DNA of 64,000 nucleotides, taken from the sequence record OQ850289. One strand, written 5' to 3'. Positions 1 to 64,000 of the stretch are shown piece after piece; position 1 is the first letter of the stretch; each line of letters starts with the position of its first letter. The notes under the pieces are model-generated. The model was not told the origin of the DNA. It worked only from the letters and a program-made list of their open reading frames with translations, and did not search any database. The stretch is from Escherichia phage vB_EcoM_ULIM3. The translations under genes were made by a program, and so were the position numbers.

Positions 1-34
1 AAAAAAAAAAAAAAGGCTCCCGAAGGAGCCTATG
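1..34 (-). terminator. intrinsic terminator (minus strand) 3' of endolysin
   Basis: A14 on plus strand then ggctcc-cgaa-ggagcc; on minus strand a hairpin followed by a U-tract. Confidence 0.7.
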
Positions 35-40
35 AAGATA

Positions 41-505
41 TTACTTTGGATATACACTGTCAAGATAAATGTTAGCTTCCATTCTACGTCTGTTTTTCAG
101 GCCGTTTGAAGTGACCTTCTCACCTTTGACTGTAATCTTGTTCCACCACTGCATAGCTTCTGCACAACCTACCTTATTACCATCATTGTGGCGCTTGATA
201 AATGTAGAGTCCTGCATAGCTGTGATGCCAATGTTGTATGTTTCACTTACAAGTGCATCAAACTCGTTCTGAGAAGTTGGAACCTTGATGGCTTTGTTCA
301 CTGCTGCAACGAACTTTTCAACATCTGCGAGAAGATACTGTTCAGCTTGTTCAGCGGTAATCTTCATACCCATCTTAACAGGTTTGCCAGCAATACGGAT
401 TGTCCCATACCCAATTGTGGGGATTCCAGCAGAATCTTCGTAAGCCTCCAGCTTGAGACCTTCAAAGAACTTAATAGCTTCTAAACCTTTTCTTGAGAGT
501 TGCAT
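41..505 (-). CDS. endolysin, T4-lysozyme-like (GH24) muramidase
   Basis: 154 aa; N-terminal EG..L.AY.D..GIPTIGYG signature of T4-type lysozymes; terminator hairpin immediately 3'. Confidence 0.85.
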   Translation of the reverse strand: MQLSRKGLEAIKFFEGLKLEAYEDSAGIPTIGYGTIRIAGKPVKMGMKITAEQAEQYLLADVEKFVAAVNKAIKVPTSQNEFDALVSETYNIGITAMQDSTFIKRHNDGNKVGCAEAMQWWNKITVKGEKVTSNGLKNRRRMEANIYLDSVYPK

Positions 506-1641
506 TATGCCCCTCCTGCTGGGTTAACTGTAACTGTTGCTGCATTAGATGTTACAGAGCCACCTGCACCAGTCACTACGCAAGTGTAGCTTCCTGTATC
601 AGTAGTGGTTGCACCTTCTTTGGTGTAAGTTGCAGTTGTTGCGTCTGGGATGTCTTCCTCACCCTTCTTCCACTGATAACCTGTTGCACCTGTTGCTACA
701 ACGTTGAGTGTCAATGTCTCACCTTCGGTGATTTCCTGATTGGTTGGTTGTTGAGTGATTACCGGAAGAGCATTAACAGTAACTGTCGCTGCATTAGAAG
801 TAACTGTTGTACCACCTGCACCAGTAACTACACAGGTATATGAACCAGCATCAGCAGGGGCTGCTTTAGCTTTCGTGTAAGTTGCACCAGTTGCACTAGG
901 GATGTTCACATTGTCTTTCTTCCATTGGTAACCTGTTGCACCTGTTGCAGCCACTTCCAAGTTGATATTTCCACCCTCATTGATGGTCTGACTAGAAGGT
1001 TGCTGTGTAATCACAGGTAGTGCATTAACAGTAACTGTTGCCGCGTCTGAAGTAACACTTGTCCCAGCCTCTCCAGATACAACACAAGTATATGAACCAG
1101 CATCAGAAGGTACTACAGACTGCTTTGTGTAGGTTGCAGATGTGGCGCTAGTGATATCCTCACCATCTTTTTTCCATTGATATCCAGTGGCATTAGTTGC
1201 AATAACGCTTAGGTTAAGTGTACCACCTTCATTTACTGTTTGATTGGTTGGTTGCTGAGTGATTGCTGGTGGCTTGATAGCATCCTTCAACTTAGCATTC
1301 AACATTGAGAATGGTTTAACTCTTGCCAGCCATTCACAATAAACTGTATCAACGTCTTTACCATTGATAATTGCATATTGTAAGTCCATGAAGAAGTCAG
1401 AAGTTCTCATTTGAGCACCAACGCTGTAAAGCAACTCATCACTAAATGGGACTTTGTAGTCTGGTTTGTAGTCAAACTTCTCAACTTCTGCGATATCAGC
1501 TTCAGGCCAATATGAGCTATAGGTGAGTGGTAAAATAGCCTCTTGATATGTTCTAAAATCATATCTCTTACCAGCCTTTACATTTGCAACGAAGCCCTTC
1601 ACAAACTCTTTGAAGTCTGGGTAAGTCTTTGCTTTAATCAT
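505..1641 (-). CDS. Ig-like repeat protein (N-terminal domain plus three tandem ~87-aa Ig-like repeats)
   Basis: three repeats each containing GYQWKKD...SYTCVV (I-set/Big-like); ATGA start/stop overlap with upstream gene. Confidence 0.6.
   Translation of the reverse strand: MIKAKTYPDFKEFVKGFVANVKAGKRYDFRTYQEAILPLTYSSYWPEADIAEVEKFDYKPDYKVPFSDELLYSVGAQMRTSDFFMDLQYAIINGKDVDTVYCEWLARVKPFSMLNAKLKDAIKPPAITQQPTNQTVNEGGTLNLSVIATNATGYQWKKDGEDITSATSATYTKQSVVPSDAGSYTCVVSGEAGTSVTSDAATVTVNALPVITQQPSSQTINEGGNINLEVAATGATGYQWKKDNVNIPSATGATYTKAKAAPADAGSYTCVVTGAGGTTVTSNAATVTVNALPVITQQPTNQEITEGETLTLNVVATGATGYQWKKGEEDIPDATTATYTKEGATTTDTGSYTCVVTGAGGSVTSNAATVTVNPAGGA
508..1312 (-). repeat. three tandem ~260-bp imperfect repeats encoding Ig-like domains
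   Basis: repeated peptide blocks ITQQP..Q.(I/V)NEGG..NL.V.ATGATGYQWKKD...ATYTK....DAGSYTCVV.G.GT.VTS.AATVTVN. Confidence 0.6.
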
Positions 1642-2009
1642 TTCTTTTTAGCCTCTAAATGTGCGTTTAGTCTAAAATAACCTTTGTGATGCGGAGATAC
1701 ATCACCAACAACAATGCCTTTAACCTTATAACCTTTACCAATTACATACTGGATATCCATAAGGAATCTTCCAAGTCCAACAATATGGAACATTGGATAT
1801 AATAGGTTCTCAGAATCTGGAATATTGATTTCAGGTTTGTAGGTGCGTTGTTCGATTGTTGGTGTAATATCTTCTTCAGGCCATTTACTGAGTCTCCATG
1901 TCAAAGGTGTTGGGATAACATCATTAAGGTTGTACCTTTCACCATTTCGCACGGAATTGATATAGGATTGTAGGAAGCAATAAAAGTCTTTTGCACTCTT
2001 AGCTTTCAT
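1638..2009 (-). CDS. hypothetical protein, paralogous to N-terminal domain of 505-1641
   Basis: 123 aa; shares W-PE-DI...YKP...LLY...MD-QY-I-GK pattern with the first ~110 aa of the adjacent Ig-repeat protein. Confidence 0.5.
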   Translation of the reverse strand: MKAKSAKDFYCFLQSYINSVRNGERYNLNDVIPTPLTWRLSKWPEEDITPTIEQRTYKPEINIPDSENLLYPMFHIVGLGRFLMDIQYVIGKGYKVKGIVVGDVSPHHKGYFRLNAHLEAKKK

Positions 2010-2056
2010 TAAATATCCTTATAAATAGTTAAAGGGGCATCAGCCCCTATTCACAC

Positions 2057-2647
2057 TTAAGCTTTGGTCTTAAGTAGGTTCTTAAGTTTTTTAAGATTCA
2101 TACTCTCATCAAACTTAAAACCAAATCCATTGACATAATCAATGAACTCGGATTTCTTACTGAGTGACAATGCGTAACTCATATCAAAGTTCTTACTTGT
2201 TTCTGCGTCTGGACTAGAGTTCACATCAAATGAAATTTCTGTAGGCTCTTGCTTACTTTTTCTCATATTATCAACCAACAAACATGTATAGTTTGCTGGA
2301 TAGAAATTTACACTACCATCAACGTAGCTGTACTTATTATTATGGATAAGGTTTGAAAATACCTTAAGGAATGTTTCTGAGTCGTGGCAAACAAGTTTGA
2401 ATTGGCTGCTCTCTCCAAGCGCAACTAATGAGTACGGACTTTCACTATCAAAGTCATAATTTGGATTCGATGCCGTTACTGTTACACGCATCAAATTATT
2501 AGCAATAGTCTTCTGTTTAAAAGAATTTTGAACATAGTGAAGACCTCTATCACACTGATTGACTAGCTCTTTAAGTAGGTCATTTGCATATGGCGAATTA
2601 ATTGATACAGAGCCATCACTATTGTAATTAAAACTTACTGTTAACAT
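2057..2647 (-). CDS. hypothetical protein
   Basis: 196-aa ORF in minus-strand operon; no motif recognised. Confidence 0.45.
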   Translation of the reverse strand: MLTVSFNYNSDGSVSINSPYANDLLKELVNQCDRGLHYVQNSFKQKTIANNLMRVTVTASNPNYDFDSESPYSLVALGESSQFKLVCHDSETFLKVFSNLIHNNKYSYVDGSVNFYPANYTCLLVDNMRKSKQEPTEISFDVNSSPDAETSKNFDMSYALSLSKKSEFIDYVNGFGFKFDESMNLKKLKNLLKTKA

Positions 2648-2874
2648 TTTTCAGTTCTCCTGCGATTTATAATTTTGCTGCAATAGAGAAACGAAGTAAA
2701 CTCACTGGAAGAAACCATTAAGTGTTGTTCACTAGATTGAGCCATTGCCCTGAAATACATTCCAGTCAAAGCATCATAGTGACTATTCTTTCCAATTGAG
2801 GTTATATAGCCATGACTCTTTGCAGTTTGATATAAATCTATAATATCTGCGATTTCTAATTGGGAACTACACAT
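2641..2874 (-). CDS. hypothetical protein
   Basis: 77-aa ORF, overlaps stop of next gene. Confidence 0.35.
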   Translation of the reverse strand: MCSSQLEIADIIDLYQTAKSHGYITSIGKNSHYDALTGMYFRAMAQSSEQHLMVSSSEFTSFLYCSKIINRRRTEKC

Positions 2875-3018
2875 AGATAATCCTCTTGTCTTCTGTAATT
2901 TTGAAAGAACAGGTACAGACCAATTTCAGAGGACGAATAGTAGATTAATTCTACCCTTTTTGATTCCTTACAGTGATTGGTATTCTTACCTTTCTTCGGT
3001 TTATTTGATTTTCTCATT
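2856..3018 (-). CDS. small basic protein (start moved to internal ATG with GGAG RBS)
   Basis: ATG at 3018 preceded by AAAGGAG 6 nt upstream; MRKSNKPKKGK... lysine-rich N-terminus. Confidence 0.3.
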
Positions 3019-3115
3019 AAGTCTCCTTTGTAGAACAAGGCAGACCTACAGCTTTAAGTAAGATGGTACAGTAATCCATACAACAAGTCAAGAACTATTG
3101 CAAGTTAAAAAAGTT

Positions 3116-3157
3116 GTTGACAAAGTACTTGACAAGGTGTAGGCTTATAAATACTTA
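3116..3157 (+). promoter_or_regulatory. tandem TTGACA promoter-like block at divergent junction
   Basis: gttgacaaagtacttgacaaggtgt (3116-3140), near-identical to 44996-45020; TAnnnT -10 candidates downstream. Confidence 0.5.
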
Positions 3158-3266
3158 GAAGATAACTTAAAAGGTTCCTCTAAAAAGGCTATTTAAACAG
3201 ATATCTTTCTGGATATCTATCTTTTATCTTAAAAGCCTTTTAAGAGGTCTTATAAGAGGCATACCA

Positions 3267-3638
3267 ATGAAAAACAGAACAAACAAAGGCCAGTTTAAAA
3301 AAGGCCAGTCTGGAAACCCATCTGGAAGACCGAAAGGCTCACGTAACAAAAGTTCACTCGTAAAAGCTCAACTGACCATTGATAATTCTGCTGAGTTTGC
3401 TGCAAAGTTGTTTGAAGCGATTGTTACAAGGGACGCTGCTAAGCTTGCAGAGTTCGGGTTAAACACAGACGACGTAACCATCAAGAGCATGATTGAGGTC
3501 GGTAAAACTATCATGACTCACTCAGCAGGTGAGATGAAAGCAATTGCAGCAGACACTAAGAAGACTACTGATAACGGCGGTCAGTCTCAGACAGATAACA
3601 AACCAACGTTCTCTGCTGTTGCAACCCTCAAAAAATAA
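3267..3638 (+). CDS. hypothetical protein with N-terminal GNPxGRPKG motif (putative DNA-binding)
   Basis: 123 aa; KGQSGNPSGRPKGSRN motif that I recall from small phage DNA-binding proteins (not verified). Confidence 0.45.
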   Translation: MKNRTNKGQFKKGQSGNPSGRPKGSRNKSSLVKAQLTIDNSAEFAAKLFEAIVTRDAAKLAEFGLNTDDVTIKSMIEVGKTIMTHSAGEMKAIAADTKKTTDNGGQSQTDNKPTFSAVATLKK

Positions 3639-3650
3639 TTTTAAAAGGTG

Positions 3651-3686
3651 TTGACAGACTCTACAAAGTTGCTCTAAAGTCTGTCA
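3651..3686 (+). promoter_or_regulatory. sigma70-type promoter with overlapping 9-bp inverted repeat
   Basis: TTGACA 3651-3656; TAAAGT at 3675-3680; inverted repeat tgacagact (3652-3660) / agtctgtca (3678-3686). Confidence 0.5.
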
Positions 3687-3719
3687 CATCAAACAACAAA
3701 TGAGAGAAGAGAGTAAAAT

Positions 3720-5135
3720 ATGAGCGAATTATTTAAACATGCGCACCTTCATGCAGGTCGAACTGAAAATGGTGCTGTAAACCATACTTCATCAATGTCT
3801 GCTCTTGTAGACTTTTACAAAGCTGCTGGTTCAAGCCGTAGCAACGTAGAAATCTTACCAGACCTGTTCTGCAAAGCTTTGCGTGAGGATGTTGATGTCG
3901 CAGTTCGTATTTTGCTTCATATGCGAGATGTACGAGAAGGTATGGGTGAGCGTAAAGCCTTCAGAACTGTTTTGCTTCAAGCGATTGAAGACAAAGTTTT
4001 AGAGCCTACGCAGGTTCTTCGCATTATGGATAAGATTGCAGAACTTGGTCGTTTTGATGACTTCAAAATCTTCGTAGGTACTCGTTTCGAGACAGATGCC
4101 TTCAAACATTTAGAAGCAGCATTACTAGACCCTGCAACAGCAGGTTTGGCGGCTAAGTGGTTACCACGAGTCAAACCACGTCATAAGCAGTTTGTAAAAC
4201 GTTTCTGCAAGTTTGCCAACTTAAGTGAGAAAGAGTACCGCACACTATTGTCTGCACTATCTGATACAGTTGAGCAAAAAATCTCTGCTAATGAGTTTGG
4301 TAAGATTGACTACAGTAAGATTCCTTCACTTGCTGCTGCACGTTACCAAAAACTGTTTAACCGTAAAGATGGAGAACGCTACAAAGCTTACATCGAGTCA
4401 TTATCAAAGGGTGAGGCTAAGATTAATGCTGGTGCTGTTTACCCATACGATGTGATTAAATCTGTTAAGTATGGTAATGCAGATGTTGCTAATGAGCAGT
4501 GGAAAGCACTACCAAACTGGATGGCAGAGGGTGAGAACATTTTGTGTATGACTGATGTCTCAAGCTCAATGTCTTGGGTGAATTTCGGTTCAATCACTGC
4601 TCTTGATATTGGTGTATCTCTTGCACTGTATGTAGCAGAACGCAATACTGGTTGTTTTAAAAATGAGTTAATGGTTTATTCAACAAACCCTCACTTCATC
4701 GAACTGAGTGGTGATTTACGAAACCGTCATCGTCAGGTAATGCGTTATACTGAATATGGTTCAACTAACTTACAAGCAGCTTTTGACCGTATTCTTGAGA
4801 CAGGTAAAAGAAACAACTTGACTCAGAAAGATATGCCAAGTAAGCTTATCATCTTCTCCGATATGGAGTTCAATCAGGTTGATGGAGCTAACGGTCGTAC
4901 AAACTTTGAAGCAATTCAGAGTAAGTACAAAAAAGCTGGATATGAGATGCCACAACTGGTATTCTGGTACTTAGCAAACCGTAATGGTACTTGCGAAGTA
5001 TCTGTTAAGGATAACGGTGTAGCAATGGTATCAGGGTTCTCTCCAGCCACTTTAAAAGCTCTGCTTGGTGGTGAGAAGTTTGACCCAATCAGCGTAATGC
5101 TCAAAGCAGTAATGGTTGACCGTTATATCTGGTAA
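3720..5135 (+). CDS. vWA-domain protein with MIDAS motif; helical N-terminal domain (Ro60/TROVE-like architecture, hypothesis)
   Basis: 471 aa; perfect DxSxS MIDAS (D-V-S-S-S, nt 4549-4563) in C-terminal half; N-terminal RDVREGMGER motif; own promoter at 3651. Confidence 0.65.
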   Translation: MSELFKHAHLHAGRTENGAVNHTSSMSALVDFYKAAGSSRSNVEILPDLFCKALREDVDVAVRILLHMRDVREGMGERKAFRTVLLQAIEDKVLEPTQVLRIMDKIAELGRFDDFKIFVGTRFETDAFKHLEAALLDPATAGLAAKWLPRVKPRHKQFVKRFCKFANLSEKEYRTLLSALSDTVEQKISANEFGKIDYSKIPSLAAARYQKLFNRKDGERYKAYIESLSKGEAKINAGAVYPYDVIKSVKYGNADVANEQWKALPNWMAEGENILCMTDVSSSMSWVNFGSITALDIGVSLALYVAERNTGCFKNELMVYSTNPHFIELSGDLRNRHRQVMRYTEYGSTNLQAAFDRILETGKRNNLTQKDMPSKLIIFSDMEFNQVDGANGRTNFEAIQSKYKKAGYEMPQLVFWYLANRNGTCEVSVKDNGVAMVSGFSPATLKALLGGEKFDPISVMLKAVMVDRYIW

Positions 5136-5145
5136 AAAGTTTTAA

Positions 5146-5182
5146 AAAGGGTATTGACAATGTGTTTAATACCCTTTAATAT
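5146..5182 (+). promoter_or_regulatory. sigma70 promoter within palindrome, upstream of tRNA island
   Basis: TTGACA 5154-5159, exact 17-nt spacer, TAATAT 5177-5182; inverted repeat aagggtatt/aataccctt spans -35 and spacer. Confidence 0.7.
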
Positions 5183-5244
5183 GTTCTACATAGAAACGAA
5201 ATGAGAGCTTTTCTAAGATACTGAAAAATATTTTAAAAAAGTTC

Positions 5245-5278
5245 TTGACAACCACTAAAAAATAATGTTAAAGTGGTT
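5245..5278 (+). promoter_or_regulatory. second promoter-like element upstream of first tRNA
   Basis: TTGACA 5245-5250 preceded by TTTTAAAAAA; inverted repeat aaccact/agtggtt; weak -10. Confidence 0.4.
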
Positions 5279-5300
5279 ACATAGAGTTTGAAAAGTTTAT

Positions 5301-5377
5301 CTCTGTTTAGCTCAGCTTGGTAGAGCGTTCCGTTTGGGGCGGTAAGGCCGGAGGTTCAAGTCCTCCAACAGAGACCA
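5301..5377 (+). tRNA. tRNA-Pro (TGG)
   Basis: acceptor ctctgtt/aacagag (C1-G72, disc A, CCA encoded); anticodon loop tttgggg; T-arm ggagg-ttcaagt-cctcc; one mismatch in anticodon stem. Confidence 0.6.
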
Positions 5378-5384
5378 AATTAAT

Positions 5385-5462
5385 GTTCCAGTAGACAAAA
5401 TGGTAAAGTCACCACTCTTTCAAAGTGGATATTTGAGGGTTCAAATCCCTTCTGGAACGCCA
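5385..5462 (+). tRNA. tRNA-Glu (TTC)
   Basis: acceptor gttccag/ctggaac; anticodon stem ccact/agtgg, loop ctttcaa; T-loop ttcaaat; CCA encoded. Confidence 0.7.
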
Positions 5463-5467
5463 GTTTT

Positions 5468-5544
5468 GACAGAAGACCAATTGCAGCAAACTTAATCTTA
5501 TTCATCTGAAGGTAAATCGGACAAAGAAGAGATTTGGTCTGGTC
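5468..5544 (+). ncRNA. stem-closed element A (CAGAAGACC...GGTCTGG family)
   Basis: 7-bp helix 5474-5480/5534-5540 (AGACCAA:TTGGTCT) closing a 53-nt AT-rich interior; fills the tRNA-sized spacer between two tRNAs. Confidence 0.4.
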
Positions 5545-5553
5545 ATTAAGAAT

Positions 5554-5630
5554 TGCGGGTATAGAGAAAGGGCGTCTCACATGTCTCATTAGCATGGTAT
5601 CGGCAGGTTCGACTCCTGCACCCGCCTCCA
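5554..5630 (+). tRNA. tRNA with CAT anticodon (Met or Ile2)
   Basis: anticodon stem catgt/gcatg, loop ctcatta; T-arm gcagg-ttcgact-cctgc; acceptor 6/7 paired; CCA encoded. Confidence 0.55.
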
Positions 5631-5634
5631 AATT

Positions 5635-5704
5635 TACAGAAGACCGTTTACAGCAAAATTGAATGAAATTTTTAGCGGAAAAAATTGAAAGATACGGTCT
5701 GGTA
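5635..5704 (+). ncRNA. stem-closed element B (CAGAAGACC...GGTCTGG family)
   Basis: 7-bp helix 5641-5647/5694-5700 (AGACCGT:ACGGTCT); first 28 nt identical to element D. Confidence 0.4.
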
Positions 5705-5715
5705 ATACTAAACAT

Positions 5716-5792
5716 GGTTAGGAAGCACATAAGGTATGTGCGGTCGCCTGTTAAGCGAATGGCACAGGGTTCGAATCCCTGACTAACCGCCA
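5716..5792 (+). tRNA. tRNA-Asn (GTT)
   Basis: acceptor ggttagg/actaacc; anticodon loop ctgttaa; T-arm caggg-ttcgaat-ccctg; CCA encoded. Confidence 0.65.
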
Positions 5793-5801
5793 AATTTAAA
5801 T

Positions 5802-5889
5802 GTGTCGTTATCCCGTAGATGGTAGCGGTGGGGACTGTAAATCCCTTGTCATTGAGACTCGGTAGGTTCGACTCCTACACGGCACACCA
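5802..5889 (+). tRNA. tRNA-Tyr (GTA), long variable arm
   Basis: acceptor gtgtcgt/acggcac; anticodon stem gggga/tccct, loop ctgtaaa; ~15-nt variable arm; T-arm gtagg-ttcgact-cctac. Confidence 0.7.
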
Positions 5890-5894
5890 ATAAA

Positions 5895-5971
5895 GGCTAT
5901 GTAGTTTAACTGGAGAAAATACTCCCCTGTCACGGGAGATGATGTGAGTTCAAGTCTCATCGTAGCCGCCA
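5895..5971 (+). tRNA. tRNA-Asp (GTC)
   Basis: acceptor ggctatg/cgtagcc; anticodon stem ctccc/gggag, loop ctgtcac; CCA encoded. Confidence 0.7.
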
Positions 5972-6056
5972 AATTATAATAAGTATTTCAAAATGATGTT
6001 TTGAGAGGGCTATTTAGCCCCTCCCTTAAAGGGTTCTTACGAGTATCCTTTAAAGG

Positions 6057-6134
6057 AGCAGAAGACCAAATTCAGCAAGTTACTTAAAATTTCAAGCCAA
6101 TTTAATTTTGAAAAATTTAAAACTTGGTCTGGCT
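6057..6134 (+). ncRNA. stem-closed element C (CAGAAGACC...GGTCTGG family)
   Basis: 7-bp helix 6063-6069/6124-6130 (AGACCAA:TTGGTCT); interior AT-rich hairpin. Confidence 0.4.
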
Positions 6135-6143
6135 CAACAAATT

Positions 6144-6278
6144 TACAGAAGACCGTTTACAGCAAAACTTAAACAATCTATTTCTCGGTAAAGAAAAGGC
6201 GAAGGTTCGATTCCTTCACTCGGCAGATGTCGAGTTGGTGTAATGGCAGCACTTAAGATGATAAACAACGGTCTGGTA
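6144..6278 (+). ncRNA. stem-closed element D with internal tRNA-like module
   Basis: 8-bp helix 6150-6157/6267-6274 (AGACCGTT:AACGGTCT); interior has T-arm-like gaagg-ttcgatt-ccttc (6201-6217) and D-loop-like agttggtgtaatgg (6231-6246) but no full cloverleaf. Confidence 0.4.
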
Positions 6279-6421
6279 ATTATCTTTGTAGATAAGTTAT
6301 TAAGCTTACCTGTGAGTATGCGACCACAAAGGGTGAAAGGGTAAATTCTAGATTTAAACCCAAAAAGGCACATCGCTACAGACCTTAAGCAAGTCTGGGT
6401 AGCTTATCTACAAAGATAATT
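6278..6421 (+). repeat. 19-bp perfect inverted repeat (6278-6296 / 6403-6421) enclosing 106 nt
   Basis: aattatctttgtagataag and its exact reverse complement; lies between element D and tRNA-Lys. Confidence 0.75.
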
Positions 6422-6425
6422 TAAT

Positions 6426-6501
6426 GGAAGTGTAGCAGAATGGTGATGCGGCAGACTTTTAATCTGACAGGCGATGGGTTCGAATCCCTCCACTTCTACC
6501 A
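6426..6501 (+). tRNA. tRNA-Lys (TTT)
   Basis: acceptor ggaagtg/cacttct; anticodon loop cttttaa; T-loop ttcgaat (T-stem only 3 bp); CCA encoded. Confidence 0.6.
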
Positions 6502-6505
6502 AAAT

Positions 6506-6582
6506 GGTTCAGTCGCAGATAAGGTAATGCAAGGGTCTCATAAGCCCTATGAATGTGGGTTCGATTCCCATCTGAACCTCCA
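6506..6582 (+). tRNA. tRNA-Met (CAT)
   Basis: acceptor ggttcag/ctgaacc; anticodon stem agggt/gccct, loop ctcataa; CCA encoded. Confidence 0.7.
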
Positions 6583-6584
6583 AT

Positions 6585-14617: not shown

Positions 14618-15964
14618 ATGAGTTCGAATATCTTCAGACTTGCTGATAGATTATTCAACCAACCTTTACTAGCCACTGAATCATTAGCTCACTCAGCAGC
14701 AACTTATGTGAATAACAGATTGCTGGGTGATGTCCAAGCAGCAGTAAACTTTGATAAACCTAAAGGTGAAGCAAGAAGTCTTTTAAAAGTAAAAGATGAT
14801 ATTGCTATTATCCCTATTATGGGTGGCTTAACCCATCGTATGACATTCATTGATGCAATGTGCACAGGTGGTTTAAGTTCTTATGAAGGTTTACGCAGAG
14901 GCTTTGACGAAGCTTTAGCAGATGAGTCAATTAAGACTATTGTTCTGCACATTGATTCTGGTGGTGGTGAAGCTTCAGGTTGCTTTGAATTAGCACGTCA
15001 CATTATGGCTTCAAGAGGCCAAAAGAAAATTATTGCTTATGTAGATGAGTTCGCTTGTTCCGCTGCATATGCTCTTGCATCTTCTGCTGAAGAAATTATT
15101 GCATCACCAGATGCAGATGTTGGTTCTATTGGTGTAATCATGGTTCATCAGGAATTAACTAAGGCATTTGAAAAGAATGGCGTAACAATTAACGTCATCA
15201 AAGCTGGTGAGTTTAAAGGTATGGGTTCACCATTCCAAGCACTTTCAGAAGAAAGCAAAGAAAGACTTCAAAAGAGAATTAACGATACCTACGCAACCTT
15301 TACAGGTTTTGTAGCTGAATCTCGTAATCTCTCTGAAGAAGCTGTAAAGAATACTGAGGCGAATGTTTATTCTGCTCAGGAAGCTCTTGAACTTGGTTTA
15401 ATTAATTCAATCATGTCTCAAGATGATTTCTTAAATTACTTACAAGGTTCTGAAGAGGCTCCTGTAAGTTTAAACGTTAACAATTCAGGTGAAGAAATGA
15501 CTGAACAAGAAAAGCAAGAACTAGAAGCTTTGCGTCTTCAGGTTGCTCAAATGAAAGCTAAAGAACAGGAAGCTGCTTTGTCAGATTTGACTAATAAGAT
15601 TTCTGCTTCTGCTGAAGCTTTTGGATTTGATGCAAAAGAAGCTGCAACGACTATTTTAGGTGCTGGTCTTGATAACCCTCTGAGTGTTCTGTTTATGAAT
15701 GCTATGGAAGGTGCTAACCAGAAACTTAATGAAACTATCGCGTCCCATGCTTCTGCAATGGAAGAAAAAGAATCAGAAATTACCAAGCTGAAAGAAACTG
15801 CTGGTGCTGTTCTTGAACATTCCAACGCTATGGAAGAAATGGGTAATGACGGCGAAGCTGATTTGGTTGAAGAAGAAAAAGAACCAGCTAAGAATGCTTC
15901 CGAAGACACCGCTGAACAACGCAAACTGGCTCTCCAGAATGCTCTAAAATCTCTTATCAAATAA
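14618..15964 (+). CDS. prohead protease (S49/ClpP-like) fused to scaffold-like C-terminus
   Basis: IPIMGG...LHIDSGGGEASG...AYVDEFACSAAYALAS S49-type motifs; C-terminal acidic coiled-coil region. Confidence 0.7.
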   Translation: MSSNIFRLADRLFNQPLLATESLAHSAATYVNNRLLGDVQAAVNFDKPKGEARSLLKVKDDIAIIPIMGGLTHRMTFIDAMCTGGLSSYEGLRRGFDEALADESIKTIVLHIDSGGGEASGCFELARHIMASRGQKKIIAYVDEFACSAAYALASSAEEIIASPDADVGSIGVIMVHQELTKAFEKNGVTINVIKAGEFKGMGSPFQALSEESKERLQKRINDTYATFTGFVAESRNLSEEAVKNTEANVYSAQEALELGLINSIMSQDDFLNYLQGSEEAPVSLNVNNSGEEMTEQEKQELEALRLQVAQMKAKEQEAALSDLTNKISASAEAFGFDAKEAATTILGAGLDNPLSVLFMNAMEGANQKLNETIASHASAMEEKESEITKLKETAGAVLEHSNAMEEMGNDGEADLVEEEKEPAKNASEDTAEQRKLALQNALKSLIK

Positions 15965-15975
15965 GGAACACAATA

Positions 15976-16353
15976 ATGGCATATCAAGGTTTTACTAAGT
16001 TAGGTAAAAGAGAACCTCTGAATGATATCATTCTTTGGGAACAGGTTACCCCAACAGGCCACTCTCGTAAAGAGTACACTCCACAGGCATCTACAGAATA
16101 TCGTGTAGGTGAAGTTCTGAAGGAAGACGGTACTAAAGTCGCAGCAGGGGAAGAAGCTCAGGCTGATTCTGTATGTATCGTTAACTTTTATTCAGACCTG
16201 CAACTGTCTTACCACGGTCAGTTGAAAGTTGTTGGTATTTACCGTGACGCAGAACTGAAAGACATGCTTACTCTTGAGTCTGGTGTTAATGCTGAGAACG
16301 TCAAGAAAGCTCTGGCTGCTAAAGGTATTGATTTCGTACCAACTGGCCTGTAA
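15976..16353 (+). CDS. head decoration-like protein (putative)
   Basis: 125 aa between protease and major capsid gene, the position of lambda gpD-like proteins. Confidence 0.4.
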   Translation: MAYQGFTKLGKREPLNDIILWEQVTPTGHSRKEYTPQASTEYRVGEVLKEDGTKVAAGEEAQADSVCIVNFYSDLQLSYHGQLKVVGIYRDAELKDMLTLESGVNAENVKKALAAKGIDFVPTGL

Positions 16354-16386
16354 TAACAATAATAAGACATTCTGGAGAATTTTACA

Positions 16387-17490
16387 ATGTTGACTAATTC
16401 TGAAAAAAGCAGATTTTTCCTTGCTGACCTGACTGGTGAAGTCCAGTCTATCCCAAATACTTATGGGTATATTTCCAACTTAGGTCTGTTCCGTTCAGCA
16501 CCAATCACCCAAACTACTTTCCTTATGGACTTGACTGATTGGGATGTTAGCTTGCTTGATGCGGTAGACCGTGATAGCCGTAAAGCAGAGACTAGCGCAC
16601 CTGAGCGTGTTCGTCAAATCAGCTTCCCAATGATGTACTTCAAAGAAGTTGAAAGCATCACTCCTGATGAAATTCAGGGTGTACGTCAGCCAGGCACTGC
16701 AAACGAACTGACTACTGAAGCTGTAGTACGTGCTAAGAAGCTGATGAAGATTCGTACCAAGTTCGATATTACTCGTGAGTTCCTGTTTATGCAAGCTCTG
16801 AAGGGTAAAGTTGTTGATGCTCGTGGTACTCTGTATGCTGACCTGTACAAGCAGTTCGACGTTGAGAAGAAAACTGTTTACTTCGACCTTGACAACCCTA
16901 ATGCTGACATCGACGCTTCTATTGAAGAACTGCGTATGCACATGGAAGACGAAGCTAAGACTGGCACTGTAATCAACGGTGAAGAAATTCACGTAGTTGT
17001 TGACCGTGTATTCTTCAGCAAACTGGTTAAGCATCCTAAGATTCGTGACGCTTATCTTGCACAGCAGACTCCGCTGGCTTGGCAACAGATTACTGGTTCT
17101 CTGAGAACTGGTGGTACTGACGGCGTTCAGGCTCACATGAACACCTTCTACTACGGTGGTGTTAAGTTTGTCCAGTACAACGGTAAGTTCAAAGACAAGC
17201 GTGGTAAGGTTCATACTCTGGTGAGCATTGATGGTGCTGGTGCAGAGGTTGGTGTAGGACACGCTTTCCCTAACGTTTCTATGCTTGGTGAAGCAAACAA
17301 CATCTTCGAAGTGGCTTATGGTCCATGTCCTAAGATGGGTTACGCAAATACACTTGGTCAGGAACTGTACGTATTCGAATATGAAAAAGACCGTGACGAA
17401 GGTATTGACTTCGAAGCTCACTCTTACATGCTGCCATACTGTACTCGTCCTCAGTTGCTGGTAGATGTTCGTGCTGACGCTAAAGACTAA
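16387..17490 (+). CDS. major capsid protein
   Basis: 367 aa; highly-expressed-type codon usage; position after protease and decoration genes. Confidence 0.7.
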   Translation: MLTNSEKSRFFLADLTGEVQSIPNTYGYISNLGLFRSAPITQTTFLMDLTDWDVSLLDAVDRDSRKAETSAPERVRQISFPMMYFKEVESITPDEIQGVRQPGTANELTTEAVVRAKKLMKIRTKFDITREFLFMQALKGKVVDARGTLYADLYKQFDVEKKTVYFDLDNPNADIDASIEELRMHMEDEAKTGTVINGEEIHVVVDRVFFSKLVKHPKIRDAYLAQQTPLAWQQITGSLRTGGTDGVQAHMNTFYYGGVKFVQYNGKFKDKRGKVHTLVSIDGAGAEVGVGHAFPNVSMLGEANNIFEVAYGPCPKMGYANTLGQELYVFEYEKDRDEGIDFEAHSYMLPYCTRPQLLVDVRADAKD

Positions 17491-17511
17491 TATTCTTAAG
17501 GAGGGTTATGA

Positions 17512-17961
17512 ATGTGTTATACAGGCGACCCAGCCAATAACCCTCTTGATAGAGTAAGAATCCTCTGCACAGACACCAATAATGATGAAATTCTTATTGA
17601 ACAGTCTGTGCTAGAGTGGTTCTATCTAGAATCTGGAAAGGATGAAAAGAAAGCAGCCATCAAAGCTCTTAAATATTTACTCTTTCAAGTAGCCAAGATG
17701 GGAGATGAGAAGGTTGGTGGTGTTTATTTACGTAACTCTTCCAGATTCAAATCTCTGAAAGCTGTTTATGACGACCTTGTTAAAAGCTCTGTTTCAGGAC
17801 TACCCTATGCAGGTGGTATTAATCAGTGTGACATTGATATGCGTCGTCAGAATCCTTGCTCTGTCAAGAAATACACAGAATATGGTGATGCTGCCAGATA
17901 CGAAGGCAGAGATTACTGCAACCGTGTTAATGGCGTATTTATTATCGAGCGAGATGAATAA
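17512..17961 (+). CDS. head-tail connector/completion protein (putative)
   Basis: 149-aa ORF in structural operon. Confidence 0.4.
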   Translation: MCYTGDPANNPLDRVRILCTDTNNDEILIEQSVLEWFYLESGKDEKKAAIKALKYLLFQVAKMGDEKVGGVYLRNSSRFKSLKAVYDDLVKSSVSGLPYAGGINQCDIDMRRQNPCSVKKYTEYGDAARYEGRDYCNRVNGVFIIERDE

Positions 17962-18443
17962 TGGTTAAAAGGGTTATTCACCCCGCTAGAGCAAAATTAG
18001 TCGGGGCTATGAAGAACTTGCAAACGGCTAATGCTCAAGTTGGGTATTTTCAAGAACAAGGTCAACATAGCTCTGGTTTTTCTTATCCTGCTTTAATGTA
18101 TTTACAAGAAGTTATTGGGGTTCCTTCAGCTTCTGGTAAAGTATATCGTAGGTTGTTTGAAATCACTATGATGCTAAACAGACAGACCTTGTTAGAGCAG
18201 ACTAAGAAGAATCTATATAAGCAACTTAGCAGTCTCAACGTAGACCCCTCAGATACCTTAGAAGCATTTGCAAAGAATGCTCAAAAGGCAATTAAAAGAG
18301 GTTTTGGTAATTCTGCTATCCTCCCTCCTAACGCACCTTCCACAGTCAAGAAAAAAGGCTTTAATGCACCTCTTGTTGAGACAGGTGACTTAAGGGATAA
18401 CCTTGCTTATAAAATTTCTACTAAGAAGGGTATTAAAAAATGA
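17961..18443 (+). CDS. head-tail connector/completion protein (putative)
   Basis: 160-aa ORF in structural operon. Confidence 0.4.
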   Translation: MVKRVIHPARAKLVGAMKNLQTANAQVGYFQEQGQHSSGFSYPALMYLQEVIGVPSASGKVYRRLFEITMMLNRQTLLEQTKKNLYKQLSSLNVDPSDTLEAFAKNAQKAIKRGFGNSAILPPNAPSTVKKKGFNAPLVETGDLRDNLAYKISTKKGIKK

Positions 18444-18841
18444 GGCTCTTAAACAGACACAGCTTTGTAGTAAAGCGTAAAGTCTCTGAAGACGGTTATT
18501 ATAATGACGATGGTGATTGGGTAGCTTCACAAGATATTGTAGAGGTTAACTGTAAAGGTAATATCCAGCCATATATCAAAGGTTCTGTAAAGAACGGTAC
18601 ACAGATTGCTTTACCGGAAGGTATTAGACTAACCGATACAAGAATCCTGTATACTACATATAAACTTAGAACTTCAGATGATGTAGAGTGGAATGAGTCT
18701 GATATTGTTATGATTGATGGTCATGAGTATGAAGTATTTATGACTATGGATTGGTCACAGCAATTAGCCCATACATCCCATTATGAATATATCATTATTA
18801 GAAGGGATAAAATGAATGCAGTTAGAAACAGCAGAACTTGA
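18440..18841 (+). CDS. structural protein (putative)
   Basis: 133-aa ORF, overlapping starts and stops. Confidence 0.4.
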   Translation: MRLLNRHSFVVKRKVSEDGYYNDDGDWVASQDIVEVNCKGNIQPYIKGSVKNGTQIALPEGIRLTDTRILYTTYKLRTSDDVEWNESDIVMIDGHEYEVFMTMDWSQQLAHTSHYEYIIIRRDKMNAVRNSRT

Positions 18842-19415
18842 AAAAGGTCTAGTTAGAACCTTAGTGGATGTTATTGGTCACAGATTAGCTCGTGATAAAA
18901 ATAATAGACCAAACGTAATTAGAGCTTACCCTTCTGATAACTCAAATGACAAAGGTTTAAAACCTGACCAGCCATTTATTACCGTATATTGTCAAGATGC
19001 TGCAACACCTTATGGTTGGGTTCTTGATAAGTTTGTTGAAGATGATGTAGTTTGTTACAGAATCGCTTTTCAGATTCCTGTATTGATTACGGTAAATGGT
19101 AAAGGTGCTCACAGTATTATGCTTGAGCTTAAACAAAGATTAGAGATGAGTTCAGTCAGAGGTTTAATCCTTGAAGAAACAGGAGCTACAGTATTAGACA
19201 CTGGAGCAATCCCTAACGATTACACTTATCTCAATACAGATTTCGAAAATTCTGCGCCTCTTGTTGTAACTCTTGTAAAAAACTCAGTCCTGAAAGATGA
19301 ACGTGGAAGTATTATTGAGCGTGTCATTGTTGATGGTGAGTTGGTTTATGAAGAAGGGCAAGAGCCACCAGAATATACTATCCATCTAGATGTAGACTCC
19401 AAAGGGGTAAAATAA
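18816..19415 (+). CDS. structural protein (putative)
   Basis: 199-aa ORF preceding sheath gene. Confidence 0.4.
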   Translation: MQLETAELEKGLVRTLVDVIGHRLARDKNNRPNVIRAYPSDNSNDKGLKPDQPFITVYCQDAATPYGWVLDKFVEDDVVCYRIAFQIPVLITVNGKGAHSIMLELKQRLEMSSVRGLILEETGATVLDTGAIPNDYTYLNTDFENSAPLVVTLVKNSVLKDERGSIIERVIVDGELVYEEGQEPPEYTIHLDVDSKGVK

Positions 19416-20768
19416 ATGTGGAATCCAATTGTTAATGTAGATATTACATTGAACACCGCAGGAACTACAAGAGAAGGTTTTGGTTTGCCACTATTCTTAG
19501 CTTCAACAGATAACTTTGAAGAAAGAGTGCGTGGTTATACTTCCTTAACTGAAGTTGCTGAAGATTTCGATGAGAATACTGCTGCATATAAGGCTGCTAA
19601 ACAACTTTGGAGTCAGACTCCTAAAGTAACTCAGCTTTATATTGGTAGACGCGCTATGCAGTACACTGTATCAATTCCTGATGAGGTTACTGAGAGCACG
19701 GACTACTCAATTACTGTAGCTGTCGGTGGGGGAATGTCACAACCATTCCAGTACACCTCACAAGGTGAAGATACTGCCGAGAATGTATTACAACAGTTTA
19801 AAACACAGATTGAAGCTGACCAATCAATTAAAGATAAAGTTTCAGTCAATGTTACTGGTAGCAACGGTTCTGCCACAATGGTCATCTCCAAAGCTGGTGA
19901 CAATGATTTCGTGAAGGTAACCACTACAGCACAAACTGTGTCTATTGCAAGCACAACTGCTGATACAGCGTCAACTGCTCTGGCAGCTATTGAAGCTTAT
20001 TCTACCGACTGGTATTTCATTGCAGCAGAAGACAGAACTCAACAGTTTGTCTTAGCAATGGCTTCTGAGATTCAGGCTCGTAAGAAAATCTTCTTCACAG
20101 CTAACTCTGATGTAGCAGCACTACAAGGTACAGAATTAAACAGTGCAAATGATGTTCCAGCACAGCTTGCTAAGAGTATGTATACTCGCACAGTTTGCTT
20201 GTGGCATCACACAGCGGCAGAAGATTATCCAGAGATGGCATATATTGCTTATGGTGCTCCATACGATGCAGGGTCAATTGCTTGGGGTAATGCTCAGTTG
20301 ACTGGTGTAGCTGCTTCTTTACAGCCAGCTAATAAGAGACCTCTGACAAGCATTCAGAAGTCAGCTTTAGATGTACGTCACTGTAACTTTATCGACCTTG
20401 ATGGTGGTGTTCCAGTGGTTCGTAGAGGGATTACTTCTGGTGGGGAATGGATTGATATCGTCCGTGGTGTTGACTGGTTAGAATCAGACCTGAAAACTTC
20501 TCTGAGAGACTTGCTAATTAACCAGAAGGGTGGTAAGATTACTTATGATGATACTGGTATTACCCGTATTCGTCAAGTCATTGAAACCTCTCTACAAAGA
20601 GCAGTCAACAGAAACTTCCTGTCATCTTACACAGTTAATGTTCCTAAAGCCTCTCAAGTTGCTTTGGCAGACAAGAAAGCTCGTATCCTGAAAGATGTTA
20701 CCTTCGCAGGTATCTTAGCAGGGGCTATCTTGGATGTTGACTTGAAAGGTACAGTGGCTTACGAATAA
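19416..20768 (+). CDS. tail sheath protein (putative)
   Basis: 450 aa immediately upstream of tube-sized gene, chaperone pair and tape measure. Confidence 0.55.
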   Translation: MWNPIVNVDITLNTAGTTREGFGLPLFLASTDNFEERVRGYTSLTEVAEDFDENTAAYKAAKQLWSQTPKVTQLYIGRRAMQYTVSIPDEVTESTDYSITVAVGGGMSQPFQYTSQGEDTAENVLQQFKTQIEADQSIKDKVSVNVTGSNGSATMVISKAGDNDFVKVTTTAQTVSIASTTADTASTALAAIEAYSTDWYFIAAEDRTQQFVLAMASEIQARKKIFFTANSDVAALQGTELNSANDVPAQLAKSMYTRTVCLWHHTAAEDYPEMAYIAYGAPYDAGSIAWGNAQLTGVAASLQPANKRPLTSIQKSALDVRHCNFIDLDGGVPVVRRGITSGGEWIDIVRGVDWLESDLKTSLRDLLINQKGGKITYDDTGITRIRQVIETSLQRAVNRNFLSSYTVNVPKASQVALADKKARILKDVTFAGILAGAILDVDLKGTVAYE

Positions 20769-20783
20769 TAGAGGTAAATTGGA

Positions 20784-21230
20784 ATGGCTATGTATCAGCA
20801 ATATTCCCCTAAAGACGTTGTATGTAGCTGGAATGGTATTGCCATTGAAGGCTTTGCCCCAGACTCATTTTTACGTCTACAGAGAACATCACCACTTATC
20901 ACACCAGTTGTAGGTGCAGGTGGTCAGGTTGCTCTGACAAGAAATGCAGACAAGACAGGTACTATTGAGATTGAGCTAATGCAGACTTCTCTCTCTAACC
21001 AGATGCTTTCTGCAATTCAAGCTAAACAAGACAACATGGAACTTGAAGAAGATATCTCTTCTAACTTCGTAATCTACGACCCATCAGGCTCTGTTCTGGC
21101 AACTGGTATTAATGCTTGGTTGCAGGAATTACCACAGATTGAACTTGGGCGTGACCAGAACTCTAAAACTTGGATTTTTGGTTGTGAGAAGCTAGACTAC
21201 ACTTCTACAATTCCAGCGTCAAGTGTTTAA
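20784..21230 (+). CDS. tail tube protein (putative)
   Basis: 148 aa; followed by strong terminator. Confidence 0.55.
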   Translation: MAMYQQYSPKDVVCSWNGIAIEGFAPDSFLRLQRTSPLITPVVGAGGQVALTRNADKTGTIEIELMQTSLSNQMLSAIQAKQDNMELEEDISSNFVIYDPSGSVLATGINAWLQELPQIELGRDQNSKTWIFGCEKLDYTSTIPASSV

Positions 21231-21242
21231 TAAATCCTATAA

Positions 21243-21276
21243 GGGGGAGACTTTAAAAGGTCTTCCCCTTTTTTGT
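21243..21276 (+). terminator. intrinsic terminator after tail tube gene
   Basis: gggggagac...gtcttcccc stem followed by TTTTTTG. Confidence 0.7.
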
Positions 21277-21303
21277 TTCTTTTAAAAGTATTAAGGAATC
21301 ACA

Positions 21304-21702
21304 ATGAAAACAGAATCTAAAGTAATTAATGGTAAGAAAGTAAATATCGTTCTGCTTGGGGCAAGAGATGGGATTAAGATGTCTATGAAGCTGGGTAAAA
21401 TTGTTGTTCCAACATTTGCACAGATGCTATCAAGTCTGACTGATAAAGATAAGAAAGAAGCTCCAATGGTTCCATTTAAAGACCTTGTTGAAGCTTGTTT
21501 TGACAGAATTGAAGAAATTAACCTTGAAGAAATGGCTACCCTGTTATTTCAAGGGGCAACTGTTGATGACTTCCCACTCAATATTGATACATACTTCCAA
21601 GCAAACTACGGTGAGTTTATTGATTACTTAGCATTTGCGCTGGAGGCAAACTTCGGAAGTTTTTTCGAAGCAAGCATTTTCAAAAGCCTAACTTCTCAGT
21701 AA
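21304..21702 (+). CDS. tail assembly chaperone
   Basis: 132 aa directly upstream of tape measure; slippery T_TTT_TTC at 21660-21666. Confidence 0.55.
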   Translation: MKTESKVINGKKVNIVLLGARDGIKMSMKLGKIVVPTFAQMLSSLTDKDKKEAPMVPFKDLVEACFDRIEEINLEEMATLLFQGATVDDFPLNIDTYFQANYGEFIDYLAFALEANFGSFFEASIFKSLTSQ

Positions 21703-21704
21703 AC

Positions 21705-21943
21705 ATGGGTAATACTCTACAGACACCACTAACTGATGCTGCTGTAGAGGCAACCTATGAAGAAGCAGACGAGATGAAATTTGTGCTTGCTATTTATGGT
21801 ATGGAAGGGTGTAAAGAAACACTTGACCAACTCTTTGCTATGACATTCTCTGATTTATTATCATTGAGACAATTTCTTGAAATTCAGAGGTCGTATAAAG
21901 AGGAAATTGCTTACAACGAACTTAGAAGAGCAGGAAAAATGTA

Positions 21944-21944
<1 letters not shown>
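21705..21944 (+). CDS. tail assembly chaperone extension (likely made as -1 frameshift fusion)
   Basis: ORF in -1 frame relative to 21304-21702, open from 21660 through 21941. Confidence 0.5.
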
Positions 21945-29960
<8,016 letters not shown>

Positions 29961-29962
29961 TA

Positions 29963-31135
29963 ATGGCAGTAGGTGAAATTCAAATTAGTGCCTTGCCTCA
30001 AGCATCCTTACCAATTGACCTTAGTGATATCTTCCATCTTAAGCAGGGTATTGAGGATAAGAGGTGTACTCTTGAGCAATTACTTGCTCCACACGCAAGC
30101 CTAAGAAATAACCCTCATGGTGTTACTAAAACACAAATTGGTTTAGATAATGTTATTAATGCTCTTCAGTTAGTCGCTGAAAATAACTTATCAGATATTG
30201 TTAATGTAGCTGAGGCAAGAGCAAATCTACAGATTATGTCTTCAGAAGAGGTTAATAACCTTGTCCAGCAACATATCAAGGACAAGAGTAACCCACACAA
30301 TACAACTAAGGCACAGGTTGGTTTAAGTAATGTTCAGAACTGGACAACATCTAATCTGTATAACGAAGATGCAGATAAGTATGCTACAGCAAGAGCAGTA
30401 AATAACTTGTACAAGGCTGTTCAGGCTTCTTATCCAGTAGGTACTATCCATCTTTCTATGAACTCTGCAAACCCTTCCACATACTTAATTTGTGGAGGTA
30501 CTTGGGAGTTAGTTTCAAAAGGCAGGGCATTGGTTGGCTATGACTCTGATACAAGACCAGCAGGTTCTGTATTTGGCGCTTCAACTGTCACTTTGTCAGT
30601 TAATAACATACCTCAGCACTCCCACTCTGTGTCTCTTAGCGGTGGTGGTCACACTCATAATGCAACTGTGTCAATTTCAGCTTTTGATTATGGGACTAAG
30701 ACTACAAACTCTTTTGACTATGGGACAAAAGCTACTAACACAACTGGTAACCATACACACAGTGTGTCAGGTAACACTAGCACCAATGGTACTCACAACC
30801 ATGATGTGTATCCTAGAGAAAATGATGGCACTGGTAATGCTGTGGCTGACTCTGATGGTGGTGGTGCAAGAAGGACATCAAGGACTTCTAGTGATGGTGC
30901 GCACTCACACAGCTTTAACGTCACATCTGGTGCATCAGGTGACCACAGCCACACGGTTGGTATTGGTGCTCACAGTCATACAGTTGGTATTGGTTCACAT
31001 ACGCATAGTGGCACTGTAACAGTTTCTTCTTCTGAACATACACATAGTGGCAATACAAATAGTGTTGGTGGAGGTCAGGCAGTTAATATTGAACAGCCAT
31101 CCTTCGTACTGTATGTATGGCAGAGAACAGCTTAA
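29963..31135 (+). CDS. tail fibre protein with C-terminal His-x-His repeat tip
   Basis: nine HxH motifs (HSHS, HTHN, HTHS, HNHD, HSHT...) in last ~170 aa; C-terminus similar to next gene. Confidence 0.65.
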   Translation: MAVGEIQISALPQASLPIDLSDIFHLKQGIEDKRCTLEQLLAPHASLRNNPHGVTKTQIGLDNVINALQLVAENNLSDIVNVAEARANLQIMSSEEVNNLVQQHIKDKSNPHNTTKAQVGLSNVQNWTTSNLYNEDADKYATARAVNNLYKAVQASYPVGTIHLSMNSANPSTYLICGGTWELVSKGRALVGYDSDTRPAGSVFGASTVTLSVNNIPQHSHSVSLSGGGHTHNATVSISAFDYGTKTTNSFDYGTKATNTTGNHTHSVSGNTSTNGTHNHDVYPRENDGTGNAVADSDGGGARRTSRTSSDGAHSHSFNVTSGASGDHSHTVGIGAHSHTVGIGSHTHSGTVTVSSSEHTHSGNTNSVGGGQAVNIEQPSFVLYVWQRTA

Positions 31136-31142
31136 TTTCTTT

Positions 31143-31166
31143 ACAGGGGCTTTATAGCCCCTTTTA
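31143..31166 (+). terminator. intrinsic terminator
   Basis: ggggc-tttata-gcccc followed by TTTT. Confidence 0.6.
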
Positions 31167-31181
31167 AGAGGAAAATTTATA

Positions 31182-33536
31182 ATGGCAGATTACAAATTGA
31201 GTGAGCTAAACTCAATCGACACAATCCGTTCAGATGACCTTCTTCATGTCAGAGTTAAAAAGAGACCTGAAATGCTGGGTGATGAAGACCGTCGAATGAC
31301 CTATCAAGATTTCTTAGCATCTTTTAAGCTTGAAAGATTTGTTCAGATTGCTGGTAGCACTATGACGGGTGACTTAGGAATTGTTAAGCTACTTTACGGT
31401 GGCAAGGCTGTATTCGACCCCACAGGCTCTTCTGAGATTACTGTTGGTGATGTTTTAAAGACTTTTAAAATCAACGCAAACGGCCTTAAACTAACTATTG
31501 CAGACGCTTCAAGGTCGGCAACTGTTTATCATACTTTGAATAAGCCAAGCCCTAATGAACTTGGGATGAGAACTAATGAAGAGAATGACGCAAGGTATGC
31601 AAGACTAGCCGTGAATAATACCTTTAGAGGTACTCAAGCTATCCTCTCTGACAATGAAGCGCTCATTATTAAAAATATCACTCAAGGTGCTCCACTCTAT
31701 CTTCGTGGTCAAGATGCAGATGGTACTAACAGATGGTATCTAGGTAATGATAATAGGGGTACAAATAATCTTGTATTGAAGAATGTAAAGTCTGACGTTT
31801 CAATTGCTATTTTAGAGAATTTGGTGACAGTCAACAGAACTCTTCAAATTGCTGGCCAAGTTCAGCCTTCAAGTTTTGCTAACTTAGATGCTAGGTATTT
31901 TACCCAGACAGCAGCTAATCAGAGATTTGCGCAGTTAGCTGGCAATAATACATTTAGTGGTTCTAATATTTTCACTAATTTTGTTATTAAGAAGAATGCT
32001 AATGCTATTACTATTCAAAATGTAGATACAACTGCGGCTTTGTATATCCAAGCAAGGAAATCAGATGGAACTAATAAGTGGTACATTGGTAATGATGGTG
32101 ATGAAAACATTGTAAACATCTATAACTATTTAGCAAAAACACAAATCTCATTAGGTAACACCATTACCATGAGCAGAACAGTCCAAATTGGTGGTCAAGT
32201 ACAACCTTCTGATTGGACTAACATTGATTCTAGATATATTCCGGCAGCCACTTTGAGTAATCTCCCTAAACTTAATGTGTCTAATACTTTTACAAATGTG
32301 CAAACTATTGTATCTAACAACGAGGGTTTGGTATTAAGGAACTTGACACAGGGGCAGCCACTATATATCCGTGGTGTTGATACTGAGAATGTTTCTAGAT
32401 GGTGGTTAGGTGTAGGTGGTCCAAACTCTAATGTGGTAACACTTAACAACAACTATTCTGACACTAAAATCTCACTTGGTGGCTCATCAGTAATGACTAA
32501 TAAGAGCTTAGCTATTACTGGTCAAGTACAACCTTCTGACTTCTCTAACTTAGATGCTAGATACTATACCCAAGCTGCCGCAAACGCAAGATATATGCTT
32601 GCAAGCATCACTGGTTCGGCTTCTGAAGCAGATGGTGGTGATGGTGTTGCATGGGATGCAAAAACAGGTCTTTATAAGGTTACTAACACCACTGGACAGT
32701 CTTCTTCACTTGTATATCACATGTTTTTAGGGACTAGTTCTACACCATCTGCACAATTAAAGTTTTCGTTTAAAAATGGTGGGATGTGGTATAGAACATC
32801 AAGAGATGCCTATGGCTTCGAAGTTAATTGGTCTAAAGTTTACACGGAAGCACAAAAACCAACCCCTTCAGAGATTGGTGCATACACTAAAGCTGAAACT
32901 GACCAGAAAATTGCAACAGCAATTAGTGACTCTACAGACCTTAACAAAATCTATCCAGTTGGTATTGTAACGTGGTTTAACAGTAATGTTAACCCTAATA
33001 CAGCACTCCCTGGTCTAACTTGGACGTACCTGAATAATGGTGTTGGTAGAACTATCAGAATCGCAGCAGCAAACGGTTCAGATGTTGCTACAACTGGTGG
33101 TTCAGATTCTGTGACATTAGCTGTTGGTAACTTACCATCACACACTCACAGTTTCTCTGCTACCACTTCATCTTTTGATTATGGTACGAAGAACACTAAC
33201 AGTACTGGTGCACATACCCATTCAGTTAGTGGTACTGCTGCATCTGCTGGGCAACACGCACACAGAATTTCACAGGGTGACAACGCTAACGTTTCATCAG
33301 GTAGAGTCGCATCTTCAAACTCTGCTCAGACCCATGTTGGTTGGACTGAAAATGATGGTGTTCACACCCACTCAGTTAGTGGTACTGCTGCATCTGCTGG
33401 TGGACATGCTCACTCTGTAGGTATTGGTGCTCATAGCCACACAGTTAGTGGTAACACTGGTGGTACAGGTTCTGGTTCAGCATTTAGTGTTACTAACCAG
33501 TTCTACAAGTTAATGGCTTGGGTAAGAACTGCTTAA
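31182..33536 (+). CDS. long tail fibre protein with internal repeats and His-x-His tip
   Basis: 784 aa; three repeats of GQVQPS..NLDARY.TQ.AAN; C-terminal HTHS/HAHS/HSHT motifs paralogous to 29963-31135. Confidence 0.7.
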   Translation: MADYKLSELNSIDTIRSDDLLHVRVKKRPEMLGDEDRRMTYQDFLASFKLERFVQIAGSTMTGDLGIVKLLYGGKAVFDPTGSSEITVGDVLKTFKINANGLKLTIADASRSATVYHTLNKPSPNELGMRTNEENDARYARLAVNNTFRGTQAILSDNEALIIKNITQGAPLYLRGQDADGTNRWYLGNDNRGTNNLVLKNVKSDVSIAILENLVTVNRTLQIAGQVQPSSFANLDARYFTQTAANQRFAQLAGNNTFSGSNIFTNFVIKKNANAITIQNVDTTAALYIQARKSDGTNKWYIGNDGDENIVNIYNYLAKTQISLGNTITMSRTVQIGGQVQPSDWTNIDSRYIPAATLSNLPKLNVSNTFTNVQTIVSNNEGLVLRNLTQGQPLYIRGVDTENVSRWWLGVGGPNSNVVTLNNNYSDTKISLGGSSVMTNKSLAITGQVQPSDFSNLDARYYTQAAANARYMLASITGSASEADGGDGVAWDAKTGLYKVTNTTGQSSSLVYHMFLGTSSTPSAQLKFSFKNGGMWYRTSRDAYGFEVNWSKVYTEAQKPTPSEIGAYTKAETDQKIATAISDSTDLNKIYPVGIVTWFNSNVNPNTALPGLTWTYLNNGVGRTIRIAAANGSDVATTGGSDSVTLAVGNLPSHTHSFSATTSSFDYGTKNTNSTGAHTHSVSGTAASAGQHAHRISQGDNANVSSGRVASSNSAQTHVGWTENDGVHTHSVSGTAASAGGHAHSVGIGAHSHTVSGNTGGTGSGSAFSVTNQFYKLMAWVRTA

Positions 33537-33615
33537 TCCCTTGTTGACTGATTGTTAAGATGGTGTTAATATTCTTTATGGGTATTCTCACCATCTTGGC
33601 TGATGAGGTGATTAA

Positions 33616-33813
33616 ATGCCTACAATCCTAGCAATTCTTCTAAAAAATCTAGGCAGCTTCTTCTGGAAACTCATTTTATCCCTTCTAAGTGAATACATGA
33701 TTGAGAAAGTGTTCTTTAAGCTTGCAAGATACCTTGCGAGTAAAACAGACACACCTATTGATGATGAGTTCGTAGATAACTTAGAAAAAGCTTTTAAGGG
33801 GGAGAATAAATGA
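33616..33813 (+). CDS. small membrane protein (holin-like, speculative)
   Basis: 65 aa; N-terminal hydrophobic segment, charged C-terminus. Confidence 0.35.
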   Translation: MPTILAILLKNLGSFFWKLILSLLSEYMIEKVFFKLARYLASKTDTPIDDEFVDNLEKAFKGENK

Positions 33814-34181
33814 AGTGGCTAGAGGAAGCTTTTAAAAATAATATTGGTGCAATTGTAGTTGGTATTTTTAGTGTTATTGGGATGTATACCACGATGCAAG
33901 TTTCAAGTGGTAAACAAGAAGTGTCTGTCACAACAAAGTTACAGCAGCTAGATAATTATTCCAAAAGTAACTATTCAGCTATTCGTGATTTACAGTCTGA
34001 CATGAGACTGATTCAGCTAGGGATGGAGAACCAGAAAGTTCAGTTAGAGAATGTTAAGGGTGAAAACGCAAAACTTACCAAAACTCTTGATAAATTCTCT
34101 GACAGTGTGAACAATCTGGCTCAATCAGTATCAGCCTTGCAAGCTATTACTGAGAAGAACACAAAGAATACTGAAAAATAA
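33810..34181 (+). CDS. membrane-anchored coiled-coil protein
   Basis: 123 aa; N-terminal TM helix then coiled-coil heptads. Confidence 0.35.
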   Translation: MKWLEEAFKNNIGAIVVGIFSVIGMYTTMQVSSGKQEVSVTTKLQQLDNYSKSNYSAIRDLQSDMRLIQLGMENQKVQLENVKGENAKLTKTLDKFSDSVNNLAQSVSALQAITEKNTKNTEK

Positions 34182-34185
34182 AATT

Positions 34186-34217
34186 TTAAGGCTCCTTTTT
34201 ACGGGAGCCTTTTTTGT
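34186..34217. terminator. bidirectional intrinsic terminator at convergent gene junction
   Basis: ggctcc...ggagcc hairpin flanked by A-tract upstream and T-tract downstream. Confidence 0.7.
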
Positions 34218-34218
34218 T

Positions 34219-35118
34219 TTACTTGCCTACTGACAGAGGTGCTTCAATCTTCCCTGCATGTTGGTAGTTGTTAATACCACCAATAAAGTCACTTGCAGTA
34301 AGGTGTTTTAGGTCACTTAGTGTGTTAAGCTGCACACCAATCTCAAAAGTAGGTGCATGGAACTCTTTATTGTTCATCAGTTCATAAACCTGCTTCATAT
34401 GATTCTGATAAATCTGAGTGTCTCCAAAGACACCTATCAAGTATCGTGGAGTGTATCCAGTCATCTTACAAAGAACTTCTAAGATGAAGCCATAAGACGC
34501 AATATTAAACGGAAGCCCTAAAAAGGTGTCTACAGAACGTTGATACCATTGCAAATCCACTTCACCTTCGTTAGTGATATAAATCTGAAACAGTACATGA
34601 CAAGGTGCTAAAGCCATCGAATTAGCTGCAATATCTGCTGCATTCCAAGCATTAACAAGCATGTAGCGGTCTGTGATATCACCTTTCATCTTCGTTACTA
34701 AGGTTTCTAACTGGTCTACAACACAACCATTATGACCTTCAAAGTTTCTCCACTGAACCCCGTAGATTCTCCCACCTGCATCTTCTAACCAGTCTTGTTC
34801 AGAAGAATAGTTAGAGCTTAACCAGCGTTTAAAATCATCTGACCAGATAGTCCAGCGTTCCCCATCATTTTCACCCCAAGTACGGTAACGGAGTTCACCA
34901 AGTTTATTCTCACCGTTCAGGAACCATAAAGCTTCCCCAATAACTTGCCGTGTAAACACCTGTTTAGATGTTAAGAGTGGGAAACCAGTTCTCATATCAA
35001 AACGAAATTGTGGTGGAGCAAATGCAGAGATAACGTCTCCAGTTCGTGTAGTACGCAGTTCACCAACGGATAGAACATGGTTCAGAATATTTTTGTAACT
35101 TGAATCTGCTTGTGACAT
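34219..35118 (-). CDS. thyA: thymidylate synthase (ThyA family)
   Basis: ALAPCH catalytic-Cys motif, RSVDTFLGLPFNIASY, GDTQIYQNH; collinear with the E. coli ThyA sequence as I recall it. Confidence 0.85.
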   Translation of the reverse strand: MSQADSSYKNILNHVLSVGELRTTRTGDVISAFAPPQFRFDMRTGFPLLTSKQVFTRQVIGEALWFLNGENKLGELRYRTWGENDGERWTIWSDDFKRWLSSNYSSEQDWLEDAGGRIYGVQWRNFEGHNGCVVDQLETLVTKMKGDITDRYMLVNAWNAADIAANSMALAPCHVLFQIYITNEGEVDLQWYQRSVDTFLGLPFNIASYGFILEVLCKMTGYTPRYLIGVFGDTQIYQNHMKQVYELMNNKEFHAPTFEIGVQLNTLSDLKHLTASDFIGGINNYQHAGKIEAPLSVGK

Positions 35119-35119
35119 A

Positions 35120-35665
35120 TCAAAAGTGTCCTTTTACTTGTGGAACATAAATTTCAAAGGTTGCTTTACCATCATCTGAGGGTCTTGACTGCACCTTTGC
35201 AAATACACGGCTATCATACAATTTATCGAAGAAGTTTTCAAAAGGTAAATACACAGTGGCCTCTTCAGTGACTTTATGGAAAACTGTATGGAAAACCACA
35301 CCAGCATACGGCAAAGCATCGACAAGAACACCTGCACCACCAATTACAAAGACATCTTCATCAATAGAGCTGTCAAGATACTTCAAAAATGCTCCAAAGG
35401 ATTCTTTACTAGCCTTAGCATACATTACATCGTCTTTGTCAAAGTCTATACCCAAATATGGAACAGAGTTCGTTAAGACGAGGTTTGTACGTTCTGGTAA
35501 TGGTTTGCTACCCAGAGTCTTAAAAGTTTCATTACCCATGACTACTAAGTTATCTTTAGTGAGTCTCTTAAACTCTTGCATATCCTGTTTATGTCGAGGC
35601 CACGGCATACCAGTTGGAGTACCAAACTCCCCATTTTCACCACTTGCAAAGATTAATTTAATCAT
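35120..35665 (-). CDS. folA: dihydrofolate reductase
   Basis: MIKLIFA...GMPWP N-terminal motif; 181 aa; adjacent to thyA. Confidence 0.8.
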   Translation of the reverse strand: MIKLIFASGENGEFGTPTGMPWPRHKQDMQEFKRLTKDNLVVMGNETFKTLGSKPLPERTNLVLTNSVPYLGIDFDKDDVMYAKASKESFGAFLKYLDSSIDEDVFVIGGAGVLVDALPYAGVVFHTVFHKVTEEATVYLPFENFFDKLYDSRVFAKVQSRPSDDGKATFEIYVPQVKGHF

Positions 35666-35922
35666 TTTGTAAATCCTTTCTTAATGAACCAGTTGATAAC
35701 ACTCTTCACAGCTTTATTGCTATGGTAGATTAAGTGTGGTGTAGGTTGGTATGAACCATAAGCCCAGAAAGCAATGATTTCATTACATCCTGTACACCTT
35801 GTACTCTCTTCAGCAATATGACCGTTGACTATTTCACTTACCTCGCCTTGTAAGTCTGTACACCCACAATGTGGACATCGGATAGGTGTTCCATCAGACT
35901 CATAGCAGTGTTCAATTTTCAT
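35662..35922 (-). CDS. Cys-rich zinc-ribbon protein
   Basis: CPHCGC...CTGC paired CxxC motifs, 86 aa. Confidence 0.45.
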   Translation of the reverse strand: MKIEHCYESDGTPIRCPHCGCTDLQGEVSEIVNGHIAEESTRCTGCNEIIAFWAYGSYQPTPHLIYHSNKAVKSVINWFIKKGFTK

Positions 35923-36438
35923 CTATTTAACCTCAAAAACTGGCTCAAGAACCAATATAAAGTCTACACAGTCATCTTCTTCATCCAGAATACCATCAAA
36001 GTTCTTAGGAACGAAGTCGAAGAGGCTCATAACAAAACAGTCAGAAGTGACCTTAATAGTTCCTCCCATGTTCTCTACAGTTAACACTGTACGACTTTCT
36101 TTTACCTCCCTCAGAAGATTACCCACAAAGTCATCTAAGAAATACTTCATCAGTGACTTGAAACCTTTAGGGTAATCTGTACCAGAGTATGTTTCAATCT
36201 GAGGAACAAGTTTAACATTTATACTCGTCTTTGTTAAGAACGTGCTAGAGAACATACTATCAGGTAACTTACAAACAGTCTTTCCAGTACCTTCATGCTC
36301 AATCTCAACAAAACCAGCTTCATCGCCACATGTAACTATTTTAAAAGATGCTTCATTCTCATACTGTGAAGCCATAAACTTTTTAAGCATCTCTTTAAGG
36401 AAATCTGCATGAGCATCTTGTAAGTAGATATCAATCAT
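35923..36438 (-). CDS. hypothetical protein
   Basis: start moved to internal ATG 36438 (AGGTG RBS) to remove overlap with upstream gene. Confidence 0.4.
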   Translation of the reverse strand: MIDIYLQDAHADFLKEMLKKFMASQYENEASFKIVTCGDEAGFVEIEHEGTGKTVCKLPDSMFSSTFLTKTSINVKLVPQIETYSGTDYPKGFKSLMKYFLDDFVGNLLREVKESRTVLTVENMGGTIKVTSDCFVMSLFDFVPKNFDGILDEEDDCVDFILVLEPVFEVK

Positions 36439-36451
36439 AGTTAAACACCTA

Positions 36452-36811
36452 TTATGGGAACAGACACTTAATGTCATCGTTTTTGAAAACGAAGCTTGTG
36501 TAGTTGTGACCATCAACATCCAACCAAACAGCCTGAACATCTACACCATCAAGATTCTGGTAAAGCTCTTTGATGAAGTGGTCTTTCACAATCTGACTGC
36601 TAGTTGTTTCCAGCTTAATGTTCGAGATTGCTGAACCTACAGCCATATAGCCCATGACACGTTTCTTCTCAGTATGCTTAATCTTACCATCTTTGTAAGC
36701 CATAATGAGATTGGAGAGAATCTTCACACCATAATACTTTTCAAGGTGAGTTGGTACGCCATAAAAGCCTAATGCGAAGTTTTCAGAGTGGATAATGTTT
36801 TCACGTTTCAT
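36452..36811 (-). CDS. hypothetical protein
   Basis: 119-aa ORF. Confidence 0.4.
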   Translation of the reverse strand: MKRENIIHSENFALGFYGVPTHLEKYYGVKILSNLIMAYKDGKIKHTEKKRVMGYMAVGSAISNIKLETTSSQIVKDHFIKELYQNLDGVDVQAVWLDVDGHNYTSFVFKNDDIKCLFP

Positions 36812-36812
36812 A

Positions 36813-37142
36813 TTAATCTGCCAACCTTAAATTGAAATTAACACCAAATTTTTCACATACTTCCAACATATACTCAAGGGAGACGTTACCAGTGAGATGG
36901 ATTATGTTGGATACACGAGCCTGAGAGATACCACAAATTTTAGCAACTTGCTCTTGAGAAAGGCCTCTGGATTTAATCTCTCTCTTAAAACGATGTGCAA
37001 CGAAGTCTCTCATTTCGTCTACATCCATTGGACAAATATAACTCTCCATTTCAGCCTCTCTATCAGCCTCCCAATCATCTTGTGGGGCATAAGGGTCAAA
37101 AACCTCATTCATCTTTCTTCTTCCGTTTGCGTGAAGTGTCAA
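36813..37142 (-). CDS. XRE-family helix-turn-helix transcriptional regulator
   Basis: LSQEQVAKICGISQARVSNI helix-turn-helix signature. Confidence 0.6.
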   Translation of the reverse strand: MTLHANGRRKMNEVFDPYAPQDDWEADREAEMESYICPMDVDEMRDFVAHRFKREIKSRGLSQEQVAKICGISQARVSNIIHLTGNVSLEYMLEVCEKFGVNFNLRLAD

Positions 37143-37317
37143 TCAATGAATCTATGTTTGTAGCCCTAACCTTTTCACGTTCATCATTAAGATAATCATC
37201 AAGAGCCTTTTCAATCTGTGAATCATCTTGACAGATAACTGTAAAGACTGTAAATCCGTCTGTATCGTCAATTATCTTACCATAACCGCTTCTGGGATGT
37301 AACTTTTTAAGAGCCAT
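37105..37317 (-). CDS. hypothetical protein
   Basis: 70-aa ORF. Confidence 0.35.
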   Translation of the reverse strand: MALKKLHPRSGYGKIIDDTDGFTVFTVICQDDSQIEKALDDYLNDEREKVRATNIDSLIDTSRKRKKKDE

Positions 37318-37318
37318 A

Positions 37319-37702
37319 TCAAATACCTGTGCAGCTTCTGTTTTCTAAGAAATACTCCACACCATACATAGCTTTTTGCATTAAATCTTCTTTAAACTGG
37401 ATACGATGATTGAGCATAGCCTGTACATCAATATCATCAGGGTGCTTCTCTTTAATGTTTGCAGATTGCAGGAAGTACTCTGCAAGAACGCGATACTGGT
37501 AGTCAGTCACCTTATCAGTCATCTCTGTCAAAGACTCTTCAGAGATGGGTTTAAGTAACTCACCATTAGCTAGAGCAACACCTTTTACAATCTGGCAAGT
37601 GTCTTCTGGAACACCTGATAAGTCCACATTTGGAAGTTCTGTTGCATTGACTGGTAAATTCATTGCCATAACCATTGCAGCAGCTAATAAAATCTTTTTC
37701 AT
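37319..37702 (-). CDS. secreted/periplasmic protein (signal peptide)
   Basis: MKKILLAAAMVMAMNLPVNA signal-peptide-like N-terminus; own promoter in repeat region R1. Confidence 0.5.
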   Translation of the reverse strand: MKKILLAAAMVMAMNLPVNATELPNVDLSGVPEDTCQIVKGVALANGELLKPISEESLTEMTDKVTDYQYRVLAEYFLQSANIKEKHPDDIDVQAMLNHRIQFKEDLMQKAMYGVEYFLENRSCTGI

Positions 37703-37746
37703 AATGACCTCAAAGTTATATTAAATTTTGTATTACATTGAGTATA

Positions 37747-37775
37747 AAAATAAGCTATAACACCTGACTTGTCAA
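37747..37775 (-). promoter_or_regulatory. sigma70-type promoter (minus strand) for 37319-37702
   Basis: minus-strand TTGACA (37775-37770), 17-nt spacer, TATTTT (37752-37747); flanked by 9-bp inverted repeat taagctata/tatagctta. Confidence 0.5.
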
Positions 37776-38140
37776 CAGATTTTATAGCTTATTTGGCAGA
37801 TTTTTTATAAGGCTACTGCCATCCTTCCATACCAAACCTCACCTGACCTCGCCTAACCCTACCTTACTCCACCATACAGCACCTTATTAAAACACCCTGT
37901 TTAAAGACCTTTTAAAAAGGTAAGTCTCATTTTAATGTAGCTGAGACTAACTACCCATACCTCACCCTACCAGACCCTACCGAACATCACTTAAAAACCC
38001 TCTTAGAAGACTCTTAAGTGATGTAATCGAATTTTAATGTAGCTCCGATTAACTACCCATACCTCACCTCACCCAACCATACCATGCCTTGCCAGACCGC
38101 ACCTTACCTCATTAAAAGACCCTCTTAAAAGACCTTTTAA

Positions 38141-38166
38141 AAAGGAGCCTCCGAAGAGGCTACCTA
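38141..38166 (-). terminator. intrinsic terminator (minus strand) after 38173-38613
   Basis: minus-strand ggtagcctc-ttcg-gaggct(a)cc hairpin followed by TTTTT. Confidence 0.7.
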
Positions 38167-38172
38167 GTCAAC

Positions 38173-38613
38173 TTAGAAAGGTTTTCTACGTTGCTTGTTA
38201 ATGTTAGCTTTCATAGCAGCTAAATGGTTTTGCTGTTCAATCAGTCGTGAACGTTCTTGATGACTAAGCGCCATAGTGTTCACATTCTCAATTGCTTGAG
38301 TGGCTTGCTTTAAAGCTCGACCAATCTTACCAGACATTTTGCGTTTTGCAATAGTTGCTTGATGCTTAGGTTCAACCACACGATAACCAACACCCATTGA
38401 AGCAACCAGATAAATCTTCTCTTCTTTAAGAAGCTTTTCAATAAACTTCTCAAGTCGGTTTAGACGTGTAAGTGCATAAGCCTTCATTTCATCTTCGTAC
38501 TTAACAATGTCACCTTGATAAGTTGGCTTCACAATACCTAAGAAGGTGTCCATCTCGGAATGTGATACAGTGTCGCCGTAACTAAACTTTGCTGCTAATG
38601 CTTTTGTATTCAT
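38173..38613 (-). CDS. hypothetical protein (cassette gene 2)
   Basis: 146-aa ORF, basic C-terminus. Confidence 0.5.
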   Translation of the reverse strand: MNTKALAAKFSYGDTVSHSEMDTFLGIVKPTYQGDIVKYEDEMKAYALTRLNRLEKFIEKLLKEEKIYLVASMGVGYRVVEPKHQATIAKRKMSGKIGRALKQATQAIENVNTMALSHQERSRLIEQQNHLAAMKANINKQRRKPF

Positions 38614-38615
38614 AA

Positions 38616-39638
<1,023 letters not shown>

Positions 39639-40739
39639 TTACTCATAATCCCTAATAACTAACCCAACAGGGAACTGTAAAGACCCCTTACGAGTCATCT
39701 TCTGGAACTGAACCGTTAAAGGCTTCCCGATAAACTCTTCAGGATGCTCAGCCAGATACTGCTTTTTCTCATGAGTGGTTTTCCATGAGACATCTACAAA
39801 GACGTTAGGAAGAGTCTCTACAACGAACTTACCATGACCACGTTTATCAGTCTTTACACCAGTTACTTTAAACTCTTCAGTGTGCATCTTCTTGTGCTTA
39901 ATCAAGAAGTATGAACGGTGACAACACTCATAGAAGGAGTCTTCAGAGATTGAACGGTACATTGCACCTTCAAACTTAGCTTCAACCCACTTATCATGAG
40001 CTTCATCAAATTCTTCCCAAGAATTTACACGGATAGTCTGCACAGGAACAACTCTACAGGTATCCCCAAGCTCAACAATAGGTGAGTTATCAATAACTTC
40101 ACGACGCTCAGGCCAAGATTTTGAATTGTCACAGATATCATACCAGTAGAATTTAAGAAGGTGACGGTCTGGATTGTCAGCATTCTTAATCATAGACACA
40201 ATATCTTCTAAGTCCCAACCATGAGCATAAATCTCTCCATCAAAGTCTTCAACTTGCGGATGTAATTTAAGCAACAAAAGTAAGTCTGGTATTAGTTCTG
40301 CTGGAACGTTGTAAACAGTATTCTCACGAGAATAAGCTGTGAAACCGACTGAATCAGCATCTCTTGAAATTCTACAACGTACACCATCCAGTTTCGGTTG
40401 AGCATCAGCAGGGAACTTCAGATACTTTGCATGACTAACCTTTGCAGCATCATGAGCAAGCTGTACACCTACCTTCTCAGTATTCTGTGCAGACTCTTTT
40501 GTGTAAGCATACCCTTTACGGTCAACTTGCTTTTTATACTTAGCAGCAACTTCAAAGAGAGCTTGCTGTTCAGCATTACGCTCATTCTTTTTACCGATGT
40601 TTTTAGGTTCTGCTGTATACTCTTCAAACATCATCTTGCCATTTTCTTTGCCATAGGTTGTAATAACCTTGTCACCTACAGCAGTACATGACCAGATGTT
40701 AAAAGAGCCATCTTTATTTTGTTTGTACAGTATTGTCAT
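39639..40739 (-). CDS. ATP-dependent DNA ligase
   Basis: KLDGVRC motif I (adenylation lysine); start set at ATG 40739 with AGGAA RBS. Confidence 0.8.
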   Translation of the reverse strand: MTILYKQNKDGSFNIWSCTAVGDKVITTYGKENGKMMFEEYTAEPKNIGKKNERNAEQQALFEVAAKYKKQVDRKGYAYTKESAQNTEKVGVQLAHDAAKVSHAKYLKFPADAQPKLDGVRCRISRDADSVGFTAYSRENTVYNVPAELIPDLLLLLKLHPQVEDFDGEIYAHGWDLEDIVSMIKNADNPDRHLLKFYWYDICDNSKSWPERREVIDNSPIVELGDTCRVVPVQTIRVNSWEEFDEAHDKWVEAKFEGAMYRSISEDSFYECCHRSYFLIKHKKMHTEEFKVTGVKTDKRGHGKFVVETLPNVFVDVSWKTTHEKKQYLAEHPEEFIGKPLTVQFQKMTRKGSLQFPVGLVIRDYE

Positions 40740-40740
40740 T

Positions 40741-40932
40741 TTATTCCTCTGAGTGATACCAAGTATTGCAAGCATTACATGCGTAAAGCTCTAAATCATT
40801 TTTATCTGGTTTATGAAAACAGTTTGCTCCGCAGTGGCAACGAAACGGTTTTCCACCAACTGTCAGGATGAAGGATTGAACCTTTCCATCAGGAGTTCGT
40901 ACAGCATTTTTATGCTTATCTTCTTTGTTCAT
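40741..40932 (-). CDS. zinc-finger protein
   Basis: CHCGANC...CNAC Cys4 pattern, 63 aa. Confidence 0.45.
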   Translation of the reverse strand: MNKEDKHKNAVRTPDGKVQSFILTVGGKPFRCHCGANCFHKPDKNDLELYACNACNTWYHSEE

Positions 40933-41135
40933 TTTCTCTTACCACCAATCTCTACGTCAATCACTTGAACATCACCAGCAACATCGAACTTATGAATGAT
41001 GCTTTCCACAGTGTAAGTCCAACCCTCGATTCGAACCAACTCACCTTCTCGTGGAACTATTGGATTACGTTGAGCTACGGTTGTAGTGGAGTGAACAACA
41101 TCATAACAGTAGATATAGTTTACTAGGACTTCCAT
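40929..41135 (-). CDS. hypothetical protein
   Basis: start moved to ATG 41135 with GGTGAGGTG RBS. Confidence 0.4.
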   Translation of the reverse strand: MEVLVNYIYCYDVVHSTTTVAQRNPIVPREGELVRIEGWTYTVESIIHKFDVAGDVQVIDVEIGGKRK

Positions 41136-41145
41136 CTTGAGCACC

Positions 41146-41403
41146 TCACCCAATAACAGTAGTGTGTGATTGACCATTTTTGCCATAGCTATAAGATGTT
41201 GTTGTTTGAGAGTTTGGACACCTGACAACAACAATGTCTCTGCTTATGGCATCACCATGTAACTTATAGACTCTGCAATCTTGCATCTCTGGTGGGAGGC
41301 TATAAGAAGCGTTTTTGTCCTCGTAAGAGGGATTACAGCCAGATAGAAAAATTACTCCAAGTGCAACCATTGCTTTCACACAACTCTCAACCTTATTGTT
41401 CAC
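41146..41403 (-). CDS. lipoprotein (putative)
   Basis: signal peptide with LSGC lipobox; GTG start. Confidence 0.45.
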   Translation of the reverse strand: MNNKVESCVKAMVALGVIFLSGCNPSYEDKNASYSLPPEMQDCRVYKLHGDAISRDIVVVRCPNSQTTTSYSYGKNGQSHTTVIG

Positions 41404-41535
41404 GATAGTCTACCTCTCTGTATGTTTTTAAATAGTGAGTGATGAGTTCTGGTAATTCACTACGTTTAACGTTTGAACGAAGAAGTGTCCAGTCAAAACC
41501 TTTACCAACCCTTCCCCAGAGACTGTACATTTTCT

Positions 41536-41769
41536 TCATAGCAACTCCAGAATATCAATACGTTCACCTTTGAGTACTCCAGTACGGTCTTTTGCAATCT
41601 TACCTTCAACAATAAGAATGTGTGCAGACCTTAAAGTGTCACTGTTAAAGGCTTTTACGAACTTGCTAGGCATCACTACAATACACATCTCCTGAATCAA
41701 CTCTGGAGTATAGCAATTGTCGTGAAGTTGCTGAATAACGTCTGCAAGTGTCATTTTTGATGTCTCCAA
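41536..41769 (-). CDS. hypothetical protein, paralogue of 41957-42175
   Basis: shared C-terminal GKIAKD.TG.LKGER..I..LL motif. Confidence 0.5.
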   Translation of the reverse strand: METSKMTLADVIQQLHDNCYTPELIQEMCIVVMPSKFVKAFNSDTLRSAHILIVEGKIAKDRTGVLKGERIDILELL

Positions 41770-41960
41770 TACTCAATATCAATAAGTTCTTGTGCAATGC
41801 TTTTCAGATTACCTTTCAAGAAAACCTTCTCAGAACCTGAAAGAGATGAATTGTCAATTAACCTGTTCATTCTCTCAAACAACTTCTGCTTACGATTCTT
41901 GATAGTTTCCTTTGAAGCACCTTTCATCATCGCTGCATGGGTTCTTCCACGGTGGCTCAT
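41751..41960 (-). CDS. hypothetical basic protein
   Basis: 69-aa ORF between the two paralogues. Confidence 0.4.
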   Translation of the reverse strand: MSHRGRTHAAMMKGASKETIKNRKQKLFERMNRLIDNSSLSGSEKVFLKGNLKSIAQELIDIEYWRHQK

Positions 41961-42175
41961 AGTAAACTCTCAATATTTACACGCTCACCTTTCAAGTATC
42001 CTGTCTTATCTTTTGCGATTTTGCCTCCAGCGATAAAGATATCTACTCTACGTAGAACTTCAGGGTTTACCTTCAAATTCCTACAGCTACTGCAAAGAAC
42101 AATAAACAGCCCTTCAATCTCTTTTTGAGAGTAACCAGCACATTGCAACTGGACTTCAATTTCTGAAAGTGTCAT
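41957..42175 (-). CDS. hypothetical protein, paralogue of 41536-41769
   Basis: shared C-terminal GKIAKD.TG.LKGER motif. Confidence 0.5.
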   Translation of the reverse strand: MTLSEIEVQLQCAGYSQKEIEGLFIVLCSSCRNLKVNPEVLRRVDIFIAGGKIAKDKTGYLKGERVNIESLL

Positions 42176-42236
42176 GTGACCTCCTATACAAGATACAGTA
42201 TAAGGTACTCTTCCATGAGCACCTTGTCAATACTAA

Positions 42237-44936
42237 TTAGTGTACTTCAAGCCAGCTTTTACCAACCTTACCAGTACCTGTAACAAGCGTTTCTTTCTTA
42301 AGGCCTAAGTTCTTAGAAGCTTGTCCATAATACCAGTCAGTAACTGCTTTCACTTCTGCCGTCATACTTTCTGGGCATTCCCAACTCGTCTCATCGTGAT
42401 ATGCGCAGAGTAAGCGAGCACCAATAGCTGGTTGACGACCATTCAACTTCATCAAACCTTCGTCAATCATACGACGACAAGCAAGGTTAATTGCCTCATT
42501 TTGAATCTGAGCCTCTGAACCCATCAAAAGATAGTTCAATAATTTGTGTGGAGATTTACACCACAACCAAGCTCCAGCAACCTTTACAAAGCCCCCTTTA
42601 GAAATTGCAGCAGTCTTACCAAACACCTCTTCAAGAGCCTTTTTAGTTGCTTTGTAGTCAGCTTCCAAGTCATCTAGTAGCTTCTTAATTTTAGGCAAAC
42701 GGATAAAGTAAGTCTGTTTAGTCAGCGCACCTTCCTGAGTAGTCGCAGCTTTAATCGTCTTAGCAAACTTCTCATCACCTGCACCGAATAGCAGTGCATA
42801 GATACCATTCTTAGCTTTCTTACGACCTTTGCTAATCTCATGAAGAAGATTCTCATCCTGAGTAGCTCGACAAGTCAAGATGTCCTGCTCATCGTTCAAG
42901 CTAAAGTAGATACTGTTCAGTGTATGTGCATCAGTCCCTGAATAGACAACGTACAGGTCATTCTCAGAGTCATAGCGAAGGTACTTATCAATCTCTGGGT
43001 TTAGGTACTCATCAAAATGTTTGCAGTAATAGCGTCCATCTTCTTGACGAATGAACTCAATCTCTTCTTTACCTTGCGTTACCGCTTTGGTGAAGTCTTT
43101 GTCACCCATAAAGTTACAAAGGAGAACTAGCTGGGCTGAGTTCATGTCTACAGAGACAACGTTAGTACCTTCTTCACAAATCCACACTGCCCTCATTGGT
43201 TCCCCATAGACAGCAGCACCAGATGGTACGTTTACAATACCATATTGTGTCATACGTCCAGTTGAAGTACCAAACACCATTGCACCAGCACTAAGGCGAC
43301 CATCGGGACGAATCTGGTTCAACCAACCTTTTTCATCATCCTTTGAGTTCTCAATAGTTCTGCGTCGGTGCATCAAAGTATAGTACTTAGCAATCTTCTG
43401 TCCAAGTTCACCTTCAATCGTATCATAAGATGATTCAGTAAGTTTTGGTGAAGTACGGATTAAGCAAGGCTCAAGCAAATCTGTGTATTTCTTCACAGAC
43501 CAGTTATGCTCAATGTACTGGACACCTTCATGTTCAACATAACTTAAACCACATCGTTCCACCATTTCCTGCCACTTAGGATGTTTTGTAATCATCTTTT
43601 TATTGTCTTTGAAACGACAAACTTTGACAGGGCGACCGTCTGAGTCTTTCTTGTAGTTCCAGTCATCTGGAATCCAACCAACTGATTTCAAGTAGTCTTT
43701 AACAACTGCTACCTGAGTCATACGAGAAACTTCAAACTCAATTGGTGTATATGGTGCATCAATCAAACCTGTGTAGCGACTTGACTCAAGTTCAAAGTGG
43801 TTAACAACGTGGCTGTTATAGTACTTCACAGTTTTGACTGTTTTTACTGGCTTCCAGTCTTTGCACTTCTTACCAATCTTTGCATTCAACTCATTGCAAA
43901 TTGCACGAGCATCCTTCATTGCTACAAAACCTTCCTTGTACTCTTCACCAGTTACAGAGTTGGTTGGTGTATAGCAATTTCTCTTTTCAATGTTAAAAAT
44001 CTTCGTAGTTGGCTTACCAAATGGTTTGATTTCGTATGTCTGCATCTCACCATTACGTACCTGCTGACGATACTTTGTCTTAGGGTACTTGGTAATTCTT
44101 TTCAGTCCATCTGCATGACCAAATGTTTCAACATACTCATTCCAAGCTTTTGCAAACTCTTCTCCAGTGACTTTACCTTTGGTCTTAATAGTTGGAGGTA
44201 GATGTGGTTCAACCTCTGAAGCAAGCTCATTAGTCAACTTGTCAAGTTCCTTTACATGGAACTCCATAAGCTCTTTATCAGCTTTCCAACCATTGATAGC
44301 TTGCTGGCTCATCCAGAAAGATGTCTCTTTAGCTCGCATGTAGGTTTCATAAGTGTCTATGCCACACTTCTTAAGCTTGAGATACTCGTTATCAAGTGCC
44401 CGTTTAGTTTTGGCGTTAATACGGATATCTTCTACAACACGAGTGAAGATTTCTGCATTCCACACACCCCAATGCTCAATCTCTGGCTTACGAACACCAA
44501 CACGAGCACCCCATGCAGCCAAGCCATGAGCACCTTTATAACCCTTTGGAGTTGGTCTATCCATCCACTGAACACGAGACTGGATAAGAGAATCCTGAAA
44601 GAAATTACTCCACGGCTTACACTTTGGATTATCAAAGTTCCATAAATCAGGTGCAATGTGATTAAAAACCCACCAGTCATAACCGAGACCGTTATGGATG
44701 CAAAGACGTTTCGCCTTTAATGCAAACTCAATACCTTCACGCAAACCACCCTTAATGTACTTGGTGTACTTGTGACCGAGGATAGGCTCATCTGTAAAAA
44801 CCCATACAGGTGGCTCTTCATCATCAGATTTATAGTCTGCGAAAGCCATTACGTGCACTTTAGTGAACTCAAGGAGTAAACCATCAGTTTCTGTATCACC
44901 AACTAAATGTAAGTTTTTAAAATCTACGTTTTCCAT
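42237..44936 (-). CDS. DNA polymerase, family A, with 3'-5' exonuclease domain
   Basis: exo motif VGDTETDGL; motif B-like KGRKKAKNGIYALLFGAG; motif C YHDE; start set at ATG 44936 with AGAGGGAG RBS. Confidence 0.85.
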   Translation of the reverse strand: MENVDFKNLHLVGDTETDGLLLEFTKVHVMAFADYKSDDEEPPVWVFTDEPILGHKYTKYIKGGLREGIEFALKAKRLCIHNGLGYDWWVFNHIAPDLWNFDNPKCKPWSNFFQDSLIQSRVQWMDRPTPKGYKGAHGLAAWGARVGVRKPEIEHWGVWNAEIFTRVVEDIRINAKTKRALDNEYLKLKKCGIDTYETYMRAKETSFWMSQQAINGWKADKELMEFHVKELDKLTNELASEVEPHLPPTIKTKGKVTGEEFAKAWNEYVETFGHADGLKRITKYPKTKYRQQVRNGEMQTYEIKPFGKPTTKIFNIEKRNCYTPTNSVTGEEYKEGFVAMKDARAICNELNAKIGKKCKDWKPVKTVKTVKYYNSHVVNHFELESSRYTGLIDAPYTPIEFEVSRMTQVAVVKDYLKSVGWIPDDWNYKKDSDGRPVKVCRFKDNKKMITKHPKWQEMVERCGLSYVEHEGVQYIEHNWSVKKYTDLLEPCLIRTSPKLTESSYDTIEGELGQKIAKYYTLMHRRRTIENSKDDEKGWLNQIRPDGRLSAGAMVFGTSTGRMTQYGIVNVPSGAAVYGEPMRAVWICEEGTNVVSVDMNSAQLVLLCNFMGDKDFTKAVTQGKEEIEFIRQEDGRYYCKHFDEYLNPEIDKYLRYDSENDLYVVYSGTDAHTLNSIYFSLNDEQDILTCRATQDENLLHEISKGRKKAKNGIYALLFGAGDEKFAKTIKAATTQEGALTKQTYFIRLPKIKKLLDDLEADYKATKKALEEVFGKTAAISKGGFVKVAGAWLWCKSPHKLLNYLLMGSEAQIQNEAINLACRRMIDEGLMKLNGRQPAIGARLLCAYHDETSWECPESMTAEVKAVTDWYYGQASKNLGLKKETLVTGTGKVGKSWLEVH

Positions 44937-44995
44937 TTTTACTCCCTCTAAAATCATTAACCTCATACATTACTGCAAAAAATTATAAAAAGCAA

Positions 44996-45037
44996 GTTGA
45001 CAATGTACTTGACAAGGTGTTAATCTTTGCGAAGTGG
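44996..45037 (+). promoter_or_regulatory. tandem TTGACA promoter-like block at divergent junction
   Basis: gttgacaatgtacttgacaaggtgt (44996-45020); upstream of first plus-strand replication-block gene. Confidence 0.5.
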
Positions 45038-45193
45038 GTTTTTACTTAAAAGGTTACTTAACAGTTTAACTATACAGATACTTTAAAACTCTTAAAAGAT
45101 TATTTAATAGCTTTTAAAAAGCTTTAAAGTATAACGTATAGAATACGTTAAGATAAAAGATTAAAACTTAATAGTTACTTAAAAGAGGCTTAC

Positions 45194-45616
45194 ATGCAGA
45201 AAATGTTTGTTCACCCAGACATAGCTGACTTTGTTAGAGCTTTGCAGAAGTTGGAAGAACTTGACATTGCTGCTCAACGGGAATATGCTCACCATCACAG
45301 GAGAATGGTTGATATACAACATGAAATAGAGTTGTCTGAAAACTATGAAGATGACTTAAAATGCTCTGTATTTGAGCATATGAAAGATGTTGCTACAGCT
45401 AGACGTAAAGCTAAAGACACAGTTGCTTTACTAGATTCTCTTAAAAAGAGGTTGCAAAGTGGTACAGACCTGTGTAATCTAGCGTCACTGATTAATGATG
45501 TTGAAACTTCTTGGGATAGACATTACTATCCACGTTCTGAAAAGACACTTGACTTTTCTTCATCCGAAAACTTAAAATGTTCTAGAAAGAAACTTAACCA
45601 ACTGAGAGAGAAATAA
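45194..45616 (+). CDS. hypothetical protein
   Basis: 140-aa ORF, first gene after divergent promoter region. Confidence 0.45.
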   Translation: MQKMFVHPDIADFVRALQKLEELDIAAQREYAHHHRRMVDIQHEIELSENYEDDLKCSVFEHMKDVATARRKAKDTVALLDSLKKRLQSGTDLCNLASLINDVETSWDRHYYPRSEKTLDFSSSENLKCSRKKLNQLREK

Positions 45617-45617
45617 T

Positions 45618-46430
45618 ATGAATATCAATGTAGAACAAATGCTTGAAGAAAAAGGTATTGACGAAGCATTCTTAATCAATGCCGTAGAAAGCATGGCTAT
45701 GATTCTTCGTGGAAACAACTATACAGAACAGTTTATGCCTGCAAGCTATAACCTGCCTAAAGACAAGTCTGATAACGGTGCTTTTGCAGAACAGGTTAAT
45801 ATGATGCTGTGTGACAAAACACTTGCTTTAGCATCTATTGTTGTAGGTGTTGATGCTCTTGCAGAGTTCATTTTTTATGAGATGCAGAAAAATGACTATA
45901 TCGCCATGACCTCTGAAGAAAAAGACTCGCTACTGCTCTTAGGTTATGATGAGCTAGTTAACCTATTAATTTCGTCAACGAGTGCTGTTATGGCTGCTCT
46001 TGAGAAGCGCATGGAAGAGAAGCTGTCACGATATGGAAAACTTGATTGGGGTGTAGAGGAATTAAACCCACGAATCAAAGAGATTATCCAGCAAACCAAA
46101 GATTCTTTGGAAGAAGCTGTAAAAAATGATTCTGTAGCTGACATAGAGCCACTTCAGGTGAAAGTTGCATTGATGATTCCAGCCATCTCCACGATGATGA
46201 ATATCGTTGCACTAATCCAGCTTTCACAGATGATGGGCACAAGCATTGAGTTCATTGAGAGTATGACTGGTGGTGTGAGTATGCAAGCAATCAATGATGT
46301 TCTGGTGAGCATTGGTGCTTCAATCATTGAAGAGAAGCTGCGCATTAACTTTGGTGATGATTTTGTGAAGCAAATCTCAGCTATGGCTGAAAAAGAGTAT
46401 TCACAGACTAATACTGACCAACTGCACTAA
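45618..46430 (+). CDS. hypothetical protein
   Basis: 270-aa ORF. Confidence 0.45.
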   Translation: MNINVEQMLEEKGIDEAFLINAVESMAMILRGNNYTEQFMPASYNLPKDKSDNGAFAEQVNMMLCDKTLALASIVVGVDALAEFIFYEMQKNDYIAMTSEEKDSLLLLGYDELVNLLISSTSAVMAALEKRMEEKLSRYGKLDWGVEELNPRIKEIIQQTKDSLEEAVKNDSVADIEPLQVKVALMIPAISTMMNIVALIQLSQMMGTSIEFIESMTGGVSMQAINDVLVSIGASIIEEKLRINFGDDFVKQISAMAEKEYSQTNTDQLH

Positions 46431-46447
46431 GTCTTTATAAACCTTAC

Positions 46448-46472
46448 AAGCCTCCTTAGTTGGGGGCTTTTT
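46448..46472 (+). terminator. intrinsic terminator
   Basis: aagcctcc-ttagtt-gggggctt 8-bp stem followed by TTT. Confidence 0.6.
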
Positions 46473-46491
46473 AGTAATTAAGGGAGATAGA

Positions 46492-47235
46492 ATGAGTAAT
46501 ATTATCGCATTTACTGGAAAGGCACGTTCTGGAAAAGACACCTCATGTTCTATTGTTAAGAATATCCTAGAAGATGAGTATGGCTACAATGTTGCAGTAA
46601 TGGCCTATGCAGACAACCTTAAACTCTCTGCATCAAGGATATTTGACTTGACTTGGAATGACCTGTACGGTGAAACTAAAGAGACTCCACAGGTTTTTGA
46701 TTTATCATACTCTGAACTGATGTTCAAGGTCACAGAAGCTATGGAGTTTACCTTCAGAGGCGAACGTTATCATACGGACTTCAAACTCATGTCAGAGTTA
46801 ACCGGACGATTAATTATGGAACTAAAGAAGGTTGCTAAACCGACTCTATTAACACGTCTGGGATTTAGTAAAAAGTATAAATTTTCATCAAGACAGATTC
46901 AACAGATTTGGGGTACTGAAGTTATCCGTAAAGTTATGGGTGACAAATTCTGGGCTAAAGACCTCGAAAAACGAATGGTAAATTTCTTTGACGTTTGCTC
47001 ACTTAAGAATCAGGACGGTGTTGTTTTAATCAGTGACTTAAGGTTTGACTCTGAAGCTGAGTGGCTGAGCAGATTTGCACACCAAACTATTGAAGTAAAA
47101 AGAGACAATGTGGATAAGGTTTCGTCACATGTTTCAGAAAATGGGATTTCTACCAAATATGCGCGTGACATTATTCATAATAATGGTACTCTTGCAGACC
47201 TTGAAAGCAAGTTAAGAGCTATCCTGAAAATTTAA
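46492..47235 (+). CDS. P-loop kinase, dNMP-kinase-like
   Basis: N-terminal IIAFTGKARSGKDT resembles the T4 dNMP kinase P-loop as I recall it. Confidence 0.55.
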   Translation: MSNIIAFTGKARSGKDTSCSIVKNILEDEYGYNVAVMAYADNLKLSASRIFDLTWNDLYGETKETPQVFDLSYSELMFKVTEAMEFTFRGERYHTDFKLMSELTGRLIMELKKVAKPTLLTRLGFSKKYKFSSRQIQQIWGTEVIRKVMGDKFWAKDLEKRMVNFFDVCSLKNQDGVVLISDLRFDSEAEWLSRFAHQTIEVKRDNVDKVSSHVSENGISTKYARDIIHNNGTLADLESKLRAILKI

Positions 47236-47243
47236 AAGAGAGA

Positions 47244-47444
47244 ATGAAGATGAGAGTAAAAGATAATTTTAAAGTTATTGACCATCGTTTAGTGGAACTC
47301 TCATCTCTTTCCAATGAGGTAATGATTGAACGTCTTAAGAGAGTTGAATCACGAAGGAAAGAGATTGCAGATGAGATTCATGAACTGGACAAGATTGAAA
47401 ATGGATTGAAGGCAGAACTACAACGAAGAGGTGCTAATGTCTAA
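47244..47444 (+). CDS. hypothetical coiled-coil protein
   Basis: 66-aa ORF. Confidence 0.35.
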   Translation: MKMRVKDNFKVIDHRLVELSSLSNEVMIERLKRVESRRKEIADEIHELDKIENGLKAELQRRGANV

Positions 47445-49422
47445 AGGTCGTAAATTGAAAGAGGCTGGTCAGTTTGTTGGTCATTGTGCATGTCCACGTT
47501 GTGGTTCATCAGATGCTGGTTCAATCTACCATCACGACGATGATTCTTATTCAATGACTTGCTTTAGTTGTAATAAAGGTTTCCCAGAGTGGGATTTTGA
47601 TAAAGGACAAATTGTGAGCACTTATTCTACTGGTTCAGATAATAAAAACCGTACTTTCCGTGGGATGGATTTAGACGATGTAAAAGAAAACCTTGAAGCA
47701 ATGGACTTGAAAGACAGGAAGATTCCTGCAAAAGTTCTTGAACGCTTAGGTATCAAGGTTGACATTGACAGTGATGGTGAAATTGATGCACATTTCTATC
47801 CGACTTACAAACGTAATGAAGATGGCAAACTAGAACATGTTGGCTACCGTGTTCGTCACCGTTACCCAGAGGACCATCCAAAAGAACACCTACGTGGTAA
47901 GCTAAAAGACTTTTCAGGTGGTGTTGGAGACATTAAAGGTGAACTGGCAATGTTCGGTTCATGGATTGCTCCAGAAGGTGGCAACCGTCTATTCATCTGG
48001 GAAGGTGAGATGGAATGTGCTACGGCAATCTACATGACTTCTCTGGCAATTAAAGATAAGTCTCGTCGTAAGAACTACTGTCACGTATCTGTTCCATCAG
48101 GTGCAAACATTAAGTCTATCAAAGACAACTATCAGTACATTACATCATTTGATGAGATTTACTTGTGCTTTGATAACGATGAAGCAGGTGCTAAAGCAAC
48201 AAAAGAGGCTGCTGGCATCCTACCTATTGAGAAGGTTCGTTTATTCCAGTATCCAGAAGGTGTAAAAGACCTTAATGAATGGTGGACAAAGTTCTATAAA
48301 GAGAAAGATACAGTTCTGGAAGGGTTTAAGCAGCGTATCTACAATGCACCTCGTTACTGCCCTGCTGGTATCAAGAACTTTGCAGACGGTTTTGAGGCAA
48401 TGAAGAATCGTGGTCAGATTCCATTGATTCCTTTTCCAGAATCTTTCGGAGACTTGAACAGGCTAACTTACGGTGGTTACGGTTTAGGTGAGATTACGAC
48501 TATTGCAGCACCATCTTCAGTAGGTAAGTCAGCTTACACTCGTGAGATGATTTATTCAGCTTGGAAAGAAACTGATTATAATATCGGTGTAATTCCTGTA
48601 GAAGATACCTATGAAGAGTTGATGGAAATGCTCTGTGCAATCCACCTGAGCAAACAGATTTCTGAGATTCCTTATGATGAACGGGATTGGGATGAATTAA
48701 AGGGAGCACACGCAGAGCTTTCAAAAGGTCGTCGCATCCATATCGTTGACCATCAAGGGGCGATTGACCAAGATAACCTGCTGGAGTTTGTTGACTATCT
48801 TGTTAACAGTTTAGACTGTAAGATTATTATTCTTGACCCTATTACATTGGCTCTGTCACGTTCTGATACGGATGAAGAGGAAGTCTTGTCTGAACTATTG
48901 CGTCGTTGCAAACGCTACCAGTATGCACAGGTAAACGTTTGTCACGTTCGTAAGAGTGCAGGTGGTCAGAAAGCTAACTCTGAAGGTGGAGATATCTCTG
49001 AAGAGGATATTAAGGGTTCTGGTGCGTATTTCCAGATTTCCATGAACAACATTCTGTTAATGCGTAACAAGGTTGACCCAGACCCTGTTAAGAAAAACTT
49101 GACAAAAATCAAGTTAACTAAGTGTCGTCGTCATGGTAAGTCAACAGGTATTGCTGGTCATACTTGGTACAATCCAGACACAGGACGTCTTATCAAAGCT
49201 TCTGGATGTGGTGTTGACATTGATGGTGCAGCAGAAAATATTCGTCAACAGTTTGGTATTGGTGAAGCTGAAGACCATTATGACGACTCTTTACCTCATT
49301 ATGAGGATGAAGTGTTTGACCGTGAGACTGGTGAAGTCTATACTGAAGAACAGCGTCAAAGCTCAACGATTCCACCTGTATTAAGTGAGGATGCAGATGA
49401 CTGCCCGTTTGAAACTGAGTGA
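47431..49422 (+). CDS. bifunctional primase-helicase (T7 gp4-like)
   Basis: N-terminal Cys4 zinc ribbon (CPRCGSSD...CFSCNKGF); helicase Walker A APSSVGKS and Walker B IIILDP. Confidence 0.85.
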   Translation: MLMSKGRKLKEAGQFVGHCACPRCGSSDAGSIYHHDDDSYSMTCFSCNKGFPEWDFDKGQIVSTYSTGSDNKNRTFRGMDLDDVKENLEAMDLKDRKIPAKVLERLGIKVDIDSDGEIDAHFYPTYKRNEDGKLEHVGYRVRHRYPEDHPKEHLRGKLKDFSGGVGDIKGELAMFGSWIAPEGGNRLFIWEGEMECATAIYMTSLAIKDKSRRKNYCHVSVPSGANIKSIKDNYQYITSFDEIYLCFDNDEAGAKATKEAAGILPIEKVRLFQYPEGVKDLNEWWTKFYKEKDTVLEGFKQRIYNAPRYCPAGIKNFADGFEAMKNRGQIPLIPFPESFGDLNRLTYGGYGLGEITTIAAPSSVGKSAYTREMIYSAWKETDYNIGVIPVEDTYEELMEMLCAIHLSKQISEIPYDERDWDELKGAHAELSKGRRIHIVDHQGAIDQDNLLEFVDYLVNSLDCKIIILDPITLALSRSDTDEEEVLSELLRRCKRYQYAQVNVCHVRKSAGGQKANSEGGDISEEDIKGSGAYFQISMNNILLMRNKVDPDPVKKNLTKIKLTKCRRHGKSTGIAGHTWYNPDTGRLIKASGCGVDIDGAAENIRQQFGIGEAEDHYDDSLPHYEDEVFDRETGEVYTEEQRQSSTIPPVLSEDADDCPFETE

Positions 49423-49674
49423 TAGTTACAAAAGAGAGGGGTTCATACCCTTCTTTGAAGAAAAAAGTTTAAATGAATTTCAGGAAGAGTGTTTGACAAA
49501 GGTTGATAGGTTCTATAGAATGCTCTACATGAAATGTGATGGAGGCGTTGAGGTAGAAGAAAAGTTCCATCACAGTATGATAACAGTCACTATTACTATA
49601 CCTCGACATAATATTGGTTGGCTGTTTATAATTAAAGAAAATGTGTTTGAATATCAAGTATATCGGAGAATATC

Positions 49675-49824
49675 ATGAAACACTCTAAAGCATTTGAACA
49701 AGTTTTTGGGGATTCCTTAAAAGCCACTGCTGGTAAACCAGCAAAATACTATGAAGAGAAGCGTGTAAGAACTGGAAAAACTGCACGTAAAGCAGCTTCT
49801 AAAGATAAGCACAACTTCCAGTAA
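49675..49824 (+). CDS. small basic protein (below ORF-track cutoff)
   Basis: 49-aa ORF MKHSKAFEQVF... with GGAG RBS 7 nt upstream. Confidence 0.3.
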   Translation: MKHSKAFEQVFGDSLKATAGKPAKYYEEKRVRTGKTARKAASKDKHNFQ

Positions 49825-49896
49825 TTAATGTTTGACAATAGAGTATCAACAAATTAGAATTGGTACTCTTCATAAATTGAGATAGAGGTTTAAATA

Positions 49897-50754
49897 ATGT
49901 CTAAAGTTGTTAAAATGAAAGCTCCGGTAGAGAAGTACAACGGCACTGAACGTCAAACTCTGCGTTACCTTCTGAAAGATGTCTGGTTTTATTACCTGAA
50001 CACTTCACCACGTCCGGGAAAAGGTAAATCTATTGATAAGAAATTCCCAGGCAAAGACTGTAACTACAGCGTATCAATTCTGGCAGAAGACGGTAACAAA
50101 CTTTTTAAAGAGTTTACTAAGTCTAAGAAAAATCCAGAAGGCTGGGATAAAGTTACTACTGAAGCAGTTGATGCAGATGACTTCGAAGAGAAGTTTGGTT
50201 GTAAACCACCTTTTGAAGCAGACACTTACTACATCTTGAAAGTAAGTCGTGCAGCAGCTTATAAAGATGGTGCTGTATGGACAGCTAAACAGTCATTCCC
50301 TGTAATGCTGATTGAAGAAGTAAATGGTAAGCGTGTAGCTGTTAAACAGCCGATGAAGAAAATCAAAGCTCAAGCATCTGATAAACATGAAGATGACAAG
50401 AACTATGATGTAATTCATCCAGATATTGCAGTTGGTAACGGTTCTTTCGGTAGTGTGATTCTCTCTACTCACTTCTACACTTTTGAGAACAATGTTCTGA
50501 CAAAACCTATTCAGGAACAGTTTATCATTGATACTCTTGTACCTTACACTGGTGGTAACGGTGCTAATGGTGAACCTGAACTGGATGAAGATGAACTGGC
50601 TATGCTTGGCCTTGACGGTGTTGAAGATAACGGTGAAATCACTGAAGAAGACGCAACAGACCACAAACCTTCGAATAATTCTGATGATGGTGACGATGAA
50701 GACTTGCCAGACCCAGATGACGAAGAAGATGAAGACTTCGATACAGAAGACTAA
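49897..50754 (+). CDS. single-stranded DNA-binding protein (T7 gp2.5-like, putative)
   Basis: position between helicase and exonuclease; strongly acidic C-terminal tail ending DEEDEDFDTED. Confidence 0.55.
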   Translation: MSKVVKMKAPVEKYNGTERQTLRYLLKDVWFYYLNTSPRPGKGKSIDKKFPGKDCNYSVSILAEDGNKLFKEFTKSKKNPEGWDKVTTEAVDADDFEEKFGCKPPFEADTYYILKVSRAAAYKDGAVWTAKQSFPVMLIEEVNGKRVAVKQPMKKIKAQASDKHEDDKNYDVIHPDIAVGNGSFGSVILSTHFYTFENNVLTKPIQEQFIIDTLVPYTGGNGANGEPELDEDELAMLGLDGVEDNGEITEEDATDHKPSNNSDDGDDEDLPDPDDEEDEDFDTED

Positions 50755-50772
50755 TCTCTAAAAAGTTACTTT

Positions 50773-50802
50773 AAAGCCCTGTACTTAGTATGGGGCTTTT
50801 TC
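50773..50802 (+). terminator. intrinsic terminator
   Basis: aaagccc...gggcttt stem with trailing T-tract. Confidence 0.5.
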
Positions 50803-50817
50803 ATATGGAGAGCCATA

Positions 50818-51858
50818 ATGGAGAAGTACACATTAACAAAACTTCCCGATTCAGTTACACATGTTTTTATTGACTCTGACAGTATTGCCTATAAAGGTGC
50901 TTGTGTAGTTGAGAAAGCAAAATATAAATATGTCAATAAACTCACAGCAGAGGAATCTGATTCGTTTGATAATGCAAAAGATGCTGCAAGATGGTTAGCA
51001 GACCAGAGAATCCTTGTGGAAGAGCTTGGCCTGACATTTGATGAAGATGAATGGGAAAGACAGACTTGGAAAGAAGCTAAGAGTGAGAAAGAAGCTATCA
51101 TGGCGACTCAACAGGTGCTTCAGGAATGGCTTAAGGTTGTTGGTAAAGAAAGAACTTGGGTGGGTTATTTAACAGAGAAAGGTGTGCATAAGCATAAAGA
51201 CATTAAAGGTCTTGAGCACCAATATCAAGGTAACCGTAAAGATGCTGTCACACCAACACACTTAGTTGCTTGTCGTGAATATCTTCTGTCAAGACCAGAG
51301 TTCAAACTCTTAAGGGGTGGCTTCGAAGCCGATTCAATCGTAATTGCTAAAGCTGAAAAGATGGGTAAGAAAGCTGCTCTTATGAGTATTGACAAAGACC
51401 TTCGACAAGCTGAAGGGACTTATTGTATTGATATGACTTATGAAAAGTCACCACTGATTTTTATTGCTGACAACAATGTTGGTGATATCTGGGATTGCCC
51501 TATCAAATCAAAACCAAAAGCTGCAAAAACAGTTGGTGTAGGTTTTAAATTCTTGTGTTATCAGGCTGTTGCTGGAGATAATGCAGACAACTACTTTGGC
51601 CTTAAAGGTGCTGGTAAAGTAGCTGTGATGAATGCTTTAGATGGTAAAGAGACCTACAAAGAGTGTCTTGATGCTATCTATGAACTCTATGCTAAAAAAG
51701 AGTCTTACACCTATGTGTCATGGGATGGACAGACTGTTACCAAAACACCATTAGAGTTAATGGAACAACATTTCTGGGTAGCATATCAAGAGAGAAATCC
51801 AAAAGATAATTTCTCTTTTAAGAAATATAATTGGGAGCCGTGTATGAATGAAGATTAA
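50818..51858 (+). CDS. 5'-3' exonuclease / flap endonuclease
   Basis: N-terminal VFIDSDSIAYKGA (PIN-like) and ADSIVIA...SIDKDLRQ motifs typical of FEN/Pol I 5' nuclease. Confidence 0.65.
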   Translation: MEKYTLTKLPDSVTHVFIDSDSIAYKGACVVEKAKYKYVNKLTAEESDSFDNAKDAARWLADQRILVEELGLTFDEDEWERQTWKEAKSEKEAIMATQQVLQEWLKVVGKERTWVGYLTEKGVHKHKDIKGLEHQYQGNRKDAVTPTHLVACREYLLSRPEFKLLRGGFEADSIVIAKAEKMGKKAALMSIDKDLRQAEGTYCIDMTYEKSPLIFIADNNVGDIWDCPIKSKPKAAKTVGVGFKFLCYQAVAGDNADNYFGLKGAGKVAVMNALDGKETYKECLDAIYELYAKKESYTYVSWDGQTVTKTPLELMEQHFWVAYQERNPKDNFSFKKYNWEPCMNED

Positions 51859-52345
51859 AGGATTTGGCAATTGCCCCACCTATGGTCATTGGGTATCTTT
51901 GTGTGGGGAAGTTGACCCCACTAAACATTTTGGCTTTGTCTATTTAGTATACTGTAAGAAAACCGGACAATATTATATCGGAAAGAAACAGCTTAATAGT
52001 GTGACCAAAAGAAAAGTTGCTGGCAAGACTCGGAAGAAGGTAGTCACTAAGGAAAGTGATTGGATGACTTATGAGACTTCTTCTGAGTATATTAAAAAAG
52101 ATATTGAGAGCTTTGGAAAAGAATTTTTTGACTTTTATATTATTCAAACCTACCACACAAAAGGTGGTCTAGTTTATGGTGAAGCAAACCTTCAACATAA
52201 ATTCGATGTAATGACAAAAAGGATTGACTCTAAGCTCAGACTCTTCTACAATGCCAATATTGCAGCAATTAAGTTTATTACTAAAGAAACTTATGAAGAT
52301 GCTGAAAAAAGAATCCATAAGGTAATGAAAGCAAACTGTGCTTGA
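51848..52345 (+). CDS. GIY-YIG-like nuclease domain protein
   Basis: FGFVYLVYCKKTGQYYIGKK resembles the GIY...YIG motif; 165 aa, free-standing. Confidence 0.45.
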   Translation: MKIKGFGNCPTYGHWVSLCGEVDPTKHFGFVYLVYCKKTGQYYIGKKQLNSVTKRKVAGKTRKKVVTKESDWMTYETSSEYIKKDIESFGKEFFDFYIIQTYHTKGGLVYGEANLQHKFDVMTKRIDSKLRLFYNANIAAIKFITKETYEDAEKRIHKVMKANCA

Positions 52346-52351
52346 TAACTA

Positions 52352-52615
52352 TTGAGAGAGAATAAAATGTTTAACAAAAGTAAAGCTGTGAGTCATGTAG
52401 CAAAAGTTGACAGCAAGATTGAAGAACTTGAGCGCATTCTTGCAAATGCCAGAGAGTCAATAATTAAAGAGGTTGAAGCTGTTGAATCTCAAATGCAGCA
52501 CCTAATGCTTAAACGTCAAGAGCTACGTGAGCATCTGGAATATATTGAAACACGAGAGCTAAAGGTTAACAGATATTTTAAGGAGTCAGAATGTTTAACT
52601 CAAGAGAATCAGTAA
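52352..52615 (+). CDS. hypothetical coiled-coil protein
   Basis: 87-aa ORF. Confidence 0.35.
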   Translation: MRENKMFNKSKAVSHVAKVDSKIEELERILANARESIIKEVEAVESQMQHLMLKRQELREHLEYIETRELKVNRYFKESECLTQENQ

Positions 52616-53346
52616 AAAACTGGAATCTTCGTTGTGGAAACACTCAAAAGCAACCCTACAGCAATGAGTATTGGGAATCTTTGAAATCTCAATCTCTATG
52701 TATGCTTGAAGAAGCAAAAGAGCTTGTAAAAGCAATTGAAGAGAAAGACCCCATTGAGACACTGGATGCTCAGGCAGATTTGCAATATGTTCTTGACGGT
52801 TTGATTTACCTGTCACAACATGACCATAATGGTGCTATGGAAGCTGTTTGCCATAACAATGACCTAAAATACACAGACAACTATGAAGAAGCTTTAAAAC
52901 GTCTTGCAGATATTGAGAAGCGTACTGGTCAAGAGTGTATCATCAGAATGTCAGTAGTTGATGGCAAAGAATGGTATGCAATTGTTCGTGCAGCCGATGG
53001 GAAGATTATGAAGCAATCTAATCTCCCTAAAGTTCAGCTTGGTGAATACATTGTAGAACTTGAAAGCCAAGAACTTTTTGTGGTAGTATCTGAGACATGC
53101 GTTATCTGCAAAGGTATTGTATGTAGCTTAAAGGATTTGGGTGTAGATGGTTTTGTAGAAGTTAATCCAATTACCTCTAAAGCAGATAAAGATTTCTGTA
53201 AAGAGAATGGACTATGGATTGCAGATATTGTCTACTATGATGGTGAGCAGTTCCATGTAACCTCATACCCAAAACTGAATTATGATGCTAATAACCTGAA
53301 GTGCTGGTTAAAAGGGGTTGGTTATAATGGATTCACAGAACATTAA
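52591..53346 (+). CDS. MazG-like nucleotide pyrophosphohydrolase domain protein
   Basis: EEAKE ... ETLD spacing matches the EExxE-x(12-28)-ExxD all-alpha NTP-PPase motif. Confidence 0.45.
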   Translation: MFNSRESVKNWNLRCGNTQKQPYSNEYWESLKSQSLCMLEEAKELVKAIEEKDPIETLDAQADLQYVLDGLIYLSQHDHNGAMEAVCHNNDLKYTDNYEEALKRLADIEKRTGQECIIRMSVVDGKEWYAIVRAADGKIMKQSNLPKVQLGEYIVELESQELFVVVSETCVICKGIVCSLKDLGVDGFVEVNPITSKADKDFCKENGLWIADIVYYDGEQFHVTSYPKLNYDANNLKCWLKGVGYNGFTEH

Positions 53347-53650
53347 TAAAGAAGGTGTGGCTCAGAAGAGCCACTTCTCAAACTACAATATCTCTATGAC
53401 GGTGTTTATGAATGACCCGTTACTTGAGAAGTATGGTGAGACTCCAGATACACTTCTGGATAATGAACAAGTTTTAAAAGCAGTTCTGTACAAATACGGG
53501 ATTGATATTGAGAAAGAGTATTCTTTTGAAATCTGTCAACACAGGAATACTTTTGGTAAAGTTGTAATGGCTCCACTCTTCATGGGTGTAGAAAGAACTG
53601 ACTATGGTTGGTTATATCTAAAAAGAAACTTGGAGAAATACCGTGTCTAA
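53318..53650 (+). CDS. hypothetical protein
   Basis: 110-aa ORF. Confidence 0.35.
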   Translation: MVIMDSQNINKEGVAQKSHFSNYNISMTVFMNDPLLEKYGETPDTLLDNEQVLKAVLYKYGIDIEKEYSFEICQHRNTFGKVVMAPLFMGVERTDYGWLYLKRNLEKYRV

Positions 53651-53975
53651 AGCAAAAAAGCTATCTTATGATGACATTATCTCAGGTGCTAAATTAGGTG
53701 TTGATAGTATCGGACAAGATGTTAAGCACGGGGACACAGTCATGTACTGTGACGACAGAAGAGGCAGAAGTGCAATCTTGTTTGGAAGAGTTGTGTGCAA
53801 GATGCGAGGTAATTACGTTGTTGAAGACATGAATGTGGATGTCACAAAACAGCTTGAAATAATTATGAATAGTAATATATCATGGTTCGTGAATTGTATG
53901 CACACCTCTTCAGTCACAAAGGTAAGTGATAAGTTTTACGATATGTGGCAGAATGAGCAAATTTTCAAGATTTAA
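53643..53975 (+). CDS. hypothetical protein
   Basis: 110-aa ORF. Confidence 0.35.
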   Translation: MSKAKKLSYDDIISGAKLGVDSIGQDVKHGDTVMYCDDRRGRSAILFGRVVCKMRGNYVVEDMNVDVTKQLEIIMNSNISWFVNCMHTSSVTKVSDKFYDMWQNEQIFKI

Positions 53976-53978
53976 ACT

Positions 53979-54005
53979 AGGGAGCCTCTTCGGAGGCTCT
54001 TTTCA
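53979..54005 (+). terminator. intrinsic terminator
   Basis: ggagcctc-ttcg-gaggctc hairpin followed by TTTTC. Confidence 0.75.
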
Positions 54006-54021
54006 TCTGTAGGATTCAAAA

Positions 54022-56256
54022 ATGATTAAGACAATTAAAAAATCAAACGGTACAGTAGTAAGCTTTGACCCAGAAAGACTGAATAAGTGGGCATCATGGG
54101 CAGATAAGCGTGGAATCATCTGGTCAGAAGTCACTATGGAAGCCATGAAACGTGTCTATGAAGGTTGCACTACAAAAGAGATGCACCAAGCTATGATTGA
54201 TGTTTGTGTTGATAAACAAACTCAAGAGTACTCAGACATGGCTGGGCGGCTACTTCTGGGGATTATCTACAAAGAAGCCTTTGGGGGCTTTACTAAGGTT
54301 CCTACGCTGATTACCTTCGTTAAAAATATGGAGAGAGCAGGACTTTGGGAGAAGATGGATTATTCACAGGAAGAGCTTGAATACCTGCAAGGTTACATCG
54401 TGCACTCAAAAGATATCTCTTACGGTTATGCAGTCTTGAAACAGTTCAGAGACAAGTACGGCATCCGTGATATTAAAACGGGAAGACTGTTTGAGTCACC
54501 ACAATTTATGTTTATGGGTATGGCTATGAAAGCCTTTGAGAAGCAACCAAAGCACCGTAGACTGCAAGATGTTATCAAGCTGTACACTTACCTATCTGAC
54601 CTGAAGATTAACGCTCCTACGCCTTATTTAAACGGTTTAAGAGCCACCAAGTCAGGCTATGCGTCATGCTGTTTGATTAAGGCAAATGATACTGCTGAAT
54701 CACTTGGTATTGCTGCAAAGGTTGCTTATGATATGACTACAAAGCAAGCTGGTATTGGTATGCTGATGGAGACTCGCACTATTGGTGATGGTATCCGTCA
54801 AAATACTATTGAGCACATGGGTAAACTACCTTATTACAAGCTTGTACGTTCATCTGTAGAGGCAAACAAACAGAAGAGTCGTGGTGGTTCAGCTAATAAC
54901 TTCTACACTGCTCTAGACCCGCAGATTGAAGATTTACTGCGTTTGAAGCACCCTACAACGGTTCCTTCTAAACGTATTAATGAGATGGACTACTCATTCG
55001 GCACAAACGATTATTTCTGGCAGTGTGTTCAGTATGATACAGATTGGTTGCTATTCTCTTACAAAGATGCACCAAAACTCTATGATATGTTCTACACAGC
55101 ATCTGCTGATGAGTTTGCTATGGCAGTTGGTCACGCAGTACATTCAGGAGTTAAGCACAGACGAGTCAAGGCTCGTGAAATTGCTAAGCTGTTTATTCAA
55201 CAGCGTTATGCTACAGGTCGTGTGTATCCATTCTTCACTAACAACGCAAACACACATACACCATTTAAAGAACCATTGAAGATGTCAAATCTTTGTATGG
55301 AAATTGTATTGCCAGTGTATGGTTTTGAGAAAGAGACAGACCTTTACAGAGACGATGCTGTGAAAGAGGATGGTGAGGTGGCTCTTTGCTTCCTAGCTAG
55401 TTTGGTTGCAGGGAGAATTTCAGAAGATGAATACGCTGACGTTGCTTATTATGCTCTTGCAATGGTTGACTCCGTTATTGACCTTATGGATTATCCGTAT
55501 CCGTCGATGCGTAACCATGTTCAGAAGCGTCGTTCTGTTGGGATTGGCCTTACAAATGTGGCTCATTACCTTGCGAAGAACTACGTGAACTACTCTTCAC
55601 GAGCAGGTAAAACGAAACTTCATGAACTTGCAGAGATGCACTCTTACTATCTGCATGAAGCCTCGCTGAGACTTGCTAAAGAACGTGGCGTGCCAGAGTA
55701 CATGAAGTTCACTAAGTATCCTGAAGGCTGGGTTCCTCCAAAGACAGCTAACAAGAAGATTGATGAAAAGCATGATGCAAAACTACGATATGATTGGGAT
55801 GACTTAGCACAACGTATCAAAGAAAATGGTGGAATCCGAAACTCTGTATTAGAAGCTTACATGCCTAATGAGAGTTCTTCACTAGCAACTAATACGACAA
55901 ATGGCTTGTACCCAATTCGTGACTTTATTTTAACTAAAAAGTCTGCAACTGGTAACGTGCTGTTTATTGTTCCAGATTATGAAGAGTTGAAGTATGTCTA
56001 TGAAATTGCTTGGGGTATTGACACCTTTGACCTGATTGATTGTTATGCAATTGTTCAAAAGTTCACTGGTCAAGCTATCTCTTCAGATTTCTATGTTGAC
56101 TACGCAAAAGCTAAGAAGGTATCATTGGCTCAAGCTTTGAAGTACATGATTTATGCCAACTCGGTAGGTATGAAAACCATGTACTACCTTAACAGTCGCA
56201 TTGGTGTAGGTAAATCTGCACTGCAAGATGCTTATTGCGAGGGTTGTGGTGTTTAG
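54022..56256 (+). CDS. nrdA: ribonucleotide reductase class I alpha subunit
   Basis: 744 aa; C-terminal CEGCGV redox cysteine pair; followed by beta subunit. Confidence 0.85.
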   Translation: MIKTIKKSNGTVVSFDPERLNKWASWADKRGIIWSEVTMEAMKRVYEGCTTKEMHQAMIDVCVDKQTQEYSDMAGRLLLGIIYKEAFGGFTKVPTLITFVKNMERAGLWEKMDYSQEELEYLQGYIVHSKDISYGYAVLKQFRDKYGIRDIKTGRLFESPQFMFMGMAMKAFEKQPKHRRLQDVIKLYTYLSDLKINAPTPYLNGLRATKSGYASCCLIKANDTAESLGIAAKVAYDMTTKQAGIGMLMETRTIGDGIRQNTIEHMGKLPYYKLVRSSVEANKQKSRGGSANNFYTALDPQIEDLLRLKHPTTVPSKRINEMDYSFGTNDYFWQCVQYDTDWLLFSYKDAPKLYDMFYTASADEFAMAVGHAVHSGVKHRRVKAREIAKLFIQQRYATGRVYPFFTNNANTHTPFKEPLKMSNLCMEIVLPVYGFEKETDLYRDDAVKEDGEVALCFLASLVAGRISEDEYADVAYYALAMVDSVIDLMDYPYPSMRNHVQKRRSVGIGLTNVAHYLAKNYVNYSSRAGKTKLHELAEMHSYYLHEASLRLAKERGVPEYMKFTKYPEGWVPPKTANKKIDEKHDAKLRYDWDDLAQRIKENGGIRNSVLEAYMPNESSSLATNTTNGLYPIRDFILTKKSATGNVLFIVPDYEELKYVYEIAWGIDTFDLIDCYAIVQKFTGQAISSDFYVDYAKAKKVSLAQALKYMIYANSVGMKTMYYLNSRIGVGKSALQDAYCEGCGV

Positions 56257-56569
56257 TTTTAACAACTATGAGGGTCGTAAAAGACCCTCTAAAAATAACT
56301 TTGGAGAGACCATGAAAGATTTAATAGAAAAACATGAGCGACCAATATACTTGCTCTACAAACCCCGCAAAACATTGTACTATGTGAGCAGCACAGGTAT
56401 CATGATAAAGCAGAATGATGACTTATGGGTCACTGGAGCATCTTACATCTCTACAGCAGATGGTAAAATCTACGCAAGACCTTATGAGATGTTTAACAAA
56501 GAGAATTGGGAAGTTTTAGACAGAAAACAAGCCTTAGAAATGATAAAGAAAGGAGAAATCACGCTATGA
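56228..56569 (+). CDS. hypothetical protein between nrdA and nrdB
   Basis: 113-aa ORF; stop overlaps nrdB start (ATGA). Confidence 0.4.
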   Translation: MLIARVVVFSFNNYEGRKRPSKNNFGETMKDLIEKHERPIYLLYKPRKTLYYVSSTGIMIKQNDDLWVTGASYISTADGKIYARPYEMFNKENWEVLDRKQALEMIKKGEITL

Positions 56570-57639
56570 TTAACCAGCACCCAATCTTTTTAGGTGGTGA
56601 GAGAAAAACTTTTGACTCACTTAATAAGCACTACCCAAAAATCTTCGAACTTTATAAACAACAAAAAGCACAAGACTGGTCAGAAGATGAGTTCCCTTTT
56701 GAACAATCACGTCTTGATTTTGAGAGTGTCCCAGCATCAATGTCAGGTGTAATGCTTGAGATTCTTAAGTGGCAGTGGGAAGCAGACACTCAAGTTGCTA
56801 AGAGCTTGGCATTTGCCTTTGCACCCTTTATCTCTGATGACATCTATGCAACTGCAATTATGAAGCAGTCTGAGATTGAAAACCTACACGCTCTTACTTA
56901 CTCAGAGATTGTAAGACAATGTATTAAAAACCCTGAAACAATCTTAGATGAGATTAACCAGAATGTTGCTGTACAAGACCGATTAAAAACTGTGAATCGT
57001 GTTCTTGAAGAATTACTGGATGAAGGTATAAACTATCGTCTGAGTTATGTGCGTGACTCACTTCTGGACAAAGACCCTTTACACTTCCATAAAGTGATTC
57101 TAAAAGGTCTATTTGCAGTGACTGCACTTGAAGGTATTTCTTTTATGGCATCTTTTGCATGTACTTTTGCACTTGATGCTCAAGATAAATTTCAAGGTAT
57201 TGCTCAAGCTGTCCAGAAAATTATGCTTGACGAAATCCTTCACACTAAAATTGATATTGAAGTTTTAAAAGAAACTTTAAGAGATGATGAGTGGCAAAAA
57301 GCTTTCCAACAAATTCTTCCAGAGATTAAAGTAATCTTAGATGAAGTAGTTGAAAGTGAAGAGAAATGGTCGTATTATATCTTCTCCGAAGGACGTGCTG
57401 TAGTTGGGTTAAATACAAAGCTTCTTCATGAGTGGGTTTACTATAATGCTGCCCCACTGTATGATATGTTTGGCATTCCCAGAGATTTTGTAGCTCCTAA
57501 AGAACCACCTTTGAAGTATATGATTAAGAAGATGGAAATTGATAAAGAGCAGAATGCTAATCAGGAGCAACAGAACGGTGCGTATTTATTGAATACTATT
57601 GTAGATGATTTGAATAGTGGATTTTTAGAGGTTCCTTAA
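56566..57639 (+). CDS. nrdB: ribonucleotide reductase class I beta subunit
   Basis: 357 aa; start set at ATG 56566 with AAGGAG RBS rather than 56506; immediately downstream of nrdA. Confidence 0.8.
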   Translation: MINQHPIFLGGERKTFDSLNKHYPKIFELYKQQKAQDWSEDEFPFEQSRLDFESVPASMSGVMLEILKWQWEADTQVAKSLAFAFAPFISDDIYATAIMKQSEIENLHALTYSEIVRQCIKNPETILDEINQNVAVQDRLKTVNRVLEELLDEGINYRLSYVRDSLLDKDPLHFHKVILKGLFAVTALEGISFMASFACTFALDAQDKFQGIAQAVQKIMLDEILHTKIDIEVLKETLRDDEWQKAFQQILPEIKVILDEVVESEEKWSYYIFSEGRAVVGLNTKLLHEWVYYNAAPLYDMFGIPRDFVAPKEPPLKYMIKKMEIDKEQNANQEQQNGAYLLNTIVDDLNSGFLEVP

Positions 57640-57881
57640 TGACTTATGTAATTTACTCCAAAACTGGATGCCCTCAGTGTGAGACTGCAAAGAATTTTGC
57701 GAAAGCTCGTGGTATTGACCATGTTGTGAGAATGTTAGGGCAGGATTATGAACTGCCAGACCTGATGGATATTGCACAGATGCCAGTTCGTCAGATGCCA
57801 TTCATCATGAAAACTGACGGTCAAAACCTAAAACCTGTTGGGACGCTACAGAATTTTATGGCAGAGGTGAATAATGCTTAA
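57639..57881 (+). CDS. glutaredoxin/NrdH-like redoxin
   Basis: 80 aa with CPQC active-site motif. Confidence 0.7.
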   Translation: MTYVIYSKTGCPQCETAKNFAKARGIDHVVRMLGQDYELPDLMDIAQMPVRQMPFIMKTDGQNLKPVGTLQNFMAEVNNA

Positions 57882-58080
57882 ACGCATTTGGGAAGGTTTG
57901 GTTGTTGATGCACCAGCTATTGTGATTGGTATGCTGATTGTTAACCTATTTACTGACTTTGAACAAGGTTCATTGTTTGGAGCCATGTTACTATGGGTTA
58001 TCTTCGAAATATTAGAGATACAGCTAGGCATCACTGAAAAACTAAGAAAACTCGTTTCAAAGTTTTCTAAAAAGATTTAA
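57874..58080 (+). CDS. small membrane protein
   Basis: 68 aa, hydrophobic. Confidence 0.3.
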   Translation: MLKRIWEGLVVDAPAIVIGMLIVNLFTDFEQGSLFGAMLLWVIFEILEIQLGITEKLRKLVSKFSKKI

Positions 58081-58085
58081 AATGA

Positions 58086-58110
58086 AAGGGTCTCTTCGGA
58101 GACCTTTTTA
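58086..58110 (+). terminator. intrinsic terminator
   Basis: gggtctc-ttcg-gagacc hairpin followed by TTTTTA. Confidence 0.75.
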
Positions 58111-58128
58111 GCATGTAAAGGTGCAATA

Positions 58129-60273
58129 ATGAACAAAGTACAGATTATTAAAAAGAATGGCTCACTTGAAGAACCTGATATCAAAAAAGTTTTAGCAGCA
58201 GTAACTAAGTCAGCTAACAGGGTTGGATATAAAGAACTCCCACCAGATGTTACCCAAGCTCTTGAGTCAGCATTCATGAGGATTCTGGTAAAGTCCACTA
58301 AGCAGAATAATTTACTCATCTCAGTCAATGATATTCACAGCATTGTTGAGGGTGCTTTGGCAGAAGTCAATCACGAGATTTATGAGTCTTACTCAACATA
58401 CAGAAATTACCGGAAAGAGGTTGCTCAAAATTGGGATGAGCTTTACCAAAAGACTAGAGACACGCTCTTCTTAGGTGACCGTGAAAACGCTAACTTTGAC
58501 AGCAGTTTAATTTCTACAAAAGGTTCAATTATTCGTGGTTACCTGACTAAAGAAATCTTTAAGCAGTACCATTTAACACCAGAGGAACTTGAAGCCATTG
58601 AAAAAGGGTTTATCTACATCCATGACTTAAGAGACCTGATTTTTGGCGGCATTAACTGTTGCTTGTTTGACATTGGTAAAGTACTGAAAGGTGGCTTTGA
58701 AATGTCTGGCATCGAATACTGTGAACCGAAGTCTGTACTGTCAGCCTTACAGGTTATTGGTGATGTAGTTCTTTCAGCAACTGCACAGCAATTTGGCGGC
58801 TTTACTTTAGCAGAGATTGATAAGGTACTTGTACCGTATGCTAAGAAGTCTCTACGCTACCATGCTGAGAAAGCAGCATCTTATGGTATTCCTAAAGAAC
58901 ATTACCATAATTATATCATGGAGCAGCTACAGATTGAATTAACTCAAGGTTTTCAGTCACTTGAAATGAAACTGAACACTGTACCTTGCAGCCGTGGTGA
59001 TTTCGCATTCACAACTTTAACATTTGGTTTACTTGACTCAGATATGTCTAATGAAGACAACCGACTACAATACATGATTGCAAGTACTCTCCTAGATGTT
59101 CGTATGAATGGACAAGGTAAGAGCAAAAAACCTGTTGTATTCCCTAAACTTGTTTATATCTACGACCAGAAGAGACATGATGAAAATATCTGTCAAGGTC
59201 ACCTGTACAGTAAAGCTATTGAGTGTTGCTCTAAAGCAATGTATCCAGATTTCTTAAGTGTATCTGGTCATGGTGCTGTAGCAGAGGCTTTTGAGCGTTC
59301 TGGTAAGGTGATTTCACCGATGGGTTGCAGAGCCTTCTTATCTCCATATCTTAATGAGGATGGGGAAGAGTTCTATGTTGGTCGTGCTAACATTGGTGCT
59401 GTATCTTTGAACTTGCCAATGATTTACCAGTATTCTAAAGAGAATGGTTTAGATTTCTGGAAAGAGCTTGATAAGTACCTAGAGATGATTCGCAGCTTCC
59501 ACAAGAAACGCTACGAAATGATTGCTAATATGCCAGCAAGTTCTAACCCTCTTGCATTCACACAAGGTGGTTTGTACAAAGGTATTAAGAAACCTACTGA
59601 TAAGGTTGGTTGGGATATTGTGAAGTCCTTCACAGCTTCTTTTGGGGTTACCGCACTGGATGAGTTATCTGTTCTTGCTGAAGGTAAACGGCTGCATGAA
59701 GCTGGGAGCTATAGTTTTGCATACGATGTTCTGGCATACATTAACATGAAAACTGAAGAGTTTAAAAATGAAGATGGCTTCTTATATGCTGTCTATGGTA
59801 CTCCAGCAGAATCACTTTGTGGAACTCAGCTAAAACAGTTCAGAGAAATGTTTGGTGTTATTAAAGGCGTTTCTGACAAGGAATACTTTACAAACAGTTT
59901 CCATATGAATGTTACGGCAGACATCTCACCATTTGAGAAGCAGGACTTAGAAGAGCCATTCTTCCATATCTGTAGAGGTGGCAGAATCCAGTATGTAAGG
60001 GTAGCTAACCCAGAAAACTTAACAGCACTTAAAAGTTGTATTACCAGAGGGATGTTGAAGGGTTTTTATCAGGGACTTAACTTTGACTTAGCAATCTGTG
60101 AGCATTGTGGTAACAGACCAAAGGCTGATGTTGAAGAATGTGAGGTTTGCCATTCACATGATATCTCTGTGATTAACAGGGTGTGTGGGTATCTTGGGTG
60201 GACTAAGATTAAAGGCGAATCCCGAATGAACGATGCAAAAATTGCTGAGATTCGTGACAGAATCTCTATGTAA
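58129..60273 (+). CDS. nrdD: anaerobic ribonucleoside-triphosphate reductase (class III)
   Basis: 714 aa; C-terminal Zn-ribbon CEHCG...CEVC and glycyl-radical motif RVCGYLG. Confidence 0.85.
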   Translation: MNKVQIIKKNGSLEEPDIKKVLAAVTKSANRVGYKELPPDVTQALESAFMRILVKSTKQNNLLISVNDIHSIVEGALAEVNHEIYESYSTYRNYRKEVAQNWDELYQKTRDTLFLGDRENANFDSSLISTKGSIIRGYLTKEIFKQYHLTPEELEAIEKGFIYIHDLRDLIFGGINCCLFDIGKVLKGGFEMSGIEYCEPKSVLSALQVIGDVVLSATAQQFGGFTLAEIDKVLVPYAKKSLRYHAEKAASYGIPKEHYHNYIMEQLQIELTQGFQSLEMKLNTVPCSRGDFAFTTLTFGLLDSDMSNEDNRLQYMIASTLLDVRMNGQGKSKKPVVFPKLVYIYDQKRHDENICQGHLYSKAIECCSKAMYPDFLSVSGHGAVAEAFERSGKVISPMGCRAFLSPYLNEDGEEFYVGRANIGAVSLNLPMIYQYSKENGLDFWKELDKYLEMIRSFHKKRYEMIANMPASSNPLAFTQGGLYKGIKKPTDKVGWDIVKSFTASFGVTALDELSVLAEGKRLHEAGSYSFAYDVLAYINMKTEEFKNEDGFLYAVYGTPAESLCGTQLKQFREMFGVIKGVSDKEYFTNSFHMNVTADISPFEKQDLEEPFFHICRGGRIQYVRVANPENLTALKSCITRGMLKGFYQGLNFDLAICEHCGNRPKADVEECEVCHSHDISVINRVCGYLGWTKIKGESRMNDAKIAEIRDRISM

Positions 60274-60282
60274 AACTTGACA

Positions 60283-60323
60283 AGGTGATGTGGGTGTTGA
60301 TAGGCTTACATCACCTTTTTTAT
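60283..60323 (+). terminator. intrinsic terminator after nrdD
   Basis: aggtgatgt...acatcacct 9-bp stem followed by TTTTTT. Confidence 0.7.
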
Positions 60324-60427
60324 TGGATGTTAGACATGGCAGAGAGTATTATTGGGTTGTTCATAGGTTCTGTCTTACTAGGGTTCTTTTTAGGACTCTC
60401 TTATTGTGAGTTGAGAGATAAGTTAAA

Positions 60428-60628
60428 ATGTTTAAAATACCAAAAACGTTGATATACATACTACATATTCTAGTCTTCTTCTTTGGGGTTAGTGTTATGG
60501 TATGGGGTTTCTCAGACCCACAATGGAGTTTTGCATATCATGGTCAGATGGATTTATGGTCATGCTTCAAACCATTTTTAGGGTTAGCTATAGCATTCAG
60601 TGCATTGCCAACTAAGGTGAAATTATGA
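60428..60628 (+). CDS. small membrane protein
   Basis: 66 aa, hydrophobic. Confidence 0.3.
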   Translation: MFKIPKTLIYILHILVFFFGVSVMVWGFSDPQWSFAYHGQMDLWSCFKPFLGLAIAFSALPTKVKL

Positions 60629-61020
60629 TTAAGTTGAACCAAAAACAGTTAGAGTGGATTAAAGATTATGCCTCAGAGTGTGGCTCTTATGAAAAGAATC
60701 ACGTAAGATACTCAACATTCCACACGACCTTTACATTGTACATTAGTGACAACGTTCTAAGTGATTCCGTAGAAGATTGTGCAGCGTTGCCTAATGAGTT
60801 GCTTGACAAATTAGTTGTAGTCACTGGAACTTGGTCTGAAGAAGACGGCCATGAATTATCTAACGATGTTGTCTTCTACAGTATTGATAACATTATGAAT
60901 CCAGAGTACATTATGTTAATGACTTGTGCACAAGACTGTGTGCCATTGCAAAACTTCATTAAAGAGCACTGTGAAGAGTTTATTACTAAACTGGTTCCTT
61001 ATCAGGTGGTATTTGAATGA
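60625..61020 (+). CDS. hypothetical protein
   Basis: 131-aa ORF. Confidence 0.4.
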   Translation: MIKLNQKQLEWIKDYASECGSYEKNHVRYSTFHTTFTLYISDNVLSDSVEDCAALPNELLDKLVVVTGTWSEEDGHELSNDVVFYSIDNIMNPEYIMLMTCAQDCVPLQNFIKEHCEEFITKLVPYQVVFE

Positions 61021-61079
61021 GTAAAACAATTCGAAGAAAAGGTTTAAATAATATTTATATGTATTGGTGAGGTAACTAG

Positions 61080-61565
61080 ATGAATTACATGGAGATTAGG
61101 CCATTTGACACAGCTAATGGTGAAGGGGTTCGTGTAAGCCTCTTTGTAGCTGGTTGTAAGCACCACTGTGAAGGCTGCTTCAACAGGGAGTCTTGGAAGT
61201 TTAATGCTGGTAAAGAGTTTACTTATGCAAACCTCTACGGCATCATTAAGTTAATGGATGATGAGGCCATCAGTGGGTTGTCAATACTCGGTGGAGAACC
61301 TCTGGATGATAGAAATATTCGGGAGGTCACCAACATTTGTAAACGTATTAAAACTGTTTACCCAGAAAAGTCTATCTGGCTCTGGACAGGGTTTCAACTA
61401 CACGAAAAAATTCACTTAGATGTGATGAAATATGTTGACGTGGTGATTGATGGTAAGTATGATTCATCTAAACCAACAGTCAAACCTTATCGTGGTTCTG
61501 ATAACCAAAACCTCTGGAGAAAAGAGTATGGGTGGCAAGGTGATTGTCAATGGCGAGCAGAATAA
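61080..61565 (+). CDS. nrdG: anaerobic RNR activating enzyme (radical SAM)
   Basis: CKHHCEGC (CxxxCxxC) radical-SAM cluster motif near N-terminus; 161 aa; follows nrdD. Confidence 0.8.
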   Translation: MNYMEIRPFDTANGEGVRVSLFVAGCKHHCEGCFNRESWKFNAGKEFTYANLYGIIKLMDDEAISGLSILGGEPLDDRNIREVTNICKRIKTVYPEKSIWLWTGFQLHEKIHLDVMKYVDVVIDGKYDSSKPTVKPYRGSDNQNLWRKEYGWQGDCQWRAE

Positions 61566-61646
61566 ATTTAAATGTTGGTGACAGTATTGTTGGTGTCACT
61601 GAAAAGAACTTAAAACATTTTGTGAAAAGATTGAGAGAGATATGAA

Positions 61647-61904
61647 ATGGGACTCTGGAATAGTTTTAAATCAAAAGTAAAAGCAGCACTAGCTTCATTA
61701 GGTATGCTCACTGGTGTTGATGTGGCTCATCTTATGCAGAACTTCAAGATGGATGAGAAGCTGGCTAATGAGATTATGAAAAGTATCTATGTAGGCCGTG
61801 GTAAAGGTGGTAAGAAACAAGCACATCGACCAACTGGTGCAGCAGCTATTAAACGGGCAGCTAAGAAAGCTCGTAACCGTAAACGTAATAAGAAGGCTAA
61901 ATAA
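61647..61904 (+). CDS. hypothetical protein with basic C-terminus
   Basis: 85-aa ORF. Confidence 0.35.
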   Translation: MGLWNSFKSKVKAALASLGMLTGVDVAHLMQNFKMDEKLANEIMKSIYVGRGKGGKKQAHRPTGAAAIKRAAKKARNRKRNKKAK

Positions 61905-61906
61905 TC

Positions 61907-62227
61907 ATGAGCAAAGTTTATAACACTCGTAAATTACAGATTTTCGTACTGTGCCAGTTTATGGCTAAAGAGTATAACTACTACTACTGTGGCACAGGGT
62001 TCATCAGTGACAATGACGGCTCATATCTACCGTTCAAAGAGGCTGTAAAACTCTTCAATGAAGAAGTAAGCTCTAAGAAAGATATCGAAAAGGTTAAGCT
62101 AACCTACAGTAAGAAAGATAAGAAGATTATCTGCCTAGATAACTTTGTAAAAGTTACTGGAGAAGCAAAAGAGTTTATGGATGAGAGTGAGATTTCATTC
62201 ACAAGCATCTTGAAAGTAGCTCAGTAA
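61907..62227 (+). CDS. hypothetical protein
   Basis: 106-aa ORF. Confidence 0.35.
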   Translation: MSKVYNTRKLQIFVLCQFMAKEYNYYYCGTGFISDNDGSYLPFKEAVKLFNEEVSSKKDIEKVKLTYSKKDKKIICLDNFVKVTGEAKEFMDESEISFTSILKVAQ

Positions 62228-62238
62228 ACAGATACTAT

Positions 62239-62270
62239 AAGGGAACTGTAAAGGTTCCCTTTTTATTTTG
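62239..62270 (+). terminator. intrinsic terminator
   Basis: gggaac-tgtaaag-gttccc hairpin followed by TTTTTATTTT. Confidence 0.7.
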
Positions 62271-62278
62271 GAGATAAC

Positions 62279-62629
62279 ATGTATCTGTCAAACCTGAAAC
62301 GTTCTGCTGCAATGTCAGTGTTAAGACTCAGTTTTGATGAGCGTCAAGAGTTTATAGACTCCCACAAATATGACCCTTCAAATTCTAATCACATGGTTCT
62401 TTGGAATCGTGATAACTTCCGTGAAAGAGCACTTGTCCGTTATTACCCACACTACACAATAGATAACCTGTATGAATGGTGTGTTGTGAAGAACACCATT
62501 GCAACACTGAACAATCTTTGCAGGTATACGGGTAAGCAAACATTTACATTAGGTCATCACAAACCTGTTACAAAAGGTGGTGAACATCACTGTGCAAACT
62601 GGTTTATCCAAACTAAAGCTGATAACTAG
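62279..62629 (+). CDS. hypothetical protein
   Basis: 116-aa ORF. Confidence 0.35.
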   Translation: MYLSNLKRSAAMSVLRLSFDERQEFIDSHKYDPSNSNHMVLWNRDNFRERALVRYYPHYTIDNLYEWCVVKNTIATLNNLCRYTGKQTFTLGHHKPVTKGGEHHCANWFIQTKADN

Positions 62630-62786
62630 AAGCAAGGAGATAGCCTCCTAAGTATCCCTAAGATGACCTATGAAGAGCAAGAGAAATATATCAAAAATAA
62701 TATGCCAGATGTGCTTGACAACAACTATACAGATTTGGCAATATCTCTCCTGTTGAAGTTCGAGACAGTTTATAGGGCAACTTATA

Positions 62787-63065
62787 ATGGCTAAAGAAAA
62801 GTGGGAGATTTTACCATTAGTCAGTGAAGGAGGTAATGGTTGTGAAATGTACATGATACGTGGTCATGTTCCAGAGCCAATTGCACTTGAGATGGTAAAC
62901 AACTTTACAGATGGTTCTTACAAAGACTTAGGCGAACCAACTGTCAAGCAACAATGGGTTAAACCTGTACCAGACAGCACAGGTAACTGTAGTGTACTTT
63001 ATCACGTTGTAGACCCTGCAAAATGCAAATCTGCAATGGCAGTAACAAACGTAACTTTTGATTGA
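62787..63065 (+). CDS. hypothetical protein
   Basis: 92-aa ORF. Confidence 0.35.
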   Translation: MAKEKWEILPLVSEGGNGCEMYMIRGHVPEPIALEMVNNFTDGSYKDLGEPTVKQQWVKPVPDSTGNCSVLYHVVDPAKCKSAMAVTNVTFD

Positions 63066-63958
63066 GAGAGAAAACTATGAAAACATCTATCCGTGTCACA
63101 ATTCATTCACCGACTAAAGGAACTCATGAAGAAGAGTTTAACATAATCCAATTCCCTTCTGGTGAGATTGGTGGCCACTTTTCACAAGAGCTTGTTGATT
63201 TTACTGCTTATGCAGCATCATCTATTAACAATGTGGTTATGATTGTAAAGGGTTATGACAAAGACACACTGTTTGCTGTGGCACTGGCTAAAGAAGCAAT
63301 TGACGATTTAGTTCCTCATGATTATGCCCTGAAGACTGTCATTTTTTACTACTTGCCAAATGCACGATACGACCGTCACATGTTTAAAGGCGACGCAGCA
63401 GCTTTAAAGGTTTTTGCTAAACAGGTAAATGCAATGGGATTTGGTGCAGTCTGTGCAGTTGACCCTCACAGTTATGTACCAGATAACCTGTTTAACTGCT
63501 TCCAAAGTATTCCTCAAAAGGAGATTGCAGTCCACTATGCAAATGACCCTCTAATTGATTACTTAGTAGCCCCAGATGCAGGTGCTTCTAAGAAGATTGC
63601 AGAGACTGCTAAAGAGGTGGATAAACCATATATCACAATGTCTAAGGTGCGAAATCTTAAGACTGGAGAAATCACTGGTATGCGAATCCTTGACGATGTT
63701 GATTTGACCGATAAAACCGTCATGATTCTTGATGATATCTGTGATGGTGGTCGAACCTTCGTAGAGGCAGCTAAACACCTACGTGAAGCAGGTGCAAAAC
63801 GTGTTGAGCTTTATGTAACACATGGTATCTTCTCTAAAGGTGTTGAAAACCTTCTTGACAACGGTATCGACCATATTTACACTACAAACTCTTTAGGCGA
63901 AGCTAAAGACCGTGGCTTAACACATTATGGTCAAGTTACTGTAGCAAACATTGATTAG
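63062..63958 (+). CDS. prs: ribose-phosphate pyrophosphokinase-like (PRPP synthetase family; could be Prs or an ADP-ribose-specific paralogue)
   Basis: FPSGEI, NARYDRH, VDPHS and DDICDGGRT motifs line up with the E. coli Prs motifs FSDGEV, YARQDRR, VDLHA and DDMIDTGGT as I recall them. Confidence 0.8.
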   Translation: MREKTMKTSIRVTIHSPTKGTHEEEFNIIQFPSGEIGGHFSQELVDFTAYAASSINNVVMIVKGYDKDTLFAVALAKEAIDDLVPHDYALKTVIFYYLPNARYDRHMFKGDAAALKVFAKQVNAMGFGAVCAVDPHSYVPDNLFNCFQSIPQKEIAVHYANDPLIDYLVAPDAGASKKIAETAKEVDKPYITMSKVRNLKTGEITGMRILDDVDLTDKTVMILDDICDGGRTFVEAAKHLREAGAKRVELYVTHGIFSKGVENLLDNGIDHIYTTNSLGEAKDRGLTHYGQVTVANID

Positions 63959-64000
63959 GTAACAGTATGAATAAGGGTTATTTTGAAAGATACCTAATAT

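What the first reader, a model, noticed from the sequence alone, without database searches (positions are those of the whole stretch)
44967..45193. AT-rich divergent intergenic region with multiple palindromes next to DNA polymerase
Between the polymerase start (44936, minus) and the first plus-strand gene (45194) the sequence is about three-quarters A+T and contains the tandem TTGACA block, inverted repeats AGCTTTT-A-AAAAGCT (45109-45123) and aacgta-tagaa-tacgtt (45133-45149), and repeated gttacttaa 9-mers. Besides early promoters this is a plausible replication-origin region.
Basis: partly seen in the sequence, partly recalled or inferred. Interest (0 to 1): 0.3.

Follow-up and report, generated by a model that had tools for sequence, protein, structure and literature searches.

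The report
Felix O1-type phage divergent promoter region
The 257-bp gap between the DNA polymerase gene and the primase-helicase operon of this Felix O1-like phage is a very conserved two-way promoter region followed by the most easily melted DNA in the genome; that makes it a reasonable but unproven candidate for a replication origin.

Summary
The window is a Felixounavirus (99.9% identical to Escherichia phage VpaE1_ev035). The palindromes alone are not beyond chance. Four other features are.

- The region is the AT-richest and least stable ~200 bp of the whole 88-kb genome. This also holds in Felix O1 and in the distant Erwinia phage phiEa21-4.
- It carries two back-to-back sigma-70-type promoters. 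The −35/spacer part of the rightward one (24 bp, with two TTGACA) occurs exactly twice per genome, once in each of the two divergent intergenic regions.
- The ~160-nt stretch downstream holds seven co-oriented 8-bp boxes (CTTWAHAG; 0.3 expected). It also holds a dyad, unique in the genome, with compensatory changes between genera.
- Within the genus the region is about four times less variable than the polymerase gene.

The best-supported reading is a divergent promoter and control region for the replication genes. An origin role of the promoter-plus-unwinding-element type (T4 oriF/G, T7 phi1.1A/B) is plausible but untested. GC skew does invert here, but it inverts at all four gene-strand switches, so it says nothing about an origin. 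The same boxes also fill the terminal-repeat region, so they are not origin-specific.

The parts
44937..45193 (.). Whole divergent intergenic region between the DNA polymerase gene (minus strand, start 44936) and ORF97 (plus strand, start 45194). This is 'IGR B'.
   Evidence: It is the AT-richest and least stable 200-bp window of the genome. Within-genus diversity is pi 0.0099, against 0.039 for the polymerase 5' end. Identity to Felix O1 is 99.6%, against a genome mean of 93.7%.
44942..44948 (-). Ribosome-binding site GAGGGAG of the DNA polymerase gene, 5 nt before the ATG at 44936.
   Evidence: Read from the sequence. The 899-aa start is the one used in LR699048.1. The alternative ATG at 44966 (909 aa) lies upstream of the predicted transcription start.
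44967..44972 (-). Predicted -10 hexamer TAATGT of the leftward (polymerase) promoter.
   Evidence: TAnnGT is kept as TAATGT, TAGGGT or TAGTGT in five phages of three genera. The 17-nt spacer is constant in length but variable in sequence (alignment A1).
44990..44995 (-). Predicted -35 hexamer TTGCTT of the leftward promoter. It lies within the block AAAAAGCAAG, which also serves as the A-tract upstream of the rightward promoter.
   Evidence: AAAAAGCAAG is invariant in five phages. It sits 1 bp from the rightward -35.
44997..45020 (+). 24-bp twin-TTGACA cassette: -35 TTGACA (44997-45002) plus a spacer containing the second TTGACA (45009-45014).
   Evidence: It occurs exactly twice per genome. 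In IMG/VR, most complete Felix-type genomes give two loci each. In unrelated phage contigs the same 23 nt is followed directly by TATGAT or TACATT.
45021..45026 (+). Predicted -10 hexamer TAATCT of the rightward promoter (18-nt spacer). The predicted transcription start is near 45033.
   Evidence: This position corresponds to TAGGCT in the second copy and to TATGAT/TACATT in unrelated contigs. Mooglevirus has TAGTCT here. The transcription start is inferred, not mapped.
45034..45193 (+). Predicted ~160-nt untranslated leader, which is also the AT-rich candidate unwinding element (78.6% A+T over 45040-45193).
   Evidence: rank 1 at 200 bp and rank 1-2 at 100 bp for lowest duplex stability in VpaE1_ev035 and Felix O1. 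No ORF of 20 aa or more lies inside. No Rfam match.
45045..45052 (+). CTTWAHAG box 1 (CTTAAAAG).
   Evidence: Between genera it changes only to CTTAATAG.
45057..45064 (+). CTTWAHAG box 2 (CTTAACAG).
   Evidence: Becomes CTTTACAG or CTTTATAG in other genera.
45070..45077 (+). Box 3 (CTATACAG), followed by ACAGAT.
   Evidence: Invariant in five phages. ACAGAT is invariant in all nine aligned sequences, including the four Kolesnikvirus-type phages.
45091..45098 (+). CTTWAHAG box 4 (CTTAAAAG).
   Evidence: Invariant in five phages.
45122..45129 (+). CTTWAHAG box 5 (CTTTAAAG, itself a palindrome).
   Evidence: The Kolesnikvirus-type phages have CTTTACAG or CTTTATAG at the aligned position.
45167..45174 (+). 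CTTWAHAG box 6 (CTTAATAG).
45178..45185 (+). CTTWAHAG box 7 (CTTAAAAG). It overlaps the ORF97 ribosome-binding site AAGAGG (45183-45188).
45078..45132 (.). Long imperfect palindrome: 27-nt arms, 78% complementary, centre at 45105. It contains AGCTTTTAAAAAGCT (45109-45123).
   Evidence: I1. The fold z-score is -2.3 as RNA and -2.2 as DNA. No covariation is available because the segment hardly varies.
45132..45150 (.). Dyad TAACGTAT-AGA-ATACGTTA: either an operator-like site or a leader hairpin.
   Evidence: Unique in the 88-kb genome. Two of its pairs change on both sides between genera, C-G to T-A and T-A to A-T. RNA hairpin energy is -3.5 to -5.8 kcal/mol in four phages.
3117..3145 (+). Second copy of the twin-TTGACA cassette (3117-3140) with -10 TAGGCT (3140-3145), in the other divergent intergenic region ('IGR A', about 3018-3266).
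   Evidence: It drives ORF41 (DUF5681), ORF42 and a cluster of 26 tRNA genes.
3165..3245 (+). Leader module of IGR A paralogous to 45044-45080: ACTTAAAAGGTT, then ACAGATA. It has boxes at 3166, 3180 and 3228 (+) and 3237 (-), and a hairpin at 3199-3218.
   Evidence: Alignment A2. Identity to Felix O1 is 99.1%.
36813..37112 (-). Gene for a 98-aa Cro/C1-type helix-turn-helix protein, in the transcription unit downstream of the polymerase gene. It is the only recognisable sequence-specific DNA-binding protein I found, so it is a candidate binder of the dyad. The link is weak and purely inferred.
   Evidence: Pfam HTH_3, E = 4.8e-10. PHROG transcriptional regulator, E = 2e-25. Located in the window.

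Best explanation
The region is a back-to-back divergent promoter and control region for the phage's replication genes.

Host sigma-70 RNA polymerase is predicted to bind two promoters whose -35 hexamers are 1 bp apart.
- Leftward promoter: -35 TTGCTT (44995-44990), 17-nt spacer, -10 TAATGT (44972-44967). The transcript should start near 44960 and reach the polymerase ATG at 44936 through a ~24-nt leader.
- Rightward promoter: an A-tract, -35 TTGACA (44997-45002), an 18-nt spacer that includes the second TTGACA, and a weak -10 TAATCT (45021-45026). The transcript should start near 45033. It would carry a ~160-nt AT-rich leader into the operon of ORF97, ORF98, dNMP kinase and primase-helicase.

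The leader holds seven co-oriented CTTWAHAG boxes and one dyad. I infer these are binding sites, in DNA or RNA, for an unidentified factor, most likely phage-encoded, that sets the timing or level of expression.

The same promoter cassette and first boxes are duplicated in the other divergent region. That would co-regulate the ORF41-ORF42-tRNA unit with the replication genes.

Shown: the sequence elements, their non-randomness, their duplication and their conservation pattern. Inferred: the transcription starts, factor binding and the regulatory effect.
For: - Promoter footprint: conserved hexamers with a spacer of constant length but variable sequence in three genera.
- The identical 23-nt -35/spacer cassette is followed by the near-consensus -10 TATGAT, or by TACATT, in unrelated phage contigs. 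It is followed by TAGGCT in IGR A.
- The genome has a visible promoter class of A-tract, TTGACA, 17-18 nt and TAnnnT upstream of many genes.
- The cassette occurs exactly twice per genome, in the only two divergent regions.
- Published RT-PCR on Felix O1 places ORFs 41, 42, 96, 97, 98, 99 and 101 in the same expression class, peaking at 25 min (PMC3185647, Table 3). That paper assumed divergent promoters here but could not find them.
- Felix O1 and VpaE1 are produced from naked DNA in an all-E. coli cell-free system, so host polymerase can start the programme (PMC13591810).
- There are seven boxes against 0.31 expected. Substitutions between genera stay within CTTWAHAG. The dyad shows compensatory changes.
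- Purifying selection: pi 0.0099 against 0.039 for the polymerase gene and 0.105 for ORF98. The region is in the top 1% of 250-bp windows for identity to Felix O1.
Against: - No transcription start has been mapped. Both -10 hexamers are weak, and the consensus scan did not call either promoter.
- No binding factor is identified. The adjacent ORF97 and ORF98 gave no informative fold.
- Simple promoters do not need 160 bp of conserved AT-rich DNA, nor to be the least stable site in the genome in three genera. Something more than promoters is under selection.
- The boxes also fill the non-coding terminal-repeat region, which a purely transcriptional role does not obviously explain.
Confidence: 0.65

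Rival explanations
1. Transcription-activated replication origin. This could hold in addition to the promoter function. A transcript from the twin-TTGACA promoter would form a persistent RNA-DNA hybrid (R-loop) in the downstream AT-rich stretch (45034-45190), which acts as an unwinding element. The RNA 3' end would prime leading-strand synthesis by the phage family-A polymerase, and the displaced strand would load the T7 gp4-like primase-helicase. The second divergent region (3117-3266) would be a second origin. Every gene would then be co-oriented with its replication fork.
For: - The promoter is followed directly by the least stable DNA of the genome in VpaE1_ev035, Felix O1 and phiEa21-4. 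In phiEa21-4 the homologous region ranks first at 100 and 200 bp and the IGR A homologue ranks second at 100 bp.
- The site lies between the polymerase gene and the primase-helicase operon.
- The replication genes are of T7 type: family-A polymerase, gp4-like primase-helicase and a gene 6-like exonuclease.
- Every T7 origin needs a promoter, the primary origins are phi1.1A and phi1.1B, and other promoters serve as secondary origins (PMC8373140).
- Local minima of cumulative GC skew fall at both divergent regions.
Against: - No replication data exist for any Felix O1-type phage in the papers I could search.
- GC skew is fully confounded with gene orientation.
- In T4 the unwinding element works without specific sequence. 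Here the sequence itself is strongly conserved and built of specific boxes, which points to sequence-specific recognition rather than mere melting.
- The boxes are not origin-specific, since 36 of them lie in the terminal-repeat region.
- There are no DnaA, IHF or Fis sites, no GATC and no 13-mer-type elements, and no recognisable initiator gene nearby.
Confidence: 0.25
2. RNA-level leader element. The first ~50-160 nt of the rightward transcript, and its paralogue in the other divergent region, would act in the RNA. It could make RNA polymerase resistant to the many terminators inside the long operons, as lambda nut or HK022 put sites do. Alternatively it could bind a translational or stability regulator through the repeated CUUAAAAG motifs and the hairpin.
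For: - A shared module follows the same promoter in both divergent regions, and a looser version follows a third twin-TTGACA promoter at L002:13312.
- All seven boxes share the direction of transcription. In the terminal region the boxes are also co-oriented with incoming transcription on each side.
- The hairpin at 45132-45150 keeps pairing through two compensatory changes.
- The Felix O1 paper notes that read-through of the numerous internal terminators is unexplained.
- ORF42, in the IGR A unit, belongs to a PHROG annotated as RNA-binding protein.
Against: - No Rfam family matches.
- The overall fold is only modestly better than shuffles, z = -2.3.
- No covariation is seen outside one hairpin.
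- The resemblance to boxA/boxB is recalled from memory and sits in AT-rich sequence, where such matches are cheap.
- The Kolesnikvirus-type phages have a second, near-consensus promoter downstream of the boxes (TTGACT, 18 nt, TATGAT). There, much of the expression would bypass the leader.
Confidence: 0.15
3. Ordinary AT-rich spacer. The palindromes and repeats would be chance products of low-complexity sequence around two promoters, with no further function.
For: Palindrome length and number are within what shuffled sequence of the same composition gives (P = 0.21 and 0.12). AT-rich intergenic DNA is common in phages.
Against: - The box count is far beyond chance: 7 against 0.31, never reached in 2000 shuffles.
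- Diversity is fourfold lower than in the polymerase coding sequence.
- The region is in the top 1% for identity to Felix O1.
- Between genera the leader is as conserved (82-85%) as the polymerase gene (85-86%) and more than ORF97 (68-78%).
- The stability minimum is conserved in phiEa21-4 although the sequence has diverged.
Confidence: 0.03

Closest known systems
[quoted passage not shown]
   Same: A host-polymerase promoter with a TAnnnT -10 is followed immediately by the most AT-rich, least stable DNA. Both lie in a large virulent myovirus that encodes its own replisome. More than one such site per genome is possible.
   Different: No R-loop or replication data exist here. The T4 promoters depend on MotA, whereas this one has a consensus TTGACA -35. 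The T4 unwinding element needs no specific sequence, whereas this stretch is strongly sequence-conserved and made of repeated boxes. The replisome here is T7-like, not T4-like.
T7 primary origin: tandem promoters phi1.1A and phi1.1B, with other promoters acting as secondary origins (PMC8373140). That an AT-rich segment follows the promoters is from my own knowledge.
   Same: The phage has T7-type replication genes (family-A polymerase, gp4-like primase-helicase) and a linear genome with direct terminal repeats. Two closely spaced promoter-like -35 elements are followed by AT-rich DNA. A second promoter region could serve as an alternative origin.
   Different: This phage has no RNA polymerase of its own, so any primer transcript would come from host polymerase. 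The two TTGACA are 12 bp apart, so they are one promoter with a TTGACA in its spacer rather than two separate promoters.
Divergent promoters assumed, and promoter P41 predicted, in the Felix O1 genome paper (PMC3185647)
   Same: Same two loci. The paper assumed divergent promoters between genes 96 and 97 (this region). It predicted P41, TTGACA(N15)TATAGG, between genes 40 and 41, which is the other copy of the cassette.
   Different: The paper reported no recognisable promoter in the 96-97 region. It did not note the shared 24-bp cassette, the box array, the dyad or the stability minimum.
Iteron-type phage origins such as lambda ori (from my own knowledge)
   Same: Several co-oriented short direct repeats lie next to an AT-rich stretch, close to the replication genes.
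   Different: The repeats are only 8 bp with irregular spacing (12, 13, 21, 31, 45, 11 bp), not 17-22-bp iterons in a regular array. No initiator gene is recognisable. The same boxes occur in dozens of copies elsewhere.
Short-repeat arrays flanking the T7 terminal repeats (recalled from the T7 genome literature; not checked here)
   Same: In this phage the box family is densest in and around the 581-bp terminal repeat, at roughly one box per helical turn. That arrangement resembles the arrays I recall next to the T7 terminal repeat.
   Different: This concerns the terminal region, which lies outside the window, not IGR B itself. The function of the T7 arrays is also not settled, so the comparison explains little.

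Membership tests
Sigma-70-type bacterial promoter (rightward, ORF97 operon) | -35 hexamer close to TTGACA | tested here: met
   TTGACA at 44997-45002, invariant in three genera and preceded by an A-tract.
Sigma-70-type bacterial promoter (rightward, ORF97 operon) | -10 hexamer TAnnnT placed 16-18 nt downstream | tested here: met
   TAATCT at 45021-45026 with an 18-nt spacer. This is a weak match, 3 of 6, so the consensus scan missed it. The same position holds TATGAT, TACATT or TAGGCT after the identical cassette elsewhere.
Sigma-70-type bacterial promoter (rightward, ORF97 operon) | Transcription actually starts about 7 nt after the -10 | not testable with these tools
   No transcript 5'-end data for any Felix O1-type phage were found.
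Sigma-70-type bacterial promoter (leftward, polymerase gene) | Conserved -35 and -10 hexamers with constant spacer length | tested here: met
   TTGCTT, 17 nt, TAnnGT in five phages. The spacer sequence varies while its length is fixed.
Promoter-plus-unwinding-element origin (T4 oriF/oriG type) | Promoter directed into the element | tested here: met
   The twin-TTGACA promoter points into 45034-45193. It is a predicted promoter only.
Promoter-plus-unwinding-element origin (T4 oriF/oriG type) | A+T-rich, easily unwound DNA immediately downstream | tested here: met
   78.6% A+T. The region has the lowest nearest-neighbour stability in the genome at 200 bp in VpaE1_ev035 and Felix O1, and at both 100 and 200 bp in phiEa21-4.
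Promoter-plus-unwinding-element origin (T4 oriF/oriG type) | Persistent R-loop and initiation of DNA synthesis at the site | not testable with these tools
   This needs marker-frequency, plasmid-amplification or R-loop experiments.
Promoter-plus-unwinding-element origin (T4 oriF/oriG type) | Compositional-skew inflection attributable to replication | tested here: inconclusive
   A local minimum of cumulative GC skew is present, but all four skew switches coincide with gene-strand switches.
Iteron-type origin (lambda-like) | Regular array of 17-22-bp initiator-binding repeats | tested here: not met
   The repeats are 8 bp with irregular spacing of 11-45 bp.
Iteron-type origin (lambda-like) | Initiator protein gene adjacent to or containing the origin | tested here: not met
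   ORF97 and ORF98 have no Pfam domain. The ORF97 model is a helical hairpin with no significant PDB match. The ORF98 model has low confidence.
Host-type origin (oriC-like) | DnaA boxes, 13-mer unwinding repeats, GATC clusters, IHF or Fis sites | tested here: not met
   None found on either strand.
Known structured RNA family (Rfam) | Match to a curated covariance model | tested here: not met
   Only chance-level hits, E of 0.57 or more and far below the gathering scores.

The most novel reading that the evidence does not exclude
The two divergent intergenic regions would be the phage's replication origins, of a host-polymerase-primed promoter-plus-unwinding-element type. The CTTWAHAG boxes mark both of these regions and also pave the terminal-repeat region. 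They would be binding sites for a single, still unidentified phage protein that couples replication initiation, middle-gene transcription and processing of the genome ends. That would define a cis-element system conserved across the subfamily Ounavirinae.
Probability: 0.12. Interest if true: 0.7.

Novelty: new member of a known kind. Interest (0 to 1): 0.38.

Why it matters
Felix O1 and its relatives are among the most used Salmonella and E. coli phages for typing, biocontrol and therapy. Even so, the Felix O1 genome paper states that their promoters, temporal control and terminator read-through are unknown (PMC3185647), and I found no mapped origin.

This analysis gives concrete, testable coordinates for the two promoters that drive the replication genes. 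It identifies a duplicated promoter cassette that links them to the tRNA operon. It also defines an 8-bp box family and a dyad that are clearly under selection.

If the AT-rich leader proves to be an origin, Felix O1-type phages would gain a defined replicator. That would help genome engineering and cell-free rebooting. If it does not, the region is still the main control point for the replication module. In both cases the biology is an extension of known kinds, not a new principle.

Tried and rejected
- **GC skew as an origin test.** The inflection is present but is explained by gene orientation: four switches match four strand switches.
- **Palindromes as evidence of function.** They are not beyond chance by shuffling. 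Only the 45132-45150 dyad is retained, because of covariation and uniqueness.
- **T4-type late promoter.** TATAAATA occurs in the second divergent region but only five times in the genome, and not upstream of late genes. Rejected.
- **Known RNA family.** The Rfam search found nothing meaningful.
- **Small ORF inside the region.** None of 20 aa or more.
- **Host-factor sites.** No IHF, DnaA or Fis sites, no GATC and no 13-mers.
- **ORF97 as an origin-binding or regulatory protein.**
  - No Pfam domain and only a PHROG of unknown function.
  - No PDB sequence match.
  - The AlphaFold model (pLDDT 72.5) is a helical hairpin with no Foldseek hit below E = 0.1.
- **ORF98.** The model has pLDDT 46.6, too poor to search with.
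- **A proximal second promoter.** The Kolesnikvirus-type phages have one (TTGACT, 18 nt, TATGAT), but no conserved TAnnnT exists at that position in Felixounavirus, Suspvirus or Mooglevirus.
- **Literature.** Searches for Felix O1-type transcriptomes, mapped promoters or origins found none. The section I read of the PhageMaP study of the Felixounavirus Bas63 (section 6) gives no intergenic result for this locus.
- **The unrelated contigs that share the promoter cassette.** They have no close relative in the phage collection.
Full report
**Identity of the window**

The window is a Felix O1-type myovirus of the genus Felixounavirus. The 2.5 kb around the finding is 99.9% identical to Escherichia phage VpaE1_ev035 (LR699048.1) and matches about 260 phage records. 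Its polymerase protein is identical to that of phage wV8.

The finding lies between two transcription units. The family-A DNA polymerase gene is on the minus strand. A plus-strand operon contains ORF97 (140 aa), ORF98, dNMP kinase, a T7 gp4-like primase-helicase and an exonuclease. I call this region IGR B.

The whole genome has four transcription blocks and only two divergent junctions. One is IGR B. The other, IGR A, lies at window positions about 3018-3266.

**Check of the observation**

A+T is 74.9% over 44967-45193, against 61% for the genome. This is not just "AT-rich": it is the AT-richest window of that size in the whole 88-kb genome, at 0.758 against 0.718 for the next peak. It also has the lowest nearest-neighbour duplex stability at 200 bp, and ranks first or second at 100 bp, in both VpaE1_ev035 and Felix O1.

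The palindromes alone are not beyond what shuffled sequence of the same dinucleotide content gives (P = 0.21 and 0.12). The repeated 9-mers are mildly significant (P = 0.0125).

Other features are highly non-random:
- The 24-bp block TTGACAAWGTACTTGACAAGGTGT occurs exactly twice in the genome, at 44997-45020 and 3117-3140. Both copies are on the plus strand, one in each divergent junction.
- The short repeats resolve into seven co-oriented copies of an 8-bp box, CTWWAHAG, where 0.31 are expected. Six of the seven fit the narrower form CTTWAHAG. The count was never reached in 2000 shuffles.

**The promoters**

The rightward promoter is supported by three comparisons.
- The genome has a visible promoter class of A-tract, TTGACA, 17-18 nt and TAnnnT upstream of many genes. 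The first TTGACA of the block, with its upstream AAAAAG, fits that class.
- A scan of IMG/VR for the 23-nt core found 52 loci. Most complete Felix-type genomes gave two loci each.
- Seven of those loci are from unrelated phages. One contig, checked by PHROG scan, carries its own terminase and a glucosyltransferase, and another has no close relative in the phage collection. In these seven loci the identical core is followed directly by TATGAT or TACATT.

The block is therefore the -35 hexamer plus spacer of a promoter. The second TTGACA sits inside the spacer. The -10 is TAATCT at 45021-45026 in IGR B and TAGGCT at 3140-3145 in IGR A. The predicted transcription start in IGR B is near 45033.

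The leftward promoter shows the classic footprint in an alignment of Felixounavirus, Suspvirus and Mooglevirus sequences. It has a conserved -35 TTGCTT (44995-44990), a 17-nt spacer of constant length but variable sequence, and a conserved -10 TAnnGT (TAATGT, 44972-44967). This puts the start near 44960. The polymerase start codon must then be the ATG at 44936, which has a GAGGGAG ribosome-binding site. The upstream ATG at 44966 that some records annotate cannot be the start.

The two -35 hexamers are 1 bp apart, a back-to-back divergent arrangement.

The Felix O1 genome paper assumed divergent promoters here but reported finding none in this region. It stated that temporal regulation and terminator read-through are unexplained (PMC3185647). 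Its RT-PCR table places ORFs 41, 42, 96, 97, 98, 99 and 101 in the same class, peaking at 25 min. These are the genes downstream of both copies of the cassette plus the polymerase gene. This fits co-regulation through the shared cassette.

**The leader**

Downstream of the rightward promoter lie about 160 nt with no ORF and no Rfam match. The seven boxes start at 45045, 45057, 45070, 45091, 45122, 45167 and 45178. The last overlaps the ORF97 ribosome-binding site.

Between genera, substitutions stay inside the box definition. Positions 4 and 6 vary, while C1, T2, T3, A5, A7 and G8 do not.

The dyad TAACGTAT-AGA-ATACGTTA (45132-45150) is unique in the genome. It keeps its symmetry through two changes that affect both arms, and it can form a modest hairpin in all four phages tested. 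A longer imperfect palindrome (45078-45132) is predicted to fold somewhat better than shuffles (z about -2.3). It varies too little to test.

IGR A shares more than the promoter. It also has ACTTAAAAGGTT at the same distance, then further boxes, ACAGATA and a hairpin. A third promoter with two TTGACA, outside the window (L002:13312), is also followed by tandem boxes.

**Conservation**

- Among 21 distinct Felix-type sequences, nucleotide diversity is 0.0099 in the region. It is 0.039 in the polymerase 5' end, 0.017 in ORF97 and 0.105 in ORF98. The minimum, about 0.003, spans 45100-45299.
- Identity to Felix O1 is 99.6% here and 99.1% in IGR A, against a genome mean of 93.7%. That places IGR B in the top 1% of 250-bp windows.
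- Between genera the leader is 82-85% identical. This is similar to the polymerase coding sequence (85-86%) and higher than ORF97 (68-78%).
- In the distant Erwinia phage phiEa21-4 (polymerase 64% identical), the homologous region is again the least stable 100-bp and 200-bp window of the genome. It is also the densest cluster of boxes there. The IGR A homologue ranks second at 100 bp.

The whole region is therefore under purifying selection, and both low stability and the boxes are kept across the subfamily.

**Is it an origin?**

The architecture matches the best-defined transcription-dependent phage origins. [quoted passage not shown] Every T7 origin requires a promoter; the primary origins are phi1.1A and phi1.1B, and other promoters act as back-ups (PMC8373140). 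The phage has T7-type replication genes.

Its genome is linear with direct terminal repeats. The 581-bp repeat annotated in phage Pr103Blw (PMC8303462) maps to LR699048.1 positions about 15142-15722. That puts IGR B about 58% of the way from the left end.

If both divergent junctions were origins, all genes would be co-oriented with replication.

None of this is evidence of initiation, and several points count against an origin reading:
- The cumulative GC-skew minimum at the region is real, but skew changes sign at all four gene-strand switches, so it follows transcription.
- The T4 unwinding element works without specific sequence. Here the sequence is conserved and built of boxes, which argues for sequence-specific recognition.
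- The boxes are not specific to this region. There are 183 in the genome against 59 ± 9 expected. Of these, 36 lie in the 1.6-kb non-coding stretch that contains the terminal repeat, in places spaced about one helical turn apart.
- There are no DnaA, IHF or Fis sites, no GATC and no 13-mer-type elements.
- No initiator-like gene is present. ORF97 and ORF98 have no known domains and gave uninformative models.

**Verdict**

I rate the divergent promoter and control region as the primary function, with confidence 0.65. A superimposed origin of the promoter-plus-unwinding-element type gets 0.25, and the two are not mutually exclusive. An RNA-level leader function, such as antitermination or translational control, gets 0.15. 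"Nothing but AT-rich spacer" gets 0.03.

The kind of element is known, and the locus had already been guessed to hold divergent promoters. What is new is the precise anatomy: the duplicated cassette, the box family shared with the terminal region, the covarying dyad, and the conserved stability minimum. These give a clear set of experiments. Interest is moderate.

Noticed in passing
L002:14676-16322 (LR699048.1; outside the window, which starts about 5 kb further on): A 1.6-kb non-coding stretch between two converging transcription units is packed with the same box family: 36 CTWWAHAG hits, in places about 11 bp apart. Boxes are plus-oriented on the left and minus-oriented (CTGTTAAG) on the right. 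The 581-bp direct terminal repeat annotated in phage Pr103Blw maps inside it (about 15142-15722), so this is the region of the genome ends. The function of the arrays is unknown.
   Followed up: partly
window 44936-44966: Some database records (for example OQ850290.1) start the DNA polymerase at the ATG at 44966 (909 aa). The strong ribosome-binding site and the predicted promoter place the true start at 44936 (899 aa), as in LR699048.1.
   Followed up: yes
L036, L048, L051, L064, L073, L077, L082 (IMG/VR contigs): The exact 23-nt promoter core TTGACAAAG(C/T)ACTTGACAAGGTG, followed by TATGAT or TACATT, occurs in contigs from unrelated phages. L077, checked by PHROG scan, carries its own terminase, a glucosyltransferase and a Holliday junction resolvase. 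L064 has no megablast match in the phage collection. An identical promoter core shared by unrelated phages suggests transfer or strong convergence.
   Followed up: partly
L002:13312-13400 (outside the window): A third promoter with two TTGACA (TTGACAATACCCCTTGACA, -10 TAACTT) lies upstream of the Felix O1 ORF22 homologue. It is also followed by tandem boxes (CTAAAAGG, CTTAAAAG). ORF22 is in the 5-min expression class, unlike the genes behind the other two copies.
   Followed up: no
window 45200-45299 and 45261-45289: The valley of low diversity extends about 100 nt into ORF97 (pi 0.0028, so synonymous sites are included). It contains a good promoter-like site, TTGACA-17 nt-TATGCT. The site is kept in Suspvirus (TACGCT) but not cleanly in Mooglevirus.
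   Followed up: partly
window 45618-46430: ORF98 is annotated 'minor tail protein' in many records and in its PHROG. However, it sits in the replication operon, is not among the virion proteins found by mass spectrometry in the Felix O1 paper, and peaks with the replication genes at 25 min. The annotation looks doubtful. The structure prediction was too poor to help.
   Followed up: partly
window 5301-10245: ARAGORN finds 26 tRNA genes, all on the plus strand, downstream of the IGR A promoter. LR699048.1 annotates its tRNAs on the minus strand, which appears to be an annotation error. NC_005282.1 has them on the plus strand.
   Followed up: yes
window between about 3300 and 44900: The offset between window and LR699048.1 coordinates differs by 293 bp between IGR A (20930) and IGR B (21223). 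The window therefore lacks about 293 bp that the closest database record has somewhere between the two regions. The indel was not located.
   Followed up: no

What the first reader, a model, noticed from the sequence alone, without database searches (positions are those of the whole stretch)
63062..64000. PRPP-synthetase-family gene at the window edge: possible NAD+ salvage or reconstitution module
The protein has the Prs signature motifs. Phage Prs-family enzymes have been described both as genuine PRPP synthetases working with nicotinamide phosphoribosyltransferase and as ADP-ribose pyrophosphate synthetases in the NAD+ reconstitution pathway that counters NAD-depleting defence systems. The partner gene would lie downstream; only its first 11 codons (ATG at 63967) are in this window.
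Basis: partly seen in the sequence, partly recalled or inferred. Interest (0 to 1): 0.5.

Follow-up and report, generated by a model that had tools for sequence, protein, structure and literature searches.

The report
Phage ADP-ribose pyrophosphate synthetase (NARP1 Adps)
This is a complete copy of a phage gene already shown in a close relative to help rebuild NAD+ after bacterial defences destroy it, so it is a known counter-defence gene, not a new one.

Summary
The gene is real, complete and not cut by the window edge. It runs 63077..63958 (+) and encodes 293 aa; the TTG at 63062 is only the mechanical ORF start. The window comes from a FelixO1-like phage (Felixounavirus). The protein is a weak member of the PRPP-synthetase family, scoring 118.7 bits on TIGR01251 against a cut-off of 113. 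It is the syntenic orthologue (79% identity) of Bas63_0079. That protein is the founding in vivo example of Adps, the first enzyme of NAD+ reconstitution pathway 1 (NARP1, Osterman et al.). All mutationally validated acceptor-site residues and the catalytic lysine of the structurally solved ICP1 Adps are conserved.

The ORF starting at 63967 is not the partner gene. It is the start of an HNH/AP2 homing endonuclease inserted between adps and namat. A metagenome contig encoding the identical Adps, and three related phages with the same junction, carry adps, then the HNH gene (163 aa), then Namat (593 aa). Namat therefore most likely starts about 0.5 kb beyond the window end.

Verdict: already known, low interest. 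The only mildly unusual point is two deeply diverged N-terminal alleles of adps circulating among near-identical Felixounaviruses.

The parts
63077..63958 (+). adps: complete CDS (293 aa plus stop) for a Prs-like ADP-ribose pyrophosphate synthetase, the first enzyme of NARP1
   Evidence: ORF. Family hits. 79% identical and syntenic to Bas63_0079. 34% identical to the structurally characterised ICP1 Adps and 30% to FADO Adps. An identical protein lies on metagenome contig L014.
63064..63070 (+). Shine-Dalgarno-like GAGAGAG, 6 nt upstream of the ATG at 63077
   Evidence: Read directly from the sequence. Conserved in Bas63 and ULIM8. Mushroom annotates an RBS at the equivalent place.
63644..63646 (+). 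Codon for Lys190, which aligns with the catalytic Lys185 of ICP1 Adps. The published equivalents are Lys162 of SpbetaL1 Adps and Lys197 of B. subtilis Prs.
   Evidence: Alignment mapping. K185A and K162A abolish activity (PMC13586617; bioRxiv 10.1101/2024.02.11.579819).
63731..63757 (+). Codons for D219-D220-I221-C222-D223-G224-G225-R226-T227: the ribose-binding Asp pair plus the remodelled PP loop, which is the ATP donor site in Adps
   Evidence: Aligns with ICP1 D212-D213-I214-C215-D216-G217-A218-A219-S220. E. coli Prs has DDMIDTGGT at this position. Roles are taken from PMC13586617.
63967..64000 (+). First 11 codons of an HNH_3/AP2 homing-endonuclease gene inserted between adps and namat; cut by the window end
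   Evidence: Identical to the start of the 163-aa HNH genes of ULIM8 and contig L014. Pfam HNH_3 E=2e-19 on those full-length proteins. 34 phage records share the junction; the downstream ORF is named an HNH/homing endonuclease wherever it has a functional name.

Best explanation
[quoted passage not shown] NAD+-depleting defences such as SIR2-HerA, type I Thoeris, DSR1/2 and SEFIR cleave NAD+ into ADP-ribose and nicotinamide. Adps is a hexameric enzyme with a PRPP-synthetase fold. It binds ADP-ribose in the interdomain groove that canonical Prs uses for ADP and ribose-5-phosphate. It binds ATP through a remodelled PP loop (here C222-T227) and a beta-hairpin carrying Lys190. It then transfers the beta,gamma-pyrophosphate of ATP to the 1'' hydroxyl of the terminal ribose, giving ADPR-PP and AMP. 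The partner enzyme Namat, a Nampt homologue, replaces the pyrophosphate with nicotinamide and regenerates NAD+.

In this phage the two genes are most likely separated by a selfish HNH homing-endonuclease gene, whose first 11 codons are the last feature in the window. Namat itself lies beyond the window end.

What is shown here: gene integrity, family membership, orthology and synteny, residue conservation, and the adps-HNH-namat order in contigs carrying the identical protein. What is inferred from published work on orthologues: the chemistry and the counter-defence role.
For: 1. Source. The window is a Felixounavirus: 181 phage records cover at least 80% of 60000-64000, mostly at 90-95% identity. 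The nearest are VpaE1_ev035 at 98.6% and ULIM8 at 97% over 24 kb.

2. Orthology. Bas63 (JohannRWettstein, MZ501086) is a Felixounavirus with the same gene order: nrdD, nrdG, small genes, bas63_0079 and bas63_0080. The window protein is 79% identical to Bas63_0079 over all 293 residues with no gaps.

3. Published function of the orthologues. Deleting Bas63 genes 79-80 sensitised the phage about 20-fold to SIR2-HerA. ADPR-PP (m/z 720.010) appeared only with wild-type phage plus the defence system. The SpbetaL1 homologue gave no product in the canonical Prs-type assay and made ADPR-PP from ADPR plus ATP.

4. Residue conservation. Against the ICP1 Adps structure paper (PMC13586617), R87/H121/D161/K185/D212/D213/I214/C215/D216/F221 map to R97/H131/D167/K190/D219/D220/I221/C222/D223/F228. 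All of these are also identical in Bas63.

5. Profile behaviour matches known Adps rather than cellular Prs. TIGR01251 scores are 118.7 for the window, 138.5 for Bas63, 98.2 for ICP1 and 96.5 for FADO, against 422.7 bits for E. coli Prs. No Prs equivalog cut-off is reached. PF13793 is absent or sub-threshold in all four Adps-type proteins, against 179.5 bits in E. coli Prs.

6. Partner gene. A metagenome scaffold of 89,323 bp encodes the identical 293-aa protein, followed by HNH_3 (163 aa) and a 593-aa NAMPT_N/NAPRTase protein. ULIM8, VpaE1_ev108 and Mushroom have the same order. ULIM8 Namat is 96% identical to Bas63_0080.

7. Selection. The gene is under purifying selection: dN/dS is 0.16 against Bas63 and 0.03-0.06 against closer alleles.
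Against: No enzymology exists for this allele or, in vitro, for any Felixounavirus Adps; the Bas63 protein did not purify.

The N-terminal 180 residues are only 67% identical to Bas63.

The two aromatic residues that stack on the ADPR adenine in ICP1 (F18, F92) align with H17 and M102. An aromatic F103 is adjacent to M102, and the N-terminal alignment is uncertain. PP-loop residues A218-A219-S220 are G225-R226-T227 here.

Namat is not in the window, so its presence in this particular genome is inferred.
Confidence: 0.9

Rival explanations
1. It is a genuine PRPP synthetase. It makes PRPP from ribose-5-phosphate for a phage nicotinamide phosphoribosyltransferase, giving NMN by classical salvage, as the database annotations say.
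For: All public records annotate it as ribose-phosphate pyrophosphokinase and the partner as nicotinamide phosphoribosyltransferase. TIGR01251 is just passed. The core catalytic residues of Prs are retained.
Against: For the Bas63 orthologue, NAD+ recovery did not need the host NMN-to-NAD+ routes (pncC and nadR deleted), and ADPR-PP was the metabolite found. The SpbetaL1 homologue showed no Prs activity. The profile scores match those of proven Adps, far below cellular Prs, and no equivalog cut-off is met. The PP loop reads DDICDGGRT instead of DDMIDTGGT. No Nmnat gene is annotated next to the pair in the relatives examined.
Confidence: 0.04
2. It is a dual-specificity enzyme. It pyrophosphorylates ADP-ribose, and it also supplies PRPP for phage nucleotide synthesis, which would fit its place at the end of the nucleotide-metabolism cluster (nrdAB, nrdDG).
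For: The gene sits directly downstream of nrdA/B/D/G and other nucleotide-metabolism genes. In ICP1 Adps the acceptor groove is the conserved Prs surface. Felixounavirus Adps was never assayed in vitro with R5P.
Against: The only homologue tested for the canonical Prs reaction gave no product. In 97% of Adps-clade genes a Namat lies within 10 genes, which points to a dedicated pathway. In Adps the loop that holds the R5P 5-phosphate in Prs is used to bind ATP.
Confidence: 0.05
3. It is a decaying or non-functional remnant: a gene split from its partner by a homing endonuclease, in a mosaic region that also carries a nonsense mutation nearby.
For: An amber stop interrupts the conserved gene two genes upstream. 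The region from 62300 onward is a recombinant block. An HNH gene separates adps from namat.
Against: The ORF is intact and full length. dN/dS is 0.03-0.16. The identical protein is found in independent metagenome contigs. The adps-HNH-namat arrangement is shared by 34 phage records, with Namat intact in those examined. All key residues are conserved.
Confidence: 0.01

Closest known systems
Bas63_0079 (Escherichia phage JohannRWettstein, MZ501086): Adps of NARP1, Osterman et al. 'Phages reconstitute NAD+ to counter bacterial immunity'
   Same: Same virus genus and same position after nrdG and four small genes. Same length of 293 aa, 79% identity with no gaps. The C-terminal 113 residues are 98% identical, and all mapped active-site residues are identical.
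   Different: The N-terminal 180 residues are only 67% identical, a second allele class with dS about 1.4. Bas63 has a 45-nt spacer with a hairpin between adps and namat, whereas this phage has an HNH homing-endonuclease gene there.
Vibrio phage ICP1 Adps (gp228, UniProt F1D1Q1): crystal and cryo-EM structures, NAR 2026 (PMC13586617)
   Same: Two-domain Prs-like enzyme followed by Namat. R87, H121, D161, K185, D212, D213, I214, C215, D216 and F221 are conserved as R97, H131, D167, K190, D219, D220, I221, C222, D223 and F228. Shared DDICDG motif.
   Different: 34% identity overall. The adenine-stacking F18 and F92 align with H17 and M102, with F103 adjacent. PP-loop AAS is GRT here. The window protein is 13 residues longer, with a longer C-terminus.
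Bacillus phage SpbetaL1 and FADO Adps (biochemically and genetically characterised NARP1)
   Same: Same family and same adps-namat pairing. The catalytic Lys is conserved: FADO K168 aligns with K190.
   Different: 30% identity to FADO. The FADO PP loop reads DDLSSYGGT, so the DDICDG motif is not universal in the clade.
Canonical ribose-phosphate pyrophosphokinase (Prs/PRPS; E. coli Prs, human PRPS1, archaeal class III Prs 4twb)
   Same: Same fold and catalytic core: the RxDR motif, the DPH/DLH His, the Asp pair and a Lys in the catalytic loop. The best solved-structure match is Sulfolobus Prs, E=8e-18.
   Different: 23% identity to E. coli Prs. TIGR01251 gives 118.7 against 422.7 bits. There is no PF13793 hit, and no equivalog cut-off is met. 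The PP loop differs, and the C-terminus is shorter than in E. coli Prs. By orthology, the acceptor substrate is ADPR rather than R5P.
NARP2 (KVP40 Nampt plus Nmnat) and NARP3 (PnuC plus NadR)
   Same: Same purpose: restoring NAD+ during infection of hosts with NAD+-depleting defences.
   Different: NARP2 starts from PRPP and needs an Nmnat. NARP3 imports nicotinamide riboside. Neither uses a Prs-like enzyme, and no Nmnat, NadR or PnuC gene is annotated next to adps in the relatives.

Membership tests
Adps (ADPR-pyrophosphate synthetase, NARP1) | Sequence places it with experimentally characterised Adps proteins rather than with cellular Prs | tested here: met
   79% identical to Bas63_0079, 34% to ICP1 Adps, 30% to FADO Adps and 23% to E. 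coli Prs. Same syntenic slot as in Bas63. Profile scores match those of known Adps. No phylogenetic tree was built here.
Adps (ADPR-pyrophosphate synthetase, NARP1) | Catalytic lysine on the beta-hairpin (ICP1 K185, SpbetaL1 K162) | tested here: met
   K190 aligns with ICP1 K185 and FADO K168.
Adps (ADPR-pyrophosphate synthetase, NARP1) | Acceptor-groove residues R87, H121, D161, D212, D213, D216 (ICP1 numbering) | tested here: met
   R97, H131, D167, D219, D220, D223.
Adps (ADPR-pyrophosphate synthetase, NARP1) | Remodelled PP loop that binds the ATP donor (ICP1 C215-S220), reported as conserved among Adps homologues | tested here: inconclusive
   C222-D223-G224 are identical to ICP1. A218-A219-S220 is G225-R226-T227 here. 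In ICP1 those contacts are described as backbone amides. FADO reads SSYGGT.
Adps (ADPR-pyrophosphate synthetase, NARP1) | Aromatic residues stacking on the ADPR adenine (ICP1 F18 from the neighbouring protomer, and F92) | tested here: inconclusive
   They align with H17 and M102. F103 is adjacent to M102 and F21 lies nearby. The N-terminal alignment is of low confidence.
Adps (ADPR-pyrophosphate synthetase, NARP1) | A Namat gene within about 10 genes (true of 97% of the Adps clade) | not testable with these tools
   The window ends 42 nt after adps. In contig L014, which encodes the identical Adps, Namat starts 515 nt after the adps stop, behind an HNH gene. ULIM8, VpaE1_ev108 and Mushroom have the same arrangement. 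Namat is directly adjacent in Bas63, VpaE1_ev035 and CHB7.
Adps (ADPR-pyrophosphate synthetase, NARP1) | Converts ADPR plus ATP to ADPR-PP plus AMP and does not make PRPP | not testable with these tools
   Enzyme assay needed. Shown for the SpbetaL1, ICP1 and DyoEdafos homologues, and in vivo for Bas63.
Canonical PRPP synthetase (Prs, EC 2.7.6.1) | Reaches the curated score of a Prs equivalog or subfamily model | tested here: not met
   Only the broad TIGR01251 model is passed, at 118.7 against 113. NF002320 gives 89.8 against 297, NF002095 103.6 against 296, and all others are far below. E. coli Prs control: 532.6 and 422.7 bits.
Canonical PRPP synthetase (Prs, EC 2.7.6.1) | Recognisable Prs N-terminal domain (PF13793) | tested here: not met
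   No PF13793 hit at E up to 0.1. E. coli Prs scores 179.5 bits. The N-terminal domain is still alignable to archaeal Prs 4twb from residue 15.
Canonical PRPP synthetase (Prs, EC 2.7.6.1) | Ribose-5-phosphate-binding loop DxxxDTGGT | tested here: not met
   DDICDGGRT here against DDMIDTGGT in E. coli Prs.

The most novel reading that the evidence does not exclude
Felixounaviruses that are otherwise nearly identical carry one of two adps alleles. The alleles differ deeply over residues 4 to about 175: 67% amino-acid identity and saturated synonymous divergence. This stretch covers the N-terminal domain that forms the hexamer core and the adenine side of the ADPR pocket. The C-terminal domain and the flanking genes are 92-98% identical. 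The most novel reading not excluded is a maintained polymorphism with functional meaning. The two N-terminal domains might differ in acceptor range (for example ADPR versus modified ADPR species produced by different defences). Or one might escape a host factor that senses or inhibits Adps.
Probability: 0.06. Interest if true: 0.45.

Novelty: already known. Interest (0 to 1): 0.12.

Why it matters
It matters little as a discovery. NARP1 was discovered in exactly this kind of phage, and the pathway has since been characterised biochemically, structurally and genetically.

It has practical value in three ways. First, public records for this gene in hundreds of Felixounaviruses still call it 'ribose-phosphate pyrophosphokinase' and its partner 'nicotinamide phosphoribosyltransferase', which mis-states the chemistry. 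Second, FelixO1-like phages are used for typing, biocontrol and therapy, and carrying NARP1 predicts resistance to NAD+-depleting defences such as SIR2-HerA, type I Thoeris, DSR and SEFIR. Third, the homing endonuclease wedged into the operon and the two adps allele classes are ready-made natural variants for asking how tolerant the pathway is to operon disruption and to N-terminal-domain divergence.

Tried and rejected
- Accessory NARP1 genes. I looked for those described recently: the Macro-domain phosphatase Adpp (NARP1-AP) and the RyR-domain glycosidase RyDEP. Pfam scans covered the four small genes upstream of adps in the window and the genes after Namat in relatives. They found no Macro or RyR domain, only DUF7390 in the 106-aa protein at 61907..62227. 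HHpred-level sensitivity was not available.
- NARP3 (PnuC plus NadR). The paper shows it involves no Prs-like enzyme, so it is irrelevant here.
- Positive selection as the cause of the divergent N-terminal half. Rejected as the main cause: dN/dS is 0.16 and dS about 1.4, which indicates old divergence under purifying selection moved around by recombination.
- Whether the adps allele type tracks the HNH insertion. It does not do so simply. CHB7 has the window-type allele without the HNH gene. VpaE1_ev035 and Bas63 have the other allele, also without it.
- The exact source genome. It is not in the phage collection, where the best match is 98.6% over 24 kb. An exact-protein look-up found metagenome contigs 97.2% identical over the last 2.4 kb.
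- A solved Adps structure. The PDB sequence search returned none, only Prs enzymes.
- Searches not run. I judged structure prediction and the large homology searches unnecessary and did not run them.
- Locating the Bas63 record took several guessed accessions.

Full report
**What is in the sequence.**
The + strand carries an open reading frame from 63062 (TTG) to 63958. The TTG overlaps the TGA stop of the preceding 92-codon gene. The likely start is the ATG at 63077, six bases after a GAGAGAG Shine-Dalgarno-like run. That ATG is the annotated start of the equivalent 882-nt gene in six related phages. The gene is therefore 63077..63958, encodes 293 aa, and is complete; it is not cut by the window edge. 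The last 34 bases of the window (63967..64000) open a new ORF, MNKGYFERYLI.

**Family.**
- The protein matches PHROG 619 'ribose-phosphate pyrophosphokinase' over its whole length, E=3e-97.
- It hits Pfam PF14572 and PF00156.
- It hits NCBIfam TIGR01251 at 118.7 bits, barely above the 113-bit cut-off, and misses every Prs equivalog cut-off by a wide margin.
- The Prs N-terminal domain model PF13793 gives no hit.
- The best solved structure is Sulfolobus class III Prs 4twb, E=8e-18 over residues 15-274, and no Adps chain was returned.
- As a control, E. coli Prs scores 422.7 bits on TIGR01251 and 179.5 bits on PF13793. The proven Adps proteins of Bas63, ICP1 and FADO score 138.5, 98.2 and 96.5 bits on TIGR01251, with PF13793 absent or below threshold.
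- The window protein therefore behaves like known Adps proteins and unlike cellular Prs.

**Source and synteny.**
The window is a FelixO1-like myovirus (Felixounavirus). 181 phage records cover at least 80% of 60000-64000, mostly at 90-95% identity. The nearest records over 24 kb are VpaE1_ev035 (98.6%) and ULIM8 (97%). The gene follows nrdA, nrdB, nrdD, nrdG and a few small genes, exactly as in other members.

**Link to published work.**
Osterman et al. (bioRxiv 10.1101/2024.02.11.579819) discovered NAD+ reconstitution pathway 1 in BASEL phage Bas63 (JohannRWettstein), genes 79-80.
- Deleting the two genes made the phage about 20-fold more sensitive to SIR2-HerA.
- ADPR-pyrophosphate appeared only with wild-type phage plus the defence system.
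- NAD+ recovery did not need the host genes pncC and nadR.
- The SpbetaL1 homologue made ADPR-PP from ADPR plus ATP and gave no product in the canonical Prs-type assay.
- 97% of Adps-clade genes have a Namat within ten genes.

I located the record (MZ501086, a Felixounavirus). bas63_0079 occupies the same slot, and the window protein is 79% identical to it over 293 residues without gaps.

Later work adds context. Structures of ICP1 Adps were reported in PMC13586617. DyoEdafos Adps/Namat was reconstituted in vitro. 859 NARP1 loci were counted in 20,185 phage genomes.

**Active site.**
I aligned the window protein with Bas63, ICP1 and FADO Adps and E. coli Prs and mapped the ICP1 residues.

| ICP1 residue(s) | Window residue(s) | Status |
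|---|---|---|
| R87 / H121 / D161 / D212 / D213 / D216 (acceptor groove) | R97 / H131 / D167 / D219 / D220 / D223 | conserved |
| K185 (catalytic Lys) | K190 | conserved |
| I214 / C215 | I221 / C222 | conserved |
| F221 | F228 | conserved |
| A218-A219-S220 (rest of PP loop; backbone contacts in ICP1) | G225-R226-T227 | differs |
| F18 (adenine stacking) | H17 | differs |
| F92 (adenine stacking) | M102, with F103 adjacent | differs |

The N-terminal alignment is weak, so I score the last two features as inconclusive. Every mapped residue is identical between the window allele and the Bas63 allele.

**The downstream ORF is not the partner.**
In a three-way alignment, the window matches ULIM8 base for base from the adps stop to position 64000. 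Bas63 has a different 45-nt spacer there. The ULIM8 gene that starts there is a 163-aa HNH_3 (E=2e-19) plus AP2 protein, and Namat follows it.

The 45-nt junction occurs in 34 phage records. Wherever the ORF downstream of the prs-like gene has a functional name, it is an HNH or homing endonuclease.

An exact-sequence look-up found the identical 293-aa protein on an 89,323-bp metagenome scaffold and on a Logan contig. These are 97.2% identical to the window over its last 2.4 kb and have the identical junction. On the scaffold the order is adps, HNH_3 (163 aa), then a 593-aa NAMPT_N/NAPRTase protein starting 14 nt after the HNH stop. The shorter Logan contig shows the same order but ends inside the third gene. 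VpaE1_ev108 and Mushroom show the same three-gene order.

ULIM8 Namat is 96% identical to Bas63_0080. So the partner almost certainly exists in this phage, but starts about 0.5 kb past the window end.

**Mechanism (inferred by orthology).**
- A host NADase cleaves NAD+ to ADPR and nicotinamide.
- Adps binds ADPR in the interdomain groove.
- It holds ATP with the PP loop and beta-hairpin.
- It transfers the beta,gamma-pyrophosphate to O1'' of the terminal ribose, with Lys190 assisting.
- Namat exchanges the pyrophosphate for nicotinamide.
- The net reaction is ADPR + nicotinamide + ATP -> NAD+ + AMP + PPi.

No terminator-like hairpin lies between 62261 and 64000. A promoter-like site sits at 62760-62788, so adps is probably co-transcribed with its neighbours. 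These are consensus matches only.

**Rivals.**
- A true PRPP synthetase feeding Nampt is what the databases say. It conflicts with the Bas63 and SpbetaL1 data, the profile scores and the altered PP loop (confidence 0.04).
- Dual specificity cannot be excluded, because no Felixounavirus Adps has been assayed in vitro (0.05).
- A decaying gene is contradicted by the intact ORF, dN/dS of 0.03-0.16 and the identical copies in independent samples (0.01).

**Allele structure.**
Against Bas63, residues 1-180 are 67% identical (nucleotide identity 71%, dS 1.42, dN/dS 0.16). Residues 181-293 are 98% identical, and the upstream gene is 95.5% identical at the DNA level.

The tblastn identity bands show about 154 records at 90% or more and 93 records at 60-80%. 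The nearest whole-genome relative, VpaE1_ev035, carries the other allele. The window is 100% identical to it from about 61800 to 62200, then falls to 62-90% from 62300 onward.

This pattern fits old divergence shuffled by recombination rather than recent positive selection. A functional polymorphism is not excluded, but I give it about 6%.

**Verdict.**
The NARP1 reading is right and the salvage reading is very unlikely. The thing is already known, and interest is low.

Noticed in passing
window 62279..62794 (+), stop at 62627-62629: The conserved 171-codon gene two genes upstream of adps (homologue of bas63_0077, with an HNH-like GHHKPVTKGGEHHCANW motif) carries an in-frame TAG. ULIM8, Bas63, VpaE1_ev035 and metagenome contig L014 all have CAG at that position. 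The gene is split into 116-aa and 43-aa ORFs. This could be a nonsense mutation, a sequencing error or a suppressible amber.
   Followed up: partly
window ~62250 to 64000: Recombination breakpoint. The window is 100% identical to VpaE1_ev035 from about 61800 to 62200, then only 62-90% identical from 62300 to 63958. The break sits at a terminator-like hairpin (62239-62261). The adps module was evidently swapped in as a block.
   Followed up: partly
window 63077..63616 (adps codons 1-180): Two deeply diverged allele classes of the Adps N-terminal half circulate among Felixounaviruses: 67% amino-acid identity, dS about 1.4, dN/dS 0.16. The C-terminal half and the flanking genes are 92-98% identical.
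   Followed up: partly
window 63967..64000 and beyond: An HNH_3/AP2 homing-endonuclease gene is wedged between adps and namat in 34 phage records, and is absent from Bas63, VpaE1_ev035 and CHB7. It replaces a 45-nt spacer that in Bas63 contains a GGGGCTT-GAA-AAGCCCC hairpin.
   Followed up: partly
window 5301..10245 (+): An array of 26 tRNA genes covering most amino acids, as is typical of FelixO1-like phages.
   Followed up: no
window 58129..60273 (+): nrdD is one uninterrupted 714-codon ORF here. The Bas63 nrdD is annotated as joined from two pieces around a homing-endonuclease gene, and CHB7, contig L014 and Mushroom have extra genes (HNH or homing endonucleases in CHB7 and Mushroom, an unannotated 185-aa ORF in L014) between nrdD and nrdG. 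Mobile-endonuclease content varies at several sites in this cluster.
   Followed up: no
window 61907..62227 (+): The 106-aa protein upstream of the adps block hits Pfam DUF7390 (E=1.5e-17). Its function is unknown, and the gene is conserved next to the NARP1 region in relatives.
   Followed up: no
public records (e.g. LC739530-LC739532, phiWec172/174/177): Annotation inconsistency. The adps orthologue is labelled with the gene name 'nadR' and the product 'ribose-phosphate pyrophosphokinase'. In every annotated record listed, it is still named as Prs rather than Adps.
   Followed up: no
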